Position numbers and translations under genes: made by a program. The notes beneath the pieces are model-generated. The model did no database searches. It saw only the letters and a list, made by a program, of their open reading frames with translations, and was not told where the DNA came from. This document shows positions 1 to 64,000 of a stretch of DNA of 64,000 bases, piece after piece. Positions within the stretch are counted from its first letter, which is position 1; every line of letters starts with the position of its first letter. The stretch covers positions 224,001-288,000 of the forward strand of contig OZ219917.1 of assembly GCA_964291415.2 (NCBI GenBank), in the 5' to 3' direction. The stretch is from Alphaproteobacteria bacterium. GTDB lineage: Bacteria; Pseudomonadota; Alphaproteobacteria; SP197.

Positions 1-1
1 C

Positions 2-469
2 GACGCATGGGCCGCCAGCGTGACGGCCCAAGGCCTTCCGCTCGAAGTCCATGCCAGTCACATCCTCGTTGCCACGTTCGACGAGGCGCAGGCGATCGCC
101 CTCATGGCCCGGCAGGGCGAGGACTTTGCGGAACTGGCGCGAAGCCATTCGACCGGTCCGACAGGCCCGGCGGGCGGCGACCTCGGCTGGTTCGGGGCAG
201 GCATGATGGTTGCCGAGTTCGAGGAGGCTGCCTGGGCTCTCGCTCCAGGCGAGGTCTCCGATCCGGTGGAGACGAGGTTCGGATGGCACGTCATCAAGGT
301 CCACGACCGGCGAACCACGCACGTGCCCACGCGTGGCGAGGTGGAAGGAACTCTCCGCCAGGAGCTCGCCCGCCAGGCCATTGCCAACGACCTGCAGCGC
401 CTCCGGTCGACGGCCACCATCGAGATCCTGACAGCGGTACCGCCGGACGACTTCGGAGGCGACGAATGA
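2..469 (+). CDS. PpiC/parvulin-type peptidylprolyl isomerase (5' partial)
   Basis: Rotamase motifs HASHILV, FAELARSHSTGP..GGDLGWF, PVETRFGWHVIKV. Frame is open to the window edge and its stop overlaps the argJ start (ATGA). Confidence 0.92.
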   Translation, partial: DAWAASVTAQGLPLEVHASHILVATFDEAQAIALMARQGEDFAELARSHSTGPTGPAGGDLGWFGAGMMVAEFEEAAWALAPGEVSDPVETRFGWHVIKVHDRRTTHVPTRGEVEGTLRQELARQAIANDLQRLRSTATIEILTAVPPDDFGGDE

Positions 470-1707
470 GCAGCCAGACGGACATCTCCCCCTTCGCTCC
501 GGAGCAATTCCCGGTCATGCACCGGGTGCCGGGCGTGCGCCTTGGAGCCGGCCGCTGCGGAATCAGGCACTCGGACACCAAGCTCGACCTCATGGTGGCG
601 GCGTTCGATCGACCCGCCGCCGTTGCCGGCGTCTTCACCAAGTCGAGCACCGCCGGCGCCCCGGTCCAGTGGTGCCGCAAGCATCTCGCCCGCGGCATCG
701 CGAGAGGGCTCGTCGTCAATTCCGGCAACGCCAATGTCTTTACCGGAAAGGCGGGACGCGACGCCGTGGAAGCGATGGCCGGGCGAACGGCGGCACTCGT
801 CGGCGCGGAGCCTCACGAGATCTTCGTTGCCTCCACCGGCGTCATCGGCGAGACGCTGCCTGTGTCCGCCGTCGTCAAGGCCCTTCCCCGAATCACGGCC
901 TCGCTCGACGCCGACTCCTGGCACGACGCCGCCCAGGCGATCATGACCACCGACACCTTTCCCAAGGGCGCGTCGGTCATGACCTCGATAGCCGGAACCC
1001 CGGTGACGATCACCGGGATGGCCAAGGGCTCCGGCATGATTGCGCCAAACATGGCGACGATGCTGGCCTACGTGTTCACCGATGCGACACTCCCGGCCGC
1101 CGTTCTCCAGCCCCTGCTCGCGTCGGCTGCCGACCGCTCCTTCAACGCCATCACCGTCGACAGCGACACCTCGACCAGCGACACGCTGCAGCTCTTTGCC
1201 ACGGGCCAGGCCCGGCACCCGGCCATCACCGACCGGCGGGATCCGCACCTGAAGGCCTTCCGCGAGGCGCTTGATGCCCTCTGCCTCGATCTCGCGCATC
1301 AGGTGGTCAAGGACGGCGAAGGGGCGCAGAAGTTCGTCGAGATCCGCATCACGGGCGCGAAGTCGGCCAAGGCGGCACGCACCATCGGTCTCGCCATTGC
1401 GAATTCACCGCTGGTCAAGACCGCCATTGCCGGAGGCGACGCCAACTGGGGCCGCATCGTCATGGCGGTGGGCAAGTCCGGAGAACCGATCGCCGAGACC
1501 GACCTCGACATCCACGTAGGCGGCCACGCCGTCGCCCTCGACGGCGCACCGCCACCGGGCTACGACGAGACCCCCGTCGCCCGCCACATGGCGGGCCGCG
1601 AGGTCCTTATCGAGGTCGCCGTCGGCAAGGGTCGCGGCAAGGCAACGGTCTGGACCTGCGATTTCACGCGCCGCTACATCGAGATCAACGCCGACTACCG
1701 CAGCTGA
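466..1707 (+). CDS. argJ: bifunctional ornithine acetyltransferase/N-acetylglutamate synthase
   Basis: VVNSGNAN, IMTTDT, AKGSGMIAPNMATML (autoproteolysis site), DSDTSTSD, KDGEGA, DANWGR, INADYRS. ATG at 466. Confidence 0.98.
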   Translation: MSSQTDISPFAPEQFPVMHRVPGVRLGAGRCGIRHSDTKLDLMVAAFDRPAAVAGVFTKSSTAGAPVQWCRKHLARGIARGLVVNSGNANVFTGKAGRDAVEAMAGRTAALVGAEPHEIFVASTGVIGETLPVSAVVKALPRITASLDADSWHDAAQAIMTTDTFPKGASVMTSIAGTPVTITGMAKGSGMIAPNMATMLAYVFTDATLPAAVLQPLLASAADRSFNAITVDSDTSTSDTLQLFATGQARHPAITDRRDPHLKAFREALDALCLDLAHQVVKDGEGAQKFVEIRITGAKSAKAARTIGLAIANSPLVKTAIAGGDANWGRIVMAVGKSGEPIAETDLDIHVGGHAVALDGAPPPGYDETPVARHMAGREVLIEVAVGKGRGKATVWTCDFTRRYIEINADYRS

Positions 1708-1981
1708 CGCGAACCGTTTTCCGCCACGCACGACAGGGACGGCACCGTCTTCGAATGTCTGTGTCTCTTCTGGACCTCAGGCGGCTGCGAGAAGCGATGC
1801 CAGTTCTCCCAAGGCCTGGTTCGGCCGTTGATACGTCGCCGCGCCTTCGCTCGGACGGGTTCAGCAGTTCGATAAACTCAGTCGCAGACAGCACCTTTGC
1901 CCCGGAACCGACCATTGGGCCGAGGTTCCGGTGCCGATCGCCCGCAGAAGACCACCGCCTCTATCGATCTGGTGACGGATG

Positions 1982-2815
1982 CTAACCGTCCAGTTCGCGC
2001 CAGATGTTTCGCACCAAATCCTTGATCATCAATGCCTCTTCCCACCGGTCAGACAGTTCCTCGCCATCAGGACCCGATATCGCGTACTCCTTTGGCCCCA
2101 ACTCGCACAGGAAGTTGAGAGTATCGTCAGGTCCCGACCGTTTCCGCCACGACTCGAATCCCCGTCTCCACCAGGCCAGAAACAGTTCGAACCACTCGCG
2201 ATGATGCGGGAAGGAGATCTGAATCTGCACCTGTTCGCGCGATGCGACCCGACCCTGAAAACTCTCTGAGCGGTCAAGAACCTGCTGAATCTGGCCATGA
2301 ACAATGTCATCTATTGGCCAGGAGAACTCGCGGCCGACAACGAAATGCGACAAGTCGGCGCACATTCGCATCCGGGGCACGGCATCCATCAACTGGAGCG
2401 TGTAGAGCATGTCCGTTGTGATGCAGTCCCTATGCGTCTCGATCGTGACATCGACGCCGGCTCGCTCGCAATCGTCCAGCCAGCGATTGATGTACTCCGC
2501 GCCCTCCGCGACGGTGAATGGGTAGACTTGGCCGATGATGTTGAGATGCCGGGAGTTTAGATCTTGAGCCAGTTCGATCGCCGGCCCCAGATCGTCCACC
2601 CCCTTGGGAAACGCCGTTACGGTTGACGCGAGCCCAAACTCCCGAAGCAACGGTCCGATGCCTTCGCCGCTCGGATCTCCATAGACGATGTCGATACCGT
2701 CATATCCTGCGTGAGAAATCATCCGCACCTTGGTGTCGAGCGACCACTCGTCGACCTTCGCACTGCGTCGCTCCATAGCCCAGAGTGATTGAAAGACTTC
2801 GAGTTCTTGCGCCAT
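1982..2815 (-). CDS. sugar phosphate isomerase/epimerase (xylose isomerase-like TIM barrel) family protein
   Basis: IETHRD, ADLSHF, FQGRVAS, LCELGP motifs. GAGGTGGAG precedes ATG 2815. Confidence 0.8.
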   Translation of the reverse strand: MAQELEVFQSLWAMERRSAKVDEWSLDTKVRMISHAGYDGIDIVYGDPSGEGIGPLLREFGLASTVTAFPKGVDDLGPAIELAQDLNSRHLNIIGQVYPFTVAEGAEYINRWLDDCERAGVDVTIETHRDCITTDMLYTLQLMDAVPRMRMCADLSHFVVGREFSWPIDDIVHGQIQQVLDRSESFQGRVASREQVQIQISFPHHREWFELFLAWWRRGFESWRKRSGPDDTLNFLCELGPKEYAISGPDGEELSDRWEEALMIKDLVRNIWRELDG

Positions 2816-3021
2816 CTCCACCTCAATTCTGATCCGGCAAACCTCGTTGGATCGCGCCATTGTACGTCTTGAGGTCAACCAGCGCTCCTGCCTGCGAGAT
2901 ATCAGAATGCGTTGCAATGAACCCGCATGAGGTCATGCAGGATCTAAGGTCGGATCTGGTGTGCGGATGAGTTGAACCGTGCGGCGAGCCTCTGCCAAGA
3001 TCGTTTCTCGCAAACTCGATT

Positions 3022-3333
3022 TCAGCAAGAGACTCGAGCTTGCTCCTGCCCGAGGACTGCTCTGAACATGTCAAGGACAGCGTCCGGTGCCGGATCGCCG
3101 TAACCCGGGAGATCCAGATCGCGTGTGCCGCGGGACGGCTCATCGAACCATGCTGTCAGCAACATGGCCCCCTTCAGCACGAAACGGTCGGCGTACGAGG
3201 ACTGCGTGAGCCGGTAGAGCAGGCGCTCGATCGCATAGTGCGTCAGGACCAGATCGAAGTTTTGACCCTTCTCCTTGCTGATTCTGAGGAGGCGAGCCCG
3301 GACCGAGGCCCCGATACTATTGATTCTAGGCAT
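3022..3333 (-). pseudogene. abiEii: truncated AbiEii-type nucleotidyltransferase toxin
   Basis: ASVRARLL..YAIERLLYRL..FVLKGAMLL..RGTRDLDL N-terminus. Stops at 103 aa, far short of a full AbiEii. Overlaps the abiEi stop. Confidence 0.85.
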
Positions 3334-3943
3334 TGGCGGTGAGCGCCTCGAGGTACGGGCGGACCACTGTGGCGACACCGCCGCGCTCCGCGTGCCGGCC
3401 AATCTCGGCGGGGCTTGCCTTTCGTTGCCGGAGTGCCTCCTGTAGACCTTCCAGCGCCACCGCCTGTCCGATCTTCCGGCGATGCCTGAAGCAGTCGGCG
3501 ATCGTCTTGGCGACGCCGAAGACCTTCACGGGAACATTCTCGATGTGCACGGTGAGGACGTCGTCGGCGAGAAGCGCATCCGTAAACCGCACGATCCGCA
3601 TGGCCGGCCTTCCCTCCTTCGGCATCCAGTCCCTGGTGCCGATCGCCATCCAGACTGCGCGCGGGAGTTGATCGGTCAGCTCGTGGTAGGCCAGCGCCGA
3701 CACCAGGCAGACGACACCCTTGGGAACGCGTTTTGTGGCTTCCGCCAGACTGTGGTTGGCGTCGAGCGGCGCATCAGGCAGTTGGTAGAGCCCGCGCGCG
3801 AGTCGGTTCACGTCACCGGTGCGGACCATTCTGCCGATCGTGGCCGCGGTAATGCCGGCATCCGTGAACTCCGACAGGCGCGCGATTCCCTTCACCCGAA
3901 GAAGATCGATCGCCTGTTCGCGTTGCGTGCCAGTCCTCGCCAT
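3326..3943 (-). CDS. abiEi: type IV TA antitoxin, AbiEi family
   Basis: wHTH with RLARGLYQL, CLVSALAYHELTDQLP, KTIADCFR. Directly upstream of abiEii. Confidence 0.9.
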   Translation of the reverse strand: MARTGTQREQAIDLLRVKGIARLSEFTDAGITAATIGRMVRTGDVNRLARGLYQLPDAPLDANHSLAEATKRVPKGVVCLVSALAYHELTDQLPRAVWMAIGTRDWMPKEGRPAMRIVRFTDALLADDVLTVHIENVPVKVFGVAKTIADCFRHRRKIGQAVALEGLQEALRQRKASPAEIGRHAERGGVATVVRPYLEALTANA

Positions 3944-4104
3944 CGATATCAAACCACGGAATAACGAATACATGTTCCGAGATTTTGTATCACTTATCTC
4001 AAGCTCGGACAAATGTCGGTCACGCAGATTAACCGAGAGAAACCGGAGCCGCAGCCGAGGGAAAGTGATCCAGCCGGACACAAACGCTTTGTAGCCGCTG
4101 ACAA

Positions 4105-4157
4105 GGGATTAACCTTGCAAATCCGGTACGCTGCGTTGGATTTGCAAGGTTAATCCC
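4105..4157. repeat. perfect 20-bp inverted repeat with 13-nt spacer
   Basis: GGGATTAACCTTGCAAATCC (4105-4124) and GGATTTGCAAGGTTAATCCC (4138-4157). Confidence 0.9.
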
Positions 4158-4379
4158 GAGTTGGTAGTGCCTCGCGCATATTGTAAGGGACGCGTGGTTC
4201 AGCTTGCTGACGCTCTCCGGATCCAAGTGTCGCCGGCCTCCGCAGGAGCGGCCTTGGCATTCGGAACGTTCCTCTGTTTGGCGTACGTGAACAACCAGTT
4301 TTCGTCGCACTGGATCAAGGTCAAGAGAAATGGGGGCAACGACCACTGCCCCCTCTGTTCTCAAAAGTCACTCTCGCCG

Positions 4380-4832
4380 CTAAGCGGCCACTTGGTGCGG
4401 TTGCCAGCCTTCTTCTGTGTCTTCGAAGCTCAACTCGTCGCCAGTCATATCGTCGAGCCTGGAGAGTTGTTCGAGCATCTCCTTGACTCCCTCATTCTCC
4501 CCAACATGTTCGATGTAGATAAGCCTCAGCAGGCGTTCAGCCGCTCCGTCGATCTTGGATTGTTCTTTCTCCCAGCGAGCGATGCTCTGGCCGTTCTTGC
4601 CGAGAGTCATGCCCAGCACTGTTTGAGACAGTCCGAGCTCATGCCTCAGGAACCGAATCTCCCTCCCGTTCAGGGATTTCTTTTCAAAGACGAGATACCC
4701 GCCGATCGCGCGATGCAGATTATCGATGTTCTCAATATGCACCGCCTTGCCATGCGGTGTTTCCGAGTATCGGAAGCCGTTTAGCAGGTAGACATTGTCG
4801 AGTCCGCACTCGCGATAGTGATATCTTCCCAT
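4380..4832 (-). CDS. XRE/HTH regulator, MqsA/HigA-like antitoxin partner of DUF4258
   Basis: YHYRECGLDNVYLLNGF N-terminus and HTH EIRFLRHELGLSQ..QSIARWEK. Confidence 0.85.
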   Translation of the reverse strand: MGRYHYRECGLDNVYLLNGFRYSETPHGKAVHIENIDNLHRAIGGYLVFEKKSLNGREIRFLRHELGLSQTVLGMTLGKNGQSIARWEKEQSKIDGAAERLLRLIYIEHVGENEGVKEMLEQLSRLDDMTGDELSFEDTEEGWQPHQVAA

Positions 4833-4860
4833 TGGTCCTCTTTCTCTAAATGTTGTGGAT

Positions 4861-5142
4861 CTAGATGACCGTGACAACGGTGAGGGTCTTGTCGCCCTCC
4901 TTTATTGCCACGACGACCCGAGTGATCCGTCCGGCGCTGCGCTTTCTCAGACTCACCTTCCAGTCCCCGTATTCATCCAGCGTTGGCTTGCTGATGATCT
5001 TGCCGTTTCGAAGCGTATCAAGCGCTTGGCGCATGGTGACGTTCCTGTCTCTCATCCTCGCGTGCGCATGACTGGACCATCCAATCCTGTCGGAGTCGGT
5101 CACCGCTTCACGAATGATGCTCTGAGCCGCCTCCTTAGACAT
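4861..5142 (-). pseudogene. DUF4258 (RelE-like) toxin, 3' part, interrupted by IS110 (5' 14 codons at 6680-6721)
   Basis: WSSHAHARMRDRNVT..VVTVI. Removing 5143-6679 gives a continuous 107-aa ORF. Confidence 0.75.
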
Positions 5143-5234
5143 CATGGATTGACCTGCCCTGGCCTCGAGGATCGTGGGTTATTCTCGAGGTCAGGAACCC
5201 TTTGAGTACAGAGCCACATCGAGGAGGGCAGGTC

Positions 5235-6362
5235 ATGGTCGAGTATAACGCATTCGTTGGTCTGGACGTCCACAAGGAGACGATCGCGGTGGCGGTTGCG
5301 GTGCCGGGTCGAGAGGATCCGGTGTACCGGGGCGAGATCTCCAACAAGCGTTCATCGTTGCGTCGCCTGGTTGGCAAGCTGAGTTCGCATGGCGAAGTGT
5401 TGAGCTTCGCTTATGAGGCCGGTCCCTGCGGCTATGGGGTGTACCGGGAGCTTGTGGCGACGGGCCACGACTGCATGGTGGTGGCGCCGAGCCTGGTTCC
5501 GCGCAAGGCGGGTGACCGGGTGAAGACGGATCGTCGTGACGCGCTGAACCTGGCGCGTCTTCACCGCGCCGGGGAGTTGCGTCGGGTGTGGGTTCCCGAC
5601 GCCGATCAGGAGGCGATGCGAGACCTGACGCGGGCGCGCGAGGACATGAAGGCGATCGAGCTCAAGGCCAGGCAGCGCCTGGGAGCGTTCCTGCTACGCC
5701 ACGAGCGGATCTACGCGGGTCGCAGCCGCTGGACGCAGGCGCACTTCCGCTGGCTGGAGGAGCAGTCCTTCGAGCATCCGATGCAGCAGGTGGTGTTCCA
5801 GGAGTACGTGGATGCGGTGCTGGACGCCCAGCGCCGGGTGGCGGGCCTGGACGAACAGATCCACCAGGCTGTCGCCACGTGGTCGTTGCGTCCTTTGGTG
5901 GAGGCCTTGATCAGCCTGCGCGGCGTCAACGTTCTCACCGCGGTGACGGTGCTGGCCGAACTCGGCGACCTGACGCGCTTCGACAGCCCCCGTCAACTGA
6001 TGAGCCATCTCGGCCTGGTGCCCAGCGAGCACTCCTCAGGCGCACGGCGGCGGCGGAGTGGAATCACCAAGACCGGCAACGGCCACGTGCGCCGCGTGCT
6101 CGTCGAGGCCGCCTGGAGCTATCGCTTCGCGGCCCGCAAGACGGCCCATCTCCAGCGCAAGGCCGCCTCGGCCCCGCCCCGGGTCCAGGCCCTCGCCTGG
6201 GCTGCCCAGAAACGCCTGTGCGGCCGCTACCGGCGGCTCTCCCATGCCGGCAAGGCGCACTGCCAGGTGACCACCGCCGTGGCCCGCGAGCTGGCCGGCT
6301 TCATATGGGCCATCGCCTGCGAGATGGCTGGCCGTCCCCACGGCAGTCGTGCCCTGACCTGA
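5235..6362 (+). CDS. IS110 family transposase/recombinase
   Basis: DEDD RuvC-like residues GLDVHK, YEAG, KTDRRDA. C-terminal GLVPSEHSSG and ITKTGN. SD GAGGAGG. Confidence 0.96.
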   Translation: MVEYNAFVGLDVHKETIAVAVAVPGREDPVYRGEISNKRSSLRRLVGKLSSHGEVLSFAYEAGPCGYGVYRELVATGHDCMVVAPSLVPRKAGDRVKTDRRDALNLARLHRAGELRRVWVPDADQEAMRDLTRAREDMKAIELKARQRLGAFLLRHERIYAGRSRWTQAHFRWLEEQSFEHPMQQVVFQEYVDAVLDAQRRVAGLDEQIHQAVATWSLRPLVEALISLRGVNVLTAVTVLAELGDLTRFDSPRQLMSHLGLVPSEHSSGARRRRSGITKTGNGHVRRVLVEAAWSYRFAARKTAHLQRKAASAPPRVQALAWAAQKRLCGRYRRLSHAGKAHCQVTTAVARELAGFIWAIACEMAGRPHGSRALT

Positions 6363-6425
6363 ATGCCGCAGATCCTGAAACAACCCACAACTCTGCCTGG
6401 CAAGGCAACCAACAAAGGACGATCA

Positions 6426-6626
6426 GGCATGACGGGTGCGGAACGCGGGTGGTCGGTGAGGAGAACCCTCGTTCTGCCTATGCGCGGCGAACCGGAACGT
6501 TCGTCAACCCGCGTCATTAGACAGAGGCAGCTCCGCGACGAAGTGAAGTCAGGTGGTAACCAACCCACGGATATCAGAGTGATCCACCGTCGCAGCAAGC
6601 CGCCCGCGGTCCGCTCCCGTCATGCC
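6426..6626 (+). ncRNA. putative bridge/seekRNA of the IS110 element
   Basis: ~27-bp closing stem (6426-6452 with 6599-6626) enclosing stem-internal-loop domains that carry target-like 7-mers. Expression and ends are not demonstrable from sequence. Confidence 0.6.
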
Positions 6627-6679
6627 AAAAGGAGGTCGGGATAGAAACGGACCGAGCCGGTATAGACAGGTCAATACAT

Positions 6680-6721
6680 ATCAGTCAGTGTCTTCGGAAA
6701 CGGTATGATTTCAGCAGTCAT
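6680..6721 (-). pseudogene. 5' fragment (MTAEIIPFPKTLTD) of the DUF4258 toxin gene
   Basis: 42 nt, in frame with MSKEAAQ... after IS removal. Confidence 0.65.
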
Positions 6722-6725
6722 ACAT

Positions 6726-6758
6726 CTATCAATATGATAGGTACGATCCGACTGTCAA
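6726..6758 (-). promoter_or_regulatory. putative sigma70 promoter/operator of the DUF4258-HTH operon
   Basis: TTGACA (6758-6753), 16 nt, CATATT (6736-6731), overlapped by palindrome CTATCA-ata-TGATAG (6726-6740). Confidence 0.6.
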
Positions 6759-6923
6759 CCACCGAGTTATCACGCTTTTCGTGACCAACGAGTCCGTGCG
6801 GCTGTCTGCGCTCTCTCTCCGCCGCTCTGGAGACATCCTTGAGGCACGCGCCTTGCCGTCGTCACCGAACTCCTCCTCGCGCTGACAGCGATTTCCATGA
6901 CGCGGACGGCGTTGCCGATCACG

Positions 6924-7181
6924 TCAGCGGGACGCTTCTGCCCCTTCGGGCCTCCAGGAATCGGAGGGCGCTTCCTGCGGCGCGGGTGCGCCGCCGTCAC
7001 GTAGAACCTTGGCCAGCTTCTTGAACACGTTTGGATGGCCGCGCTTTCGCCTTTCATCGGCGTGCACAGTGGTGTGTAAGTCGGGTACATCGTTCGATGC
7101 GATGTGGATGCTGTCTCTGGCTTCGTCGTACCAAATGCCCACCTCAAGGTAGATGGCGTTCCCAGGCTTGCTCTTGCGCAT
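6924..7181 (-). CDS. small hypothetical protein (85 aa)
   Basis: MRKSKPGNAIYLEVGIWYDE... has protein-like composition. GAGG precedes the ATG. Confidence 0.55.
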   Translation of the reverse strand: MRKSKPGNAIYLEVGIWYDEARDSIHIASNDVPDLHTTVHADERRKRGHPNVFKKLAKVLRDGGAPAPQEAPSDSWRPEGAEASR

Positions 7182-7368
7182 GGACCCTCGCAATGCTTCC
7201 CGCCAAGCATACAGGAAGGGAGAGTTCCTTCTGAAGTTGGAGCTCCCGGGCACCACCATAGTGGCAGGCTGACGCGGCGGCCGCGGAGGGGTCCCGGGCA
7301 TTCCCGCATCTTGTGTCGTTTGTGAGCCGATGCCAGCATGATGAAGGGGTGACGTTGGGGATGGCGGC

Positions 7369-8385
7369 ATGGATTGGGTTCACGGTCGGAAGGTGCTGCC
7401 TCTGCCCGGAGCGAACTTCGGCAGGCTGATCGACGTCGATGACGCCGAGACGTTTGTAGGCGCGGTCGAGCAGACGCCTGACGTGCTGCCCGCCCTGCTC
7501 TGCGAGGCCGGCGGACTCCTTGTCCTGAAGGGCATGGGGGCGATTTCCGGCGAGCCTGAACTCCTGGTGCGGCTGAGCCACCCTTTCGGTAGCGAGGTCG
7601 AGGACTATGCGGTGACCTCGAATCGCCACAACCTCCTGCATCCGGCATCGAGCCAGATCATCCGCATCTCGAACCGGCCGCCGATGAACTTCGAGCCGCC
7701 CGAGCCCCCGGATCCGCCACGCACCGCTGACGGTGGACTTCCGGTCCGTTTTCCGCACCGGCGCGGCTGGCACACCGATCAGAGCTTCCGCCGCCCGCCA
7801 CCCGATATCTCGCTCTTCTATGCCCACGAACCGGCACCCCGGGATCAGGGCCAGACGCTCTATGCCGACGGAACGGGCGCCTGGGAACGGCTGGACGACG
7901 AGCTTGCCGCCATCGCCGAAAACCTCGTCGGCATTCACGTCGCGCCCTTCAAGGGGCACGGCGAGGACGACGCCCGCGAAGGGCGCGAACCACAGGTCCT
8001 CAACGAGCGCGACGGGCCCCAGCCCCAACCGGTGGTGCGCGTCCACCCGGTCAGCGGCCGCAAGGCGCTCTACCTGTGCGAGCGCGAACAGATGGACTGG
8101 ATCAACGGACCCTTCGCCGGCATGGAGCCCGGGGTGAAGGGCGAGGCGGCACGGCTTCTCTACCGCCTGATGCATCATTTCACGCAGCCTGCCCTCACCT
8201 ATGCCCATCACTGGGACCAGGGGGATCTCGTGGTCTACGACAACAGGTGCACGATCCACTCGGCCACCTGGTTCGATGCCACGAAACACAACCGCGACAT
8301 GTGGCGCACCACCGTGTGGGGCAACCCCGGACCGTTCTACGACGGCGAGGCGCGGAGCTGGGAGGGCGGCGCCGCTAGAGGCTGA
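7369..8385 (+). CDS. TauD/TfdA family Fe(II)/2-oxoglutarate dioxygenase
   Basis: WHTD, GQTLYAD, PVVRVHPVSGRKALY, WDQGDLVVYDNRCTIHSA, RDMWRT. Confidence 0.92.
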   Translation: MDWVHGRKVLPLPGANFGRLIDVDDAETFVGAVEQTPDVLPALLCEAGGLLVLKGMGAISGEPELLVRLSHPFGSEVEDYAVTSNRHNLLHPASSQIIRISNRPPMNFEPPEPPDPPRTADGGLPVRFPHRRGWHTDQSFRRPPPDISLFYAHEPAPRDQGQTLYADGTGAWERLDDELAAIAENLVGIHVAPFKGHGEDDAREGREPQVLNERDGPQPQPVVRVHPVSGRKALYLCEREQMDWINGPFAGMEPGVKGEAARLLYRLMHHFTQPALTYAHHWDQGDLVVYDNRCTIHSATWFDATKHNRDMWRTTVWGNPGPFYDGEARSWEGGAARG

Positions 8386-9139
8386 TCGTCAGGCCGCCAT
8401 CGACGGTGAGAACGTGGCCGTTGACGTAAGACGCCGCATCGCAGGCAAGGTAGAGCGCCGCCCAGCCGATGTCCTCGGGCTCTCCCCAGCGTCCCGCAGG
8501 GGTCTTGTCCCTGATTGAGTTGAAGAATTCAGGGTTGTCGTGAAGGGGTTTCGTGAGGTCCGTGACGATGTAGCCCGGCGCGATGGCGTTCACGGTGATC
8601 CCGTGCGGTCCCAGTTCCGTCGCCATGACGCGAACGAGGGCGTTCATGCCCCCCTTGGCCGCTCCGTAGGCCGGCACGTGCTCCCTGCCGATCGAGGCGA
8701 TGATCGACGAGACGAAGATGATGCGCCCACGGGACTGTTCGACCATGTGCCGCGCCACCTCCTGGGAGAGGCGAAAACCGGCGGAAAGATGCACGTCCAG
8801 CGTGCGCTGCCAGTCGTCGAAACCATGCTCGAGAAACGGCACGCGCATGCTGTGACCGGCGTTGTGGACAAGGATGTCGATGGATCCCTGGCACTCGCGA
8901 AACTCCTCGATCCCCTGGAGAGCCGCGTCGGTGTCGCTGACGTCGAAGACCAGATCGTGCGCCTCGATACCGGCCTTGCCCAGTTCGCGGGCTGCCCCCT
9001 TTGTCGTGAGCGGATCGCGGCCGTTGATGCCGACGACCGCACCCGCTTCACCGAGGGTCCGGGCAATGGCGTAGCCGAGGCCACGCGTCGAGCCCGTGAT
9101 CACGGCGGTCCGTCCTGCCAGGGAGAAGGGATGGGTCAT
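8375..9139 (-). CDS. SDR oxidoreductase (gluconate 5-dehydrogenase-like)
   Basis: TGSTRGLG, NAG, YGAAK, VNAIAPG, VDGG. Confidence 0.93.
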   Translation of the reverse strand: MTHPFSLAGRTAVITGSTRGLGYAIARTLGEAGAVVGINGRDPLTTKGAARELGKAGIEAHDLVFDVSDTDAALQGIEEFRECQGSIDILVHNAGHSMRVPFLEHGFDDWQRTLDVHLSAGFRLSQEVARHMVEQSRGRIIFVSSIIASIGREHVPAYGAAKGGMNALVRVMATELGPHGITVNAIAPGYIVTDLTKPLHDNPEFFNSIRDKTPAGRWGEPEDIGWAALYLACDAASYVNGHVLTVDGGLTISL

Positions 9140-9183
9140 GGCCGGCGTTTCCTGATGCGTTGGTCTGACAGCGTATCGTTCCC

Positions 9184-11301
9184 TCACGGGTCCGCAATCG
9201 GCCTGCGCGGAACGATGAGGGCGTCGGCAACGGTGCACCCCTCGCCTTCGCCGTGGACGATGATGGGGTTGATGTCGATTCCCTCGAGCCATGGCTCGTG
9301 CGCTGCGGCAAACTCCGACAGGGCTCCCAGGGTGGCGATGAGGGCAGCCCGGTCCGCCGGCGGCGCGCCACGCCACCCTGCGAGCATCTGACCCAGACGG
9401 CGGCCGCCGACCAGTGCCGCGAGCTCGTCATCCGTTGCCGGGACACACGCCAGGGCGACCTCGTCCACGAGTTCGGCCAGAACGCCCCCCGGTCCCACCG
9501 CCAGCATGAGGCCGAAGGAAGGGTCGCGGGCGATCCCGGCGATGATCTCGACGCCCGGCGATGCCATCTCCTGGACCACGATGGCGGCTTCCGGCAGGCC
9601 GGAAAGCCTCTGCTCCAGGTCTTCGAAGGCCTCTTTGACGGCATCGTCGCCGGCAAGGGCGAGTTTGACGAGGCCGTGCTCGCTGCGGTGCGGCAGATGG
9701 TCGCCCACCGCCTTCATGGCAACGGGGAGACCCAGGCTTCGGGCGGCCGCGATGGCGTCGCCGGACGTGGCGACGGGGATGCTGCGGGTGACCTTCATTC
9801 CGGCGCCGTCGAGAAGGCGCTTTGCATCGAGTTCGTGAACGGAGGGCCGCGAGGTCCAGTCCGGTTGCTGTCTGGTTGGCGGGATGTGTGCGGAGCATCG
9901 TCGAGAAGATTCGCTCCACGCGGCATGGCGGGTGATGGCGCCCAGCCCCTGGGCCACACCGCTGATGGTCGCGATGCCCTCGTCGAGCAGCTCGCTCACC
10001 TGGCTCGTTCGCATGACCCCGTGCCGCGCCGACATGAGGTAGAACGGCAGGGAGGCGTTCCGGTGGGCGTAGATGAGGGCCGGGGTGATGGCCTCGTCCT
10101 GTCCCTCGTACTCCACGGCCTGGTTGTCGTTGTTGTCGAGCAGGACCACCACCGCGTCATAGGCGCCCGAGATCGAGGTCTCCCGCATCGCCACCTGGAA
10201 GTTGCCGGCAAAGTCGCCCTGCCCCCAGACGTCGACCGGGTTCCCGTCCCCGGTGATTGATCCGACCTTGGCTGCGATCACCTGCCGCGCGGCCTGAGGC
10301 AGGGGCGGAAGATTGAGGTCCGCGCCCTCGGCCAGATCGAGTGCGAGACCGGCATGACCGCCGGAACCGGTGATGACGGCGAGCCGGTCGCCCGCGGGTC
10401 GGCGCCCGGACTGGCAGACCGCCAGCACTTCCACCATCTCCTCGAGGTCATGCACCTCGATGGCGCGATGTGCCTTCAACACCGCGGAGAGAACCCGCGA
10501 TTCACCGGCGAGGCCGCCGGTGTGGGTCTCGACGGCTGCCGCCGCCCGGGCCGACTTGCCGACCTTGAGCACGACGACCGGCTTGCCGGCGTCGTGGGCG
10601 CGATCGAGCGCGGCAACAAACCTCTCCGGTTCGCGCACGGCTTCGGCAAAGAGCGCGATGACCCCGGTCCCCGGATCGTCGACGAGATACTCGATATAGC
10701 GGGCGGCCGTCGTGGCCGCCTCGTTGCCGCTCGAGATGACATGGCTGAACCCGAAACGCCTGGTGTCCGACAGGAAGCCGATGGAGACGGAGCCGCTCTG
10801 CGAGATGACACCGACATTGCCGACAAGGCGGGCCGGGTCCACCACGTCCATCATGAAGAGCGAGCTCCTGTTGTGAAGGCTCATGGTCCCCATGCAGTTG
10901 GGCCCGCAGAGCGCAACACCGGCATCAGCACACATGGCAACGAGCGCCCGCTGGTCCTCCGCACCCTTCCCGCCGGCCTCGGCGAAGGCGCCGGAATAGA
11001 TCACGATCGCTCCGGCGCCCCGTGCCACCGCCTTTTCGGCCTCGCCCATCACCCGGTCCCGCGCGAGGCAGATCGCGACGGCATCGATCTTACCTTCGAT
11101 GTCCCGGATATCGGCGTGGCAGGCGTGGCCCAGGACGGTCTCGTTGCGCGGATGGACGGGGAGAATCCTGCCCCTGAAGCCCAGGGTATCGAGCGAGCGG
11201 ATGATGGTGCGCCCCAGGGACGGGCGCTCCGTGGCTCCGACAACGGCAATCGAGGACGGCGCCAGCAGGCGATCGAGGGCCATATCGCTCATCCCCACCA
11301 T
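9184..11301 (-). CDS. acetate--CoA ligase (ADP-forming) family protein
   Basis: SIAVVGAT, GPNCMG, ISQSG, SSGNEA, THTGGLAG phospho-His, C-terminal ATP-grasp IDINP. Confidence 0.92.
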   Translation of the reverse strand: MVGMSDMALDRLLAPSSIAVVGATERPSLGRTIIRSLDTLGFRGRILPVHPRNETVLGHACHADIRDIEGKIDAVAICLARDRVMGEAEKAVARGAGAIVIYSGAFAEAGGKGAEDQRALVAMCADAGVALCGPNCMGTMSLHNRSSLFMMDVVDPARLVGNVGVISQSGSVSIGFLSDTRRFGFSHVISSGNEAATTAARYIEYLVDDPGTGVIALFAEAVREPERFVAALDRAHDAGKPVVVLKVGKSARAAAAVETHTGGLAGESRVLSAVLKAHRAIEVHDLEEMVEVLAVCQSGRRPAGDRLAVITGSGGHAGLALDLAEGADLNLPPLPQAARQVIAAKVGSITGDGNPVDVWGQGDFAGNFQVAMRETSISGAYDAVVVLLDNNDNQAVEYEGQDEAITPALIYAHRNASLPFYLMSARHGVMRTSQVSELLDEGIATISGVAQGLGAITRHAAWSESSRRCSAHIPPTRQQPDWTSRPSVHELDAKRLLDGAGMKVTRSIPVATSGDAIAAARSLGLPVAMKAVGDHLPHRSEHGLVKLALAGDDAVKEAFEDLEQRLSGLPEAAIVVQEMASPGVEIIAGIARDPSFGLMLAVGPGGVLAELVDEVALACVPATDDELAALVGGRRLGQMLAGWRGAPPADRAALIATLGALSEFAAAHEPWLEGIDINPIIVHGEGEGCTVADALIVPRRPIADP

Positions 11302-11417
11302 CTCTCCCCAAGAAATCCGGACCGTCGTTAATTCCCTGCGTGGCCGGGGTCAACACCCGCTTGAAGACGCTTGTGCCGGCTTCTAACGTGTGCGCTCTCC
11401 AGTGGCCGGGGGTCGGC

Positions 11418-12593
11418 GTGACCGAGGACATCGAGCGATTTCGCGAAGAGGTGCGCGCGTTCATCCGCGAAGCGCTCCCCGATGACCTCAGGCGCAAGGT
11501 GAGGCGCGAACACGCCGGTCTGACACCCGCCGATACCAGTCGCTGGATGCGTATCCTCCATGGGCGCGGCTGGAGCTGTCCCTCCTGGCCTGTCGAACAC
11601 GGCGGCCCCGGATGGTCCTTCGAGCAGCAGTATGTCTTCGAAAGGGAGCTGGCCCTCAACGACGCTCCGCCCGTCAGTGTCTTTTCCGCCGGCATGGTGG
11701 GACCGGCGCTGATCGAGTTCGGAACCAGCGAACAGAAGGAGCGCTTTCTGCCCGGTCTCGCCAACGGCAACATCGTCCTCTGCCAGGGGTACTCCGAACC
11801 GGACGCGGGGTCGGACCTGGCATCGCTGAAGTGCCGGGCGGACCGTGATGGCGACGACTACGTCATCAACGGGTCCAAGATCTGGACCAGCGACGCCACC
11901 TGGGCCAACTGGATGTTCGGTCTCTTCCGGACGGACTCTTCCGGACGCAAGCAGCATGGCATCACGCTTCTCCTGGTCGACATGGCCACACCGGGCCTTT
12001 CCGTGCGGCCCATCCTCACGTTCGAGGGAGGCGACGAACTCAACCAGGTGTTCTTCGAGAATGTCCGGGTGCCGGTCACCAACCGGCTCGGGCCGGAACA
12101 TGAAGGATGGTCGATCGGCAAGTACATTCTCGGCCTCGAACGGATCGGATCGGCCGAGGTCAGCCGGACCACGGCCATGCTGGGCCGCTTGAGGGAGATC
12201 GCCGCCCAGGAACCCTTGCGGGACGGATATCTGATCGATGACGCCGACTTCTCACGCAAACTGGTGCGTGCCGAGATCGCCCTGCGCCAGGTCGAACTGA
12301 CGGAGCGGCGGTTCCTCTTCGGTCAGGACGACGCGGGCGCCGAGGCGTCCCTGCTCAAGATCAAGGGCACCGAGGTGCAGCAGCAGGTCATCTCTCTCAT
12401 GGTCGAGGCCCTTGGCCCTTATGGCCAGCTGGATCCCCAGGACATGTCCGCACGCGACAACGCGCCGTTGCCCGACGCGGCGCATCATGCGGCAAAGACG
12501 TGCTTCAACCTGCGCAAGTCGACGATCTGGGGCGGATCGAGCGAGGTCCTCAAGAACATCATCGCCAGGAGCGTTCTGGACCTCAGGTCATGA
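11418..12593 (+). CDS. acyl-CoA dehydrogenase (PimC-like)
   Basis: CQGYSEPDAGSDLASL, INGSKIWTS, TIWGGSSEV. GTG start uncertain. Confidence 0.93.
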   Translation: MTEDIERFREEVRAFIREALPDDLRRKVRREHAGLTPADTSRWMRILHGRGWSCPSWPVEHGGPGWSFEQQYVFERELALNDAPPVSVFSAGMVGPALIEFGTSEQKERFLPGLANGNIVLCQGYSEPDAGSDLASLKCRADRDGDDYVINGSKIWTSDATWANWMFGLFRTDSSGRKQHGITLLLVDMATPGLSVRPILTFEGGDELNQVFFENVRVPVTNRLGPEHEGWSIGKYILGLERIGSAEVSRTTAMLGRLREIAAQEPLRDGYLIDDADFSRKLVRAEIALRQVELTERRFLFGQDDAGAEASLLKIKGTEVQQQVISLMVEALGPYGQLDPQDMSARDNAPLPDAAHHAAKTCFNLRKSTIWGGSSEVLKNIIARSVLDLRS

Positions 12594-13738
12594 CTCAGGG
12601 CCTCACCGAAGACCAGAAGACGTTCGCCGACAGCCTGGACCGGCTGCTCACCGACGCCCTCCCCTTCACCCGCCGCCAGGCAGCAACGGCGGCGCCCGGG
12701 GGCTTTGACGAGGATGTCTGGCAACAGCTTGCCGATCTCGGGTGCATGGCGGCTGCCTTCCCCGAGGAGCTTGGCGGGCTGGGCGGTGGACCGGAAGACC
12801 TCATGGTCATCGGCGAGAAACTCGGGCGCCACCTGGTGACCGGACCCTTTCTTGGCAGTGTCGTTCTGGGTGGCCATGCCGTGCTGTTCGCGGATTCGGA
12901 TGCATGGAAGGCTGAACTGTTGCCCGGTGTTGCCGGGGGAACGACGAAGCTCGCACTCGCCTGGACGGAGCGGCAGGCGCGCCACGATCTCCATGACGTC
13001 GCCACGAGCGTTGAGCCGGCGAATGGCGGCTGGGTGCTGTCGGGCCGCAAGGATGTCGTTCCGGGCGGCGCCCAGGCCGACGTCATCGTTGTCTCGGCGC
13101 GCGTTTCCGGCGACCGGCGGGACCGTGACGGCATCGTCCTCGTTGCCGTGCCGGCCGACGCCCGGGGCGTCGTCAGGCTGGACGAGCGGGCCCATGACGG
13201 CAACCGGGTCTCGACGATCCTCCTTGACGGCGTCGAGGTGGACGACACCCGGTTTCTGACGGCCCCCGACGAGGGCCTGGCGGTCCTCGAACGCACGATC
13301 GATCACGCCATCGCGTTCGTCTGCGCCGATGCCGCAGGGTCCATGTGGCAGGTCTTCGAGACCACCCTGGAGTATCTCAAGACCCGTCGGCAGTTCGACC
13401 GGACGCTGGGGTCGTTCCAGGCGCTCCAGCATCGCCTGGTGGATCTCTACATCGACTGCGAACTCGCCTGGTCGATGGTTCTCGACGCGACCGAGGCCCT
13501 CGCGACCCCCCGACGACGCCATGCCGTGTCGTCGGCCAAGGTTGCGGTCGGCGAGTCGGCGCGGCGGGTGGCCGAGGAGGGCGTCCAGCTCCATGGCGGA
13601 ATCGGCATGACCATGGACGTCCCCGTCGGACATCATCTCAAGCGTGCCGTGGTGATGAACGCCTCGTTCGGCGATGCGGACCATCACCTCGATCTTCTCG
13701 CCTCGTCACCAGGTAACCGGGAGTCAAGCCATGTCTGA
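12590..13738 (+). CDS. acyl-CoA dehydrogenase (PimD-like partner)
   Basis: YLKTRRQF..GSFQALQHRL, VQLHGGIGMT. ATGA overlap with the upstream ACAD. Confidence 0.92.
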   Translation: MTQGLTEDQKTFADSLDRLLTDALPFTRRQAATAAPGGFDEDVWQQLADLGCMAAAFPEELGGLGGGPEDLMVIGEKLGRHLVTGPFLGSVVLGGHAVLFADSDAWKAELLPGVAGGTTKLALAWTERQARHDLHDVATSVEPANGGWVLSGRKDVVPGGAQADVIVVSARVSGDRRDRDGIVLVAVPADARGVVRLDERAHDGNRVSTILLDGVEVDDTRFLTAPDEGLAVLERTIDHAIAFVCADAAGSMWQVFETTLEYLKTRRQFDRTLGSFQALQHRLVDLYIDCELAWSMVLDATEALATPRRRHAVSSAKVAVGESARRVAEEGVQLHGGIGMTMDVPVGHHLKRAVVMNASFGDADHHLDLLASSPGNRESSHV

Positions 13739-13958
13739 TGCCGTCAGGACCGAGCGCCGCGGAAAGGTCCTCGAGGTCACCCTCGACCGGCCGCCCGTCA
13801 ATGCCATCGACGACAGGACGTCTATGGAACTCTACCAGGCCTTCCGCACCCTGCAGAACGATGACGAGCTCATGGTGGGCATCGTCACCGGTGCGGGCGA
13901 GCGCTGCTTTTCTGCCGGATGGGATCTCAAGGCCGTGGCCGCCGCCGACCGGCTCGAC

Positions 13959-14671
<713 letters not shown>

Positions 14672-14735
14672 AGGCATGCAGACATTCTGCGACGTCCCTG
14701 ACGCCGGGCGGCCCGCGTTCCTGACCAGCCGCGAT

Positions 14736-14960
14736 TCAGGCTGCCTTCAGCCCTTTCGTCGGTACGGCCTTACTGACGTCGGATGTCATCGCCGTGTCGG
14801 CGAAGCGGTCCTTCCACTGGCGTGGCGTCAGCTGGGCCACATCCCGGACGGGATGGGTCGCGATCTGCCGCAGGACGTGGACCGAACACGTGCAGGGATC
14901 GATACCGTGCAGGCGGCATGTCAACACCAGGCTCTGCAGGATCCCGACAGCTTTCGCGCC
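14736..14960 (-). pseudogene. IS66 transposase (TnpC) C-terminal relic
   Basis: LTCRLHGIDP..VLRQIATHP..VAQLTPRQWK, degenerate. Confidence 0.7.
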
Positions 14961-15145
14961 CGCATCTCAGCCCATCACCAACATTCGGGTATGGCTCACC
15001 CAATTGCAAAACTGAATAGAGTGTTTGCCTCTGGCCAGCTGCGGTAAGAGCAGACCTCGTAGTCGAACATTCCCTAATGCCGATTCGACGATCAACCTAC
15101 TCAGTCGATCCTAACTTGACGGGCAATTTAGAGAATGAAAGGTGG

Positions 15146-15790
15146 CTAGGTTGGCGCAGGCGCTGTCGGAAAAACATCGGCCAGATATCGCAAGCATAGC
15201 CTCTCTGCAGATGTTCCGTCGAATCGTTTTGGGGTTGTCAAAAAATCGCCGCGCATCCCCTCGACCAATGCGAATACCGTGAGAGAAATGTGTTCCACAT
15301 CGATGTCGGAGCATCCCAGTTCCTCTGCGCTGGCGCCAATCAACGCATTGAGACGCTCCAGATATTGCCTGTCGAGACCCTTCAGGATTTCCTGAATGGC
15401 TTCGTTGTTCAGACCCTGCACTCGGAACATCTGCCAGACGGCGATACGCTCCTGACGCCAGATTTCTTTTCCGAAATGCAGTTTCATGACGGCAACCAGC
15501 TGATTCCATGCGCCATCGTCCTGCATGACTGCCTTGTCGACCAGCTTGAAAAAACTTGCGATCAGACTATTGAGAACCTCAATCATGAGATTCTCCCTCG
15601 TCTTGAAGTAATAGAAGATCGAACCGCGAGGGGTTCCAGCCCTTCGGCTGATCTCCTCGAAGGTCGTGCGTTCCCAGCCCAGTTCCATCAAGCAGCTCAG
15701 CGTGCTCTGGATGATCTGCTTTTCGCGCGGCTTGTATTCTTGCTGCACATGCCTCTCGGCAGCGGCGACGTTTGCCATGTTGGCTCCCAT
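15146..15790 (-). CDS. TetR family regulator, BetI-like
   Basis: HTH GWERTTFEEISRRAGTPRGSIFYYFKTRENL. Start uncertain. Confidence 0.88.
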   Translation of the reverse strand: MGANMANVAAAERHVQQEYKPREKQIIQSTLSCLMELGWERTTFEEISRRAGTPRGSIFYYFKTRENLMIEVLNSLIASFFKLVDKAVMQDDGAWNQLVAVMKLHFGKEIWRQERIAVWQMFRVQGLNNEAIQEILKGLDRQYLERLNALIGASAEELGCSDIDVEHISLTVFALVEGMRGDFLTTPKRFDGTSAERLCLRYLADVFPTAPAPT

Positions 15791-15862
15791 TGCTTCGTCA
15801 CGTATGTCGGCGACTGATACTGGCCCGGCATGCGTCAAAGGTGAACCGAAAGATGGTGACGC

Positions 15863-17455
15863 TCAACGCCCTTGGCCACGTGTCCAGGTTTCAAGTTTTC
15901 TGTCGAAAAGGCGTCCGCCCGCAAGCGCCGGCAACTCCCTTTTGACCACCCTCTGTGTCGGCGTTCGGGGAAATGATGGCAACACTGTCACAAATCTGGG
16001 GACTTTGTGCTTTGCTAGCTGATCAGCGGCGAATGCCAGGGTGTCATCGAGTCCGGCTTCCAGATCGGCGACGGAGCACCCGTCGACTGGAACCAGGATA
16101 ATCCAGACTTCTTCGCCACGGATTGGGTCAGGGCGGGGAAGGACGGCGCAGTCGAGAACGAGCGGCGCCTGGCGAAACACGCTTTCAACCTCTGTAGCCG
16201 AGATGTTCTCTCCGGACCGGCGCACGATGTCCTTCTCACGATTCAGGAAACGAAAGCGCTCGCCCTGCCTCTCCATCCTGTCGCCAGTGCGATACCAGCC
16301 ATCGTTCGACAGCACCTTCGACGTTTCCGCGGGGGCGTCGTAGTAGCCCTTCATCACGATATCGCTGCGCACCTCCAGTACGCCCTGGCCATCTGCAACG
16401 ATCTCCCGGCCCTCCGGACCGATGAGGCGCACCTCGACACCGGGAGCGGGATGTCCTACCCAGCCTTCCCCGGGTTCATGCGGGGACTCATCGCAACCAC
16501 GCTCGATGAAGACGGTTGCCGTTTCGACGGTGCCGTAGACCTCCAACCACGGGCACCTGAAGCGATGTTCGAGGTCGCCGTGAATTTCTCGCGGGATGCC
16601 GACCGCCCAGGCGGTCTCGAGGCAGAGTTCGCTTTCAACGTCGGATACGGGCGTGTTCATGATCATGGTCGGAACCACGCCGATCGTCAGAAGCTTTGTA
16701 GCCTTGGTCCTTGCCAGAAGCTCCACGAAGGTCTGGGAGCGGAAGCGATCGAGCATGATCATTGTGCTTCCACTCAACATGCTCGCGAAGAAGCAGTAGA
16801 GGGGATCGCCATAGTACAGGGGCTGTGCGGTCGCGATGCGATCGTCCGGCCTGAGGGCCATGCCTTCAGAGATGATCCGGGCAATCCGAACCCACTGCCC
16901 CTGTGTCCTCGGCACCGCTTTGGGCATACCCGTCGAGCCGGACGAAAAGCCGAAACTGACGACCTGATCGGCCTGACTGGTCAAGACTGGCGCAACTTCG
17001 CAGCGATCGGGCGAGAACCTTGCGCAACTCGGTCGCGAGTCGTCGACGAGAAAGGTTGCCTCAACACTCTTGAGAATTGTGTCACGGTGTTGGTCGAAGA
17101 ATACGTACCATGAAATCAGGATCTTCGGCTGCAACAATTCGAGGAAGTAGCTTACTTCGCTGGACTTGTAGTTGGTGTTCAGTGGAAAGGTCGCGGCACC
17201 CAGACGCGCGGCCGCAAGCAGGAGAAGCGGGATCTCGGAGCGATTGGGCAAGGCGATGGAGATCCTGTCGCCGGGACGAACGCCGACCTCAATCAACCAG
17301 TTCGCGATGTCGGCAACCCGAGATGCGAGCTCATCGTAAGTGAATGCTTCACCCGCCTCCGGCAGAGCGAGCGCAGTCGCGTCGCCATATGTATCTGCTC
17401 CGCATGTGACCAACGAACAGAGATCAGTCACGTCCTGCATGGTTCGCGACTTCAT
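15863..17455 (-). CDS. AMP-forming acyl-CoA synthetase (CaiC-like)
   Basis: FSSGSTGMPKAV, YGTVET, WYRTGD, REKDIVRRSGENIS. Confidence 0.92.
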   Translation of the reverse strand: MKSRTMQDVTDLCSLVTCGADTYGDATALALPEAGEAFTYDELASRVADIANWLIEVGVRPGDRISIALPNRSEIPLLLLAAARLGAATFPLNTNYKSSEVSYFLELLQPKILISWYVFFDQHRDTILKSVEATFLVDDSRPSCARFSPDRCEVAPVLTSQADQVVSFGFSSGSTGMPKAVPRTQGQWVRIARIISEGMALRPDDRIATAQPLYYGDPLYCFFASMLSGSTMIMLDRFRSQTFVELLARTKATKLLTIGVVPTMIMNTPVSDVESELCLETAWAVGIPREIHGDLEHRFRCPWLEVYGTVETATVFIERGCDESPHEPGEGWVGHPAPGVEVRLIGPEGREIVADGQGVLEVRSDIVMKGYYDAPAETSKVLSNDGWYRTGDRMERQGERFRFLNREKDIVRRSGENISATEVESVFRQAPLVLDCAVLPRPDPIRGEEVWIILVPVDGCSVADLEAGLDDTLAFAADQLAKHKVPRFVTVLPSFPRTPTQRVVKRELPALAGGRLFDRKLETWTRGQGR

Positions 17456-17458
17456 GGG

Positions 17459-18334
17459 CTAGTTCCCGATGGCGAAGAGGCAGATCCAATCGGTCGCCGC
17501 AATCACGTCGTTTTCTGAGTCACTGACCGTCCTCACTGTTCCACTCCAGATGCCCCAGCCCTGCTTGGATCTACTCAAGCGCTCCGATGGGCTGTGAATC
17601 TCTGCATGAATGGTCTCACCGATTTCTGCGCTGCGGAAAAACCTCCAGCAGTTGGAGCGGTTGACAAGTGATGAGTGCGGTTGCTGCACCAGACCAATCC
17701 TACTGATCGCCCCGGACACTGCTGATGCGACAAGCGGCCACGGCACGATGCCGGGTTCCGCGAGTTGGAGACCGGGAAGCGACTGCGATAGCCACCAATC
17801 GAAGACTTCCCGGTCGCCGATGGTCAGGGTACGGCCCTTGCTTGTCCGGGTTGGAGCGGATGGCGTCGGCGAATTGTTGTCTTCGGATGTGAACACCATA
17901 TGAAGCGCCCGGCGTTCTCCGGTCATGACATCAACAGATGTTTCAGGCGGCATGTCTGACTGCCGTACGACGATGTCATCGTTCGCCAGAACAACGGACT
18001 CAAAAGAAAGGTCGAGCCGTGCTGGCGGCGCCCAGTTTGTAGCAGCCGAATGATGTGCTGACGCGAGGCACGTCAGTGCTAGTCCAGACAATACCCTGCC
18101 GCCAAACTCGGTTTTTCTGGCATAGATATCGTTATAGTGAAGTTCGTCTCCTGTACCTTCCCAAATCGAGTTTACGATGAAATCCCTGTCGTTGATTCTG
18201 TAGTCGAAGTGGTCGTTCATCGTCATCCTTCGTGATGTTGTTTCGCTAATGTCCGAATCTGCCTTGACGGTTGGTTGATTCTGGACATTTCGCATTCCAA
18301 TGCCCGCTGATGTGGCCAACTGAAGAACGCGCAT
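17459..18334 (-). CDS. double hotdog/MaoC-like dehydratase-family protein
   Basis: GDELHYNDIYARKTEFGGRVLSG and a second hotdog repeat RTSKGRTLT..WRFFRSAEIGETI. Start may be 18226. Confidence 0.7.
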   Translation of the reverse strand: MRVLQLATSAGIGMRNVQNQPTVKADSDISETTSRRMTMNDHFDYRINDRDFIVNSIWEGTGDELHYNDIYARKTEFGGRVLSGLALTCLASAHHSAATNWAPPARLDLSFESVVLANDDIVVRQSDMPPETSVDVMTGERRALHMVFTSEDNNSPTPSAPTRTSKGRTLTIGDREVFDWWLSQSLPGLQLAEPGIVPWPLVASAVSGAISRIGLVQQPHSSLVNRSNCWRFFRSAEIGETIHAEIHSPSERLSRSKQGWGIWSGTVRTVSDSENDVIAATDWICLFAIGN

Positions 18335-18351
18335 GGTTAGCCCGACAGCGT

Positions 18352-19383
18352 TCAGCCATGCCAGATCGTCCGGAACGCGCGTAGGAAATTTTCGCCCAGG
18401 AAGGCCCGGACATCGTTTTCTGACCAGCCCGCACCTATGAGCATGGCTGTTATGGCTGGATAGTCGGCAATCGTCTCACAGTCCGTGGGGTAACGATTGA
18501 AGTAGGTGCGCCCAAATGCCGCACTGTAGCCGGCGGCAGCCGGATTGATGTCGTCTTGCGCCGTATCGAGACCGTCGCAATAGCGAGTCCGATCGACAGA
18601 CTGGTACTGGTCTGTGCCCATGCCTACGTGCTCGATGCCCACCAGGTTGACGATGTGGTCGATGTGGCGACGGTAGTCGCCCAGTGTGGGTCGGGCCCGG
18701 GCGTCGCCGTCCCAAATGATCGGACCGTAGAGGCTGACACCGACGACGCCTCCGGTTTCGGCGACTGCCCTCATTGCATCGTCGCTGCGGTTGCGTTGCC
18801 AGCCGTTGATCGCGCTCGCGCCTGTGTGGGTTATGAGAATCGGCTGGCTCGAGACTTCGGCGGCCATGATCGTCGAGCGATCGCTCGAGTGGCTCATGTC
18901 GACCGCAATGCCAAGTTCGTTCATCCGTCGCACAGCATCTCGTCCGAGCGCTGACAACCCGCCGTCGTTGGGTTCCAGACAGCCGTCTGCGAGGAAAGTG
19001 CGGTAGTTGTAAGTCGGCTGCAGGATACGCAGGCCGAGCCGGTGCAGGAGTAGCAAGCGATCGAGGTTGTCTTCGATAGCCCTGGCGTTCTGCCAACCCA
19101 TGATCATCCCAATCCGGCCGCCCGCGCGTGCCTCCAGGATATCATCCGCGGAGAGTACCAATTGCCATCGGTCCGGGTGGGCATCAACAAAGGCCAGCCA
19201 CCTTGCGATGTCATCGCAGCAGTCCGTGAATCCGCCTTCGATGACCTTCGACTGGACGGTGAAATTGATCGCCGCGACATTCGCTGCCCTGAACTCGGAT
19301 GTATCACCGTCAAGATCCCAGATCAGTCCGTCGATAATCAGAACATCACGATGTAGGCTCTTGGCGTCGACGGTCTTGGCCAC
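18352..19383 (-). CDS. membrane dipeptidase (peptidase M19) family protein
   Basis: IIDG, MGWQN, MNELGIAVDMSH, ITHTG, GIEHVGMGTD, LGENFLR. Confidence 0.9.
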   Translation of the reverse strand: MAKTVDAKSLHRDVLIIDGLIWDLDGDTSEFRAANVAAINFTVQSKVIEGGFTDCCDDIARWLAFVDAHPDRWQLVLSADDILEARAGGRIGMIMGWQNARAIEDNLDRLLLLHRLGLRILQPTYNYRTFLADGCLEPNDGGLSALGRDAVRRMNELGIAVDMSHSSDRSTIMAAEVSSQPILITHTGASAINGWQRNRSDDAMRAVAETGGVVGVSLYGPIIWDGDARARPTLGDYRRHIDHIVNLVGIEHVGMGTDQYQSVDRTRYCDGLDTAQDDINPAAAGYSAAFGRTYFNRYPTDCETIADYPAITAMLIGAGWSENDVRAFLGENFLRAFRTIWHG

Positions 19384-19663
19384 CGATCTCTCCCTCTGCG
19401 TCGGCGTCGCGCGAACGGCAGGCCTCGCGATACTCCGAGAGCGTAGCCTTTGCGCAATGTGCTAAACAGTAGCCACATGTGTTTGGCTGGCCAACTCAAT
19501 CTTGCTAGTATCGGCGACATCTCAGGTCCTTGGTGTATGCGCTCGAGGGTGCGGGAGCCGAGGACGCGAATGGCACGGCCGGAATGCGGCCTATCTTTCT
19601 TGAGATATGCGACCGTCCGTGGTGGGCGGCCGAAGGGCTCTCCAACCCAAAGGAGGAATGGTC

Positions 19664-20782
19664 ATGAGGAACTCCGTAACAGGGCGTGTGCGGTTCGATG
19701 TGTCGCGGCGAGGATTTCTCGCGGCCGCATCCGGTGTTGCGTCTGCGGTGGTGATGCAGGGCCCGGGCGGGGTGGCGCTCGCGGATACAGGCGACGTCAC
19801 CTACTTCACCTGGGCTGGCTATGAGCTGCCGGAGTTTCATCAAGAGTTCATCGACAAGTACGGCGGTTCTCCTGATTCCACGTTTTTTGCCAACGAAGAC
19901 GAGGCGCTTGCCAAACTCCGGGCCGGATTCAAGGCAGACGTGCTGCATCCCTGCACCTACTCCATCCAGCGCTGGTACGACGCCGATGTGATCCGTCCAA
20001 TCGACGTGTCCAGGCTGCCTCGCTGGTCAGAGGTCATGCCCGATCTCATGGCCGTCATCCCAGTTTGGGAGGATGATGCGCCACTCTGGATCCCGTGGGA
20101 CTGGGGCCATTCGTCGCTGGTAGTGCGATCGGACCTTGTCGAGCCTGAGTTGCTCGATAACCCATCCTGGAGTCTGCTTGTGGATGAACGGCTTTCAGGC
20201 AGGATTGCCATGTGGGACGCGCTCGAGACAAACGTCGGCATTGCCGCTCGCATCGCTGGTGTTGCCGATCCCAACGACGTGACGGATGAGGAGTTCGAGC
20301 GCATCATGGATGTGCTCCGTAGACTGCACTCCCAGTCCAAGTTCTATTGGAGCTACGAGCAGGACATCCAGCCCGCAATGGCTTCGGGCGAGGTTGTAGC
20401 AACCTATCTCTGGCCATCGGTGGTGAACCGGCTGACGGCCGAGGGTGTGGCCATCGAATATGTCGAGAACCCGCAGGAAGGGAAGTTCTACTGGGGCTGT
20501 GGCCTGGCACTCGGTGCTGGAGGCGAAGGTGACGAGGCGGCTGCATACGACCTCATCAACGCGATGCTGGCACCGGAGTCGGGCAAGTATCTGATCGATG
20601 CGTACGGCTTCGGCCATTCAAACGCAAAATCGTTCGAGATTGCAGATCCCGAGGCCGTCCGAGCCTTTGGGGTGAGCGGAGATGTTGGCGGGGCCATGCA
20701 GGGGGCAAGGCTCGAGTCACTCTCTCCAAGCATGGTGGCGCGCTACACAACCGCCTACGAGGACATCAAGGCAGGAATGTAG
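19664..20782 (+). CDS. PotD/PotF-family ABC substrate-binding protein (Tat signal)
   Basis: SRRGFL Tat motif, FTWAGYE, PWDWG, SWSLL. SD AGGAGG at 19651. Confidence 0.88.
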   Translation: MRNSVTGRVRFDVSRRGFLAAASGVASAVVMQGPGGVALADTGDVTYFTWAGYELPEFHQEFIDKYGGSPDSTFFANEDEALAKLRAGFKADVLHPCTYSIQRWYDADVIRPIDVSRLPRWSEVMPDLMAVIPVWEDDAPLWIPWDWGHSSLVVRSDLVEPELLDNPSWSLLVDERLSGRIAMWDALETNVGIAARIAGVADPNDVTDEEFERIMDVLRRLHSQSKFYWSYEQDIQPAMASGEVVATYLWPSVVNRLTAEGVAIEYVENPQEGKFYWGCGLALGAGGEGDEAAAYDLINAMLAPESGKYLIDAYGFGHSNAKSFEIADPEAVRAFGVSGDVGGAMQGARLESLSPSMVARYTTAYEDIKAGM

Positions 20783-20994
20783 AGGTGCGTGCGTCATGTG
20801 ACGAACCGCCTTTGCGCATCTCGGACGGCCTAACTCCGATACGCGGAGTCGATGGATCGATCTTTATGCGTTGACCGATCGGCCAGGTATCCGGATCAGG
20901 TGCGAAGGCATGGGTGAAGCCTCGCACCTGCGTACGGCCGGGTTGTGACATGGCGGTGCCGGCGGATGAACGAGTGTGTGGAGGAACCCGGACG

Positions 20995-23034
20995 ATGAAT
21001 CACGAGGGGCGCGTCAGCGCAAGCAGCACATCCCAAGGAGATGTCCGCGTCATTGAGCACCAGACGTTTCGCCTTGGAGACGGCTGTGCGATCGCTGCAA
21101 AGCTCTGGCTGCCGAAAGATGCCTCCGCCGGACCGGTTCCTGCAATCCTTGAGATTCTGCCGTATCGCAAGCGCGATTCGATGTCGTTCGTCGACTCGAT
21201 GGTATACCCGTATTATGCGGCCAGGGGTTATGGGTGCATTCGCGCAGACCTCCGCGGCAGTGGCGAGTCGGAGGGCACATACAGTGACTATCTTCGTCCG
21301 TTCGAGGTCGACGACGCGCTCGAACTGATCTCGCTGATCGCGCGAGAGCCCTGGTGCGACGGATCGGTTGGCGTGACCGGGTTGTCCTGGGGTGGAATGA
21401 ACGCCCTTCGGATCGCGGCGCGTTCGCCGAAGGAAGTCAAGGCGGCGATCTCGATCTGTGCTTCCGACGACCGCTACGGCACCGACATTCACTACATGGG
21501 CGGTTGCCTGCTCCACGAGAGCCTGGCTTGGAGCACGCTACTGCAGGCGGAGTTCTGCCGTCCGCCGGATCCGGTGCTTGTTGGGGATGCTTGGCGCGAA
21601 ATGTGGCTTGAACGACTAAATCACGAGCGCCCCCCCATGGCGACATGGCTCGAGCACCAGCATCGGGACACCTACTGGACGGAAGAGATCGCAAGCGAGA
21701 ACTACAGTGGTGTCGCCTGTCCGATGCTCGTTGTCGGGGGATGGTTCGACGGCTACGTCAATACCGCGCTTCGGCTCATGGAACGACTCGACTGTACCCG
21801 TAAGGCGATTATCGGTCCGTGGCAGCACTTCGTTCCTCATTTCGATTGGGCGCGACCGGGACCGGCTATCGGCTTTCTCGAGGAATCAACCAGATGGTGG
21901 GACCGCTGGCTCAAGGGGGTCGACACCGGCGTCGAGGACGATCCGATGGTGCGAGCCTGGATCTACGACACTTTGCCCACGAAACCCTTCTACAAGGAAG
22001 CGCCGGGCCGCTGGGTCGCCGAACAGGCCTGGCCCACCGATCGTATTGCGCCGTGGATCCTCAATCTGTCCCGAGATCGCACGCTGACCGAGTGCCAGGG
22101 AGCGCCGGCCACGCACACCGTGTCGTCGCCTCAGGACACCGGCCTGCTCGGAGGGCTTTGGCTGCCCGAGCACGATGGTCCTGATCTGGGACTCGAACAA
22201 AGCGCCGACGATGGCAGGTCGCTCGCTTTCGAGTCGGCGCCACTGACCGAGGCCGTCGAGATACTCGGCACGCCCAGGGTGCGGCTCCGACTGAGTGCCG
22301 ACGTACCGCAAGCCATGATCGTAGCGCGCATCTGCGACGTGTCTCCGGACCAGGCATCGCGACGCGTGAGCTACGGTATGCTCAATCTCAGCCACAGGGG
22401 CGGCAGCGACGCGCCGGAACCGCTGGTGCCGGACAAGGACTATGTGGTCGAGCTGAGAATGAAGGATGTCGGCTACCGCTTCGCCGCGGGCCACGTCATT
22501 CGCCTGGCAATTTCGACGTCCTACTGGCCGATGGCGTGGCCAACGCCGACGTGCTTCACGCTCTCAATCAAGAACGCAGACAGCTCGGTGTCGCTGCCCG
22601 TTCGTCCGGCGGCGGGAGGCGCGCCCGGTCCGGTGTTCGGCCCGCCGGAGACGCTCACGCCGGTGCCGGTCACGACCCTCCGGGACCATGACTATACGGT
22701 CAAGGTGGTACGGGATCTCGGGAACTGCTCGACCGACGTGTACATGACCAAGGACCCGGGCGCGTATCGGCGCGACGATTTGAACCTCGTTTACGATCTG
22801 GCGGGCGAGGAGATCTATTCGATCTGTGACGACGATCCACTCTCTGCCACCGCTACGAACGCCTGGATCGGAACGATGGCGCGCGGCGACTGGCGAATCC
22901 GCGTCGAGAATTCCGCGCGCCTCACGGCTGACGATCAGCAGTTTCATCTCTCGGCGGAACTGCACGCCTATGAGGGCGATCAGGAGGTCGTCTCGAAGTC
23001 CTGGTCGGTCACGATCCCGCGAGATCATCTCTAA
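20995..23034 (+). CDS. CocE/NonD family hydrolase (S15)
   Basis: LPYRKRD, DLRGSGESEG, GLSWGG nucleophile, GGWFDGY, IGPWQH. Confidence 0.93.
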   Translation: MNHEGRVSASSTSQGDVRVIEHQTFRLGDGCAIAAKLWLPKDASAGPVPAILEILPYRKRDSMSFVDSMVYPYYAARGYGCIRADLRGSGESEGTYSDYLRPFEVDDALELISLIAREPWCDGSVGVTGLSWGGMNALRIAARSPKEVKAAISICASDDRYGTDIHYMGGCLLHESLAWSTLLQAEFCRPPDPVLVGDAWREMWLERLNHERPPMATWLEHQHRDTYWTEEIASENYSGVACPMLVVGGWFDGYVNTALRLMERLDCTRKAIIGPWQHFVPHFDWARPGPAIGFLEESTRWWDRWLKGVDTGVEDDPMVRAWIYDTLPTKPFYKEAPGRWVAEQAWPTDRIAPWILNLSRDRTLTECQGAPATHTVSSPQDTGLLGGLWLPEHDGPDLGLEQSADDGRSLAFESAPLTEAVEILGTPRVRLRLSADVPQAMIVARICDVSPDQASRRVSYGMLNLSHRGGSDAPEPLVPDKDYVVELRMKDVGYRFAAGHVIRLAISTSYWPMAWPTPTCFTLSIKNADSSVSLPVRPAAGGAPGPVFGPPETLTPVPVTTLRDHDYTVKVVRDLGNCSTDVYMTKDPGAYRRDDLNLVYDLAGEEIYSICDDDPLSATATNAWIGTMARGDWRIRVENSARLTADDQQFHLSAELHAYEGDQEVVSKSWSVTIPRDHL

Positions 23035-23145
23035 CGCGCTGCTCTCCAGCATCACCTGTTGCGATCTCCGGGCCATAGCCAGGCAGAGATGGCTGGGCAG
23101 CGATGTGGATCTTTTTCTTAAGTCAATGAGCAGCCGGGCAGTTGA

Positions 23146-23468
23146 ATGCAGTTCGACATCAACGAGGCTTACCATCAGACAGGGCTTCCGTTTCGCGCCC
23201 GTGTCCTGGAGCGCGTACGCATTCCGATGGCTGATGGGGTGGCGCTGTCAGCCCGCATCTGGCTACCCAAAGGTGCTGATGACGCAGCCATCTCCCCAGT
23301 CGTCGAGTATCGCCCGTATCGAGGACGGGAAGGCACCGCATTTGCAGATTCTCTGACGCATGGCCATCTCGCGGACCACGGTCATGCCTGTGTCAGCGTG
23401 GACATGCGCGGCGCAGGGGATTCCGACGGGGGTCCAGCGCGACTACATCGCAACCGGTGAGGTCGACG
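23146..23468 (+). pseudogene. N-terminal fragment of a second CocE/NonD hydrolase
   Basis: RIPMADGVALSARIWLP..YRPYR..DMRGAGDSDG, frameshift in a G5 run, then joined to the crotonase duplicate. Confidence 0.85.
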
Positions 23469-24031
23469 GCGAGGGATCGCCCGGCGGGTTTGCCGGCCTG
23501 ACGGAGTTCTGGGATCTCCACAAGCCGGTCATCGGCGCCGTCAACGGCGTGGCCATTGGCGGCGGTTTCGAACTGGCGCTCTCCACCGACATCCTGCTCG
23601 CCGCCGATCATGCCGTGTTCTGGCTGCCCGAGATGCAGCGCGGTTTCCTGGCGAGTGCCGGCGCCATCCAGCGCCTGCCCCGGCGCATCCCCTACAACGT
23701 CGCCATGGACCTCTTCCTGACCGGACGCCACATGGATGCCGCGGAAGCGAAACACTGGGGCCTGGTGAGCGAAGTCCTGCCGGCAGAGAACCTGATGACG
23801 CGGGCCCGCGAACTGGCTGATCAACTGGGCGAGTCGGCGCCCCTGGGGCTTCAGGGTCTCAAGGCGATCATGCCGGTCTTCATGCCGCTGACCCTCGAGG
23901 ATGCCATGGAGAGGACGAAGACCGGCAACTCCGGCGTCGAGGTCTACGAGAGGATGATGCTCTCTGAGGATGCCATCGAGGCCCCCCGCGCCTTCGCCGA
24001 AAAACGCAAGCCCGAATGGAAGGGACGCTGA
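23459..24031 (+). pseudogene. 5'-truncated duplicate of the CaiD-like crotonase
   Basis: Matches 13959-14531 and lacks the first ~76 codons. Confidence 0.9.
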
Positions 24032-24082
24032 TCCGGCCTTATTGCCCGGTGCGGGACTGGAGTATGGTCGCCCACCCCAAAA

Positions 24083-24171
<89 letters not shown>

Positions 24172-24312
24172 CAGCATTAGCGCACTCTCAGTGCTGAAGG
24201 AAGACCGAACTATAGGAAATACCCTCATTTTCTTCTCTTTCGATTCAACGCCTGGGCGCGGAAACATGACGTTCCCGTACCCCCCGATGCAACAGGGAAG
24301 GGAGGGAAAACC

Positions 24313-24678
24313 ATGGCGACAAACCGTCTCACGCAACATCGCGTCGACACCCTCAAACCGGGTAGCAAGATCCGTGACATCCGCGACAGGGACCTCAGGG
24401 GTTTCGGTGTCAGGATCCTGCCTTCGCGGTATCTCCTCCACAGCCAGGCCAACGGTCGACGCGTCTGGTACGCTATCGGCGACGCCGAGGATATCAGCCT
24501 AGAACACGCTCGTTCGAAGGCCAGCATCTTGCTGGCGTCGTGGCTCTACGGTGATCAAGTCGGATTCGTCGATCCAATCCTCTTCGAGACCGTTGCCGAG
24601 GAGGTCTTCCGCCGCTATGGACGCCATTGGAAATCGCGCATACTCAATTTCTTAAGTCGTCCCACTAGGCTCGCATAG
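24313..24678 (+). pseudogene. truncated tyrosine integrase (Arm DNA-binding/DUF4102 domain only)
   Basis: RLTQHRVDTLKP..IRDRDLRGFGVRILPS..GRRVW..IG..ISLEHARSKA. No catalytic domain. Lies next to a tRNA 3' end. Confidence 0.82.
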
Positions 24679-24728
24679 CGATCGAAACTCCTCTATGGTT
24701 TGGCGCCATTCGGGCGGGGAGAGAGTCG

Positions 24729-26396
24729 ATGGGCCGACCGGCAGCCGAGTATCTCGCCGAGGCGCTACACGTTTACGGGGTGACCCACGTTTTCTTCGTG
24801 GAGGCGATCCTTCGGCGCACCCTGATGCATCTGGAGAAGCACGGCGTGCACCGCATTCTGGCGCATAGCGAGAAGGCGGCGGCGTACATGGCGGACGGCT
24901 ACGCTCGCGCGTCCGGCAAGGCCGGAGTCTGCATGGCGCAGTCGGTGGGGGCGGCGAACCTCGCGGCGGGCTTGCAGGACGCCTATCTCAACCGTACACC
25001 GGTGGTCGCTTTCACCGGCCACAAGGCGATTCCGCAGCTCCACCAAAACGCCTATCAGGAAATCGAGCACGCGGGGTTGTTTCAGTCGGTGACTCAATTC
25101 TCGGCCAAGGTAGAGGCGGCGGACCAGCTGCCGTTGCTGCTGAGGCAGGCGTTTCGCGAGGCGACCGGGCCGACGCCGCGACCGGCGCACCTCGATCTCG
25201 CTGGTATGGCGGCGCAAATCGTCGAGGACGGCGAACTCGACTGCCCGGTGCAAGTGGATTCCCGGCACGCAAGGGCGCCGGCCTATCGGGCCGCGCCCGA
25301 CCCCGCCGATGTCGGGGCGGCAGCCGAGGCGATTAATGCTGCCGCCCGACCGGTCGCCATACTCGGGGGAGGCGCGACGCTCGCCGGTGCCGGCGCGGAG
25401 GCCCGTGCGCTCGCCGCGCGCGGCATTCCTGTTGCCTACGCGTTGGACGGCAAGGGCCTGGTCGCCGATGACGGCGATGGCACCATTGGTGTAGTTGGCA
25501 ACTACTCGGCGCCTTACGCGAACCGCATAATCCACGAGGCGGACCTGGTCATCTACGTCGGTTGCGATACCAGCGACATGAGCACCGGCTCCTGGCGCGT
25601 GCCCGAGCCGGGCACGCCCATTGTGCACATCGATGCAGACTCCGCCGAGCTGGGCCGGAGCTACCCCGGCACCCTCGGTATCTATGGCGACGCCCGCCTC
25701 GCGCTCGGTGCGTTGGTAGAGCGTCTACAGGGGCGCACCGACCGAAGCTGGACAGCTCATGGGAGTGAGTTGCGCCGGGCATGGCGCGCGGAGGTTGAGC
25801 CGCGTTCGAACGCACTCACCAAACCGATTGCGGTCGAGCGACTGTGTCGCGAGTTGACCCGAATCCTGCCCGAGAATGCGATGCTGGTGGCAGACACCGG
25901 TTACAGCGCGGTCTGGACCGGCACCCTGATCGATTTGAATCACGAGTCGCAGGGCTTCATGCGGGCCGCGGGCTCGCTCGGCTGGTCGTTTCCGGCGGCC
26001 ATTGGCGCGCAGTGCGCATTACCGGATCGGCCGGTGGTGTGCTTCTGCGGAGACGGCGGTTTCTACTACCATCTTTCCGAGCTCGAGACGGCGCGGCGCT
26101 GGCGGATCCCGGTCACTGTGATCATCAACAACAACTCGGCCTTCGGCCAGGACATCGAAGGTGTGCGCAAAGTCTACGGCGGCGACAACGGTCGCGCCCG
26201 GGACCTGACTCACTTCGAACCCGTCAGCTTTGCGGCCGTGGCAGAATCGTTCGGTTGCCGCGGCATCCGCGTCGAGGACCCGGCCGACATCGCCGATGCC
26301 ATCAGGAACGCCATCGCATCGAGCGAACCCACTGTCGTCGATGTCGTGACCGATGCGGAGCTGCGGGCGCCGGCTGCCTGGGTTCCCGATGCTTGA
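24729..26396 (+). CDS. thiamine pyrophosphate-dependent enzyme (acetolactate synthase-like)
   Basis: HSEKAAAYMADGYAR and GDGGF..NNNSAFG TPP motif. Confidence 0.92.
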   Translation: MGRPAAEYLAEALHVYGVTHVFFVEAILRRTLMHLEKHGVHRILAHSEKAAAYMADGYARASGKAGVCMAQSVGAANLAAGLQDAYLNRTPVVAFTGHKAIPQLHQNAYQEIEHAGLFQSVTQFSAKVEAADQLPLLLRQAFREATGPTPRPAHLDLAGMAAQIVEDGELDCPVQVDSRHARAPAYRAAPDPADVGAAAEAINAAARPVAILGGGATLAGAGAEARALAARGIPVAYALDGKGLVADDGDGTIGVVGNYSAPYANRIIHEADLVIYVGCDTSDMSTGSWRVPEPGTPIVHIDADSAELGRSYPGTLGIYGDARLALGALVERLQGRTDRSWTAHGSELRRAWRAEVEPRSNALTKPIAVERLCRELTRILPENAMLVADTGYSAVWTGTLIDLNHESQGFMRAAGSLGWSFPAAIGAQCALPDRPVVCFCGDGGFYYHLSELETARRWRIPVTVIINNNSAFGQDIEGVRKVYGGDNGRARDLTHFEPVSFAAVAESFGCRGIRVEDPADIADAIRNAIASSEPTVVDVVTDAELRAPAAWVPDA

Positions 26397-26631
26397 CAGG
26401 AGAGATGTTGTGGACGCGCGACGCTCAGGTACTCCCCGCCCGAGAGCGACGCCGGTTGCAGGCAATCGAGGAAGAGTTCGACCGCGCCTACGCGACGCGA
26501 ACCGCGACCGCGGCAGGCACAACCCTGACCGCATCCCCAACCCGTTCATCCAGCAAGGACCCGATTTGACCCGGTTGTTCCCGCTTTGGTAAGCTTTCTT
26601 AGAAACTGGGACGAAAAATTGGAATCCGGGC

Positions 26632-27468
26632 ATGGTGCCGGGGCCAGATGATCTGATTGATCTTGACCGCTACCCTGTCGACAACCTGGGGAAACCCGAG
26701 ACGGCGGCGCTTATGGCGGGCCTGCGTCGCGATCTCGACGATACGGCGCTTGCCCGGTTGCCGGGATTTCTCAAACCAGGGGCCGTTGCGGCTATGGCGG
26801 CGGAAGTTCAGGAATTGGTGCCCACCGCCCACCACCGTTCCCAACTCAGGACGCCCTACGGCTGGATGGACAACTCGGGCTTCTCCGAGGACCACCCCCG
26901 TCGTGCTCTCTTTACAAGACGGGCTGGTATCATCACCCGGGACATGTTCCCCGAGACCAGTCTCGTGCGCTCACTATACTTGTGGGAGCCGTTGACCGAG
27001 TTCGTCCGCCGCGTCCTCGATTTCGACGCGCTTTTCCGAAGCGACGATCCCTGGCTCTCGGTCGTGGTCGATGTCGAAGACGAGGGTGGCCAGTTCGGCT
27101 GGCACTTCGACACCACCGACGGTGTCGTCTCGCTGCTGCTGCAGGAGCCGGATGAGGGAGGAGGATTTGAACTCGTTCCCTACATCCGCAACGAAGATGA
27201 CGAGAACTACGAGGAGGTTGCCAGGGTCTTTGCCGGAAAATCGACCATGGTCCAGAAACCGGCGATCACTGCCGGCACATTTTTGCTGTTCCGTGGCCGG
27301 CGCTCGCTTCATCGCGTCGCTCCGGTCGGTCGGACAACGAAACCACGGTTGATCGCCCTTTTCTCCTATGACCACCGACCAGGCATGGTCTTCCCCGAGG
27401 CGACGGTGAGTTCGGCTCTTGGTACGACGTCCGAGCCTCACACGGGGAGCCCGAGCTTGGCCCGATGA
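26632..27468 (+). CDS. Fe(II)/2OG oxygenase, BesD/HalD-like fold with HxD motif
   Basis: GWHFD, LLLQEPDEGGGFE, FRGRRSLHRVAPV, RLIALFSY. Confidence 0.75.
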   Translation: MVPGPDDLIDLDRYPVDNLGKPETAALMAGLRRDLDDTALARLPGFLKPGAVAAMAAEVQELVPTAHHRSQLRTPYGWMDNSGFSEDHPRRALFTRRAGIITRDMFPETSLVRSLYLWEPLTEFVRRVLDFDALFRSDDPWLSVVVDVEDEGGQFGWHFDTTDGVVSLLLQEPDEGGGFELVPYIRNEDDENYEEVARVFAGKSTMVQKPAITAGTFLLFRGRRSLHRVAPVGRTTKPRLIALFSYDHRPGMVFPEATVSSALGTTSEPHTGSPSLAR

Positions 27469-27539
27469 TGGGTCATTGACGCTTCAGACAACACGGATCC
27501 GACGCACCAACATAATCAGAACCACGGGAGGAAGAATCC

Positions 27540-29111
27540 ATGTCAAGCAACGGACAGTCACGTCGCAGCTTCATGGAAACAATGGCGTTCGCCGGCGCCG
27601 CAGCGGTCACTGCTGCAGGGACGCCGCGAGTGGCCGACGCTCAGGAGAAGGTGTGCCGCATCCGCGCCAAGTCCGACATCCTCTCGCTCGACCCGGCGGT
27701 CAGCCATATCAATGACTTTAACGTCCGACTTGCGATCTTGAACAGCCTGATCGTGTACAAGCCCGGCAACGAATGGACCTGGATGCACGACGCTGCCGAG
27801 TACATCGAGCAGGTCGACCCGACCCACCTCGCGTTCCGCCTGAAGCCCGGCATCATGTGGACCAACGGCTACGGAGAGATGACGGCCGAGGACGTCCAAT
27901 ACTCGTACATGCGGATCGCCAACCCCGAGCTCAACGCCACCAACCGTCAGGAGTTCGAGAACTTCGAATCGATCGAGGTCAAGGACAAGTACTCGGGCGT
28001 CATCGTCACCAAGGTACCGGACCCCGACCTTTGGATGAACGCGCTGGCGAGATTCTCGGGCTCTATCGTCTGCAAGAAAGCCTGGGAGGAGCGCGGCGCC
28101 TGGACTAAGTCGCTCGGCAACGACATCCCCTGCTCGAGCGGCCCTTACAAGCTGAAGGAATGGCGCCTGCGGGACCGCGTTATCCTGGAGCGCAACGCGC
28201 TGTGGCCGGGCGAAAAACCCTATTTCGACCGCATCGAATACATCGTGATCGAGGACGCCAACGCCAGCGAGATCGCGTTCCTGGCGGGCGAACTCGACAT
28301 CACCGAGGCCTCGGTCGGCTCGGCTGTGCAGTTCATGCAAGAGCCGCCACCGAACACGGACGTCTATATCCGGCCGACCACCGGTTTCGTCTGGGCCGGC
28401 ATCAACATTCAGCACGAGCCGTTCGACGACGTCCGCGTGCGCCAAGCGATCCGCAAGGCGATCGACGTCAACCAAGTGATCGAGGCCTCCTATTTCGGCC
28501 TCACCGAGCCCTCGGTCGGCATCATCGCACCCGGTGTGCTGGGATATCGTAAGCGCAACCTGCAGCCACGCGACGTTGCTGGGGCCAAACAGCTGCTCGA
28601 GGAGGCCGGTCTCGGCAACGGCTTCCGGACCACGCTGACGACGCTCTCCAACACGACTGACCTGGCGACGAGCCAAGTCATCCAGGCCAACCTTGCCGAG
28701 GTCGGGATCGACGTAGAGATCATGCCCTACGAGGGCGGCGTCTACTGGAACCTGGGTCTCGAATCCGAGGGCGACGACTGGAAGGATCTTCAGCTCATCC
28801 TGCAGAGCTGGACGTCATCGCCGGACCCGCGGCGGGCCACTATGTGGTTTGTCTGCGACCAGGTCGGCGAGTGGAACTGGCAGCGCTGGTGCAACGAGGA
28901 GTACAGCGATCTTGAGTATCGGGCGAGCCTCGAGACCGATGTCGAAAAGCGCGGCGAGATGTACGCGCGGATGATGGACCTCATGTGGGACAGCGCGGCC
29001 TTCATAAACCTTACACATACCACAAGGGTCACTTTGGTGAGGGACACGATAGAGCCGAACATGATGCCGGACGGGCTAATCCACTTCCGCGCCCTGAAGG
29101 GCAAGGGTTAG
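27540..29111 (+). CDS. ABC transporter substrate-binding protein, family 5 (DppA/OppA-like), Tat signal
   Basis: SRRSFM, SLDP, SGPYKLKEW, PFDDVRVRQAIRKAID, IQANLAEVGI. Confidence 0.92.
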   Translation: MSSNGQSRRSFMETMAFAGAAAVTAAGTPRVADAQEKVCRIRAKSDILSLDPAVSHINDFNVRLAILNSLIVYKPGNEWTWMHDAAEYIEQVDPTHLAFRLKPGIMWTNGYGEMTAEDVQYSYMRIANPELNATNRQEFENFESIEVKDKYSGVIVTKVPDPDLWMNALARFSGSIVCKKAWEERGAWTKSLGNDIPCSSGPYKLKEWRLRDRVILERNALWPGEKPYFDRIEYIVIEDANASEIAFLAGELDITEASVGSAVQFMQEPPPNTDVYIRPTTGFVWAGINIQHEPFDDVRVRQAIRKAIDVNQVIEASYFGLTEPSVGIIAPGVLGYRKRNLQPRDVAGAKQLLEEAGLGNGFRTTLTTLSNTTDLATSQVIQANLAEVGIDVEIMPYEGGVYWNLGLESEGDDWKDLQLILQSWTSSPDPRRATMWFVCDQVGEWNWQRWCNEEYSDLEYRASLETDVEKRGEMYARMMDLMWDSAAFINLTHTTRVTLVRDTIEPNMMPDGLIHFRALKGKG

Positions 29112-29374
29112 TTCCTTTGCAGAGTGTGAACGGGCTGTGCCTCCCATTTGTCTCATCCGGGGTGGATCAAGAACGCCGACCGGTCCGGGCCGGTACTGGT
29201 GTTGGCACTATCTTCGCTGTGAGGCGAGCATAGTCAAATCTGGAAACGGCGCCCACAGCGGTCGGCAATCGGTCTTTGAGACCTTGCCATAGTAGGACGG
29301 ACTGATGAGGTTACGGCGACCCCGACGGCGTCAAATTCATCGCCGCAAGCCGATTGAATGATGGCCGGTGCCGG

Positions 29375-29599
29375 TCAGGCCGCCAACCGCTGGCACCGAT
29401 GATGCAGCCCGCCGACCTGTGGAAACGCGACGATCTTCTCGGCGCCAGCCGGCTGAACCGATCGTCGTTCAGGGGTATCCGTGCCCGTGCCTAGCGTCAG
29501 GCGTGTGCGGGATCGCTGGTAGTAGTCGATGTACGATAAGAGTATCGCCCTCGGATGCCGTTCGTTTGGAACGATCACGTGATCCAGAGGCATCGACAC
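29375..29599 (-). pseudogene. integrase-core (rve) transposase C-terminal relic
   Basis: LDHVIV.NERH..YIDYY..R..L..P.VGGLHHR.QRLAA. Confidence 0.75.
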
Positions 29600-29608
29600 G
29601 TTGACTAC

Positions 29609-29790
29609 GAGCTGTTGTCATAAGTTGGTGACGCAGGTTTCAGGCGGCGCGTTCGGTTAGCTTTTCTCCGTCCTTGAATTTGACGCCTTGAATGATGTCG
29701 GCGATCTGGTGCGAGCCGTCCAGGCGGCGCCACTTCTTGCTGGCCGACTGGCACAGCTTGAAGACCATGGTGAGCGCCGTCATGCGCAAG
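29609..29790 (-). mobile_element. IS256-family 3' end relic with terminal repeat
   Basis: ALTMVFKLCQSASKKWRRLDG..IIQGVKFKDG followed by end sequence GAGCTGTTGTCATAAGTTGGTGACG (29609-29633). Confidence 0.75.
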
Positions 29791-29794
29791 CTGG

Positions 29795-29891
29795 CTGCCC
29801 GACTCCGCTCCGTTCCGCAGACCACCCAATCTGGCCAGGGAACCCGCAATGCACTAACGTTCAAAGTGGACCAGTCAGTGGGGGCTGGTCA
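29795..29891 (+). mobile_element. probable IS3-family right-end relic
   Basis: CTAACGTTCAAAGTGGACCAGTCAGTGGGGGCTGGTCA resembles alphaproteobacterial IS3-family ends terminating in CA (recognised from memory). Confidence 0.5.
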
Positions 29892-29962
29892 GCCCCGCCC
29901 CGTCCTCTGTGACACCCCACGCTCGATTTCCTTCCGACGGACCAGGCAAGGAGGAGGCTTCC

Positions 29963-30298
29963 ATGAGCGCCGGCCGACGCATCCAGAACATCTACGAGAC
30001 GCCCTTCGAACCCTACGACATGGACGGACCACTGGAAAAGGACAAGACCTGGCTGCCGGTGAGCTGGACCAAGGAGTCGGGGCGCGGCTGCTACCTGATT
30101 CGCATGGATCCCGGATCCGAGACCATTCCCCATGAACACCGCTGCCGGGAGGAGTTCCTCATCCTGGAGGGCGAGCTCATCGAGAGCGACGGCACCGTGC
30201 TGAAGACCGGCGACATGGTGAGCTATGACAAGGGGACCTATCACAATTCGCGCACCAAGACCGGCTGTCTGCTGATCGGTTTCGACTGGCTGCCCTGA
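29963..30298 (+). CDS. cupin domain protein (ChrR-like)
   Basis: YLIRMDPGSETIPHEH..EEFLILEG..YHNSRT. SD GGAGG. Confidence 0.85.
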   Translation: MSAGRRIQNIYETPFEPYDMDGPLEKDKTWLPVSWTKESGRGCYLIRMDPGSETIPHEHRCREEFLILEGELIESDGTVLKTGDMVSYDKGTYHNSRTKTGCLLIGFDWLP

Positions 30299-30392
30299 TC
30301 ACGGGCGAGAGAGGCAGGGTTCATGTCCGGAAGAGAACCATGATCAGGGCCTCATCACCGCTGAAAACCTGAACCTCGATGCGGCCGGCGCC

Positions 30393-31496
30393 TCAAGCGA
30401 AGGTCCGTATCGGATCACCCAGGATTGACATGTCCGGCTCGACGCCCAGGCCCGGTTTCTCGTTGGGTTCGAGAAAGCCGTCGACCACCTCGGGCGCCTC
30501 GTCGTCGTAGCGCATGTTGGAGAAGTAGGAGGAGACGTAGGTCGCGGCGAAGGTCGCGTCCGGTGTCGAGACCGCCATGTGCGCCTGCGCCGCCGCGGAG
30601 AGATCCGCCCCCCAGGCATCGTCCACGGTCATGAACTTGCCCGCCGCGGTGCACACATCGCGGATGAGGCGCATGCCCGTGATGCCGCCGACCCGGGTGA
30701 TCTTGCAACCGATGCCCTCGAAGCAGTTGTCGGCAAGCCCCTGCAGCAGCACATGGATGTCCGCCATGCACTCGTCGAGGATCATGGGCTGGCGCACCTG
30801 ATGGCGAATGGAGAGGCATTCGGCATAGGTGAGGCACGGCTGCTCGATGTAGAAGTCGACGTCCTCGGTCAGCCGGAGGACGCGCAGCGCCTCGTGGGTC
30901 TTCCAGGCCTTGTTGGCGTCCACCACCAGGGTTTCGCCTGGCTGGATGACGGCACCCGCCATGCGTATGCGCGCGATGTCCTGTTCGAAGCTGCTGCCGC
31001 GCCCCGCCTTGACCTGGAAGTGGGTGAAGCCCTCGGCGCGGTACTGCGAGATGCGCTGTTTCACGATCTCGGGCGGACCCATCTCGATCTCCGGATAGGC
31101 GCGGGCCTTCTCCTGCATGCGCCCGCCGATCAGATGGTAGAGAGGCCGGCCGTAGGCCTTGCCGACAATGTCCCAGCAGGCAATGTCGATGGCCGACTTC
31201 GCATAATCGCCGCCCATCAGCCACCGGTTCATCGTGGCATTGATGCGATCCGTCTGGGTCGGATCCTCTCCGATCAGCCCCGGCGCCATCTCCTCGATCG
31301 CCGCACGCACCCCCAGCGCATGTTCGGGCTGGTAGGTCGAGGCAATCGGGCAGACCTCGCCCCACCCGACGAGGTCTGAGTCCGTTTCCAGCCTTACGAT
31401 GGTGTCGTCCAGGGAGTCGTATGTCCTGTTGGGATAGCGCTTGGGCTTCTCGAGCGGAATGTCGAGCTGAAACACGTCAATTCGCGAGATCTTCAT
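30393..31496 (-). CDS. mandelate racemase/MLE enolase-superfamily enzyme, HpbD (hydroxyproline betaine epimerase)-like
   Basis: GWGEVCP, QVK, VDAN, IEQP, ILDE, CKITRVGG, VDDAWG. Confidence 0.88.
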   Translation of the reverse strand: MKISRIDVFQLDIPLEKPKRYPNRTYDSLDDTIVRLETDSDLVGWGEVCPIASTYQPEHALGVRAAIEEMAPGLIGEDPTQTDRINATMNRWLMGGDYAKSAIDIACWDIVGKAYGRPLYHLIGGRMQEKARAYPEIEMGPPEIVKQRISQYRAEGFTHFQVKAGRGSSFEQDIARIRMAGAVIQPGETLVVDANKAWKTHEALRVLRLTEDVDFYIEQPCLTYAECLSIRHQVRQPMILDECMADIHVLLQGLADNCFEGIGCKITRVGGITGMRLIRDVCTAAGKFMTVDDAWGADLSAAAQAHMAVSTPDATFAATYVSSYFSNMRYDDEAPEVVDGFLEPNEKPGLGVEPDMSILGDPIRTFA

Positions 31497-31721
31497 CTGA
31501 CGCCTCCGTCATGCGGTCCGGACGAGCCCTGCGGCTGGTGCGCTTCCGGTTTCGCTGGCGCACCGCCGCAGGTTGGCACACACTCCTGACAAGAGCCATG
31601 GAAGGACCCGGCCCCGAGAGGGGTCCGTTCAACAACGGCGGGTATCTGTTCAACGCGGTCCATCCGCATTCCGACATCATCCGAGTGAGCAATCGGCGCC
31701 AGGCGAACAGAGGGACGCTCC

Positions 31722-32816
31722 ATGAAAATCAGGCGGATCAGCGTCCATCAGGTGGATGTTCCCATCAAGCCCGCGACCATCTCCCACGACCGGGTGATGT
31801 CGGTGTTCGACGAGACCATCGTGCGCATCGAGACCGATGCCGGCATCGACGGCTGGGGTGACAGCGTGCCGTGGGGTTCGAACTTCGTTGCCGCCTTTGC
31901 CCGCGGCGTGCGTGCCGGTCTCGACGAGCTTGGCCCGCTGCTCATCGGCCGCGACCCGAGAATGGTGACGGCGATCGGAGAACTGATGGACTCGGCGATG
32001 ACAGGCCAACCCTATGTGAAGACGGCGTTGGATGTCGCGTGCTGGGATATCCTGGGACGATCGCTCGACACGCCGCTCTACATGCTCCTGGGGGGCATGG
32101 TGACGCCGCGGCCGGAAGTGGTCGGCTCCGTACCGCCACGGCCGGGCGAGGAGCTGGAGGCGATGATGGCCGCGTTGCGGGCGGACGGCATTGCGCAGTT
32201 CTCGGGCAAGACCAGTGGAGACGTCGCCGAAGACATTGCCTATCTGCGATGGATGGGCGAGCGCATGCTCCCCGGCGAATCTCTGAAATACGACGGCAAC
32301 GGCGGATGGCGCGTCGATGAGGCGATCCGCGTCGCCAGGGCCATGGGCGACATCGACGTGTACTTCGAGCAACCCTGCGCGACCTACGAGGAGTGCCGCG
32401 ACGTGCGCCGCACGACCGGAGTGCCGCTCATCCTGGATGAATCGGCGACGAACGTCGGCGTCGTCCTGCGCGCGAAAGAGGACGGCGTTCTTGACGGGCT
32501 GAACGTCAAGCTCGCGAGGGTCGGCGGCATCTCGAAGATGCGCCTCATTCGTGACCTCTGCGTCGCGCTGCATGTTCCGATGGAAATCCAGGACTCATCC
32601 TACAGCGACCTTGCCTGCGCGGTGGTTGCCCATATGGGCCACTCGACGCCGGAACGCTGCATCCGTTCGGTCATCTATCCGAAGGGCCTGAAGAGAGCGA
32701 CGGTGACGAACCCTCCGAGCGTCGTGGGCGGACGGATGACCGCGCCAGACGGGCCAGGTATCGGCGCGATTCCCATGCTGGACGTTATTGGAGATCCGAT
32801 CGCTGTCTACGAATGA
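31722..32816 (+). CDS. mandelate racemase/MLE enolase-superfamily enzyme, second paralogue
   Basis: GWGDSVPWG, SGK, YDGN, FEQP, ILDE, NVKLARVGG. Confidence 0.88.
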   Translation: MKIRRISVHQVDVPIKPATISHDRVMSVFDETIVRIETDAGIDGWGDSVPWGSNFVAAFARGVRAGLDELGPLLIGRDPRMVTAIGELMDSAMTGQPYVKTALDVACWDILGRSLDTPLYMLLGGMVTPRPEVVGSVPPRPGEELEAMMAALRADGIAQFSGKTSGDVAEDIAYLRWMGERMLPGESLKYDGNGGWRVDEAIRVARAMGDIDVYFEQPCATYEECRDVRRTTGVPLILDESATNVGVVLRAKEDGVLDGLNVKLARVGGISKMRLIRDLCVALHVPMEIQDSSYSDLACAVVAHMGHSTPERCIRSVIYPKGLKRATVTNPPSVVGGRMTAPDGPGIGAIPMLDVIGDPIAVYE

Positions 32817-33200
32817 CGGAATCAATGCCATCCATGGTGCGCGAGCGTGCAGGCGGCGAACTCGTGCGACTCAGGTGTCGAGATCAGTCCCGGTAGCCGG
32901 CACGTCGCCAGTCAGCAACCGGTCACCGTCAACGGTGGATGAGCTGGTTTCCCGCCCAGCTCCGGCACGACTCCCGTGACGGGCCTGCGCGAAGCACCGG
33001 CAGTCATCTACCGCGCACTGATCGACCAACGCTTGAACTGCGGGCGGCGGGCGAAAGTTCCTTGCATGCCCGTCCCACGACGTTCGACACGTCACTGACA
33101 AGCAGGGCCATGACACCGGAGAGATACCGCCATCCTCTGCGCACCCCTTGTCGCGGGGGACGCATGGTCGGAGCTGAGGTCGCAAGGGCGGCCGTTTCGG

Positions 33201-34220
33201 TCACGGCCTGACCACGACGTGCTCGAAGGGCGAAACGCCGCGGGCGGCGTGATCGACCGCCGCGCCGACATCGTCGAGGCCGTAGGCGTGAACCCGGAAC
33301 CGGTCAACGGGCAGCCGGCCTTCGGCGATCATGCGGACAAGCGATGCGGGCGCGTCTCTCGAAAACCACAACGACCCCCGGAACGCGAGTTCCCTGGTCA
33401 CGAAACTCGACGCCGGCACGGTCGGATTGTCGGACGCCACCGAGACGATGGAGCCTCCCCTGTTCAAGACGGCGACTGCCTGGTTGATCCACGCCGGATC
33501 GCCAATGTCGACGGTGTTCAGGACCATGTCGATACCATCGGGAAACTCCGTCGATATCTCGACCCGGTCGTCCAATCCGTCAAACGCGGCCAGTCGCTCC
33601 GGCGACCTGGCGACGGCACAGACGCGTCCGGCGCCCATGGCCAGAGCAACGACGACGGCACTGACACCGACCAGCCCCGTCGCGCCATGGATGGCAACGC
33701 TGGAGCCCTCCGAGAGCCCCCCGTGCACGAACCCTCCGTAAGCCGTTCCGAACCATCCGAGCCGACACAACACGTCGGCCGACGTCACGGACAACGCTGG
33801 TTCGACGGCAGTCAGACACTCGGCCGGCAGGACGATATGCGTCGCAAGAGCGCCGTCACGCCAGCGGTCCAGGATCTCGCCAGCTCCGCCCGAAATGTCG
33901 AAACATCCTGCGAAGGCGTATTCGGTTCGTCCCGTCGGGGACGTTGCCTCGATGTAGCTGTCACAAAACACGCGGTCACCGACAGCGATGCCCGTCACCC
34001 CGCCGCCGACCGCTACGATCGATCCGACACAGTCCATTCCCGGCGTGAACGGCCGGCGCGGCGTGGCGAAACCGCCGCTACCGTCGATCAGCGTTCCCAT
34101 GTACGGGGACATGAAGACCGCCTCGACCGCGACGACCGCACAGCCTTCCGGCGCACTCGGATCGTCCAGGTCCTCGACGACCAGGGATTCAGCATTCTCG
34201 TAGAGCCGCGCAGCGCGCAT
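33201..34220 (-). CDS. MDR-family (alcohol dehydrogenase-like) oxidoreductase
   Basis: GroES-like N-terminus PFTPG..VG.IVAVG..VGDRV and Rossmann GATGLVG. Confidence 0.85.
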   Translation of the reverse strand: MRAARLYENAESLVVEDLDDPSAPEGCAVVAVEAVFMSPYMGTLIDGSGGFATPRRPFTPGMDCVGSIVAVGGGVTGIAVGDRVFCDSYIEATSPTGRTEYAFAGCFDISGGAGEILDRWRDGALATHIVLPAECLTAVEPALSVTSADVLCRLGWFGTAYGGFVHGGLSEGSSVAIHGATGLVGVSAVVVALAMGAGRVCAVARSPERLAAFDGLDDRVEISTEFPDGIDMVLNTVDIGDPAWINQAVAVLNRGGSIVSVASDNPTVPASSFVTRELAFRGSLWFSRDAPASLVRMIAEGRLPVDRFRVHAYGLDDVGAAVDHAARGVSPFEHVVVRP

Positions 34221-34528
34221 GGCGTTCACCTCCATTTGGTCCGGGCAATGTATCTGACCTGATTTTCCCAGAAAGAGTGTCCTCTCGAATGCTCATGCTC
34301 TTCAAGGCGACAAGTACAGTCGACCACTCGTCACTGCCCGGCGAGGTGATTGCGCCGTCGAGACCGCCGAATGTGACGTTCCGCGAGGGTGACGCGGTGC
34401 GTCTGATGCCCGTTCGCGCCCACTCCGCCGCCTGGCGTAGGCAACATTCGATCCGAACGGCATGGACCTGACGGACCGTCTGTCCGATGATGGCGGTGCA
34501 GACGCACGGAACCGCGAAGGGGTCCGAC

Positions 34529-35437
34529 ATGGAACTGCAACATCTTGCCGCCGACGCGCCGGTCGCCGACATCGTGACCGCCATCCGCGGGGACGGCGGC
34601 GCGATCGTCGAGGATTTCGTGGCCGGAGAGATCTGTGACCGCGTGCTCGCCGACCTGCGCGAGCCTTTCGACGCGGTCGGTCGGTCCACCGAAAACGACT
34701 TCAACGGCTACACCACGCTTCGGGTGAACTCGGTGCTCGATGTGTCCGGGGCGTCCGTTGAGATCGTCGGCCACCGGCCCATGATGGCGGTGCTGGACGA
34801 AATCCTACTCCCCCACTGCCAGGAGTACCTGGTGGGAAGCTGCACCGCGATCGAGATCCATCCGGGCGAAACGGACCAGGTTCTTCACCGCGACGACGGA
34901 ATGTATCCGCTGCGCATTCCCGGCATGGAGATGCAGGTCTCGGTGATGTGGGCGCTCGACGACTTCACCATCGAGAACGGCGCCACCCGGATCGTGCCGG
35001 GCAGCCATCTTTGGGTCACTCCGCGCGAGCCAGGCGCGGATGACGTTGTCGTCCAGGCTCCGATGCGCAAGGGATCGGCCCTGTTCTACCTGGGTTCCGT
35101 CTTCCACGGCGGAGGCGCCAACACGGCAAACGCGCCGCGTGCGGGTCTGATCAACACCTACTGTCTGGGCTGGCTGCGCCAGGAGGTGAACCACTACCTC
35201 TCCGTTCCCCGCAACATTGCCGCCAGACTGCCCGAACATGTCCAGCGGCTCCTGGGATACGGGGTCTACGGCGGCGGCCTTGGCTACTATCCTCTCGATT
35301 TGGGCATGGTGCCGCCACAGGACATGAAGGGCGCTGCGATGTGGGACTGGCAGCGTGACACGGAACCGGACAGCTCCGTTTGTTGCCAACCGCGTGGGCA
35401 ACAGGAAAAGACTGTCCGCCAGTCTACCGGGACTTGA
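34529..35437 (+). CDS. phytanoyl-CoA dioxygenase (PhyH) family protein
   Basis: QVLHRDD, WALDDFTIENGATRIVPGSH, FHGGGAN, R. Confidence 0.92.
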   Translation: MELQHLAADAPVADIVTAIRGDGGAIVEDFVAGEICDRVLADLREPFDAVGRSTENDFNGYTTLRVNSVLDVSGASVEIVGHRPMMAVLDEILLPHCQEYLVGSCTAIEIHPGETDQVLHRDDGMYPLRIPGMEMQVSVMWALDDFTIENGATRIVPGSHLWVTPREPGADDVVVQAPMRKGSALFYLGSVFHGGGANTANAPRAGLINTYCLGWLRQEVNHYLSVPRNIAARLPEHVQRLLGYGVYGGGLGYYPLDLGMVPPQDMKGAAMWDWQRDTEPDSSVCCQPRGQQEKTVRQSTGT

Positions 35438-35446
35438 AGCTGACAC

Positions 35447-36406
35447 ATGACAGGTCCTTGGTGTTCCGGGGCTGACGACCGGCCGGGCGTGGGCGGACTT
35501 GTCCTGCCCGAGCCCCTGGCAACTCTCGACCTCGTGATGGACGACGGCGCGGCGATCAGGGTCGTGCGCCACGGCAATCCCGCCGGGATGCGCGTCGTTC
35601 TGAGCCACGGCAACGGCTTCGCGAGTGATTCCTACTTCCCGTTCTGGCAACACATGCTGGAGCGGTTCGATATCGCTCTCTTCGATGTCCGCAACTGCGG
35701 ACGCAATCCCTTCCACGCGGCAGAGCCGCACCACTATCCCCGCTTCGCCCACGACAACGTGGCGGTGCATGGCGCGATCGCCGAAGAATGGGGCGAGAAG
35801 ACGACCGTCGGAGTCTTCCATTCCATGACGGCGATCGCGGCCCTTCTGGCCGTCGTCGATGGAATCTGGCACTGGGATGCCCTCGTGCTGTTCGACCCGC
35901 CGATGGTCCCGCCTGAGGGCAATCCGCTCCGCGGACAGCTAATGTCCGACGGAGGGGCGCTGCGTGACGCCGCCCTGATCCGCCAGAACCGGTTCCGGAA
36001 CCCTGAGGACCTTGCCGACGTCTACAGATTCCTCCATCGGTTCCGGCGCCTGCGGAAGGGAGTGCCGGAACTCAACGCACGCTCCGTGCTGCACTTCGAT
36101 CCCGCGAGCGGCGAATGGCTGCTGCGTTGCCCGGGTTTGGTCGAAGCCGGTCTCTACACCGAGGTCGCCGAACTGGATATCTGGCGAAAGCCCGATCCGC
36201 CGGAGCGCCCGCTCCTGATCATCGGTGCCGATCCGGCGCCTGAGGACGCGTCGAAGACCGCGTCCTGCTGCAGGCTCTTCTGCAAAACGTTCGACATCGA
36301 CTACGCCTTCGTGCCGGATACCAGCCACCTCCTGCAACTCGAGGAACCGGAACAGTGCTTCGCCCTGTTCGACCGATACCTCGCCGACAACGGCATCACC
36401 GCATAG
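35447..36406 (+). CDS. alpha/beta fold hydrolase
   Basis: SHGNGF, FDVRNCG, FHSMTA elbow, SHLLQLEEP. Confidence 0.82.
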   Translation: MTGPWCSGADDRPGVGGLVLPEPLATLDLVMDDGAAIRVVRHGNPAGMRVVLSHGNGFASDSYFPFWQHMLERFDIALFDVRNCGRNPFHAAEPHHYPRFAHDNVAVHGAIAEEWGEKTTVGVFHSMTAIAALLAVVDGIWHWDALVLFDPPMVPPEGNPLRGQLMSDGGALRDAALIRQNRFRNPEDLADVYRFLHRFRRLRKGVPELNARSVLHFDPASGEWLLRCPGLVEAGLYTEVAELDIWRKPDPPERPLLIIGADPAPEDASKTASCCRLFCKTFDIDYAFVPDTSHLLQLEEPEQCFALFDRYLADNGITA

Positions 36407-36564
36407 GGAAGATGCTTGCGAGGGCGTGCCACGAATCTCGGCGATCTCGAGGACCTTCCCGATTCAGGCACGATCGACCGAATCGACACGAGATGCCGTT
36501 CGCAAGGCGCGACACAGGCCAGGTCACACAGCCTGGCACCGTGCCAGTTGCTGCGCGAGCCCGG

Positions 36565-36783
36565 TCAGAATCTCCTGAAGTTCCCGGGCAACGCCGCCGC
36601 GCCATGACAGAGACTCAATGCCGTGCCTCCCTGGAACACCAGATCTTCGAGAAACCCACCCAACTCCAGTGCAAAGAGAATATCGTCGTGGAGGATATCC
36701 TTCTCGATAACCAGTTGCGTGCCATTCAGCCGGGGATCTTCCATGGCCCGGTCAACGAGGTATGTCGGATGATCTTGCGCTAT
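36565..36783 (-). pseudogene. abiEii: degenerate AbiEii toxin fragment
   Basis: Manual translation: IAQDHPTYLVDRAMEDP..VIEKDILHDDILFAL..LVFQGGTALSLCHG.., stop after 72 codons. Start position reads ATA overlapping the antitoxin stop. Confidence 0.8.
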
Positions 36784-37361
36784 GTCGGCGTGACCCTTGC
36801 CGCCGCTTCGGCCTGCTCCTCCAGAATGTCCTCGTAGTATTCCAGGTTCACCATGTCGAGATTGCGTCCGACCCGACGAAGGTCGCGCAGCGCCGTCTCC
36901 ACCCTGGCAATGCGCAGGGGCCGCTTCTCCATGATGATGGTGTTGTCCAGGATATCGGCCGCAGAACGCTTGGTATGGGTGAACTCGATGACGCCATAGG
37001 GCGTCCGGATGATCGCGCTGCGTCCCGTGGTCATGATGGTAATCCGGCTCATCGGGATCTGCGAAATCACACCGTATTCCGAGAGAGCGGATTCCAGACT
37101 GACGTAGCTGTATTCACCGCGCCGCAGGCACACCGCGATCTTCTCGATCAGGTACCGCTTTGACGATCTCGAAAGAAGATTGACATAGACGCCGCGCGCT
37201 GCGTGCTCGAGGAATCCCTGTTTCACGAGACGCCTGAGTCCTTCGGCAAATGTCTTGGGTGACCGCTCCGGAAACATCTTCCTGAGATCTGTCACTGAAA
37301 AGACGGACCTCTCTTTCCGGTCCCAGTCCCAGAGCACTTTGATCGCGTCCACGGTTTTCAC
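36780..37361 (-). CDS. abiEi: type IV TA antitoxin, AbiEi family
   Basis: LRRLVKQG.LEHAARGVY, SYVSLESALSEYGVISQIP, TALRDL. Confidence 0.88.
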   Translation of the reverse strand: MKTVDAIKVLWDWDRKERSVFSVTDLRKMFPERSPKTFAEGLRRLVKQGFLEHAARGVYVNLLSRSSKRYLIEKIAVCLRRGEYSYVSLESALSEYGVISQIPMSRITIMTTGRSAIIRTPYGVIEFTHTKRSAADILDNTIIMEKRPLRIARVETALRDLRRVGRNLDMVNLEYYEDILEEQAEAAARVTPT

Positions 37362-37687
37362 AGCAAACTTCCATGGGGATAACTATTAATGCCCAATATA
37401 GTTGGTATTAGTGTGGACTTGAATGATCTTGTATTGCATGCGTTCACTTGGGGGAATCCGGTGGCGCTCTCATGGCCTGGCGCCGGCGGGCTTCAAGTCA
37501 GTTGCGATCGAGGGCTCGCAGCAGGCCACTCTGGCCGTGCGTCGCACTCTCCGGAAGGTTGAATCATCATGACGCCCAGACTGCCCGTCGAAGCCGTGCT
37601 CGCGCGTTCGAGTTCGTCAGCCACCGTCCGGGAAAACCGCCTATCCTTGCCGGCGTAGGGCTACTGGATCTCGCAGGGCGGTGGATT

Positions 37688-38233
37688 CTATCTGACGCCG
37701 AAGGTCATGCGCCGGATGACGTCATGGCCTCCGATCCAGCGGTGCTTGAAGGCCGCCGCGACGTGGCCCACGGCAACCGCCAGCATCCCGTAGGCAAGCC
37801 ACATGTGCACGTCCTCGGCGAGATCCTGGAGCCCCTCCCCGGTCTCGGGGAAGATCATCGGCATCTCGACGCCGAACCACTCTACGGCGTGGCCGCCGAA
37901 GTTCGTCTCCGCCCAGCCGGCCGCGATGACCAGCGCGGGAAGCGCGTAGAGCGCGGCATGGCCGAGATGCGCGGCTCTGCGCTCCACGCCCCGGATCGTC
38001 GCCGGCAAGGGTGGCGGCCGGTGAATCAGGCGGATCGCGATGCGCAGGACGAGGAGCGCAAGCAGCGTCACACCGACCGAGATGTGGAGATCGAACAGGA
38101 ACTCCTCCAGCGGCGAGTCGTCCTCGACCAGCGCCGTCATCGCGTAGCCGCACCCCCACATGAAGACGAAGCCAAGCGCCATGATCCAGTGCATCAGGCG
38201 CGCGGCGAGGTGGTAGCGTTCTTCGATCATCAA
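37688..38233 (-). CDS. cytochrome b561
   Basis: Four TM helices with His ligands: RLMHW, LHISVG, GHAALY, VHMW/GHVAAAFKH. Confidence 0.92.
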   Translation of the reverse strand: MMIEERYHLAARLMHWIMALGFVFMWGCGYAMTALVEDDSPLEEFLFDLHISVGVTLLALLVLRIAIRLIHRPPPLPATIRGVERRAAHLGHAALYALPALVIAAGWAETNFGGHAVEWFGVEMPMIFPETGEGLQDLAEDVHMWLAYGMLAVAVGHVAAAFKHRWIGGHDVIRRMTFGVR

Positions 38234-38335
38234 GATTGCCCTCGCGCGTCACATTGCGGCCTTGCCGCACCGGGTGGCGCATCCCGGCCGGCCGCCTTTT
38301 GGACAGGCGGTGGCCGGGATGCCGACAGGACGGTG

Positions 38336-38821
38336 TCAGTCGTCGTCCCACCATCCGTCATCGTCGTCGTGCCGGCGGTCCCGCAGCGAGAGGCCGCCGT
38401 CGCGGTTGCGATCGAGACGCTCGACGATGCCGGCGAGCGGGCGGTCGTACTCAGCACGGGTGATGATGGCGTCGCCGTCGGTGTCGAGCATCTGGAATGC
38501 GCGCACGGTGAGCGGGCGGGTAGTCTCGTGCCAGAGTGCGGCGAACTCCCCGAGATCGAGGTTGCCATCACCGTTGGCGTCGTGCGCGGCGTGACGGTCG
38601 TCGAGCAGCTTGTCGATCTCTGCCTGTGTGAGCTTGCCGTCACCATCGGCGTCCGCGGCATCGAACATTTCCATCGCCGACACGGCGAACTGCCCCTTGC
38701 CCAGGAAACCCATGCCGTGGCCGTCGCCGCGGTGGCCGGCATAGCTCGCGCCGGCGAGGGCGATGCCGCCGAGGGCCGCGGTGGCAACGATGGCGGTCAG
38801 TATCTTCGTCTTCGCTTTCAT
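38336..38821 (-). CDS. secreted EF-hand domain protein
   Basis: Signal peptide and four EF loops DADGDGKLT, DANGDGNLD, DTDGDAIIT, DRNRDGGLS. Confidence 0.9.
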   Translation of the reverse strand: MKAKTKILTAIVATAALGGIALAGASYAGHRGDGHGMGFLGKGQFAVSAMEMFDAADADGDGKLTQAEIDKLLDDRHAAHDANGDGNLDLGEFAALWHETTRPLTVRAFQMLDTDGDAIITRAEYDRPLAGIVERLDRNRDGGLSLRDRRHDDDDGWWDDD

Positions 38822-39006
38822 CGGTATTCTCCTTCATGGATCAATCCATCGGGTGTCGATGGATGAACGCACCATGGGCACACGGTGTCGCAGAACCTTC
38901 TCCGCGAAGGCCCGGAAGTGTCGCATTCCGTGGCCTGACGGCTTCCTGACACACGCTGTTACAAACTTTTCGTGCGGCATCCGGGAAGGCGCGTAAGCTT
39001 CCCTTC

Positions 39007-39726
39007 ATGGACGCTTCCCCTCACGTACTCGTGGTCGACGACCAGCGGGAGATCCGCGAGCCGCTGGCGCGCTACCTGAAGCGTCACGGGCTGCGCGTGA
39101 CCGCGGCCGGGAACGCCGCGGCGGCACGGCAGGCGCTCAAGGTGGCGGCGGTCGACCTTGTGGTGCTTGACATCATGATGCCGGGCGAGGACGGCCTCGC
39201 GCTGTGCCGCAGCTTGCGCGAGACGACACGCATCCCGGTCATCCTGCTGACCGCCATGGGCGAGGAGACGGACCGCATCGTGGGCCTGGAGGTTGGGGCT
39301 GACGACTATGTCGCCAAGCCGTTCAACCCCCGCGAGCTTCTCGCCCGCATCAGGGCGGTAATCCGCCGGGCGCGGAGCCTGCCGCCCGATCACGAACCCC
39401 TCCCGTTGGGAAGATACCTGTTCGATCGCTGGTCGCTCGACACGGCAAAGCGCGAGCTGGTGGACAACGCAGGGGTGGTCACACCGCTCTCCGCCGGCGA
39501 GTTCCGGCTGCTGGTGGCGCTGCTCGAGCGCCCCGGCATGGTGCTCTCGCGCGATCAGCTTCTCGACCTCACCCGGGGCCGGAGCGCGGCGCCCTTCGAC
39601 CGTGCGGTCGACAACCAGGTGAGCCGACTCCGGCGCAAGATCGAGCGCGATCCGAAGAGCCCGGCGCTGATCGCCACGGTGTGGGGCGGAGGCTACCGGT
39701 TCGCAGGACAGGTGGAGCGCGGATGA
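39007..39726 (+). CDS. OmpR-family response regulator
   Basis: VVDD, LDIMMPG, GADDYVAKPF, wHTH TVWGGGY. Confidence 0.95.
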   Translation: MDASPHVLVVDDQREIREPLARYLKRHGLRVTAAGNAAAARQALKVAAVDLVVLDIMMPGEDGLALCRSLRETTRIPVILLTAMGEETDRIVGLEVGADDYVAKPFNPRELLARIRAVIRRARSLPPDHEPLPLGRYLFDRWSLDTAKRELVDNAGVVTPLSAGEFRLLVALLERPGMVLSRDQLLDLTRGRSAAPFDRAVDNQVSRLRRKIERDPKSPALIATVWGGGYRFAGQVERG

Positions 39727-41105
39727 GACTCGCGCCCAGGAGCCTTGCCGGCCAGCTCACGCTGCTGCTGCTGCTCGCCCTCGTCGCAGCCCAGGGCATT
39801 GCCGTCGCGCTGTTCGCCTGGGAGCGCATCGAGGCGCTGCGTCACGCGCACCGCGACGATGCCATCCAGCGCACGGCCACGGTGGCGCGGCTGCTCGCCG
39901 GCACGCCCCCGGCACTTCACGAGGCCGTCATCTCGGCGGCAAGCACCAAGCTCGTGCGGTTCTCGCTGACCGACGAGCCCGTCGTGGGCACGACGGGCAC
40001 CGGAGAACGCGCGGCCGCCATCGCCGACGATCTCTCCGCCGCGCTGGGCGCCCAGGCGGCGCAGATCCGGGTGGCGCCGCTCTGGACCCGGTACATGGAT
40101 GACGACGATGGCCGGGATGACGATCACGACGATGACGACCGCGACCACGAGCATTGGAAGCCCGACTGGTTCACGGCCTCCGTCGCCCTTGGCCACGGGC
40201 CCTGGCTGAACGTGGCAGTCGGACCTCGTCCCGGGGCACCGGCCTGGGGCGCGGCATTCGTTGCCGTCTTCCTGCTCTCGGCGCTGGGCATTGCGGCCGT
40301 GGCGGTCATCATGGGGCGGCGGATCGCAAGACCAATGCGGCGCCTGGCGGCGGCGGCCGGGCGTCTCGGCCGGGGCGAAGCGGTGGAGGATCTCTCCGAG
40401 GTCGGACCGGCGGAGACCCGGGACACGGTGAGGGCGTTCAACCTCATGCGCGAACGCCTCGACCGATACGTGCGTGACCGCACCGCCATGCTGGCCGCGG
40501 TCTCGCACGATCTGAAGACCCCGATCACGAGCCTGCGCCTGCATGCCGAATTCGTCGAGGACAAGGAGACCCGGGCGAGAATCCTCGCCGCGCTCGACGA
40601 GATGCAGCGCATGACCGAGGACGCGCTCGCGTTCATCCGCGAAGACATGCAACGCGAAGAGACGCGGACGGTGGATCTCCATGCACTTCTCGACAGCGTT
40701 GCCGCCGATCTCGCGGAACTGGGCCATGACATCGCAGTTGCCGACACCGACCGGGTCCTTGTCGCCTGCCGGGCGAGCGCGCTGCGCCGGGCGTTGCGCA
40801 ACCTCATGGAAAACGCGGCCGCCTATGGCGGACGGGCGACGGCGCGGATCGAACGGGACGACGAGGCCATCCGCATCGTCGTCGAGGACGAGGGTCCGGG
40901 CATCCCGGAGACGGATCTGGAGAGGGTGTTCGAGCCCTTCGTCCGGCTCGAGGCGTCACGGAACCGCGAGACGGGAGGCAGCGGGCTCGGGCTCGCCATC
41001 GCGCGCAGCATCGTGCGCGGCCACGGCGGCGACATCCGCCTGGCGAACCGCGCCGACGGCGGGCTGCGCGCGACAGTCGCGCTGCCGCAAGCAGAACGAT
41101 TGTGA
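39723..41105 (+). CDS. sensor histidine kinase (HAMP, HisKA, HATPase)
   Basis: Two TMs, SHDLKTP, NLMENA, DEGPG, GSGLGLAI. Confidence 0.95.
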   Translation: MRLAPRSLAGQLTLLLLLALVAAQGIAVALFAWERIEALRHAHRDDAIQRTATVARLLAGTPPALHEAVISAASTKLVRFSLTDEPVVGTTGTGERAAAIADDLSAALGAQAAQIRVAPLWTRYMDDDDGRDDDHDDDDRDHEHWKPDWFTASVALGHGPWLNVAVGPRPGAPAWGAAFVAVFLLSALGIAAVAVIMGRRIARPMRRLAAAAGRLGRGEAVEDLSEVGPAETRDTVRAFNLMRERLDRYVRDRTAMLAAVSHDLKTPITSLRLHAEFVEDKETRARILAALDEMQRMTEDALAFIREDMQREETRTVDLHALLDSVAADLAELGHDIAVADTDRVLVACRASALRRALRNLMENAAAYGGRATARIERDDEAIRIVVEDEGPGIPETDLERVFEPFVRLEASRNRETGGSGLGLAIARSIVRGHGGDIRLANRADGGLRATVALPQAERL

Positions 41106-41226
41106 TTGCCGAGAACCGGGTTGTGACGTGTTTGCAACTCGGAAGGTGGAATCCCTTGGTTCTACCGCAAACGTGGCCGACCGTTTCCCGAACCGTAGTG
41201 CAGGAATTCCCTCCGTCAGGCCACAG

Positions 41227-42222
41227 TTATCCGCGATCCCGCAACATTGCCTGACCGCGCGTGGTGAGCCTGTATCTCTGGTTTCGCGCCCTCGGTGATA
41301 CCGGGTTGGTCATTTCCACGTAGCCCCGCTCCAGGGCAGGCAGCAGGTACCGTCGCCGGAACGACTTGCGATCGTTCAGGCCAAGGAGATGAAGAATCTC
41401 GCGCCCCGACATCTCTCCCCGGAGAACGGAAAGCAGGCGTTGTACTTGGGGGGTTTCTTGGGGGGTTTGCTGGGGGGTCCTGAGAGCTTCGAGAATTGCC
41501 TCCAGCATGAAGACGATGAACGGGGTGCGCTCGCCCCTGGCAGAACTCTCCTGAATGGCCGTGTAGTAGTCGCCCTGGCGTGCGTGGACCATGCTCTCCA
41601 CGGGAATGTAGGCAAAGAGGGGATTCCAGCGCGTCAGGATCAACGTCTGCCAGAGGCGGCCCATGCGTCCGTTGCCATCCTCGAAGGGGTGGATGAACTC
41701 GAACTCGTAGTGGAACACCGAGCTGGCGATCAACGGATGCTCGCCCGTTCCACCCAGCCAGGAAAGCAGATTCGCCATGGCTCCGGAAACACGGTCAGCG
41801 GGTGGCGCAATGTGGTGCACGGTGCCGTCTGCGGCCACAACGGCCCCTGATCGCCGATAGCGACCGGGAACGTCGAGAAGTCCGGCCATGAGCGTCTCGT
41901 GAGCGGTGAAGAGATCGGCCTCGTTCGCCGGGTCCCACTGCGGGAACATGTCATAGGCGGCCAGCGCATTGCGCGCTTCCCGGATTTCCCGCGGTGGCGC
42001 GATGACCGGCCTTCCCTCGAGGATTGTCGCGATCTGGTCCTCGCTGAGCCTGTTGCCTTCAATCGCCAGCGATCCCCGGATCGTGCGGATGCGGTTGATG
42101 CGCCGCAGGTGCAGATTCTCGCCCTCGGCACGTGATTCCGCCCGGCCGAGCGCTTCGCCGATCCGGACGGCAAGGGTGGATATGGCCGGGGTGACTGTGT
42201 AGGGCGGTGGCGTGGGTGTCAT
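41227..42222 (-). CDS. Fic family protein with C-terminal HTH
   Basis: SLAIEGN inhibitory motif and HPFEDGNGRMGR active site. Confidence 0.93.
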   Translation of the reverse strand: MTPTPPPYTVTPAISTLAVRIGEALGRAESRAEGENLHLRRINRIRTIRGSLAIEGNRLSEDQIATILEGRPVIAPPREIREARNALAAYDMFPQWDPANEADLFTAHETLMAGLLDVPGRYRRSGAVVAADGTVHHIAPPADRVSGAMANLLSWLGGTGEHPLIASSVFHYEFEFIHPFEDGNGRMGRLWQTLILTRWNPLFAYIPVESMVHARQGDYYTAIQESSARGERTPFIVFMLEAILEALRTPQQTPQETPQVQRLLSVLRGEMSGREILHLLGLNDRKSFRRRYLLPALERGYVEMTNPVSPRARNQRYRLTTRGQAMLRDRG

Positions 42223-42725
42223 GCGCCGGGCTCTCCGGAAACCCTTTCGTTGACATCGTCCATGCAAGCGGCATTGCGGAAAAAGGTGATGCGCCCAAGG
42301 TCGATCGGCCCGGGAGCCGGCATCGCGGTCTGTTGCGAGTCATGGTTCCTGCAAGCGCCCACAAACAACGGAACCCGCCACCGCATCCTGTTCCCTCTTG
42401 TCATTTCGCAAGGAATGGCCATGGTGAGACATTGAGGGTTTTCTTGTTGAAAATCAAGATATTTTGTCTATTCGAACCATGGACATGGACTGACCAATCG
42501 CCGGAGTGTGGCACCATTTCCCCTATGGTCACCACGGATCCGGCAAGTCGCGGGGTCAGATCAGCACGACAGAATGCCTGCACCCGTTTCGGGATCTGAT
42601 GCCGGCAATCGCGTCGGCTGTGGCGGCTAGCGCTGCCGGCGCTTTTTCGTGTTCAAGATCGATTGGAGTTCGGTCGCCATCGCCGCCTCGATGGTCTTTC
42701 TTCGTGCCATTCCTTACGCTGGTCA

Positions 42726-43167
42726 TTACCTCATCCCTTCGGGAGTGGATTGATCACGATCAAGTCAGGGAAACACGAGAAAACCCGGTCAACTGACCAC
42801 AGGACTCGCACTCCGTGAATAGACACTGCGCGGCCACCCGAGCATCGGGCACGAGTGCGCCCTGCAGGAGAGGCGGTCGGACGATCTGCTCAAGCGCATC
42901 CAGGTAGCCATCACCCTCAGCTAGGAACCCGCTGGAAAGGCTCGCGAAGAGCCGCCTTGCGGCATCCAGGACCACATCAATCGGCGTGGGATCCCGGAAG
43001 ATACGCGGGTTGGAGACCACCGCAAGAAACTCGTGGGCACGGGGCCAGGGAACATACCGGTTCCGGTGCAGCGACTGCTTCCGTCAGGACCTGTCGAGCA
43101 CGCTCATGGACGGGCATTTCAGGGCGATGCGCGCACACGAAGGGGCTTGTGTCGACAGAGCGATCAC
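42726..43167 (-). pseudogene. vapC: frameshifted VapC/PIN toxin
   Basis: Segments VDTS..AHR, HEFLAVVSNPRIF..P, DARVAA, ending VINPL are spread over different frames. GTG overlaps the antitoxin stop. Confidence 0.82.
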
Positions 43168-43409
43168 ACGCCGCGTCCACAATAGATCTCATCGCGAGTC
43201 CGGCTCCAGGGCGCACCCCGGAATTCGTCAGTGAGGCCGTCGCCGCCGTAGCTCGGAAAGTCGAGCTGGCGGTGCGCCGTCCGTCGCCGGGCCTCGATGC
43301 TGCGCTGCAGACCTTCTTCAACCAACGCACGGAGCGTGGCGCCCTCCCTCTGGGCCACACGGCGCGCCTGCTCGATCAACGCCTCAGGAAGCTCGAAGGT
43401 GGTCTTCAT
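43164..43409 (-). CDS. vapB: VapB-type RHH antitoxin
   Basis: MKTTFELPEALIEQARRVAQREGATLRALVEEGL, directly upstream of the PIN relic. Confidence 0.85.
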   Translation of the reverse strand: MKTTFELPEALIEQARRVAQREGATLRALVEEGLQRSIEARRRTAHRQLDFPSYGGDGLTDEFRGAPWSRTRDEIYCGRGV

Positions 43410-43536
43410 AGGGGTCTTCCATATCAAGGTTGGACCCTACTTCTTTTCTCTGTCCACGGCGAACCGTGGAGTCAGGTGTCGACGTGCGGTTGTCCGCGCT
43501 CGTGGATCCGGGCCGCCAGGTCGACAGGACCCGGAA

Positions 43537-43776
43537 GGCCACCATGCCATCCTGACTGCCAATGCGGTGACGCAGGCGGCAGCGCGTGCCTTCGGCAGAA
43601 CCGGGTCGAAGTGCGAGGGGCGATGGCGGCATCGGGAGCTTCGGCAGACGTCCTTCACCGCCTGGTTTCCCGTCGAACCCGTCCGCCGACGACCGTTCCA
43701 TGTCGTCAACTCGATGCGGTGACAGCGGGACACCTGGTGGCGTTTATCGAACACAAGGTGATCGTCAATTCCTTCG
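43537..43776 (+). pseudogene. glucose-6-phosphate isomerase C-terminal relic
   Basis: HHAILTANAVTQAAARAFGRT and, in another frame, RPPTTV..QLDAVTAGHLVAFIEHKVIVNSF resemble the Pgi C-terminus. Confidence 0.6.
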
Positions 43777-43902
43777 TCCGGCGCGCAGCTGCAGGCTCTG
43801 CCCATATCGCTGGCGGGCGCGGAAACGGAGGAACTCGACGAATCCTTGCGCCGGCTGATCGCTCGTCTCGGTCATCTGGGCAGGGACTGACCTGTCGCCG
43901 GG

Positions 43903-45945
43903 TCACAGCACCCGGCACAGCCTGTTGGCGTCGAGCAGGGCGGCATGGATGTCGCGCGGCGCCAGGGCATCCCCGATCCTGAAGAGGCGGAACGCGCCGT
44001 CGGCATTCGGCGTGAGCGTCTGCGGCGCGATGGCCACCAGGGCCTCGTGATCGACGTCGCCGAGGTTGACCGACCGGTCCCGCAGGTCGTCGAACACGTC
44101 CGTCACGGAACGCACCCCGGAATCGGCGATCACCACGTCGGCCGCCACGTCCTCGGTCCGGCGCGTATAGGCGTGACGTAGACGGGCGACGTAGCGATTG
44201 CCCTGGCGGCGGACGCCGACAAGCGTCCTGTCGGTGAGGATCGCGGCGCCGGCCGAAACAAGATTGCGCAGATAGATCGGCACGTTCTGCACGCCGAGCG
44301 CCCGCCCGGCATGACGGTCCGCGGTCACGAAGGTGAGGGCTTGCGCCGAACCCGCCAGGGTATCGGCAAGCGAGAGAGCGCCGTGGCCGCCCGTGACATC
44401 GGTGATGACGACGTGGCCGGCGGGCCGGTGTCCTGCCGCGAGGGCGTCCCAGACCGTCGTGACATGCTCGCCGCCGCCTTCCGCCAGATCGGTCTCCGGC
44501 ACCCCGCCCGTGGCCACGACCACGATATCGGCATCGAGACGGGCGAAGTCATCGCCTTCGACAAATGTGCCGGTGCGCACGTCGACGCCGGCATGGCCAA
44601 CCTCGCGAGCGAGCCAGTCGACGATGCCGATCATGTCGCGCCGCCATCCGGCCGCCGCGGCAAGCAGGACCTGACCTCCGGGCCGCGGGGCGGCTTCGAA
44701 GAGCGTGACGGCATGGCCGCGAAGGGCCAGAACCCGGGAGGCCTCAAGACCGGCCGGGCCACCGCCCACCACCACGGCCCGCCCGGGCACGCCGGCGCTC
44801 GCGATCCCGGCATCGAGCCAGGACTCGCGGCCCGTGGAGACGTTGTGCTGACACAGGGCGTCCCGGCCGCCGTAGATCCTGTCGAGGCAGTATCCCGCAC
44901 CGACGCAGGGGCGAATGCGCTCCGCCTCGCCGCGCGTAAGCTTGTTGACGATGTCCGGATCCGCCATGTGCGGGCGTGTCATGCCGGCCATGTCGACATG
45001 GCCTTCAGAAATGGCCCAGTCGGCAGTCGCCGGATCGGCGAGCCGTGCAGCCTGCAGCGTCACGAGGCCGCTGGCCTCGCGCACCCTGCCTGCCAGCTCG
45101 ATGTAGGGGGCAACCGGCCAGGCCATGCCGGGCATGGTTTCCGTCAGGCCCATGTCGGTCCCGCCATAGGCTCCGTTGACGTTGACGATATCGGCAACAC
45201 CGTGGCGGCCGATCATGCGCGCGATCGCGATCCCTTCCTCGGCCGTCAGCCCGTTCTCGTTGCTCTCGTCGGCACTGAACCTGACGCTGACGAGAATGTC
45301 GTCGCCCGCCGACGCGCGGCAGGCCTCGAGAACCTCAAAAAGGAAGCGCGCCCGGTTGGCAAGGTCGCCGCCATAGGCGTCCTGGCGGTCGTTGGAGAGT
45401 GGCGACAGGAACTGGCCCGCCAGGTGGGTCGACGCCAGGATCTCGACGCCATCGAGCCCGCCTTCCCGGCAACGCCGCGCCGCATCGCCAAAGTCCCGGA
45501 CAATGCGCGCGATTTCCCGCGAGGACAGGGCATAGGGAACGGAATGGTGAGCCGGGTCGCGGAACGCCGAAGGTCCCCTGGTCGGCAACCAGTCACCGGA
45601 ATCCCAGGTGGTGCGGCGGCCCATGTGGGTGATCTGGCACATCAGGCCCGCGCCATGGCGGTGAACGCGGCGCGAGAGTTCCCGGAACGCCGGAATCACC
45701 CGGTCGTCGCCGACATAGATCTGCCCATAGATGGAGCCGGAATCGCGCGAGACGTTCGACGAGCCGCCGAACATGGTAAGGCCGATGCCGCCCCTGGCCT
45801 TGGCCTCGTGATAGGCCTGGTAGCGATCCCCCGGCAGCCCATCCACCGCATACCCCGGTGCATGGGCGCTCGAGAAGACCCGGTTGCGGAAAGTGTGTCC
45901 GCGGATGGTGATGGGCGACAGCAGGTGCCGATGGGTAGTCACCAC
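43903..45945 (-). CDS. NADH:flavin oxidoreductase (OYE + Fe-S + FAD), StcD/HpbA/DgcA N-demethylase-like
   Basis: RNRVFSSAH, QITHMGRRT.WD.GDWLP, RPCVGAGYCLD..CQHN, VVGGGPAGLE, IGDALAPR. Confidence 0.9.
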   Translation of the reverse strand: MVTTHRHLLSPITIRGHTFRNRVFSSAHAPGYAVDGLPGDRYQAYHEAKARGGIGLTMFGGSSNVSRDSGSIYGQIYVGDDRVIPAFRELSRRVHRHGAGLMCQITHMGRRTTWDSGDWLPTRGPSAFRDPAHHSVPYALSSREIARIVRDFGDAARRCREGGLDGVEILASTHLAGQFLSPLSNDRQDAYGGDLANRARFLFEVLEACRASAGDDILVSVRFSADESNENGLTAEEGIAIARMIGRHGVADIVNVNGAYGGTDMGLTETMPGMAWPVAPYIELAGRVREASGLVTLQAARLADPATADWAISEGHVDMAGMTRPHMADPDIVNKLTRGEAERIRPCVGAGYCLDRIYGGRDALCQHNVSTGRESWLDAGIASAGVPGRAVVVGGGPAGLEASRVLALRGHAVTLFEAAPRPGGQVLLAAAAGWRRDMIGIVDWLAREVGHAGVDVRTGTFVEGDDFARLDADIVVVATGGVPETDLAEGGGEHVTTVWDALAAGHRPAGHVVITDVTGGHGALSLADTLAGSAQALTFVTADRHAGRALGVQNVPIYLRNLVSAGAAILTDRTLVGVRRQGNRYVARLRHAYTRRTEDVAADVVIADSGVRSVTDVFDDLRDRSVNLGDVDHEALVAIAPQTLTPNADGAFRLFRIGDALAPRDIHAALLDANRLCRVL

Positions 45946-46167
45946 CAGATCTCCCTTTCTCCGGGGCCGATACCCGGGCGTGCGCATAGTGCCTGCCCGT
46001 GGTGACGGGTGCCAGACGTCATGGTGGGGACGAAGCGGTTCGGCAGGAACGATCGATGCCCGACTGCGTTCCCGGTTCGACCAGAAAGCGCGCCCTTTCC
46101 TGGTGACGTCAAGGGGCGGAGTCTTGACATTCCGGGGCATCGCACCTACATCGGCGCTTCCCGTTGG

Positions 46168-46243
<76 letters not shown>

Positions 46244-46354
46244 GAACTCCTGTCATCTCTCCGGTTCCGTGCGTTCCGTGGGACGTGGGCGCGTTGTGGT
46301 TTCTTTCCCGGAATCTGGTATCCTTGCCGCTTCAATGAAGGGAGGAAACAACTC

Positions 46355-47476
46355 ATGGAATCACGTGATCCCGTCGATCAACTTCTCTCGGGAAGGATGG
46401 ATCGACGCACTTTTCAGAACACGCTCGGTACACTCGGCATTGGCGTGGCCGCCATGCCTCTTGTCCCGAATGCTGCGGTCGCGCAGGAGGACGAAGCGAA
46501 CTTCTTCACCTGGGCCGGCTACGAACTCCCGGAGTTCCACCAGTCCTATCTGGACAAGTACGGGGCCTCTCCCAACATCACGTTCTTTGCCGGTACGACC
46601 GAAGCCAAGAACAAGATCCACGCCGGTTACAAGACCGACATCGGCCACCCCTGTTCGGGAGGCGTCACGGAGTGGTACGCCTCCGGCATCATCGTGCCTT
46701 TCGACACGGACCGCCTGAAGCACTGGCCTGACTACTTCGAGGCCCTGAGGAACATCGGGACCACCCTGACCGAAGAAGGCGAGAACCTCTTCGTTCCGTT
46801 TGACTGGGGCAATTCCTCGGTCCTCTATCGCACCGACCTCGTGGAAATGGAGGAGGAATCCTGGAGCCTGCTGTTCGACCCGCGATACAAGGGCAAGCTG
46901 GCGACCTACGATTCACCGCAGGCCGGCGTGCAGGTGGCGGCCCAGGTGCTGGGCTTCGAGAACCTGGACTCCCTGAGCGACGAACAGCTGCTGGAGGTGA
47001 GGAAACTCCTCGAACAGCAGCGCGACGTGTTGCGGTTCTACTGGGAGAGCCAGTCCGAGGCAGGTCAGGCCATGGTCGCCGGCGAGCTCGTGGCGACCTA
47101 CGCCTGGAACGATCTCTACAAGACGGTTGCCGACCAGGGGCTGCCGGTCAAGTACATGTCGCCCAAGGAAGGGGCGCGCAACTGGGTCTGCGGCTTCGTT
47201 CTCACCGCTCCCGAGAGCCGCGTGGCCAGCGACGAGCGTGTCTACGATTTCCTGGACGCCATGATGTCACCGGAATCGGGCGCCTATCTGATCGAGAACT
47301 ACCGCTATGGCGCCTCCAACATGAAGTCCTTCGATCTCGCCTCAGCGGAGGCCATTGCGGAATCCGGTCTCACCGACCCCGAGGCCTTCATAGCGAAGGG
47401 CATCCTGGCGCCCATTCCTCCCGAGTTCGACGAAAAGTACGTCAACCTGTGGGAAGAGGTGAAACTCGGCATGTAG
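46355..47476 (+). CDS. PotD/PotF-family ABC substrate-binding protein (orphan, Tat-like signal)
   Basis: DRRTF, FTWAGYE, PFDWGNSS, SWSLLFD, PKEG. SD GGAGG. Confidence 0.9.
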   Translation: MESRDPVDQLLSGRMDRRTFQNTLGTLGIGVAAMPLVPNAAVAQEDEANFFTWAGYELPEFHQSYLDKYGASPNITFFAGTTEAKNKIHAGYKTDIGHPCSGGVTEWYASGIIVPFDTDRLKHWPDYFEALRNIGTTLTEEGENLFVPFDWGNSSVLYRTDLVEMEEESWSLLFDPRYKGKLATYDSPQAGVQVAAQVLGFENLDSLSDEQLLEVRKLLEQQRDVLRFYWESQSEAGQAMVAGELVATYAWNDLYKTVADQGLPVKYMSPKEGARNWVCGFVLTAPESRVASDERVYDFLDAMMSPESGAYLIENYRYGASNMKSFDLASAEAIAESGLTDPEAFIAKGILAPIPPEFDEKYVNLWEEVKLGM

Positions 47477-47503
47477 ATGCACACGACGCATCTGACTGTT
47501 TGC

Positions 47504-47537
47504 AGGGGCCCTGGATGTTTCAGGGCCCCTTTTTCTT
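47504..47537 (+). terminator. rho-independent terminator
   Basis: AGGGGCCCTG-7 nt-CAGGGCCCCT followed by TTTTCTT. Confidence 0.85.
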
Positions 47538-47581
47538 GAAGAGACGGTCCGGACACATGACCGTTCTCGGGTCCATGCCGA

Positions 47582-49396
47582 TCACGGGTCCCGGTTCGGG
47601 AGGTCTTCGATCTCGTTCAGCGCCGCCAGGAAAACCTCGCCGTAGCGCGCCAGCTTGCCGGCGCCCACGCCGTGGCAGGCGGCGAGCGCATCCAGGTTTC
47701 CCGGTTTGCGGGACGCCATGTCCATCAGGCTGCGGTCGTGGAAGATCACGTAGGCCGGCACGCCTTCCTCCCTGGCGATGTCCAGTCGCAGCCGCTTGAG
47801 GCGGCCGAACAGCGTCTGATCAAGCTCTCCGGGCGCCTCTGCGGCGCGGCCCCTCTGCCTTCGCCGGCCTGCCGTTTCGCCGTGCAGTGCCACGCTCTCG
47901 TCGCCTCGGAGCACGGCATGCCCGCGGCTTCCCGGCTTCAGGGCGCCGTAGCCGCCGATATCGATCTTCAGCACGTCGGCTGCCACCAGCTGGCGCAGAT
48001 AGGAGCGCCAGAGCGTCCTGTCGATGTCCGCGCCGACGCCAAAGGTCACCAACTGCTCGTGACGGTGCTGGAGCACCTTGCCCGTCGCTTCGCCCCGCAA
48101 CACGGCGATCAGGTGTTCGGCGCCGAAACGCTCGCCGGTGCGCAGGACGGCAGACAGGGCCTTCTGCGCAATCACCGTGCCATCGACCGTCTCGACCGGT
48201 TCAAGACAGCGGTCGCAGTTGCCGCACGACTCGCATGGCTCGCCGAAATAGCCGAGCAGCGCCTGACGCCGGCAGCCGGCGGTCTCGCACAGGGCCAGCA
48301 GCGCGTTGAGCCGCTGGTGATCGACCCGCTTGACCTCGTCGGGGCGGTCGGAATCGTCGATCATCAGGCGGCGGATACGGATGTCGTCCATGCCATAGAG
48401 CATGAGGGTTTCCGCCGGCTCGCCGTCACGTCCGGCCCGTCCGATTTCCTGGTAGTACGCCTCGACGGTCGACGGCAGGTTGGCGTGGACGACAAACCGG
48501 ATGTCCGGCTTGTCGATACCCATGCCGAAGGCGATGGTCGCCACCATGACGACACCGTCCTCGGTCAGGAACCGGTCCTGGTTCCTGTCCCGGTCGATCT
48601 GGTCCATGCCGGCGTGATAGGGGAGCGCCACCCTCCCCCGCGACGAGATGCGCTCCGCCGTCCGCTCCGCCTCCTTGCGCGACAGGGTGTAGACGATGCC
48701 GGCCCGACCGGCATACCGGTCCAGGAGATCGTCGATCTGCCGCGCCCCGGACCTTCGCGGCGCGATGCCGATACGCAGGTTCGGACGGTCGAAGCCGGCC
48801 ACGAAGACCCTCGCCTGTCCGCCGAACAGCCGCTCGACGATGTCCTGGCGTGTCACCGCATCCGCCGTCGCCGTGAAGGCGCTCAGCATGGCATCGGGAA
48901 AGTGTTCCGGCAGTTCCGCAAGGCGGCGATAGTCGGGCCGGAAGTCGTGGCCCCACTGGGAAATGCAATGGGCTTCGTCGATGGCAAACCGCGCCGGATG
49001 GCAGCGGGCGAGTCCTTCCAGAGTCTCCGGAACCATCAGCCGCTCCGGTGAGATGTAGAGGAGGCGCAGCAGGCCGTCACGCAGCAGGCGGTGGGTCTCC
49101 ACGGCATCGGCTCGCGGAGTCGCCGAATTGAGGGCGCCTGCCGCCACGCCATTGAGACGCAGGGCCGCGACCTGGTCGCGCATCAGGGCGATGAGCGGCG
49201 AGACGACGACGGTCAGGCTTTCGCACGCCAGTGCCGGAATCTGGTAGCACAACGACTTTCCGGCGCCGGTCGGCATCACGGCCAGCACGTTCTCGCCCGC
49301 CAGCAACGCCGCGACGATGTCCGCCTGACCCGGCCGGAAGTCGTCGTAGCCGAAAGTGCTGTTGAGGACCGCACGGGCGGCGTCGAGAGTCGTCAC
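47582..49396 (-). CDS. recQ: DNA helicase RecQ
   Basis: MPTGAGKSLCYQIP, DEAHCISQWGHDFRP, ATIAFGMGIDK, RQC Cys cluster, HRDC PAYVIFHD. Confidence 0.97.
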   Translation of the reverse strand: MTTLDAARAVLNSTFGYDDFRPGQADIVAALLAGENVLAVMPTGAGKSLCYQIPALACESLTVVVSPLIALMRDQVAALRLNGVAAGALNSATPRADAVETHRLLRDGLLRLLYISPERLMVPETLEGLARCHPARFAIDEAHCISQWGHDFRPDYRRLAELPEHFPDAMLSAFTATADAVTRQDIVERLFGGQARVFVAGFDRPNLRIGIAPRRSGARQIDDLLDRYAGRAGIVYTLSRKEAERTAERISSRGRVALPYHAGMDQIDRDRNQDRFLTEDGVVMVATIAFGMGIDKPDIRFVVHANLPSTVEAYYQEIGRAGRDGEPAETLMLYGMDDIRIRRLMIDDSDRPDEVKRVDHQRLNALLALCETAGCRRQALLGYFGEPCESCGNCDRCLEPVETVDGTVIAQKALSAVLRTGERFGAEHLIAVLRGEATGKVLQHRHEQLVTFGVGADIDRTLWRSYLRQLVAADVLKIDIGGYGALKPGSRGHAVLRGDESVALHGETAGRRRQRGRAAEAPGELDQTLFGRLKRLRLDIAREEGVPAYVIFHDRSLMDMASRKPGNLDALAACHGVGAGKLARYGEVFLAALNEIEDLPNRDP

Positions 49397-49644
49397 GTGG
49401 TTTTGCTGGAATTGAACCGGGTCACAATACCGCCTCCTCCGGCACATGAGAACGGCGGCATCCGTGACCATGCATCCCGAGGTCGGCATGGACAGTACTG
49501 CCGAGATTCGGTGGACTCATGCTCCGTCTGTCTGTGGCCGCGCCGCCGGCCCGATATCGGATTGTGCGCCGCATGTCGCTCAAGGGTCCGGCAGCGGGTC
49601 CGTCACAGCTCCCTGCAGTGGGCGGAAGTCCGGTTCGGTCCGCG

Positions 49645-50640
49645 CTACGGCAATCTCCGAGTAGCCCTCGGTTCGGCCAGCACGACATTCAACAGAATGG
49701 GCCGGTGATCGGAGCCGATGTCGGGGCCGGCTTCGATATCGAGGATGCGCAGGTCGCGGCTGACGAACGCGTGGTCGATCGGGATGCCGGCGAAACCGAG
49801 CCAGACAGGCCAGGTGGCCCGGGTGTTGAAACCGAAGAGGCGGGTTTGGGAGACGAACGCGCGCAGACCTGTCGACCAAGGAGTCGCATTGAAGTCTCCT
49901 GCCACGAGCTTCGGCGCATCGAGTTGCGCCAGGATGTTACCGGCCATCGCGAGCTGCTGGTTGCGCAGGGCGAGACGCCGCGGCGTCACTGGCGCGAAAG
50001 GATGCAGTCCGGCGACGTGAAGCGTTCCGGAAGGGGTCTCTACACCCACCGTCACCATGACCGGATCCGGCGTCGAAGGAACGCCATCGGCGAGCTCGGT
50101 GACGGCTTCACTCGAGATCGGGTAGCGGCTGTACACGACCATGCCGTACGGATGCTCGCGAGGCTCGAGGACCCGGAACGGGTAATGCGTCATGGCCTCG
50201 GCCATCCTCCCGACATGACGCGTCGTCATCTCCGTTGCCACGACGATATCGGGATCGCTGTTCTCGATCCAAGCGACGAACCTGGCGGTGTCGTCGTTGA
50301 CGACGAGGACGTTGGAGAAAGCGACGCGAAGAGTTCCACCGTCCTTCACGACGCCCCTCGCTTGCGCCTGCGCGGAGACCGTCTCCGTGCGAACGACGTC
50401 CGCGCCCAGCACGACGGCGAGCACCGCGAGGAGGCCGGCGAGGAGGCGATGTCGCGCCACAAGCGACATCGCGGTGCAGACCGCCACACCCAGCGCAATG
50501 TGCGGGCGCCAACTGGCCGCGAGTTCCCCGACAAACCCATCCAGTCCGACCATCGGCGACGCGCAGGACACACCGGCAGCCAGTGCGCCAAGTCCGATCC
50601 CAAGCACGGGCAGAGACGGCCGTTCGCGTCTGCCAGCCAT
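49645..50640 (-). CDS. membrane-anchored endonuclease/exonuclease/phosphatase family protein
   Basis: Three TMs, NV, DIVVATE, AGDFNATPWS, IDH, GSDHRP. Confidence 0.88.
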   Translation of the reverse strand: MAGRRERPSLPVLGIGLGALAAGVSCASPMVGLDGFVGELAASWRPHIALGVAVCTAMSLVARHRLLAGLLAVLAVVLGADVVRTETVSAQAQARGVVKDGGTLRVAFSNVLVVNDDTARFVAWIENSDPDIVVATEMTTRHVGRMAEAMTHYPFRVLEPREHPYGMVVYSRYPISSEAVTELADGVPSTPDPVMVTVGVETPSGTLHVAGLHPFAPVTPRRLALRNQQLAMAGNILAQLDAPKLVAGDFNATPWSTGLRAFVSQTRLFGFNTRATWPVWLGFAGIPIDHAFVSRDLRILDIEAGPDIGSDHRPILLNVVLAEPRATRRLP

Positions 50641-51026
50641 GCGACATTCTCCCGTCGACCTGAAGACCATGCCGCACGATTCCGGCGGAGCGATGTCAGC
50701 GCTGCACTTGCGAGACCGGAGCATTCCTTGCCGTGAAAACAACAGCGCAGAGCCACGGCGGGCCAACGGAACTGCTGCGCTGTCCTCTCGACCCGCCATG
50801 CTCCCGGCAAAAGCCCAGGAAGGTCAGAGTATCGCGGAGGTCGGGGTCGAGTCTTGCGGCGCGGCACTCCAATCCGGCTCCGCGGCATGACCAAGCACCG
50901 TCGGCGCCCCTTCTCAGTCCCCGCTCGATTGCCGTGGATGGCGCTTGCGCTACTTACGCGAGTCCTTTCATGCGGCGTCGACCGCTCCCGAGATGCAGGA
51001 TCGGACCAGCGGTGCCGGGGGAATCG

Positions 51027-51410
51027 TCAGGTGCTGTCGTCGCTGTAGTCGTTGGCCGTCAGCACGACGTAGACCTTGCGCAACGGAGCCTTGACGTTCC
51101 AGGTGCAGGCACAGCCACGCGGCATGACGAAACTGTCCCCGGCCCTGTATGCGGCAACACTGCCGTCATCGTGCGTGACCTCCAGATCTCCTTCGAGAAT
51201 ATGGACGAACTCATCATAGGGCGAAGCCTCGAAGACATGCTCATTGACGTCGCACTCCCAGTAGCCGGCATCGAGCTGACCGGTCTGGTCGGCATAGAAG
51301 CTGCGTCCGCGTTCGTTGGGTTCGCCGGACTTCAGGGCTTCGGGAGCAATGTAGTCCGTGGGTTCGAGGCCGCTCACGTCGCGACCGGGGATTCTGACTG
51401 TGGTGCTCAT
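51027..51410 (-). CDS. cupin domain protein (DUF861/cupin_3)
   Basis: AGYWEC, DEFVHILEG, AGDSFVMPRG, LRKVYV. Confidence 0.88.
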   Translation of the reverse strand: MSTTVRIPGRDVSGLEPTDYIAPEALKSGEPNERGRSFYADQTGQLDAGYWECDVNEHVFEASPYDEFVHILEGDLEVTHDDGSVAAYRAGDSFVMPRGCACTWNVKAPLRKVYVVLTANDYSDDST

Positions 51411-51615
51411 GATACGCTCTCCGGACTCGTCCAGGTTCACCACCGACCATAGAGAACTGGATCCGGTGGCGCACCTTCAATCCGGATCCGGCGGATTCCC
51501 GGGCTGGGACGCGTGCCGGTGTGCCGCAAAGGGACAGATCAGGCGCAACCCCGGGCATGGTGACGACGCATCGCATTGCGCCTATGGTGACCGCGGTGTC
51601 CAGTGGCTCCGCGGC

Positions 51616-53688
51616 ATGACCGAGCACCGTTTGCGTCCCCTTCTCAATCCCCGCTCGATCGCCGTGGTCGGCGCGTCCTCCAATCGCGAGTCCTTCGGCT
51701 GGACATCCTGGCGTGCCGTCCGCGAGATTGGCCATGCCGGCGATCTCTTTCTGGTCAATCCGCGCTACGACGACATCGACGGGGAGCGCTGCTATCCCGA
51801 CATCGCCTCCATCGGCCAGCCGGTCGAGCACGCGATGCTCAATGTCTCCAATCCCCGTCTCGAAAGGGTCTTCGACGAGGCGATCGCCGCCGGCGTGAAG
51901 GCGGTGACGATCTTCGCCTCGTGCTACCTGGCGGACGATGGCGATCCTCCCCTTCTCGAGCGTCTGAAGCGCAAGGCCCGCGAGGCCTCCCTTCTCGTGT
52001 GCGGCGGCAACGGGGCCGGGTTCGTCAACCGCCAGGAAAGGGTGCAGGTCACGCTGGCGGGAAGCCGTTCCAGTCTCGATGTCGGTCCGGTCACGCTGAT
52101 ATCGCAATCGGGCTCCGTCTATCTCGGCATGCTCCAGACTGACGGCCGGCTGGGTTTCAACCTCACGGTCACGTCGGGCCAGGAGATCGCCGTCACGGCG
52201 AGCGACTACATGGACTACGCGCTCGGGCTGGAATCGACGCGGGCGATCGGACTCGTTCTCGAGACCGTTCGCGATGCTGCCGGGTTCCGCGAGGCGGCCG
52301 ACAGGGCCCGGGAACGCGACGTTCCGGTGGTTGCGGTGAAGTTCGCGCGAACGCCGGAGAGCATCCGCATGGCCCGCACCCATTCCGGCGCGCTGGCCGG
52401 CAACGATGCCGCCTACGACGCGGTCTTCCGGCATCACGCCGTGCAGAGGGTCGACGACATCGATGCCCTGATCGCCACGCTGCAGATGGCCGTCCAGCCG
52501 AGGCGGTTCTGGCCGGGCGGCATCGTCGCCCTCACGGATTCAGGCGGCGAGCGGGAGCATCTGGTCGACCTCGCACACCGGCACAAGGTTCCCTTCGCTG
52601 CCATCTCGCAAGCCACGACCCGGCGCATGGAAGCCTGTCTCGATTACGGACTCGAGGCGACCAACCCGGTCGATGCCTGGGGAACCGGGAAGAACTTCGT
52701 GGAAACCTATACCGAATGCTGGGACGCTTTGATGTCGGATCCCGACACGGCCGGCGGCCTGTGGGTCGCCGACATCCGCGATTTCGATGTCTTCCGCAAA
52801 CCCTGCATCGAACCCGCCAGGATGATCGCGGAGCGCACCGGCAAGCCCATGTGCTTCGCCAACTGCGTGCCGGCCGCCGTCGTGCACGAGACGGCACGCG
52901 AACTCGCCGCGGCCGGCATACCGCTGATCGACGGACTCGACGCCGCGGTGACAGCCTTCTCGCGCATGCTGGCCCTGCGTGACCACCGGACCATGCGGCC
53001 GCCCAGTCCGCCACCCGATGCCGTCATCGCTCGCTGGCGCAGTCGCCTGGCCGCAGGCGGCGCCCTCGACGAGGCGGAGGGCCTGGCGCTCGCCCGTGAT
53101 TTCGGGTGCGCGACCACCCAACCGGTCATCGTGGAAACCGCGAGCGACGTGACGGAGGCGGCGGAGAGGTTGGACGGCCCGCTGGTTCTCAAGACGGCCA
53201 TGCCCGGACACCATCACAAGAGCGATGTCGACGGTGTGAGACTGGGGATCGTGGGCAAGACGGCCCTCCTCGATGCCTGGCAGGAGATGGCGTCGCGGCT
53301 GGGTCCCCGAGCCCTTGTCGCGCCCATGGCGCCTCCCGGGGTCGAGATGATGTTCGGTCTCGTTCACGACGAGACCTTCGGACCTCTGGTCCTGGTGGCG
53401 GCAGGCGGTGTCCTCGCCGAGGTCGTCGACGACAGCCTGCTTGCCGTTCCGCCCCTCGATGCGGAAGCGGCGCTCGATCTCATCGATGGATTGAGGGCGG
53501 GGCGCCTGCTCGACGGCGTGCGGGGCAGGCCTGCCAGCGATCGCAGGGCCCTTGCCGCGATGCTGGCCCGCTTTTCGGTGCTTGTTCACTGTCTCGGCGA
53601 CATGATTGCGGAACTCGATCTCAATCCGGTGATCGCCGGAGCCAACGGCGCCATCGCCGTCGATGCCCTCGTCGTGCCGAACGCCTGA
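51616..53688 (+). CDS. acetate--CoA ligase (ADP-forming) family protein
   Basis: PRSIAVVGAS, ISQSG, THSGALAG, HKSDVDGV, ELDLNP. Confidence 0.92.
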   Translation: MTEHRLRPLLNPRSIAVVGASSNRESFGWTSWRAVREIGHAGDLFLVNPRYDDIDGERCYPDIASIGQPVEHAMLNVSNPRLERVFDEAIAAGVKAVTIFASCYLADDGDPPLLERLKRKAREASLLVCGGNGAGFVNRQERVQVTLAGSRSSLDVGPVTLISQSGSVYLGMLQTDGRLGFNLTVTSGQEIAVTASDYMDYALGLESTRAIGLVLETVRDAAGFREAADRARERDVPVVAVKFARTPESIRMARTHSGALAGNDAAYDAVFRHHAVQRVDDIDALIATLQMAVQPRRFWPGGIVALTDSGGEREHLVDLAHRHKVPFAAISQATTRRMEACLDYGLEATNPVDAWGTGKNFVETYTECWDALMSDPDTAGGLWVADIRDFDVFRKPCIEPARMIAERTGKPMCFANCVPAAVVHETARELAAAGIPLIDGLDAAVTAFSRMLALRDHRTMRPPSPPPDAVIARWRSRLAAGGALDEAEGLALARDFGCATTQPVIVETASDVTEAAERLDGPLVLKTAMPGHHHKSDVDGVRLGIVGKTALLDAWQEMASRLGPRALVAPMAPPGVEMMFGLVHDETFGPLVLVAAGGVLAEVVDDSLLAVPPLDAEAALDLIDGLRAGRLLDGVRGRPASDRRALAAMLARFSVLVHCLGDMIAELDLNPVIAGANGAIAVDALVVPNA

Positions 53689-54271
53689 TCGGGCGAGCAT
53701 CAACCGGATCGCCGACTGTCAGGCCGACATGTCGACAATGGCGGCGATGAGCGCCAGCCGCGGCTTCTCCACGGCCGCCCTCCCAGTTCGGACCGGATGG
53801 CGCTGAACAGCCGTTTGGACTGAGCCGGAGCATTGTACCGAGGGCTTCGGCATGTGGCCGCGCGACGAAACCTCCGATTGAGAAGCGCACCTGCACCTTG
53901 AAACGGACCTGATTCTCTCTGCGAACCCCGGCGGCACCAGGAACAAGCCATCCGCCTCTTCGAGATCACAAGAAAAACGTCATGGGTGTCTCGTCGAACG
54001 AGAGGAAGACGATGATCAGTGGACTGCCGAGGATGGCCGGCTAGACGTTGGGTAAAGTGACCAAAAAGAAGGTGTCCGCAAGCCTGACGCCAAGATTTGC
54101 CGAAGCCTCTTCAAAACGTCGACTGAAGCTCTCGTTGTACCCATGGTCAACGAAGGACCATCGTGACGGAAGACGGCGGACCTGGCGTACTCACCAAAAC
54201 GGGTGACGCAACACGCGATCCGCATCAATGCCCATGCATCCGACGGATACGTCACCCGCAAGAAGCACTCA

Positions 54272-54301
54272 TTGACAAGATAACATGCGGAAGTATATCC
54301 T
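54272..54301 (+). promoter_or_regulatory. putative sigma70 promoter of the ABC operon
   Basis: TTGACA, 18 nt, TATCCT in AT-rich DNA upstream of the SBP gene. Confidence 0.5.
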
Positions 54302-54397
54302 AAAATTCCTCTTTGGTACAGAGCTTGATGTTGCTTAGCAGACTCGTTGTTGAGCTTAGCTACGTTTAGTCAGTGTTCTACTCAGGGAGGTAAGACC

Positions 54398-55573
54398 ATG
54401 AAAACCAATAAGTCCGTGCCTGCGTCGACGATCACAGTCTACGACTCAGGCCTCATTCGCCTACGTCAATATGGTCCACTGTCACGTCGATCATTCGGAT
54501 ACAGTCTCGCAGGTGCGGGCGCTGCTGCCATGCTTGGTTTGCCGGGCACAAGTGCTGTGGCTGACGCAAACGTGGCCTACATGGGTTGGCAGGACTACGA
54601 CACCGGACTCAATGTTGACGGTTGGCTCGAGACCAATGGAATAACACTCGAACCGACGTACATTGGCACCAATGAGGAGATTATCGCAGCCGGCACCGCC
54701 GGCGGTGTCGGGACCTTGGATCTTTGTACGCCTGCAGTCATTTACCTCGACATCTATGAACAGGCCGACATACTCGAGCCGCTGGATCTTGGCCGAATTC
54801 CGAATTGGGATCTCTTGTTCCCCGAGCTGCGGGAACTCATCAACGTACGAAGTGACAACACGGTTCTTGCCTTGCCATTCCAGTGGGGCGACGTGCCCCT
54901 GATGTACAACGCGGAAGTCATTACCGAACCACCAGCTTCGTGGAACGATCTCACGAAGCCGGAATATGTCGGAAAGACGGCGTTGGTCTACGACGTTATG
55001 GGCATCATGGTCCATACGCCGATGTTCGTGACGGGCACCAGGACACCTACGTTGCTATCGCATGACGAACTCGATGCCACCATCGACTGGTTGATCAAGT
55101 TCAAGAAGGAGCATGCGCTCACCATTTGCAACACTTACGGTGACCTGGCCGCGCTCTTCGCATCCGGGGAAGTGCTCATCGCACCGGCCTGGACGCCGAC
55201 GGTAACCTGGGCCGGAGCGGATGCCCCCGACCTTAAGTGGGTGGCGCCTGAAGAAGGCATGCTCGTGTTCTCGGATGTCTTCTCGATGTTCAAGGACGCA
55301 CCGAACAAGGACCTGAACTATGAGATCCTGAATCACTCGTTGTCACCGGAGGTGCAGGCCCATACCGCAAACCTCATCATGACGGCCGTGACGGTAGAGG
55401 ACGCCGTGCCCTTGCTCGATGATCTGCCACGCAGCTTGTACAAGTACGACAACATCGCTGAGTGGTTTGAGACGTCGGGTGGACCGTTTCCGGGATGGCC
55501 GCTGGATCCGCCGGAGGGCACGGCGAGTTTCCATGAAATTCTGGAAGGTTGGGAACGGTTCGTAAGCGCCTAG
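54398..55573 (+). CDS. PotD-like ABC substrate-binding protein (Tat signal)
   Basis: SRRSF, LPFQWG, PPASWNDL, PEEG. SD GGGAGG. Confidence 0.88.
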   Translation: MKTNKSVPASTITVYDSGLIRLRQYGPLSRRSFGYSLAGAGAAAMLGLPGTSAVADANVAYMGWQDYDTGLNVDGWLETNGITLEPTYIGTNEEIIAAGTAGGVGTLDLCTPAVIYLDIYEQADILEPLDLGRIPNWDLLFPELRELINVRSDNTVLALPFQWGDVPLMYNAEVITEPPASWNDLTKPEYVGKTALVYDVMGIMVHTPMFVTGTRTPTLLSHDELDATIDWLIKFKKEHALTICNTYGDLAALFASGEVLIAPAWTPTVTWAGADAPDLKWVAPEEGMLVFSDVFSMFKDAPNKDLNYEILNHSLSPEVQAHTANLIMTAVTVEDAVPLLDDLPRSLYKYDNIAEWFETSGGPFPGWPLDPPEGTASFHEILEGWERFVSA

Positions 55574-55693
55574 CTGTTTCCCGAAGAATATCGGGCGGAC
55601 CGGTGCCGCGTCCGCTTGTGATGCTGATGAATCAGGTGCCATGAGGGCGGGGTTCCGTCGCAGGAACGGATCCCCGCGGGGGAGATTTCGAGG

Positions 55694-56755
55694 TTGGGTC
55701 ACCCGCTAGTTCGCCTGGACGGAGTTTCCAAGGCATATGGAGACGTTGTTGCGGTTCGTCCGCTCACTCTCGATATTTTTCGCGGCGACTTCATTGCGAT
55801 TCTTGGACCTTCGGGATGTGGCAAGACAACTCTGTTGAACATGCTGGCAGGCTTTGTCCTTCCCGATAGCGGCCGTATTGAAATTGACGGCAGGGACGTT
55901 TCCCACGTCGGCCCCGACCGGCGGCCCACGAACATGGTGTTTCAGGGTTACGCCCTTTTCCCGCACATGACGGTGCGCCAGAACATTGCCTATGGCCTCC
56001 GCATCCGGAACCACCCGAAGCAGGAAATTGATGAGCGTGTCGGGGAAATGGTCGATCTGGTGCACCTTGGGGGGCTTGAACGGCGGACCGTCACGGAAAT
56101 CTCCGGAGGGCAACAGCAGCGCGTTGCGCTGGCCAGAGCTCTCATAATGCGTCCAGATGTCCTGTTGCTGGACGAACCCCTCGCAGCGCTGGATCTGAAG
56201 CTTCGGAACTCCATGCAACAGGAGCTGCGCCGCATCCACCGATCCATTGGCGGCACGTTCGTGTTTGTGACTCACGATCAGAACGAGGCAATGGGTCTGG
56301 CAAATCGCATTGCGGTCATGAGAGACGGCGTTTTGGTCCAGGAAGGAAGTCCCGAGGAAATCTACTCGACACCCAGGACACAATTTGTCTCGAATTTTGT
56401 CGGTGAAGCGAATGTCTTGCCGGGACGCCGGGCGTCAGGAGTTGTCGTCCTGGACGCCGGAACCGCCTTTCCCTCCAAAGGAACCGACGGGACGGTCGTG
56501 ACCGTCGTCCGCCCCGAGGCGATGTCGCTGACGAAGCCCGACGGTGCTCCGACCGTGGACGGCAACGTCGTGATGCAAGGAATGGTCCGCGATGCGGTCT
56601 TTCTCGGCTCGAGAATGAAGTACGTCGTCGAGGTGCCAGACAACACCATCACAGTCTATGCGCCGCCATCGGGCCGGAGCGATCGCTTCGCGATGGGCAG
56701 CAAGGTTGATGTGGTCTGGAACATGGTCGATCAGCGCGTGCTGGATACCGGATGA
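55694..56755 (+). CDS. PotA-like ABC ATP-binding protein
   Basis: GPSGCGKT, ISGGQQQR, LLLDEP, TOBE domain. Confidence 0.95.
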   Translation: MGHPLVRLDGVSKAYGDVVAVRPLTLDIFRGDFIAILGPSGCGKTTLLNMLAGFVLPDSGRIEIDGRDVSHVGPDRRPTNMVFQGYALFPHMTVRQNIAYGLRIRNHPKQEIDERVGEMVDLVHLGGLERRTVTEISGGQQQRVALARALIMRPDVLLLDEPLAALDLKLRNSMQQELRRIHRSIGGTFVFVTHDQNEAMGLANRIAVMRDGVLVQEGSPEEIYSTPRTQFVSNFVGEANVLPGRRASGVVVLDAGTAFPSKGTDGTVVTVVRPEAMSLTKPDGAPTVDGNVVMQGMVRDAVFLGSRMKYVVEVPDNTITVYAPPSGRSDRFAMGSKVDVVWNMVDQRVLDTG

Positions 56756-57597
56756 GCCCGGCCAGTCGATCTCGAGGGTGGCTGGCCCTGCCCTATCTGA
56801 CAGTGTATCTCCTGGTTTTCGTCGCGCCCCTGCTCTACTTCTTTGTGATCAGCTTCTGGCGTGTGCGTCTGTTCCGTCTGGTGCCCGATGCATCCTTGGC
56901 CAACTATGCAAAGACGCTGCAGGCTCACTCGGTATCCCTCATCTTCACGTTTGAGATCGCGTTCACGATCGCGGTGATCGTCACAGCCTTGGCATTCATC
57001 TTCGCGTACGTGGTCCGTTTCAAGGCGGGAAGGTATGGAACACCGTTGCTCTTTGTCGTCCTGATTGCCCTGTTTGGTGGCTATCTCACCAAGATCTATG
57101 TGTGGAAGACCATCCTCGGACAAGCCGGCGTCATCAATTCGGCATTGGGGCTCCTCGGCATTGTCAACGAGCCGATTACCTTCTTGCTCTACAACCCGGT
57201 TGCCGTTGTCATCACCTTGAGCCATTACACCCTGCCCCTGGCGATCCTTCCCATCTACGGAGCGCTTCGATCCATAGAGGATATGCCTTTGCGAGCCGCT
57301 CGCGATCTGGGGGCGAGTCGATTTCGCGTGGTTTGGGATGTTGTGTTGCCGCAATGCCGCGTCGGCATTCTGATCGCCTTTTCTCTCTCCCTCATTTTCT
57401 CGGCTGGTGATTTCGTGACACCTCTGCTCATCGGCGGCCCCTACACATCCATGATCGGGAAACTGATTCAGCTGCAGTTTGGATTCCATGGCGACGCGGC
57501 GATGGGATCGGCGATGGCTTTTACCGTTATCGGAATGTGCCTGGTTGTGATCCTTGTGATTGGCACGTTGATCTTCTCGGTGTTTCGTGTGCGATGA
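56752..57597 (+). CDS. PotB-like ABC permease
   Basis: TM helices and EAA loop RAARDLGAS. Confidence 0.92.
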   Translation: MSPASRSRGWLALPYLTVYLLVFVAPLLYFFVISFWRVRLFRLVPDASLANYAKTLQAHSVSLIFTFEIAFTIAVIVTALAFIFAYVVRFKAGRYGTPLLFVVLIALFGGYLTKIYVWKTILGQAGVINSALGLLGIVNEPITFLLYNPVAVVITLSHYTLPLAILPIYGALRSIEDMPLRAARDLGASRFRVVWDVVLPQCRVGILIAFSLSLIFSAGDFVTPLLIGGPYTSMIGKLIQLQFGFHGDAAMGSAMAFTVIGMCLVVILVIGTLIFSVFRVR

Positions 57598-58370
57598 GCG
57601 ATCTTCCCACAACGTTCCTTCGATTGTTCGCCGTTGTCATCGTGGTGTTCATGCTCACACCGCTGCTGGTGCTTGTACTATTCTGCTTCAGCGAACGATC
57701 ATTGGTGACCTTTCCCATCACCGGTTTCACTCTTGATTGGTTTGCAAAGCTGTTCGAGAGACCAGCTTTCTGGGACGCGCTACAAAACAGCCTGATCGTC
57801 ACCGGTACGGTGGGGGTCGTATCCACCCTGCTTGGCACAAGCGCAGCCATGGTACTGGCTCGAATCCGCTCCAGATACGTCGGACCAATCATGCTCCTCA
57901 TCATGTTGCCGATCATGTTGCCACCGTTGGTCCTCGGTGTTGCTCTCCTGACCTATTTCAGCACCGTGGAAGTCAGGCTGGGACTGTTCACCGTGATCCT
58001 GGCCCATATCGTGTTTACACAGCCATTTGTGATTCTCATCGTTCAGGCTCGAATGATCGGATTTGACTATAGAATCGTACACAGCGCCCGCGACCTTGGT
58101 GCGTCTCACTTTAAGGCCTTCGTGACGGTGACATTTCCAATCATTCGTCCAACTATCATCGGAGCAGCAATGGTCGCGATGGCTTTGTCGGTGGACGATT
58201 TCATCGTCACGTTCTTCACGATCGGTGGCGGCAATACCTTGCCGACATTTCTGTGGGGAATGCTCAGAATGGGCGTCAACCCGACGATCAACATCGTGGC
58301 GATGCTGATCATGCTCCTGACCGTCATCGTAAGCTTGGTGGCGCTTCGCGTCACGCGGTGGCGTGGCTAG
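57594..58370 (+). CDS. PotC-like ABC permease
   Basis: GFTLDWF, SARDLGAS, SVDDF, TLP. Confidence 0.92.
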   Translation: MSDLPTTFLRLFAVVIVVFMLTPLLVLVLFCFSERSLVTFPITGFTLDWFAKLFERPAFWDALQNSLIVTGTVGVVSTLLGTSAAMVLARIRSRYVGPIMLLIMLPIMLPPLVLGVALLTYFSTVEVRLGLFTVILAHIVFTQPFVILIVQARMIGFDYRIVHSARDLGASHFKAFVTVTFPIIRPTIIGAAMVAMALSVDDFIVTFFTIGGGNTLPTFLWGMLRMGVNPTINIVAMLIMLLTVIVSLVALRVTRWRG

Positions 58371-58399
58371 GGCGATGTCCCGTCAAGCTGGATCTGATC

Positions 58400-58511
58400 C
58401 GGCAGCATGACACCGTTGGGGCGGCCCGGGATTACGGAAGTCTGTGACAGGGAATCCAAGCAGAGGACGTTCGTCAGTTCGTCGATCGCAATCCGTCGGT
58501 TGTCAGCCGGA
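58400..58511 (-). repeat. 112-bp diverged copy of an internal segment (59176-59287) of the Mo-subunit gene
   Basis: Gap-free alignment with 13 mismatches by manual count. Confidence 0.9.
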
Positions 58512-58692
58512 CCGTTCGCCTTACTCCCCAACGAGAACGCTACCACGCGCCTGGTCGACGCAATCCCGTGACCGGGTCCGGTGCCCGTCAATTCCTGGTT
58601 CCGCGGCCGCCAAGGGGCGCAGGCATGCCCCGTTCACATGTTCACTGCGGGCAATCCGCTTGGAAGACCGTGCTCCGTCTCCTTCGGTAGCG

Positions 58693-61071
58693 TCAGGACG
58701 CCATGGCTTTCGGTCCCGCATTCTCATTGATCGCCCGCATCACGGCTTCGGGCGTCATCGGGACATCCACCCAGACGCCGATGGCGTTGTGCACCGCTTG
58801 ACAGATTGCCGGTCCGGCTGCGGCCGCTGGCGATTCACCGGCGCCTCGTGCACCGAACGGTCCGACCGGATCCTGTGACTCGACAAAGAACACTTCAACG
58901 TCGGACGGAAAATCACCGGTACGCAGGAGCTTGTAATCGAGCAGGCTGTCATTCAGAACGCGGCCGTCGCTCGGGTCGAACTCCATGCCTTCGTAGAGGA
59001 CAAAGCCGGCGCCGCAGATCGCCCCGCCTATGACCTGGTTCTTCAGCACCTTGGGATTCATGACGGTACCGCTGTCCTGGCCGGCGAGATAGTCCGTGAT
59101 TCTGATTTCCCCGGTCCCGACGTCGACCTCGACTTCGGCAAACTGCGCGGCCCACTGGCGCGCAAAGGCGATGGTCGGCGGCATGACACCATTGGGTCGG
59201 CCCGTGATCACTGAAGTTTGTGACAGGGAATCCGAGCAGAGGACGTTCATCATTTCGTCGATCGCGATTCGACGGTTGTCAGCCGGATCGTCCGCCATGT
59301 GGATGATGCCGTCCTCGATATCGAGCTTCTCGAAGTCAGCTCCATCGAAGAACTCCCTGGCGGCAATCTTCAGCAGCTGGGTCTTGGCATCCCGGCATGC
59401 TTCTCTTGTCGCCCATCCGGTCCGGAACATGGTGGTGCTGGCAGATGAACCCGAAGCCCACGGCACGACATACGTGTCCCCCGTGACAATGCTGACCTTT
59501 TCCACGGGAACACCCATCTCCTCGGCGGCCACCTGGACAAGGGTCGTCTCGCTGCCCTGGCCCTGGCGTCCGGCGGCACTGAAGACATTGACGCTGCCAT
59601 CGTGATTCACGCGTACAACCGATGACGTGTTGCCACCGAACTCGACACCGCAACAGTGAGCACCGGTGCCGACCCCGACACCCCGGCGCTTTGAACCGTT
59701 CACCCGGGTCGGGACACCCCAGCCTTTCCAGCGCTCGCGCCAGCGGAACTTCTCCGCACCCTGGAGAAGAAGTTCATGGGTGGAGCCGCTGGAGAGATGG
59801 AACATTTTCGGCCAATTGCCTGTTTGTTCCTCGGTCAGGCCTTCGATGTAGTCGGTCAGATTGCCTTTCATGTGTTGCCGCGGTTCCTGCATCCGCAACT
59901 GCTGACCGGACTTGATCTGGTTCTTGATGCGGAACTCGAGGGGATCCATGTTCACCTTCTGCGCACACTTGTCGGCGAGACGCTCGACCGCCAGACCCAT
60001 CGTGATATCGCCGACAGCGCGCATGCATCCCGAGGTCACGAGGTTCGTATTGACTCCGCGTACGCGGTAGTCTCCGTTCCTGGCTCCTCCCCAGAGGTCG
60101 CAGCAGAAAAAGTAGACGTCCGTCTTGAAACCGTAGGCGCCGTTGTCCATCAGGTGGGAGAAATCGGCCATGGTCAGCGTGCCGTCCTTCGTGACGCCCA
60201 TGCGCCCGCGCGTGATCTCGATGTGGCGGCGCTTCACGGCGGCCATGCACTCCTGGCTCGTCAACTCGATCTTGACCGGCCTGCGTGCCTTCCTGGCGAG
60301 AAGGGCCGTCACCATCATGAAGTTGTTGCTCCACCACAGTCCGAACGAGCAACCAGAGGGAAGGGCCACAACCCGAACATTGCTCATCGGGATTCCGAAA
60401 GCCTGATGAATGCCCGTTTGCAGTTCCGACGGTGTTTGTGACGAGGTCCACATGGTCACCTGGTCCCCGTCCCAACTGCAGATGCAGGCATTGCGCCCTA
60501 TGCCCGCATAGTTCTGGGCCTTGTAACGCATCTCCTGATCGATGACGTAATCGGCCTCTCTCTCGCCATCGTCGAGGTCACCCCAGACCACGCGGTACTC
60601 GTCACGCACATTGCCCTCTTCGCGAACCTGTGGCGCGTCGTCGCGAAGCGCCTTTTCCACATCGAGAACGGCGGGCAGGGGCTCGTACTCGACGTCGATC
60701 AGATCAAGGGCGGCATCGGCAATCTCCACCGACGTCGCGGCGACCGCCGCGACCTCGTCCCCGACGAATCGCGAGACACCATCGAGGATCTGGCCCCGGT
60801 AGTTGTCCCAGACTCCCATCCAGTTGAGGCCGGGAGCATCCTCGTGGGTCACCACGCCGAGAACACCCGGCAAGGCCAGGGCCCTGGTGGCGTCGATGCG
60901 CTTTATCCGGGCATGGGGCACGGTGCTGCGCTTGATCTTGCCGTGCACCATCCGGGGGAGAATGAAATCGACCCCGTACTCGAGTGAGCCGGTCACCTTT
61001 TCGCGGGCATCTATGACAGGGATGCCCTGACCTACGATCTTGAACTTCTTGGGCTTGTGAAGAACGTTCAT
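58693..61071 (-). CDS. xanthine dehydrogenase-family molybdopterin-binding subunit
   Basis: PHARIKRID, RFVGDEVAAVAA, GQGSET, VTGDT, NQVIGG, GPFGARGAGE. Confidence 0.93.
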   Translation of the reverse strand: MNVLHKPKKFKIVGQGIPVIDAREKVTGSLEYGVDFILPRMVHGKIKRSTVPHARIKRIDATRALALPGVLGVVTHEDAPGLNWMGVWDNYRGQILDGVSRFVGDEVAAVAATSVEIADAALDLIDVEYEPLPAVLDVEKALRDDAPQVREEGNVRDEYRVVWGDLDDGEREADYVIDQEMRYKAQNYAGIGRNACICSWDGDQVTMWTSSQTPSELQTGIHQAFGIPMSNVRVVALPSGCSFGLWWSNNFMMVTALLARKARRPVKIELTSQECMAAVKRRHIEITRGRMGVTKDGTLTMADFSHLMDNGAYGFKTDVYFFCCDLWGGARNGDYRVRGVNTNLVTSGCMRAVGDITMGLAVERLADKCAQKVNMDPLEFRIKNQIKSGQQLRMQEPRQHMKGNLTDYIEGLTEEQTGNWPKMFHLSSGSTHELLLQGAEKFRWRERWKGWGVPTRVNGSKRRGVGVGTGAHCCGVEFGGNTSSVVRVNHDGSVNVFSAAGRQGQGSETTLVQVAAEEMGVPVEKVSIVTGDTYVVPWASGSSASTTMFRTGWATREACRDAKTQLLKIAAREFFDGADFEKLDIEDGIIHMADDPADNRRIAIDEMMNVLCSDSLSQTSVITGRPNGVMPPTIAFARQWAAQFAEVEVDVGTGEIRITDYLAGQDSGTVMNPKVLKNQVIGGAICGAGFVLYEGMEFDPSDGRVLNDSLLDYKLLRTGDFPSDVEVFFVESQDPVGPFGARGAGESPAAAAGPAICQAVHNAIGVWVDVPMTPEAVMRAINENAGPKAMAS

Positions 61072-61112
61072 GTCACCAACTCCCGTTCGAGTGGTCTTGG
61101 TTCAGGTGCACG

Positions 61113-61619
61113 CTAGGCGGAGGCCACGGTCGAGCCCGTTGTTCGCTTCGATTCCTGTCGATGCTGCATTCTTTCGGCGGCGTTCATGACGGACTTGACG
61201 ATGTAGGGATGGGCTCCGCAACGGCAGATGTTGCCGCTCATGGCCATGGAGGCCTCTTCCTCGGTGGGATTCGGGTTCTCATCGAGAAAGGCCTTGGCCA
61301 TCATGATGAAACCGGGGGTACAGAACCCGCACTGAAATCCCTGCTCTTCAACGAATGCCTCCTGGATGGGGTGCAGTTCGTCGTGCGTCCCGATGCCTTC
61401 GATGGTGGTAATCTCGTGTCGCTCGCCCTGCAGCGCCAACATCAGGCATGCCGTCACCGGGACTCCATCGACCAGGATCGTACAGGATCCGCACTCGCCC
61501 TCCGCGCAGGAGACCTTGACTCCGATGAGACCGAGCTGATTGCGCAATACGTCCGAAAGGGTCTCGTGTGCCTTGATGTCGACATCGAAAGACTGGCCGT
61601 TGACGTTCAATCTGCTCAT
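61113..61619 (-). CDS. (2Fe-2S)-binding small subunit (CoxS/CutS-like)
   Basis: CAEGECGSC, QCGFCTPG, NICRC. Confidence 0.95.
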   Translation of the reverse strand: MSRLNVNGQSFDVDIKAHETLSDVLRNQLGLIGVKVSCAEGECGSCTILVDGVPVTACLMLALQGERHEITTIEGIGTHDELHPIQEAFVEEQGFQCGFCTPGFIMMAKAFLDENPNPTEEEASMAMSGNICRCGAHPYIVKSVMNAAERMQHRQESKRTTGSTVASA

Positions 61620-62503
61620 CACGCGGATTCCTCGAGGCTGCTGATGCACTGGCGAATGGCCCGCGCTGTCAGCGTTGCAACCATGTCAGTTCGGTACTCC
61701 TTGCTGGCGCGTATATCCGAAATCGCCCGTGCAGCGCTGGCGGCTTCCTCCCCGGCATTCGTCGTCACGCCGTTGTTCACGCTGCTCAAGTCACGACCCA
61801 CCAACGCCTCTTCCGCCCCGGTCACGCGTATGACCGACGGCGCCACGGCACCCAGCGCCACGCCGGCCTGCTCGATCCGGTTGCCTGAGTTCACCTTGAG
61901 GAACACGGCCGAGCTGACGAGCGCAATGTCGACGACAGTCCGTGCCACACGGTCATAGTGCGCCGCCACCTTGCCGTCGGCGCCTGGAACATAGATCTCC
62001 GTCAGTATCTCGGACTCTGCAAGCGCCGTCTCGTTCACTCCGAGATGGAAATCCTCAAGCGGCATGTCGCGCTCGCCATCTGGACCGACGAGCCTGCAAC
62101 GGGCACCCATGGCGACGAGTGGCGGCGTCAGGTCGGCCGAAGGCGACGCATGACACATGTTGCCGCCGACCGTTGCGATCGTGCGGGTCTGCTTCGTACA
62201 CATGAGACGGGCCGTGTATCCCAGCGTCGCGGCGAGCGGATTGAGATCCGACTTGAGATCAAGGTCGTCAAGGCTTGCCATGGCGCCGATCCTCAACGCG
62301 TCTCCGGAACTCTCGATGTACCTCAGCGCCGGTACGTACGTGAGATCGATGCAGTAATCGAACGCGACCTCACGGCGATTCCACAGAAGCATCAAGTCGG
62401 TGCCGCCCGCCCAGAATCTGGCGCGGTCTCCGTGGGCGGCCTTCATCTCCACGGCTTCGCCGACGGTCTCGGGTCTGAGATACTCGAATGAACGAATCAC
62501 CAT
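61619..62503 (-). CDS. FAD-binding medium subunit (CoxM/CutM-like)
   Basis: FEYLRP, AGGTDL, ATVGGN, SDIRASKEYR. Confidence 0.95.
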   Translation of the reverse strand: MVIRSFEYLRPETVGEAVEMKAAHGDRARFWAGGTDLMLLWNRREVAFDYCIDLTYVPALRYIESSGDALRIGAMASLDDLDLKSDLNPLAATLGYTARLMCTKQTRTIATVGGNMCHASPSADLTPPLVAMGARCRLVGPDGERDMPLEDFHLGVNETALAESEILTEIYVPGADGKVAAHYDRVARTVVDIALVSSAVFLKVNSGNRIEQAGVALGAVAPSVIRVTGAEEALVGRDLSSVNNGVTTNAGEEAASAARAISDIRASKEYRTDMVATLTARAIRQCISSLEESA

Positions 62504-62601
62504 GTTTGCCGTCCCGTCCCAGCATGCGCCGCCTTGTTGCCCGGCGGATTCAAGCGGTGCTCGTATCCTATCACAAGGACCCCGCATCCGCCGCAAAATG
62601 C

Positions 62602-62815
62602 TCAAGAGGCAATCGACTGTGCCGCTTTGACCGCATTCCAGGCATTGGTGCAGGGCTCAAGGTTCGGACCGAGACTCTCCCAGACGTTCAGCTTGTTGAC
62701 GTACTCAGGATCATCCTGATGGACTGCGACGCACTTCTCGGAAGTCATGCAGGCCTTGGCCGATGCCTCGTTGGCCAGCGAATGGCCGGTGACCCGACAA
62801 ACCCCGCATTGCTGC
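62602..62815 (-). pseudogene. probable C-terminal relic of an ABC solute-binding protein
   Basis: ..VTGHSLAN..HQDDPEYVNKLNVWESLGPNLEPCTNAWNAVKAA resembles the PotD-type C-terminal helix (W..VK). No N-terminal part. Confidence 0.45.
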
Positions 62816-62900
62816 GGACAGAGGTCGTCCCAGCCCTCTATGCGGGAACGATTGATCGGGTCCAGAAATCCCGCAGCGATCGGGGCGCCCGTCGAGTCAA

Positions 62901-63794
62901 TCAGCGCCAATGGCGAGGCTTGAAGTCGGGCTCTACCGCCTCATCGAGCTTTCCGACGATGAAGTTGACCAGCCGGTTGACCGGGTCGGTTTGGTTGAAG
63001 TGTTTGCAATAGAGGCCGACATGAATCTCGGCCAACGGCGGAAATCCATGCTTCTCCCCCAGGGTCCTCATTCCCTGCAGGTAAGTCCGCTTTGTCAGAG
63101 CGCTGATCCCCAGTCCTGCGAGCACCGCGTTCTGCAGACCCGATATTCCGGGACTGCAGTAGGCCAGACGCCAATCCCGGTGCACTGAACTCAGTGCCTG
63201 TGTCATGCGGTTGCGGTACTCGCACCCCTCGGGATGAGCGACAATCGGGACGGGAGACTGCCGGTGCGGACTTCCCTTCCTGGCAGTGACCCAGATCGGC
63301 CTTTCGACCCATTCCCGCGCCAGGTTCCGCTTGGCGCGTTCGCTCGTCATGGCGATGATGACATCCAGCGCGTCCCGTTCCAGGCCGTCAAGGAGGTCGC
63401 GGCTCAGTTCGCAATGGATCTCGAACGTGATTTCCGGCTGGAGTTTCGCAAACTGCGTCAGCACGTCCTGGAAGAAGGCAACAGCGTAGTCGGTAGGCAG
63501 ACCGACCCGAAGTTGCCCCGCGACACTCCGCCGGGTGGTGCGGGAAAGCGCCTCGTCGTTCAGGCTGAGGATCTGGCGGGCATACACCATGAGGAACTCC
63601 CCTGCCTCGGTGAGGTGCAGTTCCCGCCCGACGCTTGTGATCAGCTTGGCCTGAGCGACTTCTTCCAGGCGGCGAATCTGAAGGCTGACGGCAGGCTGCG
63701 TCCGCCTCAGGACTTCCGCCGCGCGCGTGTAGCTGCCAAGGTCGATGACCGTTGCGAAAGTCCGGAGAAGCTCCATTGGGAGGTCTCGTTTCAT
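62901..63794 (-). CDS. LysR family transcriptional regulator
   Basis: LLRTF..GSYTRAAEVLRRTQPAVSLQIRRLEE HTH. Confidence 0.96.
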   Translation of the reverse strand: MKRDLPMELLRTFATVIDLGSYTRAAEVLRRTQPAVSLQIRRLEEVAQAKLITSVGRELHLTEAGEFLMVYARQILSLNDEALSRTTRRSVAGQLRVGLPTDYAVAFFQDVLTQFAKLQPEITFEIHCELSRDLLDGLERDALDVIIAMTSERAKRNLAREWVERPIWVTARKGSPHRQSPVPIVAHPEGCEYRNRMTQALSSVHRDWRLAYCSPGISGLQNAVLAGLGISALTKRTYLQGMRTLGEKHGFPPLAEIHVGLYCKHFNQTDPVNRLVNFIVGKLDEAVEPDFKPRHWR

Positions 63795-63944
63795 TCGATC
63801 GACGAATCCCGTCTCCGCGGTGCCGACGGCACCTTCACAACCATACCATCATTTATGGATCTATCACGACTATAAATTTTGCGAGCATGGCAGAAAACCC
63901 CATTCAATGGCATTGTTTGTCGATGGCTCCGGAGAGAACGCGCC

Positions 63945-64000
63945 ATGGACGACGGAACAGTACTTGCCTACGAGCTCACCTGGCCTGAATACGACAGGAG
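63945..64000 (+). CDS. probable creatininase-family protein (3' partial)
   Basis: MDDGTVLAYELTWPEYDR resembles the creatinine amidohydrolase N-terminus (ELTWxEY). SD GGAGAG. Only 18 codons visible. Confidence 0.55.
   Translation, partial: MDDGTVLAYELTWPEYDR

What the first reader, a model, noticed from the sequence alone, without database searches (positions are those of the whole stretch)
5143..6679. IS110/IS1111 element with a candidate bridge/seekRNA whose loops match its own reconstructed target
Seen: intact DEDD+Ser recombinase, 9-bp sub-terminal IRs, and ACAT at both junctions, giving the empty site CCTTAGACATATCAGTCAG. The 3' non-coding end forms a ~27-bp closing stem (6426-6452/6599-6626). 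Inside, CTGCCT/AGGCAG and CGCGG/CCGCG stems flank an internal loop whose 3' side holds TTAGACA (6517-6523, identical to left flank 5135-5141) and whose 5' side holds TATG (6479-6482, complement of CATA in the target). A second domain closed by CGACG/CGTCG holds ATATCAG (6571-6577, identical to 6678-6684). Known: IS110/IS1111 recombinases use element-encoded RNAs with target- and donor-binding loops. Inference: the guides can be read directly here, and two same-strand matches in separate domains do not fit the IS621 layout. ATATCAG could instead be a donor guide if the true right end lies a few nt further out.
Basis: partly seen in the sequence, partly recalled or inferred. Interest (0 to 1): 0.8.

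Follow-up and report, generated by a model that had tools for sequence, protein, structure and literature searches.

The report
Ordinary IS1111-type insertion sequence with bridge RNA

Summary
The element is real: an IS110-family (IS1111-type) insertion sequence with an intact DEDD+Ser transposase, 9-bp sub-terminal inverted repeats and a structured RNA gene in its 3' non-coding end.

A contig of public run X3 joins window 5136 directly to 6683, skipping 1546 bases, with two ambiguous letters, AG. The element is therefore 5139-6684 with a 2-nt core AG, and the empty site is CCTT-AG-TCAG. Unoccupied sites of two relatives give the same geometry.

With these ends the RNA is canonical.
- **Target loop:** 5' side UUCUGCCU (6472-6479) complements core plus right flank. 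3' side UCAUUAG (6514-6520) equals left flank plus core.
- **Donor loop:** AUAUCAG (6571-6577) equals the element's own right terminus plus core.

Guide/flank covariation across homologues is strong for the right target guide: 147 of 210 positions against a shuffle mean of 67.5.

Verdict: a new member of a known kind, of modest interest.

The parts
5139..6684 (+). The insertion sequence, 1546 bp. It can equally be written 5137-6682, because the 2-nt core AG is present at both junctions.
   Evidence: A contig of run X3 joins 5136 to 6683, skipping 1546 bases with 2 letters fitting either side. Three full copies in the genome share these ends.
5137..5138 (+). Core dinucleotide AG at the left junction. 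The matching copy at the right junction is 6683-6684.
   Evidence: both = 2. The same AG is seen in relatives with unoccupied sites.
5139..5143 (+). Left terminal extension ACATC, outside the inverted repeat. Together with 5144-5145 it forms the -10-like box CATCAT 5140-5145 of a junction promoter.
   Evidence: Boundary. Junction-spanning boxes.
5148..5156 (+). Left sub-terminal inverted repeat ATTGACCTG.
5163..5190 (+). Left-end stem-loop (CCTCGAG/CTCGAGG). Its loop CGTGGGTT 5173-5180 is complementary to 6561-6568 of the RNA. Role unknown.
   Evidence: The stem shows compensatory changes in relatives when their left ends are read by eye.
5235..6362 (+). Transposase gene, 375 aa. Predicted DEDD residues are D11, E61, D99 and D102; the Ser is S268 in the GLVPSEHSSG motif.
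   Evidence: Pfam, NCBIfam, and the alignment to the ISCro4 chain, which places KTDxxD and the SG serine. The IS621 catalytic residues are named in a PMC11208158 passage.
6428..6624 (+). Bridge RNA / long seekRNA gene. Closing stem P1 (6428-6453 with 6599-6624) encloses two arms.
   Evidence: RNAalifold on 51 homologues. Pair counts: 96.4% paired against 37-46% when slid. Fold z-score -4.16.
6460..6534 (+). Target-binding arm. Stems are GGAG 6460-6463 with CUCC 6531-6534 and CCUC 6467-6470 with GAGG 6524-6527. The internal loop is 6471-6481 and 6513-6523, with an inner stem-loop at about 6482-6512.
   Evidence: CCUC/GAGG changes compensatorily in 12 of 51 sequences.
6472..6479 (+). Right target guide UUCUGCCU. 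It is complementary to the top strand of core plus right flank (AG+GCAG.. at copy 2; AG+TCAG.. at the window copy, with one mismatch next to the core).
   Evidence: Covariation test: 147 of 210 variable positions complementary, shuffle mean 67.5, maximum 95, 0 of 10000 shuffles as high. Table.
6514..6520 (+). Left target guide UCAUUAG, identical to the top strand of left flank plus core. The following ACA 6521-6523 equals the element's own first three bases.
   Evidence: 71 of 180 against a mean of 49.6, 1 of 10000 shuffles as high. for the three trailing bases (full match in 20 of 41 rows).
6535..6593 (+). Donor-binding arm. Closing stem GCGACG with CGUCGC; hairpin GUGG 6553-6556 with CCAC 6565-6568.
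   Evidence: One hairpin pair is CG in 30 and UA in 21 of 51 sequences.
6544..6551 (+). Tentative right donor guide UGAAGUCA. It is complementary to 6 of the 8 top-strand bases AGACATCA at 5137-5144.
   Evidence: 3 to 8 of 8 over 41 rows, only L014 perfect. L039 shows a compensatory change.
6571..6577 (+). Left donor guide AUAUCAG, identical to the element's last five bases plus core (6678-6684).
   Evidence: 45 of 51 rows have a right end; 18 match 7 of 7, 25 match 6 of 7, 1 matches 5 of 7, 1 matches 3 of 7. Each guide class fits its own terminus class best.
6663..6668 (+). -35-like box TAGACA (TTGACA or TTGACG in relatives). It lies 17 nt from CATCAT only when the ends are abutted.
   Evidence: This is a consensus match only.
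6667..6675 (+). Right sub-terminal inverted repeat CAGGTCAAT.
6676..6682 (+). Right terminal extension ACATATC.
   Evidence: Boundary.
4861..5138 (-). 3' part of the DUF4258 gene that the element split.
   Evidence: Pfam PF14076, E 6.3e-13.
6685..6721 (-). 5' part of the same gene (MTAEIIPFPKTL..).
   Evidence: Translation. Homologue L114 begins MSKIIPFPKK.

Best explanation
Window 5139-6684 is one of three copies of an IS1111-type member of the IS110 family.

**Element.** Its transposase is a DEDD/RuvC-like domain plus a Ser-bearing Tnp domain. The RNA gene is in the 3' non-coding end (about 6428-6624).

**RNA fold.** The RNA folds into a long closing stem carrying two arms.
- Arm 1 is the target-binding loop. 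[quoted passage not shown] The two guides overlap at the core, in the IS1111 order: the top-strand match lies 5' of the bottom-strand match.
- Arm 2 is the donor-binding loop. [quoted passage not shown] **Inferred mechanism.** By homology with IS621 and ISEc11, the element excises as a circle. The abutted ends create a promoter for the transposase and RNA. A transposase tetramer loaded with the RNA then exchanges strands at AG between the circle junction and a site of the form nnTT-AG-(G/T)CAG, leaving no duplication.

**Shown here:** the ends and core, the conserved RNA fold, and the guide/flank and guide/terminus covariation.

**Inferred from the family:** RNA-protein binding, the circle, the promoter and the chemistry.
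For: **Protein family.** PF01548 E 2.7e-19 and PF02371 E 4.1e-22. NF033542 'IS110 family RNA-guided transposase' 275.5 bits. Weak hits to the ISCro4 and IS621 transposase chains, with KTDxxD and the SG serine aligned.

**Ends and core.**
- A contig of run X3, differing at 3 of the 437 bases laid on 4700-5136, joins 5136 to 6683 with 2 ambiguous letters.
- Relative L022 lies in a tandem repeat whose next unit is unoccupied and reads ..TTTTGT-AG-GAGCGC...
- Group B relatives lie in IS630 transposase genes. Two unoccupied plasmid copies read CTAGTGGAT where an occupied one reads CTAG + element + AGTGGAT.
- All three genomic copies are flanked TTAG...AG.

**RNA fold.** 51 distinct homologues, 45 pairs, 96.4% of cells paired against 78.0% in shuffles (0 of 500 as high) and 36.9-45.9% when slid. 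27 pairs carry compensatory changes.

**Guides.**
- Right target guide: 147 of 210 positions over 35 unique guide/site pairs, 0 of 10000 shuffles as high. Left target guide: 71 of 180 over 36 pairs, 1 of 10000.
- The 93% copy in the same genome has different guides (CGGGCU and UUGUUAG) and sits at ..TTGTT-AG-CCCC...
- Donor guide: 43 of 45 rows match their own terminus at 6 or 7 of 7.
- AUAUCAG with terminus ATATCAG is kept in L038, L039 and L042, which have different inverted repeats.

**Literature.** Layout from PMC11187229 sections 9, 10 and 14 and PMC11208160 passages.
Against: - No RNA has been shown from this locus. The only RNA-library run (X1) holds contigs of a relative, and contigs cannot prove transcription.
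- No sigma-70-like promoter was found on the + strand within 5000-6800.
- The empty site of the window copy rests on one contig with only 30 letters on its shorter side.
- The window copy's own site is an imperfect match to the guides. The right target guide fits 5 of 8 with a mismatch next to the core, and the left target guide 6 of 8. Copy 2 fits the left target guide at only 4 of 8.
- Donor-guide covariation rests on about three terminus classes. All 24 typical group B rows carry one constant mismatch (AUCAGAG against ATGAGAG).
- The proposed right donor guide is weak: 3-6 of 8 in 40 of 41 rows.
- Siddiquee et al. found a short RNA comprising only the target arm sufficient for ISEc11 (PMC11187229 section 10). 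The second arm may therefore be dispensable.
Confidence: 0.85

Rival explanations
1. seekRNA-only model. Only the first arm (about 6460-6534) is a guide. It recognises the target and also the same flanks around the donor copy. The element's ends are read by the protein through the sub-terminal repeats. The second arm is scaffold, and its AUAUCAG resembles the terminus by shared descent.
For: - The short 82-nt RNA was sufficient for ISEc11, and the authors say the role of the long RNA is not established (PMC11187229 sections 10 and 14).
- Terminus and guide fall into only about three classes here.
- The right donor guide is poorly matched.
Against: - The same alignment columns track three different termini: ATATCAG, ATACCAG and AT(G/C)AGAG.
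- The match survives in relatives whose inverted repeats differ.
- L039 shows a compensatory change on the 5' side of the loop.
- Durrant et al. report donor-binding nucleotides in predicted IS1111 bridge RNAs (PMC11208160 passage).
Confidence: 0.12
2. The element is 5143-6679, the target is TTAGACAT-ATCAG, TTAGACA and TATG are the two target guides in one loop, and ATATCAG is a further same-strand target guide. This would be a non-IS621 arrangement.
For: The 7-mer identities are real. CAT or ACAT is repeated at both junctions in the three copies.
Against: - The empty site skips 1546 bases, not 1537, and has only AG in common.
- Unoccupied sites of relatives agree with this.
- The distance between the two flank-matching segments is equal in groups A and B only under the AG core.
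- The CTGCCT/AGGCAG stem is not conserved.
Confidence: 0.02
3. The conserved 3' region acts as DNA, for example as protein-binding sites or a terminator, and not as an RNA.
For: No transcript was demonstrated here and no Rfam family matches.
Against: - 27 pairs carry compensatory changes, and G-U pairs are tolerated on one strand.
- Guide segments covary with flanks in the strand-specific way expected of an RNA.
- Homologous regions give transposase-bound RNAs in four IS1111 elements (PMC11187229 abstract and section 9).
Confidence: 0.01

Closest known systems
IS1111-family elements with a seekRNA (ISEc11, ISPa11, ISKpn4, ISPst6; Siddiquee et al. 2024, PMC11187229)
   Same: - Sub-terminal inverted repeats with terminal extensions.
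- The longer non-coding region lies downstream of the transposase gene.
- GLxPxxxxSG motif.
- The RNA segment complementary to the top strand lies 5' of the bottom-strand one, and the two overlap at the insertion point.
- Natural reprogramming between close relatives.
- A long form (here about 197 nt) and a short target arm (here about 75 nt).
- No internal promoter was found, which fits co-transcription from a junction promoter.
   Different: - The transposase is 375 aa, against the 330-350 aa that paper quotes for the family.
- Its best matches in the search are metagenome-assembled proteobacteria, Halomonas and rhizobia.
- Identity to the named elements was not measured here, because no reference sequences were available.
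- Nothing here has been tested experimentally.
IS621 bridge RNA (Durrant et al. 2024, PMC11208160; Hiraizumi et al. 2024, PMC11208158)
   Same: - Two loops, each with one guide for a bottom strand and one for a top strand.
- All guides include a 2-nt core.
- DEDD plus Ser composite chemistry is inferred from the family.
   Different: - The RNA is in the right end, not the left end.
- The order of guides within each loop is reversed.
- The core is AG, not CT.
- The two arms sit side by side inside a long closing stem.
- Long inverted repeats flank the donor core.
- The transposase is only weakly similar (E 2.5e-4 to 8wt6).
- The handshake guides of IS621 lie next to the top-strand guides. Here the extra matching bases (ACA 6521-6523) follow the bottom-strand guide and are not conserved beyond the first A.
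IS4321/IS5075, IS1111 members that insert in the terminal repeats of Tn21-family transposons (cited in PMC11208160; known to me from the reference title only)
   Same: The group B relatives found here likewise target the end of another mobile element, the stop-codon region of IS630-family transposase genes.
   Different: The window element itself targets a short site, TT-AG-(G/T)CAG, and is found in a DUF4258 gene and at two other unrelated places.

Membership tests
IS110 family, IS1111 group | N-terminal DEDD (RuvC-like) transposase domain | tested here: met
   PF01548, E 2.7e-19, residues 8-153. D11, E61, D99 and D102 were placed using the alignment.
IS110 family, IS1111 group | C-terminal Tnp domain (PF02371) with a conserved Ser in GLxPxxxxS(T)G | tested here: met
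   PF02371, E 4.1e-22. GLVPSEHSSG aligns to GLTPRRYESG of ISCro4. The motif is as given in PMC11187229 section 6.
IS110 family, IS1111 group | Sub-terminal inverted repeats of 7-17 bp with short terminal extensions | tested here: met
   A 9-bp perfect repeat at 5148-5156 and 6667-6675 (10-14 bp in relatives). Extensions of 5 nt on the left and 7 nt on the right.
IS110 family, IS1111 group | The longer non-coding region lies downstream of the transposase gene | tested here: met
   Left end 5139-5234 is 96 nt. Right end 6363-6684 is 322 nt.
IS110 family, IS1111 group | Site-specific insertion without a target duplication, with a short core shared by donor and target | tested here: met
   A 2-nt overlap, AG. 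Three copies are flanked TTAG...AG.
seekRNA / bridge RNA | Conserved structured RNA whose internal loop carries segments matching both strands of the target and overlapping at the insertion point | tested here: met
   Structure. Covariation with flanks.
seekRNA / bridge RNA | A second loop that pairs with both sides of the donor (circle) junction | tested here: inconclusive
   The left donor guide is well matched: 43 of 45 rows at 6 or 7 of 7. The right donor guide is weak: 3-8 of 8. There are few independent changes.
seekRNA / bridge RNA | The RNA is transcribed, binds the transposase and is required for movement | not testable with these tools
   The only evidence is contigs of a relative in one RNA library (X1), which do not show transcription.
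IS110 family, IS1111 group | Circular intermediate with a junction promoter | not testable with these tools
   The sequence is compatible: TAGACA, 17 nt, CATCAT across the abutted ends, 9 of 12 matches. Relatives score up to 10 of 12.
Any Rfam 15 family | A match at or near the gathering score | tested here: not met
   Four matches with E 3.4-8.1, all to snoRNA models, at 13.7-17.9 bits against gathering scores of 37-95.

The most novel reading that the evidence does not exclude
The element may carry a contact between its ends that has not been described, in addition to the two guide loops. The loop of the conserved left-end hairpin (CGTGGGTT, 5173-5180, in the transposase 5' untranslated region) is complementary to the 3' strand and loop of the donor-arm hairpin of the bridge RNA (6561-6568).

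This pairing could tie transposase translation, or donor-end architecture, to the amount or folding of the guide RNA. In addition, the comparative data would make this family a clean natural case showing that IS1111 'long seekRNAs' are true two-loop bridge RNAs that read the terminal extensions outside the inverted repeats.
Probability: 0.1. Interest if true: 0.55.

Novelty: new member of a known kind. Interest (0 to 1): 0.3.

Why it matters
As biology it is ordinary. IS1111-type elements with a 3' guide RNA were described in 2024.

Its value is practical.
- It adds a well-delimited family of 51 distinct RNAs in the main alignment, plus more in the second alignment and model search. The family has a covariation-supported fold, a defined AG core, readable target guides and a probable donor guide, and no Rfam model covers it.
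- It shows natural reprogramming inside one genome: two variants with different guides sit at different sites.
- It shows how misplacing the terminal extensions of an IS1111 element produces a false target and an apparently odd guide layout.

If the donor loop is confirmed, it supports the two-loop bridge model for the IS1111 group. The seekRNA study left the role of the long RNA open.

Tried and rejected
**My own first boundary models were wrong.** I dropped both after the unoccupied IS630 copies, the L022 repeat and the X3 joint.

**Searches for empty sites that found nothing.**
The loose guide-derived patterns matched only other sequences, none resembling the target.
- Left flank of the window copy in 41 genomes including G000: 0 of the 40 others matched.
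- Flanks of copies 3 and 2 in 23 genomes of the genus, including G000: matches never reached the junction, and the copy 2 flank hit a repeat 239 nt away.
- Pattern scan in 5 group B genomes: 1 hit in unrelated sequence, no better than the control, which gave 5.
- Other IS630 copies in those genomes were occupied, or had a different 3' end.

**Weak or indecisive evidence.**
- DUF4258 homologues (32-41% identity, 5 of the 300 other genomes searched) were too distant to fix the junction to the residue. They only showed that the N-terminus lies on the right flank.
- Run X1 (RNA library) holds contigs of a relative over 5148-6593. Five of the 7 listed differences within 6430-6593 fall in the two target guides. 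Contigs cannot show transcription, ends or level, so I do not count this as expression. Runs X2 and X4 added nothing decisive.
- The promoter scan found nothing on the + strand within the element.
- The complementarity between the left-end hairpin and the RNA is 8-10 nt, against a shuffle mean near 7 and maxima of 9-12. A single sequence is therefore not significant, and the partner region differs between groups A and B. It is left unexplained.
- Handshake guide reading: the ACA after the left target guide matches the left terminus fully in 20 of 41 rows, and only the first A is constant. In IS621 the handshake guides lie beside the other guide. I make no claim here.

**Closed or limited sources.**
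The long-seekRNA folds (Supplementary Figs 6-9 of PMC11187229) and Extended Data Fig. 10c and Supplementary Table 5 of PMC11208160 may already show this architecture. I could not see them.
- I did not search the literature for the left-end hairpin contact, so I make no claim that it is unpublished.

**What I saw of each paper.**
- PMC11187229: outline, abstract and sections 6, 9, 10, 13, 14.
- PMC11208160 and PMC11208158: passages found by term.
- PMC13626964: reference-list passages only.
- All others: search listings only.
Full report
**What is there.**
The region holds a 375-aa ORF (5235-6362) with the two Pfam domains of IS110-family transposases: PF01548 E 2.7e-19 and PF02371 E 4.1e-22. 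It matches NCBIfam NF033542, 'IS110 family RNA-guided transposase', at 275.5 bits against a cut-off of 140. It is only weakly similar to the solved ISCro4 and IS621 transposases (E 7.5e-5 and 2.5e-4). The printed ISCro4 alignment nevertheless places the KTDxxD motif and the serine of GLxPxxxxSG. The catalytic residues of IS621 are named in a passage of PMC11208158.

The genome holds three full copies:
- the window copy;
- an identical copy on contig 2;
- a 93% identical copy on contig 2.

It also holds several degenerate end fragments.

**The ends.**
Three lines of evidence put the crossover elsewhere.

1. More distant relatives (54-57% transposase identity, 'group B') all sit in the stop-codon region of IS630-family transposase genes. 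Two unoccupied plasmid copies read CTAGTGGAT. An occupied one reads CTAG, then the element, then AGTGGAT.
2. Relative L022 (66% identity, same end architecture as the window element) lies in a tandem repeat. The neighbouring unit is unoccupied and differs only by the absence of the element and of one AG.
3. For the window copy itself, a 1329-nt contig of public run X3 is decisive. It differs at 3 of the 437 bases laid on 4700-5136. It joins 5136 directly to 6683, skipping 1546 bases, with two letters that fit either side.

The element is therefore 5139-6684 (or 5137-6682), the core is AG, and the empty site is CCTT-AG-TCAG. The 5-nt left and 7-nt right extensions outside the 9-bp repeats belong to the element. 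Siddiquee et al. describe the same mistake in early ISfinder entries (PMC11187229 section 13).

The caveat is that the X3 joint rests on one contig with 30 letters on its short side. I found no further empty sites in the genome itself or in relatives.

The insertion split a DUF4258 gene. Its first 12 codons lie at 6686-6721 on the minus strand and carry the IIPFPK motif, which is also present at the N-terminus of a homologue.

**The RNA.**
Of 327 relatives found, the best 80 were kept. From these I aligned 51 distinct copies of the 230-nt region.

RNAalifold gives a long closing stem P1 (6428-6453 with 6599-6624) enclosing two arms. On that structure:
- 96.4% of cells are standard pairs, against 78.0% in shuffles (0 of 500 as high) and 36.9-45.9% when the partners are slid;
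- 27 of 45 pairs show changes on both sides, including 18 of the 20 pairs of P1.

The single sequence folds with z = -4.16. No Rfam family matches. A covariance model built from a 53-sequence alignment of the two arms gave 10 matches in 20 further loci. In the genome it found four hits: the three copies plus one remnant at 58 bits.

It pairs in 52.9% of cells, against 53.6% in shuffles, and is no better than slid controls.

**The target loop.**
Arm 1 is closed by GGAG/CUCC and CCUC/GAGG. The latter becomes CCCU/AGGG-type in 12 sequences.

*Right target guide.* The 5' side of its internal loop carries a variable block ending in an almost invariant CU (6472-6479, UUCUGCCU). Across 35 unique guide/site pairs this block is complementary to the top strand of AG plus the right flank at 147 of 210 variable positions. 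The shuffle mean is 67.5, the maximum 95, and 0 of 10000 shuffles reach the observed value. With G-U wobble allowed the count is 160 of 210.

*Left target guide.* The 3' side (6514-6520, UCAUUAG) equals the left flank plus AG. The signal is weaker but real: 71 of 180 against 49.6, with 1 of 10000 shuffles as high. The effective length is about 4-6 nt.

The order (top-strand match 5', bottom-strand match 3') and the overlap at the insertion point are what Siddiquee et al. report for IS1111 seekRNAs (section 9).

The 93% copy carries different guides and sits at a site that fits them. This is natural reprogramming within one genome. The window copy's own site is an imperfect fit: the right target guide matches 5 of 8 and the left target guide 6 of 8.

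Over 41 rows those three bases match fully in 20, and only the first A is constant.

**The donor loop.**
Arm 2 is closed by GCGACG/CGUCGC and contains the hairpin GUGG/CCAC, in which one pair is CG in 30 and UA in 21 sequences.

*Left donor guide.* On the 3' side of the loop, AUAUCAG (6571-6577) equals the last five bases of the element plus AG. A right end could be read in 45 of the 51 rows. The same alignment columns match the row's own terminus as follows:

| Match to own terminus | Rows (of 45) |
|---|---|
| 7 of 7 | 18 |
| 6 of 7 | 25 |
| 5 of 7 | 1 |
| 3 of 7 | 1 |

The Halomonas clade has AUACCAG with terminus ATACCAG. Group B has AUCAGAG with terminus ATGAGAG, and L055 has a perfect ATCAGAG. 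Relatives with different inverted repeats (L038, L039, L042) keep AUAUCAG with ATATCAG.

*Right donor guide.* A 5'-side segment (6544-6551) is complementary to the core plus left terminus at 6 of 8 here, at 8 of 8 in L014, and at 3-6 of 8 elsewhere. L039 shows one compensatory change.

I therefore read this arm as a donor-binding loop with moderate confidence. In IS621 the two bottom-strand guides likewise lie in separate loops, so the layout is not anomalous.

**Mechanism.**
Shown here:
- the ends and core;
- the conserved fold;
- the covariation of guides with flanks and termini.

Inferred from the family:
- the RNA binds the transposase;
- the element circularises;
- strand exchange occurs at the core.

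One piece of sequence-level support exists for the circle. Only when the right end, one AG and the left end are abutted do a -35-like box (TAGACA 6663-6668; TTGACA or TTGACG in relatives) and a -10-like box (CATCAT 5140-5145) lie 17 nt apart. This arrangement recurs in 43 distinct end pairs. No promoter-like site lies on the + strand inside the element. That fits co-transcription of transposase and RNA from a junction promoter, as proposed in PMC11187229 (section 14). These are consensus matches only.

**Expression.**
One RNA-library run (X1) holds contigs of a 90-99% similar relative over 5148-6593. Five of the 7 listed differences within 6430-6593 fall in the two target guides. Contigs cannot show transcription, so this stays a hint.

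**Verdict.**
This is a new, well-delimited member of a known kind.

What remains unexplained is the conserved complementarity between the left-end hairpin loop and the donor-arm hairpin.

Noticed in passing
window 5163-5190 and 6561-6568: A conserved left-end stem-loop has a loop, CGTGGGTT, complementary to AACCCACG in the donor arm of the RNA. It is kept in group A relatives. In group B the motif is CGAGGGTT, and its perfect partner is AACCCUCG in the target arm. A single match is not beyond chance (shuffle mean near 7, maximum 9-12).
   Followed up: partly
window 6663-6668 with 5140-5145: Promoter-like boxes TAGACA, 17 nt, CATCAT are formed only across the abutted ends. Relatives have TTGACA or TTGACG with CAT(C/G/T)AT at the same spacing.
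   Followed up: partly
window 4380-5138 and 6685-6721, minus strand: The element split a DUF4258 gene that is followed by an HTH_19 gene (4380-4877), possibly a toxin-antitoxin-like pair. After the insertion an ATG inside the element's left end (5145-5143) keeps a 94-aa frame open.
   Followed up: partly
loci L040-L091 (group B relatives); L110, L111, L112: Relatives with 54-57% transposase identity insert at CT-AG-TGGA, in the stop-codon region of IS630-family transposase genes of rhizobia and other alphaproteobacteria. Most copies of that IS630 relative in five genomes were occupied.
   Followed up: partly
own genome: L004-L010, L007/L122, C2:497224: Degenerate left-end-like pieces (76-97% identity over 36-187 nt) and one remnant of the donor arm plus right end, all without a transposase gene. 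The L005 piece lies upstream of an OrfB_IS605 (TnpB-like) ORF.
   Followed up: partly
L019 1280-1390 with 2716-2826; L086 1251-1388 with 2781-2918: In two relatives the left flank is an inverted copy (111 and 138 nt) of part of the element's own RNA region. The junction falls at the left-target-guide sequence, which mimics a left junction. This may reflect self-targeting or rearrangement.
   Followed up: no
L038 left junction; L034: L038 has GG at the left junction, whereas its RNA and its right junction have AG. L034 carries target guides that do not fit the site it occupies, while its sister copies L035 and L036 do fit theirs.
   Followed up: no
L028-L030, L075, L090: Some relatives carry a tandem duplication of the right end: two right repeats 120-290 nt apart, and in L028-L030 and L090 also a second RNA anchor.
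   Followed up: no
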